Shown here: in pieces, positions 1 through 51,100 of the stretch
Numbering within the stretch: the stretch's first letter is position 1
How the letters are laid out: every line of letters begins with the position of its first letter
Assembly (NCBI RefSeq): GCF_021028975.2
Contig: NC_059439.1
Location: 36,902,901-36,954,000 of the forward strand
Reading direction: 5' to 3'
Length of the DNA: 51,100 bases
DNA from: Sphaerodactylus townsendi
Taxonomy: Eukaryota
Made by a program: the position numbers and the translations under genes
Notes under the pieces: model-generated
What the model saw: only the letters and a program-made list of their open reading frames with translations
Databases searched by the model: none
What the model was told of the DNA's origin: nothing

Positions 1-11484: not shown

Positions 11485-14400
11485 TTATACGTGACTGTCC
11501 TCAGCAGGTAGGTCGCTTTCTGCTAGGAAGAATGTTGAACAAGCGTAGCCAAGAAGGGTGTAAGTCGGGTCTAGATCCTGCAAGAGATGTAGCAAAGTTT
11601 TTGTTTGGAAGCATGCCTGACGAACAGAATACAGAAATATAAGACATCCCCTGAAAATAAGACATAGCGCATCTTGGGGAGCAAAAATTAATATAAGACA
11701 CTGTCTTATATTTGGGGANNNNNNNNNNNNNNNNNNNNNNNNNNNNNNNNNNNNNNNNNNNNNNNNNNNNNNNNNNNNNNNNNNNNNNNNNNNNNNNNNN
11801 NNNNNNNNNNNNNNNNNNNNNNNNNNNNNNNNNNNNNNNNNNNNNNNNNNNNNNNNNNNNNNNNNNNNNNNNNNNNNNNNNNNNNNNCCGCCTCATATGT
11901 ATATATACACAGACATACACACATACACATATATACACATATATTCATCAAGACAGGAAGGTTGGGTACACAATCAATCTGAAACTCACTGGGAATTCAA
12001 ATTCTGCTCCGGAGTCAGCATCGTCGTTCACCTGGTTCTGTATGGCCGGGTCCCCACCTTTGGACGACACCGGTTTAGATTTGGGCAGGATCCCCCAGTC
12101 TTGGTCCACTTCTCGTGGCTTGGCTTTTTCCTGGAGTTCTAACCACAGAGCATAACGTAACTGATGCAGCTGCTTCTAAAATCGCGCATTTACCGTAACT
12201 TAGCACCCCTGGCCTTTCTCTTTAGCTGGCCTCTACGCGAAGCTCTTGGACAGAGAAGGGAATTTTCATCGGAAAGGCTGCTCAGACCCAAAAGATGCAG
12301 CGGAGGCAGGAATCCAACCGGCCCGTTTTTCTTTTTAGCAGGAGAAGAAGCAGCCCTGCTTGAATTTCTGCCTGCCGTGACTTGCTAGGGAACAAGCGAG
12401 CTATCTTGGGAATCTCACGGGAGCCAGGAATAAGAACGAGAATGGCCTGCCTGTGTCCTACTTACCTAGGTGCATTCTGCTGGGACAGTTGATTCTGAAA
12501 GGGAAAAATGACAACCACTTCAGATTGGGGAGAGAAATGGGGTAAAGTGGGAGCTAGGGGCAACCAGGCAGGGGCAGGGGCTCTTGGGGTTGCCACCCGC
12601 CATCATTATTGGTTAAGGCTGCCAACCTCCAGGTGGGGCCTGGAGATATCCCAGAACGACAATTGATCTCCAGACAAGGATCAGTTAGAAGAGAGCCAGC
12701 GTGGTGTGGTGGTTAAGAGCAGGTGCACTCTAATCTGGAGGAACTGGGTTTGATTCCCCGCCACTTGAGCTTATCTGGTGAACCAGATTAGCTTGTGCAC
12801 TCCAGCCCATGCCAGCTGGGTGACCTTGGGCTAGTCACAGTTCTTCTGAGTTCTCTCAGTTCCACCCACCTCACAGGGTGTCTGTTGTGGGGGGGGGGGA
12901 AGGGCAAGGAGATTGTAAGCCCCTTTGAGTCTCCTTACAGGAGAGAAAGGAGGGATATAAATCTTCTACTTATGCTGCCTTCAGTTCCATGGTAAAATAA
13001 ATGCATTGAGGAAATGACAGACGTAAGAAGTCCGGCTGACTTTCCTGGGTTTTCCAGGCTGTGTGGCCGGGATCTGGTAGTTTTGACCTAACGTTTCCCC
13101 TGCATCTGTGGCTGGCATCTTCAGAGGCAACATGCAAGATATGGTGACTTGCCTCTGAAAATGCCAGCTACAGACGTGAGCGAAACATTAGGAGCAAAAA
13201 CCACCAGACCACGGACACACCACCTGGAAAACCCACAGCCGCCAGCTGATTCTGGCTGCAGAAGCCTCCTGCAATATAGACGTGAGAAACCCTTGCAGGG
13301 AGAGTCCCAGGTAATTCGCCTCCTTACCGGCTCACTCCCCTGGAATGGGGACCCTTCAAGGATTTCCAGAAGGACCTGGAAGATGGAGAGGGATGGAAAA
13401 ATCAGCTCTCTTGGCCCAGTTCCTTGAAGCAGCTGGACAGCCAGAGTAGGAAACTAGGATTCTGCACTAGGAAGGAAGCCGTGTGCTTGTGGCTCTCCTG
13501 TTCCTTAGAGGGATCCGCCTCTTTTCGACCCTGTAATCCTCTGACATGAGAGGCTGTGAAATTCCCTGCGGAGGCTTCTCTGGGGAATTCAGATCAGCCT
13601 GGGCACTCCCACACACGCCAGCTGGGTGACCTTGGGCTAGTCACAGCTTCTCGGAGCTCTCTCAGCCCCACCCACCTCACAGGGTGTTTGTTGTGAGGGG
13701 GGAAGGGCAAGGAGATTGTCAGCCCCTTTGAGTCTCCTGCAGGAGTGAAAAGGGGGGATATAAATCCAAACTCTTCTTCTTCTTCTTCCTTGGCTGAAAT
13801 GCCTAGAGGGAGGGGATCCCATCCTGGGTTAAGTCCAGCACCCCAAATTCCTTCAGGGCTTGCCTTTCCCCCAACCTGTGGCTTCATTCTTGCTTACCTG
13901 GAGAGTCTCCTGCTGTTTCCTGGGGACAGAAGAGAGAAAGAAACAGCATTTTATACTGGAGGGGTTTGGCTTCTCCATCTTTCTGGGCCCCCAAAAGATC
14001 TGAAACTCCCACCTCCTGGCACCCGACTGTCCCCCTGGTGCCCCCGTCCCTGAAATACCTTTCCGTTTCTTTCTGAAGAGCCAGACGACGAACGCCAGAA
14101 ACAGCACTGCGGCACCACTGCAGCCTACCACTAGGGGGAGAAGAGAGTCTGCACACACACAAAAATGATTATTGATCGCTTGATCAGTTCAACCACACTT
14201 TGGCATCCTTCCCGCCACCCAAAATGTGACTTTCTGGTCGGTTTCCCTGGCTCCAGAGGCGTATCTAGGGAAAATGTAGCCTGGTACAAAATCTGAGTTT
14301 TCTGCACCCACCCACCCACCCCCGCCCCATATGGGCAGCCGCCCTCCTCCACCATGACCAAACGACGTCTGCAAGTCACTTGTCTTGAAGTCAGTGTATG

Positions 14401-17400
14401 GGCCTGGAGGGACGGAGGAAGGGTGTGGGGTGCGTGACTAAATGGCTGCAGGCCAAGGACATTTGACCCCATATGTCCCCCTAGGCGGTACGCCCCTGGG
14501 CGGTCCGTCCTCCAGACTCCACAGCTCCCTGGCATGTTGGGTTCCTTTCTGATAACAGCACAAAGCATCCCCTGACTTGGGGTGCTGTGTGGTTTCCGGG
14601 CTGCATGGCCGTGTTCTAGCAGCATCCTCTCCTGACGTTTCGCCTGCATCTGTGGCTGGCATCTTCAGAGGATCTGATAGTAGGAATGGAAAGCAAGTGG
14701 AGTATATATACTGCGAGGTCAAAAGGTGAGGCCCTCTGAATGGAGTAGCCTGGCATGTGAGTCACAAAGAAGTCTGTAGCCTGGGAGTGACAATGAAGAT
14801 AGCAAGGTCAATAGGTGAATGCATCTGAATAGAACAGCCATTCTCAACCAGGGTTCCGTGGTACCCTGGGGTGCCGTGAGCATGTCCCAGGGGTACGGTG
14901 GCAACACTACCGCCCCCCCTCATTTTTGTGGTGACTCCCACCGGCGCCAGCAAGTACATGGAGCTGGCCCATGGGACAGGGCCTGCCATAAGGTCAGCAC
15001 CCCCCCCCCCCCGTGCTTACCTTCACCCTGGGAGGGGAAGGTGGGGTGTGTGGCAAGCAGGGGCAGTAGGAGGGGAAGGTGGAGGGTGGCGGCAGGGGTA
15101 CCATGAGATATGAAGAGTGAGGTCAAGGGTACCCTGACCTCGAAAAGGTTGGGAAGCACTGGAATAGAAGTATCCTGATCTTTGTTTCCTTTGTTTGCTA
15201 TTGTCTATAGTTGTTATGTTTTTGGGTGGAGCTGATCAGTCACTGTCTTGATTTTAGAGTTTTTCAACACTGGCAGCCAAATTCTGTTCATTTTCATGGT
15301 TTCTCCCTTCCTTCAATAGCAATCAAAGGAAACAAAGACCAGGATACTTCTATTCAGATGCATTCACCTATTGACCTTGCCATCTTCATTGTTACTCCCA
15401 GGCTACAGACTTCTTTGTGACTCACATACCAGGCCACTCTATTCAGAGGGCCTCACCTTTTGACCTCACAGTATATATACTCCACTTGCTTTCCATTCCT
15501 TCTATCAGATCCTCTGAAGATGCCAGCCACAGATGCAGGCGAAACGTCAGGAGAGAATGATGCTAGAACACGGCCAGTCAGCCCAGAAACCACACAGCAC
15601 CCCAGGGATTCCGGCCGTGAAGGCCTTCGACAATACATCCCCTGACTTCTCCCTTGGCAAAGGGTGCCACCCTCCAGCTGGTGGCTGGAGATCTTGCTAT
15701 TACAACCGCTCTCTGGGCGACAGAGACCTTGGAGGGCCAGGTTGGTTTGGAAGGGGGATGCCAGGGCAAGAAACGGAAGAAGAAATTCTTATTGTTGCTA
15801 TACCAAGAGGTTGTGTGCCATTTTCATTTTTAGCCTCGGATGCTGTCGTCGGCTGTGAGGCTGATCTGGGGCCGCCGCTGCTCGTGAATGGCGTTGCGGA
15901 GTCCGGAAAAGGGCTGATGCTGCTGGATACTCCGACGTGGGATGTAGTTCTGGAAAAGTTGGGCACAAAGGACTCGGTTGCTGCGCCGGTGATGGGAAAC
16001 GCAGAAAGAACCTCAGAGCATGTTGACTGTGAAGAGCTGGGCGGGGAGGTTGCTGGTCTGTCAGGTCCGGCGGAGGGGGAGCTCTCCTCCGTAACCGGGT
16101 GGGATGAGGTGACTTGTAAAGGCGATGTGGTTGCAGCTGCAGGAGATCTGGTGACTCTCCTTTTGCTTCCATGGGTGTGAGCGTCCGGGACAGCGGTGGA
16201 GGAGTCTGGTCCTGTGACAGTTGGAGGAACGGAAGAAAGAACCACAGAGCACCAAGATTAGGAGGAGGAGGAGGAGGAGTTTGGATTTCTATCCCCCCTT
16301 TCTCTCCTGCAGGAGACTCAAAGGGGCTGACAATCTCCTTGCCCTTCCCCCCTCACAGCAAACACCCTGTGAGGTGGGTGGGGCTGAGAGAGCTCCGAGA
16401 AGCTGTGACTAGCCCAAGGTCACCCAGCTGGCGTGTGCGGGAGTGCCCAGGCTAATCTGAATTCCCCAGATAAGCCTCCACAGCTCAGGCGGGAGAGCTG
16501 GGAATCAAACCCGGTTCCTCCAGATTAGATACACGAGCTCTTAACCTCCTATGCCACTGCTGCTCCCAGTGGCGTAGAAAGGATTTCTATGTGGTTATCC
16601 CTCCCCTTGGCAGATTCTCTCTAAATCAGTGGTTCTCAACTTTCCTAAAGCCACGACCCTGTAATACAGTTCCTCATGTTGTGGTGACCCCCAACGCTAA
16701 CATTTATCCATTTTACAGATGGAGAACACTGATGCAGAGAGTCTTAGGCGACCCCTGTGAAAGGGTCGTTCGACCCCCAAAGGGGTCGCGACCCCCAGGT
16801 TGAGAACCGCTGCTCTAGATCATCACATTTAGCCAGAAATGCCCTCCCCCACCACGACCAAACATCTTTTTTTGCACCAGGTGTTGAAGTCAGTGTATGG
16901 ACTCGGGGGGAAGGAGGAGGGGTGTGGGGTGCGATTTTCCACCCCCCCCCCATGTGACTGAATGCAGTCTGGGGACATTGGATCCCGTATGTCCGCCCCC
17001 GTCTCCATCCCTTCCATGTGCTTGCACTTGTTGCTCAAGTTCCAGAACTGCTTTCTATGGGGATGGAGAATATTCCATCCCGTCCTATTTCACATGCCGT
17101 CTTTGCTTGTTGATAAGCTGTTTTGAACTCCTGTGCCCCAGGCGTCTCTTCTCTACTCTTCTCCTGCTTAGCTCTCGCTGTCCCCTCTTCTCAAAAGACT
17201 CGAGGTCTCTTATCCTCTAAGCCCCAGGCCACAAATGCTAGCCACTGATTCGCTCCCTTTGCTTCCCTTCCAGCTCATGAACGTGCCCTTCAAATAAACT
17301 GATATCAATAAACAGGGCCTTACCCATCACAGAAATATGGGTGTTGTTGCTTTTCGTCGACTGGATCTCCCGCCCAGATTCCACAACATGATATGTACAG

Positions 17401-20400
17401 GAATACCTTCCACTGTCTTGCGGTGAGAGGCGTAACGTGTACGTGTTCCTGTTCGGAGAGGATGAGAGTTGGTGGGGTTCATGCAGGCGCCGGTCGTCTT
17501 TATGAAACATGATCTTTGTCACAGGACGACTGTCAGAAACCGAGCATGTGAAGTTTATGAACTCCCCGCTTCTGTAGACCTCTCGCTTTGGGGACACAGA
17601 AAGGACCGGGGTACGGAGGCGCTCTGAGAAGGAAAGCAGAAAGGTATGGAGAAAAAAACCCACAGGCCAGGGAAAGCAAATTTCAACGGTTAACTTCACC
17701 CTTAATACAGAATCATAGAGTTGGAAGAGACCCCTAAGGGCCATCCAGTCCAACCCCCTGCCATGCAGGAACACACAATCAAAGCACTCCCGACATATGT
17801 TCATCCAGCCTCTGTTTAAAAACCTCCAAAGAAGGAGACTCCACCACTCTCCGAGGCAGTACCTTCCACTGCCGAACAGCCCTGACTGTCAGGAAGTTCT
17901 TCATAATGTTTAGGTGGAATCTCTTTTCCTTCCCCTTGAACCCATGACTCCTGGTCCTGGTCTCTGGAGCAGCAGAAAACAAGCTTGCTCCCTCCCCAAC
18001 ATGACATCCCTTCAGATATCTAAACATCGTGGCTGTCATGTAACCTCTTAACCTTCTCTTCCCCAAACTAAAGTTCTTCCTAATGTTTGGAATCTCTGTC
18101 TGCACCTTGCATATGAAGGGAGCTCTGACTCTCGAAAGCTTATATCTCGGAAATCTCATGTGTCTCTCTCGGGTGTTGCTGGACTCTAATCCAGCACGAG
18201 TATCCCTGTTGCAGGACCGAATCTGAAGCACTCCTACATTCAACAATGACGCGGCTGGCCTCCACACGGCCAGGGCCTTTACAGCTCTGGCACCGGCCTG
18301 GTGGAACACACTACCACCAGCTGTCCGGGCCCTGCGGGACCTTGGAGAATTCCGCAGGGCCTGTAAGACTGAACTGTTCCACCGGGCCTTTGGAGAGTCC
18401 AGCCACTGATAGTGCCTCTGCCCCCCCCTCCCCCTCTGCTACAGGGTCCCCTAACATCATTGGGACTCATTTCTTTTCTGGGGAGGGTTGGATATGGATT
18501 TCGTGGGGTGCTATTTTTAGAACATAACTGTTTTAAATTGTATGTTATATAGACGATTTTATGTTGTTCACTGCCCTGAGCCCTTCGGGGATAGGGCGGT
18601 ATACTAAATTTAATAAATAAATAAAATAAAATAAATAATAAATAACAAAGCACTCAATAGACCTCTCCCATTAACAGACAAAATCTTGCTCACTTGTCAC
18701 AGCTACAGAGACGAGGCCGCTGTGCGGGGACCAGATCTCCTGTTCGGAAAGCAGCGTCCAGTAGGTGCAGCTGTACTTCCCAGCAGTGTTTTGGGACACC
18801 TTGAATGTTTTATAGGGCCCTTGGCCTGTAGAGGGGAGCTCCTTGAAGGTCTGGTCTCGCTGTTCTTTGTAAAAGACGTATCCGGCCGCCTCTACCTCCT
18901 CTGGAGCAGAACAAGTCAGGGTGACTTTTTCCCCTTGGAGGTACACGGGATACTCTGGATCCAGGGAAAGGGCTGCCGGTTGGAGCTCTGGGATTGCAGG
19001 GAAAATATATATTTTAAAAGTTTGGGATTAATTCCATGAAATCAGTTTTTCAAGTCAGAAGCTGGGACACAGCAAAAGAATAAGTACAATATAAAACCAT
19101 ATTTATTTTTATTTTTATTTTATTTATTTATTATTTCTATAAAAAATAAATAAAAATTATTTCTTGAATTTGTAGACCGCCCCATCCCCGGGGGGCTCTG
19201 GGCGGTGCACAACAATATTCATTGCAATCAGTAAATTATTAAACCAATAAAATCTATTAAAATCTATTAAAAGCAGCGGTCAGTACAGAGATATCAGGCA
19301 CCCCAAAAACCAATTTAATTAGAGGCCTCCCTAAGGAAAGGGAACGGCCGGACTCCCCTCTAAGAGGATAGCATATGGTGGTAATCGAATATAGAGAGGG
19401 GGGCGCACATATAAGCAACAGCAATGTACTGTGTGTTTGTTCCTTAGGGAAACAAGTGCCTGGCGAAGCACTTTGTTGGACTGCTTAATATACTCTGTAT
19501 ATAGTTACTTGTACATATAGCAACTCAATGGTAAAAGCCTTCTTTTGAAAGAAACAGCTGTGTGGAGTTTTTCTTCTTGAAGGTGGGAGTCTGCTGTATA
19601 TGTCCACTTGTCTACTTTGAGTAGTACCGCTCAAGTCTGCTATCAGTTGTCACCATTCTGAATGGATGAAAGAACTACTGCAAGGGAAAGAAAAAACTTC
19701 CCTCCCTCCCTGTTGTCACTTCTGTAATAAGCTGGAAATGATATCACACAGTGGTGGGATCCAAAAATTTTAGTAACAGGTTCCCATGGTGGTGGGGTTC
19801 AAACTGTGGCATAGCGCCAATGAGGCTGGGTGGGGCATGACCTGGGCGTGGCCAGTCATTCTGGGGGCGGGGCATTCCTGGGCTTGGGCAGGAAACGAAT
19901 GCACGCAGGCGCAGGCTGCCACGCACGCCGGTGCACCTCCTGCTAGACTGCTTCATGTTCTGCGCGCTGCTGCTGAGAGGAGGGGCGTAACTAAGGCCAA
20001 AATTACGTGGCAAAATCACCAATTAGTCGCCCCCTCACGGCACACACAAATAATTAGTAACCCACTTTCGGGAACCTGTGAGAACCTGCTGGATCCCACC
20101 TCTGATAACACACCCAGGTGATGCTCTGGTATACCCACAAAACTAGGAATGCCAGAGCATCCACTCCACTGCACGGTTGTATCACTTCCGGGTCACACTG
20201 GAAGTGATGGCATTATGCTGGGGGTGCTGATAACCCCCTCTCCAACCGTGAGCCCCCACCTCCCCCACCGCCTGTAAAGGGACAGGCAGTGCCTCGCCCC
20301 CCTAGGAACATTCCTCACCAGTGATGGTGACCTCACGATGGTCACTTTGTGCAGACTGAACAGGTACTCCCGCATCATTTTTTCCTTTGTAAACACAGAT

Positions 20401-23400
20401 GAATGTATTCTGCGGTTCCAGGTGTGCTGTGGAGATCTCCCAGCTGTCTTCTTGCTGCTGTCTCTGCAGGGCCCATTTACCACCTGGCGTCATTTTATAG
20501 AACAGGAATTCCTCTGCCCTCTGCCTTTCCGGTGGGGTGCAGTTCAATCGGAGCTTCTCTCCTCGGATAAAAATATGATGCAGAGGGACCAGGGACAGCC
20601 TGGGTGCTGGAGGAGGTGGACTCCCAGGTGTTGGGTGGGGTCCTGAGAAAGGAAAGCAGACGCCAGATTGGACCTGTTTCTTCTGCTCTGCTCCTGGAAC
20701 TAGGACTTCCCAACGAGCAGTAGATCGACAGCTCTGACGGCAGAGAATTCAGTTCTCCGTAAATGTTTTTTTTAATTAAACACTTTATTGAATAGTTAAA
20801 ATGTGTTACAACAATAAGTCATACATGTTATACATAAATTTTTAAAAAATTATATATGTTATACATACTTCTTTCGTACAATCAGCAATACTTTCTATAA
20901 CCTTTTTCTTTGGTTCTCCCTGAATGGGAGTATTTATTTGCCGAGTAATTAATTAAGGCTTCTCTTCCCAGATACCCTATCTATCCTATAAACATATTAA
21001 CGCAAAGTTTAACAGACAGAGCTTCACTTGAATAGCATTATGCTACTAACTTTGAAAACATTAAATAATAAATTTATCTATCTCAATTCCCTCTTTTTTT
21101 GGAAGGAAAAAAAAACGTTAGAAGTGTCCATATGTTCTCTCTCACCTTCGTATCTTCTTCCTGTAAAGACAACGTAAAATGTAAAAAAAAAAAAAAGTTC
21201 TCCGTAAATGTCGAACACGCACATTGTGCCCGTTCCAGGCTAGCGTGCCAACTTCCTGCTGGTACCCAAACATCTCCCCCCAGACCCCACTTCTCACCTC
21301 CTCCCCCACTGCTTTGCAAGGAGACAGGGTGTTCTTTGCAACCCTAGGAACGTTCCTCACCGGCGACGGCGACCACGCGATCGTCACTTTGTGCAGACAG
21401 GACAGGCTCTCCCGCATCGTTTTCTCCTTTATAAAGACAGATGAATGTATTCTGCGGCTCCAGGTGTTCTGTGGAGACCTCCCAGGTGTCTTCTTGCTGC
21501 TGGGTCTGCAGGGCCCATTTGCCCCCATTTTCCACCCATTTGTAGAACAGGAATTCCACGGGCCTCTGCCATTTCGGCGGGGTGCAGGTCAACCGGAACT
21601 TCTCTCCTCGAGTAAAAATATCACGCAGAGGGAGCAGGGACAGTGTTGGAGGAGGTGGACTCACAGGTGTTGGCTGGGCACCTGAGAAAAGAAAGGAGAT
21701 GCCAGGAGCAGCACTGGCGTAGGAGGTTAAGAGCTCTGGAGGAACCGGGTTTGATTCCCCGCTCTGCCGCCTGAGCTGTGGCTTATCTGGGGAATTCAGA
21801 TTAGCCTGTACACTCCCACACATGCCAGCTGGGTGACCTTGGGCTAGTCACAGCTTCTCGGAGCTCTCTCAGCCCCACCCACCTCACAGGGTGTTTGTTG
21901 TGAGCGGGGAAGGGCAAGGAGATTGTCAGCCCCTTTGAGTCTCCTGCAGGAGAGAAAGGGGGGATATAAATCCAAACTACTACTACTACTCCTCCAGATC
22001 AGACCTGTTTCTTTTGCTCTGCTCCTGGAACTGGGACTTCCCAACGAGCAGGAGATTGACAGCTCCTAGGGCCGAGAATTCAATACGGAGGATTCAATTC
22101 TCCATAAATGTTGAATGCACACAGTGGGCCCATTCCAGACTAAATGCCTATTTTGGAACAACATGGGCACACTTGGCTTTTGTCTCTCTGACTGAGGAGG
22201 TCAGATGACACTGGACGTGGCTGGCTGGCAGTTGGACCCAGACCTCTTGTCGTCTTCTGCTCCCGCACTCTCCTGTACTTAAACTACTCTGTTGCCTGTT
22301 TGTTTATAAAAGATCTTTCGGTTCCCGTTCCTTTCTTCCTTTTTGGAACTTCTTCTGCAATCTGTCTCCTTTTTCCCAACCACAGCAGAGGTGGGATCCA
22401 GCAGGTTCTCACAGGTTCCCGAGAGTAGGTTTTAATGATTTGTGTGTGCCGAGAGGGGGTGACTAATGGGTGATTTTGCCAGAGTGATTTTTGCCTTAGT
22501 TACGCCCCTCCTCTCAGCAGTAGCGCGCAGAACTTGAAGCAGTCCAGCAGGAGGTGCACCAGCGTGCGTGGCAGCCTGTGCCTGTGTGCATTCGTTTCCC
22601 GCCCAAGGACCGGTGCAGCGGCTGCGTCCTTGCCACAGCCCCGCCCAGGAATGCCCCGCCCCCGGAATGCCCGGCCATGCCCCCATCGTGCCCCGCCCCG
22701 CCCAGCCTCATTGGTGCTACGCCACAGTTTGAATCCCACCACCATGGGAACCTGTTACTAAAAATTTTGGATCCCACCACTGAACCACAGCCTTCTTTTC
22801 TATTGCCACCCCTGCTTATCTAATATTCACGGTACACCTCGGGGTCAAAACTGGCAACAGAAACTGCCTCACCGCTCAGAATCACAGGCGGACAAACAGA
22901 AATAAAATATTTCCTGGCAGGAGATGTAATGTTTCCTCTGTGGAGTTCTGCAAAGCATTTAGCCCAAAACGTTTTGTTTCCAGCCTGAAAACATTTCACT
23001 TGCATGCTGTTTCCCAGCGATTCTTTGGTGACACCATTTTGAAAACGTTTTTACTTCCTGTGCGATCTCTTTAAGACATTTCCCACACCTCCTGGACTTC
23101 CTCACCAGTGATCATTTCTGAGATCGCACCAGCTGCCTGGCGCTGTATTTTCACCAGTTTTTTTTTAATTTCTGGGGTCGTGTCCAGAGGTGGGATCCAA
23201 CCAGTTCTCACCACTTCTCTAGAAGTGGTTACGAATTTTTTCTGAGTGCCGAGAAGGGGTTACTAAAGCAACCTCCCTGCCCAATAGGGACTGGAGGCGC
23301 GCGTGTGCGGCGGCGCCACTGTTTGAATCCCACCACCGTCGGAACCTGTTATTAAATTTTTTGGATCCCACCACTGGCGTGTCTTTGTAGCTTTGAAGAC

Positions 23401-24929
23401 ACAACCCCCAGAGAATCGCAGCGTGAGACTTTGAAGCGTTGTAGCAATGGAAAAAAAACACAAAATGGCAGCCAAGAATCGTTTCGAGGGGGGGAGTGCA
23501 AAGAAATGGGGTGGGGTTTGAAAATGTTTGCAAAACGTTTCAGGGGCTTGTGTGAAAAGGGCCAAGGAGAGGTTGACCACCATCCTAGTTGGCCATTTCT
23601 CCATTTCTGGATTACATAGAGGCAATGGTGGGATCCAAAAAATTTAGTAACAGGTTCCCATGGTGGTGGGATTCAAGCAGTGGCGTAATGCCAATGGGGT
23701 TGGGTGGGCCACGACGGGTCGTGGCCGGGCATTCTGGGGGCAGGGCATTAATAATTTCTGTAAAAAACTCTTACCGTAAAAAAAAAGTTCCTAATTTCCA
23801 GCTGGTATCTTTCTGTCCATAATTTAAACTCATTCTAGCAAGTCCTATCGTCTACTGCCAACAGAAACAACGACTTCTCCTCTAATTGACTGCCTGTCAA
23901 ATACTTAATACTTTCAAATACTTAATTTTGTTTCTAGAAATCAAAAGAAGGATACTTTCCTTAAACAAGGAACTTTACCATCTTTCTGAAACATGTTTTC
24001 AAAACAGCCCAACAGGGAGAATTATGCCGTTTTCTACCTTCGCTAACCAGCCACATAGGAAACAATAGGACTTTATGATTTTTGGACCTAATGGCATTTC
24101 TAACGGAAAAGCAGACCCAGTTAGTAACCCCCTCTCGGCACACACAAATAATTAGCAACCCACTCTCGGGAACTGGTGAGAACCTGCTGGATCCCACCTC
24201 TGCATAGAGGCCCCTGATTGTACTGATCGTGGCCGAGGGTGCGTGGGGCCGTGGGGGGTGGGGAAGGTATTCATTGTTTTCAACTCAGAATTGAAAGAAT
24301 TGTCTTGTTACCTGCGTCAGGTACCAGCCAGGAAGCAGCTGAGACTGAAGCTGGAAGAGAAGGGAACAGAAGAGAGCGCTTATGAAAACACAGAGTGAGT
24401 AATCTGATTGTTTGATTGGTCCGGGCTGAAAAGTTGCATTGTCCCGTGGGCACAATTATGATCCATTCTGTGTATGATCCTAAAATCCACCCAGAGGAGA
24501 GCCTTGGCTACTGCAAGATGTAATGTGCTGCCATCAGCTCTGCTGGAGGGAAGATTTAAGAACATGGAACGTTCTAATAAAAGAGTTTGCTCATGTGATA
24601 GGACTACGGTTGAAACACTTGACCATTCTCTGTTTCTATGCCCTAAATACAATAAGATACGCATGAAATACATGAATTCCATTTTCTTGCAATGTTCTCA
24701 GTGGCAAGAGTGTTATAAGAGACCCAATCTCCTGAACAGCTCTGATGTGCTCTTTTGTGAAACTGTTGCCAATTTTATATTGGAAATTAGTAGTTTTAAC
24801 TGCATTTCTTAACCTTGTTTTGTTTTAAAATTTTGTCCTGTTTTATATGCCAATAAAGGCTTGTGTTGTTGTATGATCCTAAAATAAAATTACTTGCAAA
24901 CAACTACTGTCCCTGCTCCCTGGTTGTGT

Positions 24930-24966
<37 letters not shown>

Positions 24967-26803
24967 TTTCATCACTACTGTTAAATATTATGGGTATATA
25001 CTTAAATGCTTTTAATGCCTTGTTTAAGGAGCAGTAGTGGTGTAGGAGGTTAAGAGCTCGTGTATCTAATCTGGAGGAACCGGGTTTGATTCCCAGCTCT
25101 GCCGCCTGAGCTGTGGAGGCTTCTCTGGGGAATTCAGATTAGCCAAGGCACTCCCACACACGCCAGCTGGGTGACCTTGGGCTAGTCACAGCTTCTCGGA
25201 GCTCTCTCAGTCCCACCTACCTCACAGGGTGTTTGTTGTGAGGGGGGAAGGGCAAGGAGATTGTAAGCCCCTTTGAGTCTCCTGCAGGAGAGAAAGGGGG
25301 GATATAAATCCAAACTCTTCTTCTTCTTGCTGTTGTTAGCTGCCTCGTAAGTCACCATAGTACACCACTGATCAGGTGTAACAGTCCACCTACAAGTCAG
25401 TTCAATATTCTCTTTCTCACATTAAGGCATAAAAGGGGGTGATTTCCAGATTTTAGCCCATTCATTTCTAGGTTCCTTTCCCCCAGATCCGTTTCCCAAG
25501 CTTTTGTCTTTCTCACTTCTCTTTTCCACTGGAATAAATTTTATGACAACAGCAGCCTTTAAAATGTGTAGCTCTGTATTGAACCAATTAATTAAAAGGA
25601 GTCGAGCCTCCATCTAGTTGATTTTTAAGACATGGGGATTAACAGAAATGAGCCACCAAAGCAGAATTCAGTTCACAGAAGACTGAAATGCTGCGAGAAA
25701 CTGCAAAGCCCATTTGACCTCAGAGCGCAGAAGAACGTTTAAAAAGATGATTAAATGTACCCGCACCACAGACAAGGAGAACAGCATAACACTGTTCTCA
25801 AACCTCTAAACAGCCTCTGCTGTTTGTTAACAATCACAGAGCATGTGCAAAGTGCAAAGTTTTGCAATTAGAACTGTTTCAGTTGTAGGAAACAATGCAG
25901 CATCCCGCTAAAAGAAGAATTTGTTATCTAGGGGGAGAGGGTCTCCACTCCCATTTTCAGCCCACAAGTCTTGCTCAGCCCCATACCTGCAACCTTCCCA
26001 GTCCCCTTCTTCTATAATATGGGGTAATAATACTGGTCTACCCTGAAGGGCTGTGGTGAGAATTAAAATGTGACAGTGTGCAGGAATAGTTTTGAACGCA
26101 GACATGGCTAAGCGAAGTGGGTTGAACGCAACCACCTTTTCCAGTAGTGGGAAAAGAGAAGGGGTCTCCACTGACCAGCCAAAAGAGGCTTAGAAGCAGC
26201 AGTGGCGTAGGAGGTTAAGAGCTCGTGTATCTAATCTGGAGGAACCGGGTTTGATTCCCAGCTCTGCCGCCTGAGCTGTGGAGGCTGATCTGGGGAATTC
26301 AGATTAGCCTGTGCACTCCCACACACGCCAGCTGGGTGACCTTGGGCTAGTCACAGCTTCTCGGAGCTCTCTCAGCCCCACCTACCTCACAGGGTGTTTG
26401 TGGTGAGGGGGGAAGGGCAAGGAGATTGTCAGCCCCTTTGAGTCTCCTGCAGGAGAGAAAGGGGGGATATANNNNNNNNNNNNNNNNNNNNNNNNNNNNN
26501 NNNNNNNNNNNNNNNNNNNNNNNNNNNNNNNNNNNNNNNNNNNNNNNNNNNNNNNNNNNNNNNNNNNNNNNNNNNNNNNNNNNNNNNNNNNNNNNNNNNN
26601 NNNNNNNNNNNNNNNNNNNGGGAATTGGGCTTGGTTGTGTTAAAAAGCTAGCGGGATCCAGCCCAATGTCATGATTATATATATAAATAGGGGGCAAACA
26701 GGGAAGGAAAGGGTGCCAAGGGAAGAGCCAGGAAAAGGAGAGGGGTGAAAGGGAGAGGAACATCCTTACCCCATAGCAGAAAGAGACGACCCAAGCGCTC
26801 CAT
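11485..26803 (-). CDS. Uncharacterised type I Ig-superfamily receptor (LRC/A1BG/Fc-receptor-like), ~716 aa. Exons: 26803-26770 (S1), 24350-24312 (S2), 21681-21361 (Ig1), 20642-20319 (Ig2), 18987-18694 (Ig3), 17623-17324 (Ig4), 16211-15804 (S/T/P stalk), 14148-14059 (TM), 13919-13898, 13375-13328, 12494-12466, 12138-11990, 11577-11485 (cytoplasmic)
   Basis: All 13 exons have AG/GT boundaries and sum to 2151 nt (716 codons plus stop) with no internal stop. Signal peptide MERLGRLFLLWASVSAASWLVPDA; four phase-1 Ig exons with paired Cys (e.g. GEKVTLTC...AGKYSCTY); hydrophobic LLPLVVGCSGAAVLFLAFVVWLF followed by RKKRK. Ectodomain and TM exons are well supported; cytoplasmic exons less so. Confidence 0.8.
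11589..11718. mobile_element. Tc1/mariner (Tc2/pogo-like) MITE, partial, running into an N gap
   Basis: Homologous to the right half of the complete copy at 47833-48065. Confidence 0.7.
12692..12965 (+). mobile_element. tRNA-derived SINE (Squam3-like)
   Basis: A/B-box head and SINE body. Confidence 0.75.
13033..13278. mobile_element. Short inverted Penelope-like element fragment with degenerate hammerhead motifs
   Basis: Inverted arms related to the 14579-15635 element (ctgaagatgccagccacagatgcaggggaaacgttagg on the minus strand). Confidence 0.65.
13565..13788 (+). mobile_element. tRNA-derived SINE (Squam3-like), 5'-truncated
   Basis: Body plus (CTT)n tail. Confidence 0.8.
14630..14672 (-). 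ncRNA. Minimal type I hammerhead ribozyme motif (Penelope-associated), sense to the Ig receptor pre-mRNA
   Basis: tcct-CTGAAGA-tgcc...ggc-GAAA-cgTC-agga: complete catalytic core, stem I tcct/agga, stem II gcc/ggc, GUC cleavage triplet. Confidence 0.65.
14835..15161. mobile_element. hAT MITE nested in the Penelope arm
   Basis: TIRs cagccattctcaacc / ggttgggaagcactg; perfect 8-bp TSD gaatagaa. Confidence 0.8.
15510..15552 (+). ncRNA. Minimal type I hammerhead ribozyme motif (second arm)
   Basis: tcctCTGAAGAtgccagccacagatgcaggcGAAAcgTCagga; predicted cleavage after 15548. Confidence 0.65.
16260..16565 (-). mobile_element. tRNA-derived SINE (Squam3-like) with (CCT)n tail
   Basis: Same consensus. 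Confidence 0.85.
16627..16812. mobile_element. hAT-Charlie MITE (SPIN/URR1-like)
   Basis: TIRs cagtggttctcaac / gttgagaaccgctg; internal ...taatacagttcctcatgttgtggtgacccccaac...; TSD ctctaaat/ctctagat. Confidence 0.8.
17706..18075 (-). mobile_element. CR1 LINE 3' end
   Basis: Translation SLGKRRLRG...FRYLKG...RTRSHGFK...FLTVRAVRQW..LPRRVVESPSLEVFKQRLD; (ATTCTRTG)n tail. Confidence 0.9.
18215..18645 (+). mobile_element. L2 LINE 3' end
   Basis: Reads AFTALAPAWWNTLPPAVRALRDLGEFRRACKTELFHRAF; 3' stem-loop gccctgagcccttcggggatagggc and (TAAA)n tail. Confidence 0.8.
19749..20104. mobile_element. hAT MITE, cagtggtgggatcc family, copy 1
   Basis: TIRs cagtggtgggatcc / ggatcccacctctg; TSD atatcaca/ataacaca. 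Confidence 0.8.
20767..21195 (-). mobile_element. AT-rich retroposed insertion (probable L1/Tx1-type 3' end)
   Basis: 16-bp TSD agttctccgtaaatgt at 20751-20766 and 21196-21211; AATAAA and poly(A) on the minus strand; absent from the paralogous duplicated intron at ~22095-22110. Confidence 0.7.
21705..21992 (+). mobile_element. tRNA-derived SINE (Squam3-like) with (CTA)n tail
   Basis: Same consensus; lies ~25 nt from the Ig1 acceptor and is absent from the Ig2 paralogous intron. Confidence 0.85.
22386..22782. mobile_element. hAT MITE, cagtggtgggatcc family, copy 2
   Basis: TIRs; perfect TSD aaccacag. Confidence 0.85.
23185..23376. mobile_element. hAT MITE, cagtggtgggatcc family, short copy 3
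   Basis: TIRs cagaggtgggatcc / ggatcccaccactg; imperfect TSD. Confidence 0.75.
23623..24202. mobile_element. hAT MITE, cagtggtgggatcc family, long copy 4
   Basis: TIRs; perfect TSD catagagg. Confidence 0.85.
24487..24869 (+). mobile_element. 5'-truncated RTEX-like LINE 3' end
   Basis: QRRALATARCNVLPSALLEGRF...RVCSC...ETLDHSLFLCPKY; atgccaataaagg end; 16-bp TSD tgtatgatcctaaaat at 24471-24486 and 24870-24885. Confidence 0.8.
24934..24962. repeat. (GT)n microsatellite
   Basis: Seen directly. Confidence 0.9.
25028..25328 (+). mobile_element. tRNA-derived SINE (Squam3-like), full length
   Basis: Same consensus. Confidence 0.85.
26195..26471 (+). mobile_element. tRNA-derived SINE (Squam3-like), tail in an N gap
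   Basis: Same consensus. Confidence 0.85.
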
Positions 26804-27116
26804 GCTACACAGGCTGCTTCTAGCTGAAGTGGCGCCGGCAGAACAGTGATGATGTGCGGCTCAGTCTCTGACCACACAGGGAGGAAACGGACGCCGGGTG
26901 GTGTTGTCAAGAGCCATAGAGCAGCTGTGGGGACCGAGGAGACGAGAGAGTCCTCAGGCCTCCACAAGTCGCAAGCGTGCCTTGCAGCTCTGTACTACCC
27001 TGCGGACCCGAGGCTGACCGTTCTTTACCTGCAAGTGCAGAAACAGAAGGAGATGTTGGGGCAGAGGCAGCGTAAGAATGGGAATTTACTCCATTGAAGG
27101 AAAATTGAACTGTGTA

Positions 27117-27275
27117 GAAGAATAAGAGTTTGGATTTATATCCCCCCCTTTCTCTCCTGTAGGAGACTCAAAGGGGCTGACAATCTCATTTCCCTTTCCA
27201 CCCTCACAACAAACACCCTGCGAGGTAGGTGCGGCTGAGAGAGCTCCCAAGAACTGTGACTAGCCCAAGGTCACA
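27117..27275 (-). mobile_element. Squam3-like SINE, 3' half
   Basis: Tail and body match. Confidence 0.75.
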
Positions 27276-27692
27276 GCAGAACTAGAGGAACTCTCTGCCA
27301 CTGCGTGAATTCTGATTTGGTTGACACAAAGTACTCACAGCCAATATTTTTTTGGGGAAAAAAAGTCTTTAATTTATTGAGAGGTAAACATTCCTCAACG
27401 GTTAAAACAGCATTTGTAAACAGAACATATAGCCAGCTGATATAAAATCAATACTGTCTAAGGTCACAACTGACTATAAATTAATAGCCTAAAAAATGGT
27501 TAGCTATGGTAGCGTTGGCTTTATCCCTTAAGAAACAACCGAAAGCAGGCTAATGTATCTGAAGTTTGTGTTTGTTACCTTACAAACTAAACTCAACTAG
27601 CTCTTTTTTGTATGTAGTTACAGCTCATCGGTTTCAGATTTAAAGTTCAAGCAGAACAGTAAACAATTACTACTGACTTAACGGCACACACC

Positions 27693-28287
27693 CAGAGGTG
27701 GGATCCAGCAGGTTCTCACCAGTTCCCGAGAGTGGGTTACTAATTATTTGCGTGTGCCGAGAGGGGGTAACTAATTGGGTCTGCTTTTCCATTAGAAATC
27801 CCATTAGGTCCAAAAATCATAAAGTCCTGTTGTTTCCTATGTGGCTGGTTAGCGAAGATAGAAAACGGGACAATTCTCCCTGTTGGGCTGTTTTAAAAAC
27901 ATGTTTTAGAAATATGGTGAAGTTCCTTGTTTAAGGAAAGTATCCTTCTTTTGATTTCTAGAAACAAAATGAAGTATTTGAAAGTATTAAGTATTTGACA
28001 GGCAGTCAATTAGAGGAGAGGTAGTTGTTTCTGTTGGCAGCAGACGATAGGACTTGCTAGAATGAGTTTAAATGATGGACAGAAAGATACCAGCTGGAAA
28101 TTAGGAACTTTTTTTTACAGTAACAGAGAAATTATTTTTTACAGTAACAGAGAAATAATTAATGCCCCGCCCCCGGAATGCCCGGCCACGCCCCATCATG
28201 CCCCGCCCAGCCCCATTGGCGCTACGCCACTGCTTGAATCCCACCACCATCGGAACCTGTTACTAAAAATTTTGGATCCCACCACTG
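27693..28287. mobile_element. hAT MITE, cagtggtgggatcc family, long copy 5 (inverted relative to copy 4)
   Basis: TIRs; perfect TSD cacacacc; the ORF track shows near-identical spurious ORFs 23961-24197(-) and 27698-27934(+). Confidence 0.85.
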
Positions 28288-28776
28288 CACACACCTATAC
28301 GGAGAGAGCTTTTTTCAGCCCCCTCAGTGTGAGGCCTTCGCTTAACTGCCTAACTGCCGCCGATAGAATTGTTGCTCTCTCAAAATGTCTCCCAACACGC
28401 CATCATCAGGCGCAACCGACTTCAACGGGGTGTTGGAATGGATCAACGGCTGCAGCTGAGTCGTATCGGCCTCCAGCTAACGAACTTATTCAGCCGCTGC
28501 CTGGGAAGGCTGAAGAAAACCAAAAAACCAACGTTCTAATACGAGAACCAAACTTTTTCAAACACGTCTGCTGTTAGGCGAAGTCAGGCCTTTTTCCTCA
28601 GTCGCCCAGCCGGCATGTGTTGGAGTGCACGAGCTAATCCGGTTCACCAGAGAAGCCTCCACAGCTCAAGTGGCAGAGCGGGGAATCAAAACCGTATCTA
28701 AAACATCTGCCTGGTAGCAGCACATAAACGATTAAGCTGGCTAGCTTCTGGCAACACCACCACCCCCCCCATTTTA

Positions 28777-29075
28777 GAAGAAGAAGAGTTTGGATTTATA
28801 TCCCCCTTTCTCTCCTGCAGGAGACTCAAAGGGGCTGACAATCTCCTCGCCCTTCCCCCCCTCACAACAAACACCCTGTGAGGTAGGTGGGACTGAGAGA
28901 GCTCTGAGAAGCTGTGACTAGCCCAAGGTCACCCAGCTGGCGTGTGTGGGAGTGCCCAGGCTAATCTGAATTCCCCAGATAAGCCTCCACAGCTCAGGCG
29001 GCAGAGCAGGGAATCAAACCCGGTTCCTCCAGATTAGATACACGAGCTCTTAACCTCCTACGGCCACTGCTGCTC
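28777..29075 (-). mobile_element. tRNA-derived SINE (Squam3-like)
   Basis: Same consensus. Confidence 0.85.
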
Positions 29076-30280
29076 CTAAAACATTGAAGTAGCAACCCAC
29101 AGTTTTGCCTGGACTGTAACCATTCCTGTCTCTACATGTGCTGCTGTATTTGAGATGCTGTTTGGTAGCTGTAACATTGTCCTCAGGAATTCAGATTGTA
29201 TTTGCTCCAGACCACGGAAATTACCAGGGATGCCCCATATAGCTGGGCAAGGGACTTGGCTTTATATAACTTAGTAGCAGCTGGAATATAACGTCTGTCT
29301 TCATGCCAGGTGGAGCTCGAAGGGCCCAAAGTCATCTAGATAGTTTCCATAGTGAAAGTTGAAATTTGCACCCAGGTTATGTGAGAAACCATGTGAGAAA
29401 CCATGTTCTTAACAATGCTATTTAACAATGTATCGCCACGATTAACAATGATGAGAATATTGAAACGTCATGAATTGACAGGATTTGGCTTTGTAACATT
29501 TATGATGCATCAGCTGTTTTTATCCTATAAGGACTGTGACATTTTGAATAATCAGTGTGACTCCTCTGATTCTAAACAGACCCTCTGTTGGTTTGGAATA
29601 AAAATTATTTCTTTAATTATTCCTTGTCGGCTCAAGCTTATTAGCTAACTCTTATTAAACACGTTACCTCGTGGTAACAGTTACCCAGGGGCCTAGTCCA
29701 TGACGACACACTGGTTTCAGGCAACATAACTTGTGAAATCTGCCCAGGCGTAGCCCATATAATTCAAAGATTCATTAGGACCAAAGCCTTGTTTTAAAAG
29801 TGAAAGGGTTACTCTACTCCGTTTCCTTCTTCTGTGAGATATACACAGAGCCAGCTGACATTCAATTCAGACATCCACAGCTTTTAGGAAGGTCCCCTTG
29901 TATGGTTCGATCCCCAGAGATCTGACTTTGTAAAGCTAAACAGAGGCAATGGACAACTTTTTGAAAACAATCTCTCTTTCCTATGTACACGTCTGGCCAG
30001 ACCGCAATATGCTTCCGTGTCACTTCGTACAGGATGAGGTCTCTTCTCTGTCTGGTTTGAGGTCTCCGTGTACTCCTCGAAATTTATTTTTAAAGCTGCT
30101 CTTGTGGGTTTTGTGTCATGCGAAAGGCAGGAGATGGCAGTGAAGCGAGTGGCTGGATCTGAAGGGAAGCAAAGGTGGAATAGAAAGGGGTGGGATGGCT
30201 AAAAAACCTGACCCCAAAGACTCTTCTCTGGGCACCAAGGCAAGGGCATCATATCCGTAGCCAACTGAGAACTGGTTTAT

Positions 30281-30421
30281 GGCTCATTCCGCACATGCAG
30301 AATAATGCACTTTCAAACTGCTTTCAGTGCTCTTTGAAGCTGTGCGGAATGGCAAAATCCACTTGCAAACAGTTGTGAAAGTGGTTTGAAAACGCATTAT
30401 TTTGCGTGTGCGGAAGGGGCC
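30281..30421. mobile_element. Palindromic MITE (PIF/Harbinger-like), opposite orientation
   Basis: Reverse complement of 10644-10784. Confidence 0.72.
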
Positions 30422-33221
30422 CTTGTTGACTTTCAGATCTGGTTTCTCTGTATATTCATCTCTTTTTGTTTGCACAGACAAAAGTGTTTCGTTCACACAG
30501 ACAACACCATTCAATGGTGTTGAAATGGCTTCGCCACACAGTTTTAGATAGGGTGTTAGAGCTTTTAAAATATGTATCTTTAGAAGAGGCAGTAAGTTCT
30601 TTTAAGATGGAACTGTAACATTCTGTTGGGTGGTTGGTTGTCCCCAAGGATGGGTTGCCCCCATCAGTTACCCCCATGGGGGCCAGCGATGATTAAGAGT
30701 CAAGTCTCATGAGAACCCCACACTCCATAAAACTCCCTTTGGAATCCAAAGAGGCTTGGGTGATTGGGTAAACATTGGAGGAAAAGGGATCACTCAAATC
30801 CACCTTGGAAGATCGCCTTCTTGTGTCTCTTCGTACTGTTTTAGGGGTCCCCAGTTCTCCAAGCAGTGGAAAGGTTCAGGAAGGGGCTGGGGAAATTTCT
30901 TCTATGCAGAGATTTTTCTGAACTATTAGGCCATNNNNNNNNNNNNNNNNNNNNNNNNNNNNNNNNNNNNNNNNNNNNNNNNNNNNNNNNNNNNNNNNNN
31001 NNNNNNNNNNNNNNNNNNNNNNNNNNNNNNNNNNNNNNNNNNNNNNNNNNNNNNNNNNNNNNNNNNNNNNTGGGAGGGTATACAGGTATATCTATATGAG
31101 AACGAGAGAATAATAGGACTTTGCAGTTTGTGGAAAGAGTGAGAAAGAGACACACATTACCATAGTAACAAGGTTGGCTATTGGAATTGCCATAAATTGT
31201 GGCCATGTACATAGTTGGGCTCTTCTTCACTTTGAGCGTACATCCCCTTCACGTTTGATACCTGGTTATGCACATGTTTTCCACTCTGGAACTCAACACA
31301 CCCTTCTCCATGACAAATGTGGGCCTATTTCAAGGGATGAGAAGCCCTACACAATATGCGTGCGACACTCAGGATCTGGGTTTGTTGTTGTTGTTGTTGC
31401 TCCGGGCAGGAAGACAGTCTGCAGATGGAGAACTGAGATCTGCCTGTGGTCATGGGCAGATCTCTCCTAGCTCGGGGTTTAGATTTACAGGGATGCCACA
31501 ACTTTGCAGGGGTGGGGGATTCATTAGATGTTCTGGAGTTAAATGGATCCAAATGGTTTGCTAATGGCCTTCGAGGATTTTAACAAGATATGACTGGCTC
31601 TCCTGTGAATACCTTGGTTGACTCCTGGAATGAGGAAGGAAGGCTTTGGTGAGGCTGAGAACAAAGCCACAATGAGCAAGCACAAAATATACAAAGCCAG
31701 GCGCATGCAAGTTCTGTTCTGTTCCAGACTTTCTGACTGATAGATCATAACATGCATGAAATTTCATGCATTCCTCCCTTGTGATTCTTGCTTTATAGTT
31801 TTCTCTTTTCTGCTTTTCATTTCTCCAAGTCTAAACATCAAACGTAGAAACATCCTTCTATGGACTAGAATATTTTTTAAATGATTGGAGGCAGGAAAAT
31901 GGCTTCCTTTTTGGAACCTACGGCAACCTCTTCGCAGTAAGGCCTTGACGATACGAAGGAAGCAAGAGGAAAGGAATGCCGTACCGCCCAAGCGTTCAGA
32001 AAAATAAATAATAAAAAGATCTGCGTCCCACTCTGTTCCTGGTCCTCCGTCCATTACTCTTTCATCCATGTCCACCCATGTTTTAAAACCTTGACCTCCG
32101 AAAGAAGCAGAAAAGGCCTAGTCTGGGAAGAGAAGAACAGTACACGGGTGACCTAAGGAAATGTATGCACGTTTATATGTGCCAAAAGTGGAACTGCAGG
32201 TTGTTACCACAATGAGTGAGAGCATACGTCGAAGGCCTGCAAAGTTAAAAGCAGAAGAAGCCGCAGTTGCCGTGACAGAGCAACTTAGGAGGTTTTGCAG
32301 AGTTCAAGAGCAGCCCGTGGCTATAAAAAGCTGTGCAAAAAACCCACGTGACGCTCACAGAACATACACGTTAGAGGAGGAAGTCTGAAAGAGAGAATGA
32401 ACTATTAGCATGCTAGTGCAATCCTATGTGGAGTTCCTGGCCTGAATGGCCCAGGGTAGCCTGATCTTGTCTAATCTCAAAACAGGATCAGCCCTGGTTC
32501 ATACTAGAATCGGAGCGCACCAAGGAAGTCCAGGGTTGCTAGGCAGAGACAGGAAATGGCAAACCACCTCTGTTAACCTCTGGCTTTGAAAACCATACAG
32601 AGTTAAGCACGAAGCTTTTCATGAACTAACTTCACCAGCTTCATGCTTCTGGTCGTAGAAAGTGCTGTCAAGCTACTGCTGACTTACGGAGAAAGAGATT
32701 CAGGGGTGGTTTGCCACTGCCCTGCTTAGAGACCCTGGACTCTCTGTCTCCCTCCCTGACGTAACTCAGTTTAGAGCCCTCCTGATCAGGTTTGTGAGCC
32801 TCCTAGCAAAAATATTCCTACTTACAGCCGTGAGGTGCAACTCATCCCCTTGCCAGCCGTCCATCTTCATGAAAACCGCAGACCGTGCTCCAAGGAGCCC
32901 AAATGTTCCTGGGGGCACCAAATGCGAGGAGACCCCGCTGTGGAGTGAGGAACTTTGAGGAAAGCACTCCGTGCACAATGGGCCTGAGTGACCTGGGGCA
33001 TGTCCCAAACTCTCAGACTGGCCTACCTCACAGGGTGGTCGTTGCGAGAAAAATGGAGGCAGAGGGGACAATGTTCTAAGCCTCCTNNNNNNNNNNNNNN
33101 NNNNNNNNNNNNNNNNNNNNNNNNNNNNNNNNNNNNNNNNNNNNNNNNNNNNNNNNNNNNNNNNNNNNNNNNNNNNNNNNNNNNNNNNNNNNNNNNNNNN
33201 NNNNNNNNNNNNNNNNNNNNN

Positions 33222-33490
33222 CCCCTTTCTCTCCTGCAGGAGACTCAAAGGGGCTGACAATCTCCTTGCCCTTCCCCCCCTCACAACAAACACCCTGTGA
33301 GGTGGGTGGGGCTGAGAGAGCTCCGAGAAGCTGTGACTAGCCCAAGGTCACCCAGCTGGTGTGTGTGGGAGTGCACAGGCTAATCTGATTCCCCAGATAA
33401 ACCTCCACAGCTCAGGCGGCAGAGCTGGGAATCAAACCCGGTTCCTCCAGATTAGATACACGAGCTCTTAACCTCCTACGCCACTGCTGC
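33222..33490 (-). mobile_element. tRNA-derived SINE (Squam3-like)
   Basis: Same consensus; tail lies in the N gap. Confidence 0.85.
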
Positions 33491-34189
33491 CACTGGGAAT
33501 ATCATTAACCTCCTACGCCACTGGGAATATCATTAAATGCAAAAAAATGCATTATAATTATGTTCAACCCCAAGTGATAGAAGGTAGCTTGCAGTGATGT
33601 TTGTTAGGAAATGGCATCAGTTCACCCTGAGGTAGCGGAGCGCTGCCCCATGTTCCTAAGATACACTCCCTGTTCCCTGCCCCTGGGAAAAGGGCTGCTG
33701 CAGGCTGGGGTGGGGGGTGAGATACAGGCAGGTGGGAGGCAGGTGGATGTGGGGAAGGGAAAGGGGGGTTTATTATTGGCTACACAGTTCAATTTGCCTT
33801 AGAGACGATGCCCACTCTTACTGCTGCCTCTGCGCCAGCATCTCCTTCTGTTTCTGCACTTACAGCTAAAGAATGGACAGGCTAAGGTCTGCAGGGCAGC
33901 ATAGAGCTGCAAGGCACGCTGGGGACTTGTGTAGGCCTGGAAGCTGTCCAATGTACTCGACCCCCATGGTTCTTCTTTGGCCACGCTGCCCCACCCACAG
34001 TATGAAGAAGCAAACTATAGCTGCCCGGGGCGGACCTGTGAGAGAACTGCCGGAGCCTGCAAAACTCTACCTGTGCTACTGACACCCAGGCAGCCGCCTC
34101 TGGGCCAGTGAAACTGTTCAGTGAAAAAAAGGAGACTGAGACGGTCCCATTACTTTCCCTATTTCTCGTTCATATCTTTCCGGGCAGTT

Positions 34190-34364
34190 CTGATTGGACG
34201 GTGCCGGAGAGAACGACCAATGAGAACGAAGCGCGGTTCCAACCAATCAGAAGTCGACTTCGCTTTCCATCCGCTTATTTGCATACAGCCTCCTCGCGCT
34301 CTTTCCGCCGGCCAATAGCGGCTCGAGGATTTGAGTCTTGGCGGGCGGCGGGCTCCTATAAATA
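34190..34364 (+). promoter_or_regulatory. H2B promoter: multiple CCAAT boxes, octamer ATTTGCAT (34277-34284), TATAAATA (34357-34364)
   Basis: Canonical vertebrate H2B promoter elements in the expected order. Confidence 0.85.
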
Positions 34365-34417
34365 CCGGCGCTGGCCGAGGCGCTGCTCCACACTGTTGCT
34401 TTGGTTCTCGTGCGTGA

Positions 34418-34819
<402 letters not shown>

Positions 34820-34869
34820 GCAGCCTCTGACACCGGCAGATCCCCAACAACCGCAGATCTCAACCCAAA

Positions 34870-34885
34870 GGCTCTTTTCAGAGCC
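34870..34885 (+). terminator. Histone 3' stem-loop (HDE ~34901-34911)
   Basis: aaaGGCTCTTTTCAGAGCCaccca, then aaagacctg. Confidence 0.95.
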
Positions 34886-48236: not shown

Positions 48237-51024
48237 CTAGTGAACTGTCCTTTCCTTCTGCCTCTGGTAATCTGGAAAGGGGAAAAAAAAACACGAGTGA
48301 ATGAAACAGCCTGTCAGGATCTGCACAAAGATCCCTCTAATTAAGCTTCCTATTTTCACAATGGCCAACTAGGTGCCTCTGGGAAGCCACAACCAAGGTA
48401 TGATGGCAATGGACGTTCCCTCCTCTATGCTGGCACTTATGGGCATACTGCCTCTGGACAGGAGCTCTTATGGGGAGAGCAGGGTATAAATATGAAAATC
48501 AAATAAAAATAAATAAAATTTAAGCAATCAAGGCTAAAATAAAGGTACCTGGTTCTTCCCCAGCCTGAATATACATTACAAAGTCCATGCTGTTATGCTG
48601 ATCCATATGATGGATCATGAGAAAATACTTTATCTCACTTCAACTAGGGATTTATAATATAAGAGTAAGCTATTTTCTGAGATTCCTAAATGTTATAAAT
48701 GGGAACAGCACAGCATACACTGCAAGGTTGTTAGTAGGAGCAAATGGGGGCTGTACGTTGCTAGATAAATTTGCTAGAAAAGGACAAGATTATATACAGA
48801 TTAGCAGCAGGTAATGGACAGCTGGTGCGGTACAGTGGTTACAAAGTCAGACTGTGTAAGTAGACCCACGACTGAATACCCACTCTGCCACGGAAGCTTA
48901 CTGGTTGACACTGGGCCAATCACATACTCTAATCCTACCCAACCTCACTGAGTTGTTGTGAGAATAAAATGGAAGGATGAGAGCTGCTTTAGGTCCCCAT
49001 AAGGGTAGGTTAGAAATGAAGTGAATAAATACACAAAATACTCACTGTAAGGGAAGAAACGGACTCTCATGACAATCTCCCGGGCAGTTTTCAAGATTTC
49101 CACGGCCTGCAGGAAGAAGGATAAAGGGAACGGTCACAAGAAGCAGTATGAGGCCAGAACCATCACCAGCCCCTATGCAGAAAAGCTCTTAAGATGGTCG
49201 TCTTAAAATATAGAACTCGTGAAGAGGCCCTGCATTGGCCAACAAGTTTCAGAAAGCTGAGGCACACTTAAAAGTATGCTAATTGTGAACAACTGGTGGT
49301 TGAAAAGTGCTGAGAGGGGGAAAAGACAAACGGGTGACCTTTTGACCATTCAAAAAGGTATGCTGAGGAACATGAGGTTTGCATGGACGACTGTCCTGTA
49401 CGATTGGTGCTGCACTAACTAGAAGAATTAGGACAGATTGGATGAAAAAGCTGGGTGGATCCAACCTGTGATGTGCAATTTGTTTCAATATAGTCTGCCA
49501 TATTTTTATTTGTATGCTGTTTTGTAAGGCTTTTATGATGTGTTTTAATTGATATTTTAGCTTGTACACCACCCTTTGCTATATGCAGCGAGAATTTAAT
49601 GCTGTGCAAACGAAGTGCTAAAAGATTGTGCTTTTGTAACGATAGTTCAGTTGAATTTTGGATACCAAACACCAATTACTTGCTGCCTTTCAGATTCAAG
49701 GAAATCAGATCCAAGTATGTGAATCTTACTCCTTTACATTTACCCGATCTCCCCGATTTATTTAGATTACACTACTTGTTGGACAACCCTGATCCTTCTC
49801 TCTGTATGATAGTGGCAGACTTTCTCCTGGAAATTACTAAATGCCAGTAGATTTCCTTTGTCCTAACATGTATATCCTGTATTGTATATGCTTTTTAATC
49901 TGTTTTTATTATTGTTGTACTGCTGCCTATGCCAATAAAGGCATGCTTCAAGAATTGTACACCACCCAGAGCCCTTCGGGGATGGGCGGTATAATTAATA
50001 AGCAAACAAACAAATCTCTCAATGAACCAGATTATTTCCTCCTTGGAACCCAGGGCAGCATTCCGCCCCAGGCAGTCTCAAGCACAGACCAGACACTGGT
50101 TAGCTAAACTCCAGCAAGGATGATGCATTGAGTGCCTTTAAAACCATTTCCTGGAATTAAGAGGCATGCCAGCCGGTGAACTAGCATGGTGGTTAGAGAA
50201 ATGCTTTAGCCAGTCGGCCGGGGAGTGAGGGGGAGAAAAAGCAGGTGTAGAGAAATTGAGTCTATCATTTTAAATTTCTCTATTTTGGTAGCTTGTTTGG
50301 CTAAGTGTAGAGCCCCAGCTGTAGAGCATGTTCCCTTTAGTTAGGACTCAAATGATTAACACCTGTTAGCAACTTTTGATTTTTGCCAAGCTGACTCAGC
50401 TAATTATCAAGAAAGAATGATTGGTCCGTTTACATCAGCTGACAGACAATTTCTGTATAATTTGCCTTTCAGCAGTTCATTAGTTTATCTCTCTCTTTCT
50501 ATACCTCTTTATGCTTGCTGTTGCTCAGTTTGTAAACTCTGCCTGTTATCTATCTATGTTTTAGGTTGTTAATCTCTGCCAGGGAATATTGTTTGTCACA
50601 GTTAAGTGTTTAGTCTCTGCTTGCATTTCGTTGTAACAAACCTACGCTACTGGAAATTTTAAGTTATTGTTTTCACTTTAACTTTTGCATTTTCAGTTTA
50701 TTGAGCAGGTGCAGAACTCAATAAACATCCATATATATTTTTCCAAGAACCGTTTTGTTTTCAGTGATTTTTTTGCACGCTAAATGACAAAATCCCAACC
50801 CACGTTTCTAATGAAAAAGTGGCAGGAAGCCAGCTCTTCCGTTACAGCAGGGTTTAAAGGTTTAAAATAAATAAATCCTGCCCCCACAAAGGACAAGGCT
50901 TCCAGTAGTGAGGACAACCCTTCACCTTGCTATGCTCAATATCCTGGAAGTCCACATCATTCACAGCCAGGACTTGGTCTCCTTCCTGCAGGCCAGCTCG
51001 ATGGGCGTCTGAATCTGGGATCAC
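48237..51024 (-). CDS. PDZD11: PDZ domain-containing protein 11, last three coding exons: 51024-50926, 49106-49046, 48271-48237; 5' part lies outside the window
   Basis: Spliced translation VIPDSDAHRAGLQEGDQVLAVNDVDFQDIEHSK|AVEILKTAREIVMRVRFFPY|NYQRQKERTVH* matches the PDZD11 C-terminus; canonical splice sites. Confidence 0.96.
49575..49954 (+). mobile_element. RTEX-like LINE 3' remnant inserted into an L2 tail
   Basis: KRLCFCNDSSVE...; atgccaataaagg end; 13-bp TSD ttgtacaccaccc at 49562-49574 and 49955-49967. Confidence 0.65.
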
Positions 51025-51100
51025 CTGAAAGCAGGAAAGGTATCGTGAGCAGAGCCACCACAGCAATGGCAGGGCTGCCACTAAGTCTCTTGGGCATCTT

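Follow-up and report, generated by a model that had tools for sequence, protein, structure and literature searches.

A CIDEB-linked immunoglobulin-type receptor gene of sauropsids, a probable new addition to the FcR/LRC receptor superfamily

The window examined here, a 51,100-nucleotide stretch of Sphaerodactylus townsendi DNA, carries on its minus strand (26803..11485) a gene, so far without a name, that we assign as a new member to the FcR/LRC receptor superfamily. We established its anatomy, orthology and conservation, and we think it reasonably probable that it is the intact gecko orthologue of an unnamed sauropsid type I receptor, encoded upstream of CIDEB, which signals or internalises via its own tail. 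The gene model itself is no discovery. A preliminary description had presented it as an unnamed gene, but it is not a hidden one: the window matches S. townsendi LOC125445118, already modelled as an "uncharacterized protein" in both RefSeq and GenBank. In the reptile FCRL and LRC-leader literature we found no description of a CIDEB-linked immunoglobulin (Ig) receptor gene.

We rebuilt the gene independently from splice context and joined 13 exons with a local script, used for frame checking only. They form one open frame of 2151 nt (716 codons and a single terminal stop), as first proposed; all 12 introns are GT-AG, and the second leader exon and the Ig, stalk and transmembrane (TM) exons are in phase 1-1. 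Exon 1 (L1; 26803-26770) runs 34 nt from the ATG to a GTAAGG donor and encodes the signal-peptide part MERLGRLFLLW plus 1 nt; its translation is identical to residues 1-11 of the database proteins P0138 and P0139. Exon 2 (L2; 24350-24312), a 39-nt leader mini-exon (ASVSAASWLVPDA), had the best polypyrimidine tract in a scan of 39-nt candidates and is used in the same two proteins, and the proposed split leader of 34 plus 39 nt holds in the gecko. Four Ig exons follow. Exon 3 (Ig1; 21681-21361) encodes a divergent 'type 1' domain with FLFYK, and exon 4 (Ig2; 20642-20319) is a recent tandem copy of it. Exon 5 (Ig3; 18987-18694) encodes a 'type 3' domain with GYVFYKE, and exon 6 (Ig4; 17623-17324) a membrane-proximal 'type 4' domain with IMFHK. 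The Ig motifs listed in the preliminary description (FLFYK, YVFYK, IMFHK and an S-x-x-S pattern in the G strand) were present, except that the last position of the pattern in Ig4 is I, not V.

The rest of the proposed layout was likewise recovered: a 136-residue stalk rich in Ser/Thr/Pro, a TM segment with no charge and a tail with DPTYTLL. Exon 7 (16211-15804; 408 nt) encodes the stalk, which is mucin-like with 49% Ser/Thr/Pro, and has an alternative internal acceptor at 15982; in Eublepharis and Gekko the first half of this exon is conserved as coding sequence. Exon 8 (14148-14059) encodes the TM segment, SLLPLVVGCSGAAVLFLAFVVWLF, which has no charged residue, and an RKKRK stop-transfer sequence; an alternative acceptor lies at 14130. 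The tail of about 113 aa comes from five small exons: c1 (exon 9; 13919-13898; 22 nt, NSRRLS), c2 (exon 10; 13375-13328; 48 nt, SFWKSLKGPHSRGVSR), c3 (exon 11; 12494-12466; 29 nt), c4 (exon 12; 12138-11990; 149 nt, with QDWGILPKSK and DADSGAEFEFP inside) and the last exon (exon 13; 11577-11485), which reads DLDPTYTLLGYACSTFF...SHV and ends at a TAA stop. Ab initio enumeration of these cytoplasmic exons was ambiguous, and the choice was settled only via database proteins.

Every exon matches the database proteins P0138, P0139 and P0005 residue for residue, and the exons are therefore more than chance. The database models of LOC125445118 are built from these 13 exons too; alternative acceptors occur in the stalk exon and the TM exon, and Ig1 and Ig2 may be skipped together. 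RefSeq isoform X2 (P0139) has the full stalk exon and skips the Ig1 exon, while the short stalk form occurs in P0138 and P0005. For the TM exon the S. townsendi database models take the acceptor 18 nt downstream of 14148; we favoured 14148 because homologues retain the 'SLLPL' residues. Two assembly gaps (runs of N) fall within introns, one at 26472-26619 in intron 1, between L1 (26770) and L2 (24350), and one at 11719-11887 in the last intron. The latter lies in high-copy repeat sequence, where DNA contigs end at 11614 and restart at 11946 and depth reaches up to millions. Both gap-spanning joins, L1 to L2 and c4 to the last exon, are identical to those in the S. townsendi database proteins, and the c4 join is also contiguous in orthologues at gap-free loci, with introns of 95-950 nt; we therefore conclude that no exon is hidden in either gap. 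The four sequencing runs matched by the stalk exon are genomic DNA; over 11450-17440 their contigs follow the introns collinearly and show no splice joints.

An Ig gene lies directly upstream of CIDEB-NOP9 in Paroedura, Rhineura, Eublepharis, Emydura, Mauremys and Alligator. In the window, CIDE-N and NOP9 open reading frames lie downstream of the gene, and H2B/H4/H3 genes lie upstream. With S. townsendi, the positional orthologues span three geckos, an amphisbaenian, two turtles and the alligator. The search for orthologues next to CIDEB in other squamates was thus answered by Paroedura, Eublepharis and Rhineura, and this range contradicts the earlier suggestion of a lineage-specific gene. What unites the S. 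townsendi gene with the group is its place directly before CIDEB, a tail that is spread over five exons and contains QDWGxLPK and DPTYxLL....STF, and the type 1-3-4 domain order. Exon sizes are shared as well: c1 is about 22 nt in Paroedura, Rhineura, Emydura and alligator too, and c2 is 48 nt in every orthologue with a mapped tail (the same four). Both c4, of about 149 nt, and the single stalk exon are common to gecko and alligator, and the long mucin stalk is not the peculiarity it was taken for. A link of the CIDEB block to Xenopus was also considered, since the nearest X. tropicalis relative (P0144) adjoins a 7TM gene suspected to be LTB4R. No such link emerged: the best PDB matches of that gene were GPR4/OGR1, with BLT1 at only 35 bits.

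To place the Ig domains, we searched with single exons or with the database proteins P0138, P0139 and P0005. Ig1 gave only Pfam Ig_3 at E 0.075, and 135 relatives in a library of 1.84 billion proteins, the best of them squamate. Ig2 is 71% identical to Ig1 in amino acids and 82% identical in nucleotides over 395 nt, about 60 nt of downstream intron included. Ig3 and Ig4 matched Pfam Ig_2 (E 2e-11 and 1e-12, respectively). AlphaFold2 (AF2) predicted two confident Ig domains, Ig3 and Ig4, with pLDDT above 90, a TM helix, and a disordered stalk and tail. The closest folds to the predicted Ig3-Ig4 pair were LILRB2 D1D2 and FcgRII: the best superposition was on LILRB2 D1D2 (Z 14.1, 184 residues, rmsd 9.6), followed by FcgRIIa (Z 12.8, 160 residues, rmsd 16.7) and GPVI D1D2 (Z about 12). 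The predicted two-domain fold thus appears to lean slightly to LILR, with a Z gap of only about 1.3 and a high rmsd for both families. We infer membership in the FcR/FCRL-LRC superfamily, whose receptors have Ig domains of the C2 type, and as yet we place the gene on neither branch.

On the LRC side, the gene would be a member of the LILR/KIR/CHIR/GPVI/A1BG lineage that was translocated out of the LRC and acts as an inhibitory LILR, a reading that we consider rather unlikely. Genes of the LRC follow a split signal peptide rule of 34 nt plus 36 nt. The gecko leader comes near it (34 plus 39 nt in Eublepharis as in S. townsendi; in Paroedura by the 39-nt L2 alone, L1 not having been found), with an L2 of 39 rather than 36 nt, yet leader lengths differ among orthologues, with 31 plus 57 nt in the turtle Emydura. 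LILRB1 and LILRB2 are alike in being type I proteins with several phase 1-1 C2-type Ig exons, a 34-nt first leader part, an uncharged TM segment and a multi-exon tail with YxxL. The gecko C strands also carry F/Y in place of W, and the Ig1-type profile matched CHIR-AB1 at 38 bits in the PDB (FCRL4 scored 43 bits). The Ig3-type profile found LILRB1 D1 at 26.2 bits and LILRB2 D1 at 23.3 bits, but it scored equally high on FCRL5 domain 4 (25.8 bits), and the Ig4 type was nearer the D1 domain of Fc-epsilon-RI alpha (about 40 bits) than any LILR two-domain chain. GPVI likewise sets Ig domains of the LRC/FcR fold on a Ser/Thr/Pro-rich stalk before a single TM segment. It has an Arg in the TM segment and signals through FcR-gamma, whereas the gecko receptor has an uncharged TM segment and a long, conserved tail. 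The gecko gene differs further from LILRB1/LILRB2 in its single 408-nt mucin stalk exon, its place beside CIDEB and the absence of a canonical ITIM. The LRC syntenic block is framed by TTYH1/LENG8/RPS9/CNOT3/PRPF31 (PMC6557307). None of these framing genes lies nearby in the window or in the six other sauropsids, where the flanks are CIDEB-NOP9 and histone genes, and the earlier placement of the locus outside the canonical LRC cluster was confirmed.

Another reading is an FcR/FCRL-family gene acting like an FCRL, with Ig or another ligand bound and tyrosine-based regulation, which we judge unlikely. The neighbouring histone genes recall human FCGR1A, which adjoins the 1q21 histone cluster. In the PDB searches human FCRL5 ranked first by sequence with each of the three domain-type profiles, but this rank arises because scores sum over its nine domains; its best single domain, at 25.8 bits, ties with LILR. 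The Ig4 match to Fc-epsilon-RI D1 and the domain order, which is fixed as 1-3-4 among orthologues with an expandable middle type as in FCRLs, speak for this family, although the predicted fold leans to LILR, and the W found in the C strand of classical FcR domains is missing in the gecko. XFL tails have one to five exons, compatible with the five found here, and FcR/FCRL signal peptides are split by a 30/21-nt rule (PMC2413239). Emydura L1, at 31 nt, is near the first value, but L2 reaches 57 nt in that turtle and 39 nt in the three geckos; it is never 21 nt, and the chromosomal neighbourhood is another one. NCBI's pipeline gave the turtle orthologues the name 'Fc receptor-like protein 5'; in these families automatic naming is not reliable (PMC6557307). 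The most far-reaching reading, which we rate somewhat above these two rivals though as less likely than not, is that the CIDEB-linked gene is a separate ancient branch of the FcR/LRC superfamily in sauropsids, sister to or preceding the LRC/FCRL split and missing at this place in mammals, that acts via an undescribed tyrosine motif, (I/L)DPTYxLL....STF with QDWGxLPK.

The stalk raises another alternative, a chiefly adhesive or barrier mucin-like molecule in the style of MAdCAM-1, CD34 or TIM, its tail serving only for anchoring or sorting. The stalk is long, disordered and Ser/Thr/Pro-rich with N-glycosylation sites, and pipelines call the alligator and Varanus relatives 'mucin-2'; an uncharged TM segment and the lack of a canonical ITIM or ITAM would also fit. 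We find this improbable. Turtles keep the gene and its tail without a stalk exon, with many Ig domains instead, and it is the tyrosine block of the cytoplasmic part, rather than the stalk, that is most strongly conserved.

That block lies in the five-exon tail, whose QDWGxLPK and (I/L)DPTYxLL....STF segments are common to the orthologues. DW.LPK is invariant in six species, and from gecko through amphisbaenian and turtle to alligator the Tyr, the LL and the STF do not vary; the alligator has no DADSGAEFEF block. The only YxxL in the S. townsendi tail, D-P-T-Y-T-L-L, departs from the ITIM consensus (S/I/V/L)-x-Y-x-x-(I/V/L) because it has Pro at -2. Judged by its residues, the conserved block is no canonical ITIM, ITSM or ITAM. 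The marks of an adaptor-coupled activating receptor, a charged TM residue (NxxR/Arg/Lys) and a short tail, are both absent from the S. townsendi protein. In a word-indexed search the gecko tail matched the same gene and Lerista only, and an ESM Atlas search with the tail returned nothing usable.

We favour a receptor that acts through its own tail. Behind its signal peptide, this type I membrane glycoprotein presents 'type 1' N-terminal Ig domains, duplicated in S. townsendi and skippable by splicing, then the 'type 3' domain and the membrane-proximal 'type 4' domain. The disordered stalk, probably O-glycosylated, would keep the Ig domains off the membrane. An uncharged TM helix leads into the tail of five small exons; since it has no charged residue, it would not be expected to pair with an ITAM adaptor, and the receptor would rely on that tail. 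The working part of the tail is presumably the sauropsid-conserved QDWGxLPK ... (I/L)DPTYxLL....STF, read as an NPxY-like/YxxL tyrosine motif that may recruit PTB- or SH2-domain proteins or AP-2. The outcome would be ligand-triggered signalling and/or internalisation, not classical ITIM inhibition. LRP1-type tails carry NPxYxxL endocytic/phosphotyrosine signals. DPTYTLL likewise overlaps (N/D)PxY and YxxL, and its Tyr and LL do not vary across the sauropsids, but the gecko motif has Asp in place of the Asn of NPxY and LRP1 is an unrelated protein family, so that the PTB/AP-2 reading is offered by analogy only.

The labels given by pipelines to the orthologues and relatives ("FCRL5", "mucin-2", "MUC18-like", IGSF1-like and 'uncharacterized') are inconsistent, and they denote the same gene, for which position, exon plan and tail motif give a stable definition. 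Being single-copy and positionally conserved, it provides an anchor for a receptor superfamily in which, elsewhere outside mammals, rapid birth-and-death obscures evolution. The conserved non-ITIM tyrosine block is directly testable, and if the gene is a separate ancient branch, (I/L)DPTYxLL....STF with QDWGxLPK would define a module for signalling or sorting that is new among immune-type receptors.

A distal H-x-Y-S-E-I-like motif of its relatives is missing from the S. townsendi tail, since the frame ends at the corresponding codon; Paroedura has a Tyr at the codon aligned to the S. townsendi stop, and Lerista has the same motif. This truncation, together with RefSeq isoform X3, which begins at an internal Met and lacks a signal peptide, could point to a decaying or non-expressed gene whose open frame is fortuitous. 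We give that idea very little credence. The frame is open through each of the 13 exons, the splice sites are canonical, RefSeq models several isoforms, exonic differences in the DNA of a sister species are synonymous in three of four cases (codon positions assigned by hand), and the conservation of exon sizes and of tail motifs reaches from gecko to alligator.

Every Ig-like piece in the ORF map between 26803 and 11485 lies on the minus strand, and splice context gave a 34-nt ATG exon, four Ig exons, a Ser/Thr/Pro exon, a TM exon and a terminal exon. The leader is split between L1 (26803-26770, 34 nt, donor GTAAGG) and L2 (24350-24312, 39 nt), and is followed by Ig1 (21681-21361), Ig2 (20642-20319), Ig3 (18987-18694), Ig4 (17623-17324), the stalk (16211-15804, 408 nt) and the TM exon (14148-14059). 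Ab initio enumeration of the small cytoplasmic exons gave no unique solution; they were settled by proteins that HMMER retrieved from the whole library with the Ig1 exon as query, and these guides placed c1 (13919-13898), c2 (13375-13328), c3 (12494-12466) and c4 (12138-11990) ahead of the last exon (11577-11485), which encodes DLDPTYTLL...SHV and the stop. All introns are GT-AG, and a local script, used only as a frame check, joined the 13 exons into exactly 716 codons plus a single terminal stop; search queries were single exons or database proteins, never this joined model. The 13-exon, 716-aa frame of the preliminary description was thus reproduced and its structural details were correct throughout, while its interpretation proved only partly right.

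The gene had been taken for an unnamed one. Three Sphaerodactylus townsendi database proteins, P0138 (UniRef, 633 aa), P0139 (RefSeq LOC125445118 isoform X2) and P0005 (isoform X3), agree residue for residue with the window exons, and the receptor gene is therefore LOC125445118, already annotated though only as an ‘uncharacterized protein’. In P0138 and P0005 the stalk is 76 aa shorter, because splicing uses an internal acceptor of its exon, 15982; P0139 keeps the full stalk exon and skips Ig1 and Ig2. Eublepharis and Gekko have conserved the initial half of the stalk as coding sequence, so the long form is genuine. All three database models also start the TM exon at 14130, 18 nt downstream of the acceptor at 14148 in the preliminary description. 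Both are in frame, and we favour 14148 because homologues in Eublepharis, Podarcis, Hemicordylus and turtles keep the residues ‘SLLPL’. The four sequencing runs with the locus were all genomic DNA.

Two assembly gaps fall within the gene, at 26472-26619 in intron 1 and at 11719-11887 in the last intron. Our exon joins across both are those used in the database proteins, and orthologues at gap-free loci, with introns of 95-950 nt there, show an unbroken c4-to-last join (‘...EFEFP|DLDPTY...’); no exon is hidden. DNA contigs stop at 11614 and restart at 11946, with depth in the millions, so the second gap lies within a high-copy repeat.

The gene had also been proposed to be lineage-specific, and here the genomic neighborhood decides otherwise. 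Downstream of it lie CIDE-N (CIDEB) exon ORFs (7045-7365 and 8292-8657, minus strand) and a NOP9-like ORF (1619-2134, plus strand), which form a conserved synteny anchor. Its closest relatives occupy the equivalent position, immediately upstream of CIDEB(-NOP9) and with orientation unchanged, in the squamates Paroedura picta, Eublepharis macularius and Rhineura floridana, and likewise in the turtles Emydura macquarii and Mauremys mutica and in Alligator mississippiensis. The gene therefore dates back at least to the ancestor shared by lepidosaurs, turtles and crocodilians. In human, LTB4R2 flanks CIDEB, and no Ig gene is known at that place. Exon sizes are conserved among orthologues for c1 (~22 nt), c2 (48 nt), c4 (~149 nt) and the single stalk exon (gecko 408 nt, alligator 417 nt); turtle orthologues have no stalk exon, carrying instead many Ig3-like domains. 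Pipelines call the gene ‘uncharacterized protein’, ‘MUC18-like’, ‘Fc receptor-like protein 5’ (cryptodire, pleurodire, sea and softshell turtles) or ‘mucin-2’ (alligator). One conserved, undescribed receptor gene can now be recognised behind these conflicting names, and our literature search found no paper on this CIDEB-linked gene.

Upstream of the receptor gene, the window holds a histone cluster of two H2B, one H4 and one H3 (34418-34819, 35827-36144 and 39250-39642, plus strand; 40838-41248, minus strand), its H3 gene broken by an assembly gap (40849-41064). A histone gene lies upstream of the Paroedura orthologue as well. Between the two is a second Ig gene (L001, the Paroedura locus, 4851-8387; 407 aa, Ig4-like domains), which has no counterpart within the S. 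townsendi window.

The encoded protein begins with the signal peptide MERLGRLFLLWASVSAASWLVPDA. Ig1 and Ig2 share 71% protein identity, and their exons share 82% DNA identity over 395 nt, including ~60 nt of flanking intron; these identities point to a recent exon duplication. Rhineura has two near-identical Ig1/Ig2-like exons (10530-10688 and 11440-11760 of its locus, L002), a duplication that appears independent of the one in Sphaerodactylus. Pfam recognises Ig3 and Ig4 clearly as Ig_2 domains, whereas Ig1 and Ig2 barely register (E ~0.1). Of the 136 stalk residues, 49% are S/T/P; the TM segment is uncharged, and the cytoplasmic tail starts with RKKRK. AlphaFold2 (25 homologues) modelled Ig3-Ig4 with pLDDT >90 and the TM segment as a helix, and predicted both stalk and tail to be disordered.

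Affiliation with the LRC, as first suggested, remains unproven. PDB sequence searches, run with a profile for each of the three domain types, all ranked human FCRL5 first, but through summation over its nine domains. Per domain, the Ig3-type profile scored nearly equally with LILRB1 D1 (26.2 bits) and FCRL5 domain 4 (25.8 bits), followed by LILRB2 D1 (23.3 bits); the Ig4-type profile was nearer Fc-epsilon-RI D1 (~40 bits), and the Ig1-type profile reached 43 bits over two domains of FCRL4 and 38 bits over one domain of CHIR-AB1. The predicted Ig3-Ig4 pair superposed on LILRB2 D1D2 with Z 14.1 (184 residues, rmsd 9.6) and on FcgRIIa with Z 12.8 (160 residues, rmsd 16.7), a slight lean of the modelled pair towards LRC geometry. 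Sphaerodactylus and Eublepharis have leader exons of 34 + 39 nt (L2 is 39 nt in Paroedura too), and Emydura has 31 + 57 nt. FcR/FCRL genes follow a 30/21-nt rule (PMC2413239); neither that rule nor the LRC one holds throughout the orthologue group. Guselnikov and colleagues note that automatic names are misleading in these families (PMC6557307). Given the mixed profile scores, the fold lean and the leader lengths, our placement goes no further than the FcR/FCRL-LRC superfamily, with the branch left unassigned.

A conserved tail block, also new for this CIDEB-linked gene, emerged from alignments of three geckos, one amphisbaenian, one turtle and alligator. In the QDWGxLPK block of c4, D.(3)LPK is invariant, and W and G occur in all except Paroedura; in (I/L)DPTY(T/S)LL....STF of the last exon, Y, LL and STF are invariant. 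DADSGAEFEFP is common to squamates and turtles and absent in alligator. The tail does not qualify as a classical ITIM tail, because DPTYTLL has Pro at -2; the ITSM and ITAM consensuses likewise failed. By analogy, DPTYTLL may act as an NPxY-like/YxxL signal that is read by AP-2 or by PTB or SH2 proteins. Many relatives have a second, distal Tyr: HTYSEIL (Lerista), HIYSEI (Hemicordylus), HLYEETL (Paroedura) and EPVY (turtle, alligator). At the codon of the Paroedura distal Tyr, S. townsendi has its TAA stop (11485-11490) and Eublepharis has Glu, so the distal motif is lost in two of three geckos and is dispensable there.

Many introns of the receptor gene carry one interspersed repeat (12791-12934, 13640-13828, 16221-16412, 21844-22044, 25185-25421 and 26347-26470), one frame of which reads ...RRLKGADNLLALPPSQQTPCEVGGAERAPRSCD; it is a very high-copy element, since DNA contigs pile up on it to depths of millions. 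The stalk-TM intron (14250-15650) is full of high-copy repeat, with internal inverted joints in DNA contigs. In X4, a sequencing run with genomic DNA of a sister species, the stalk exon and flanking intron (15609-16284) differ from the window at 1 base in 676, and the adjoining intron and exon pieces (12415-14282) diverge by 5-6%. This unevenness could reflect a shared haplotype, introgression or contig choice.
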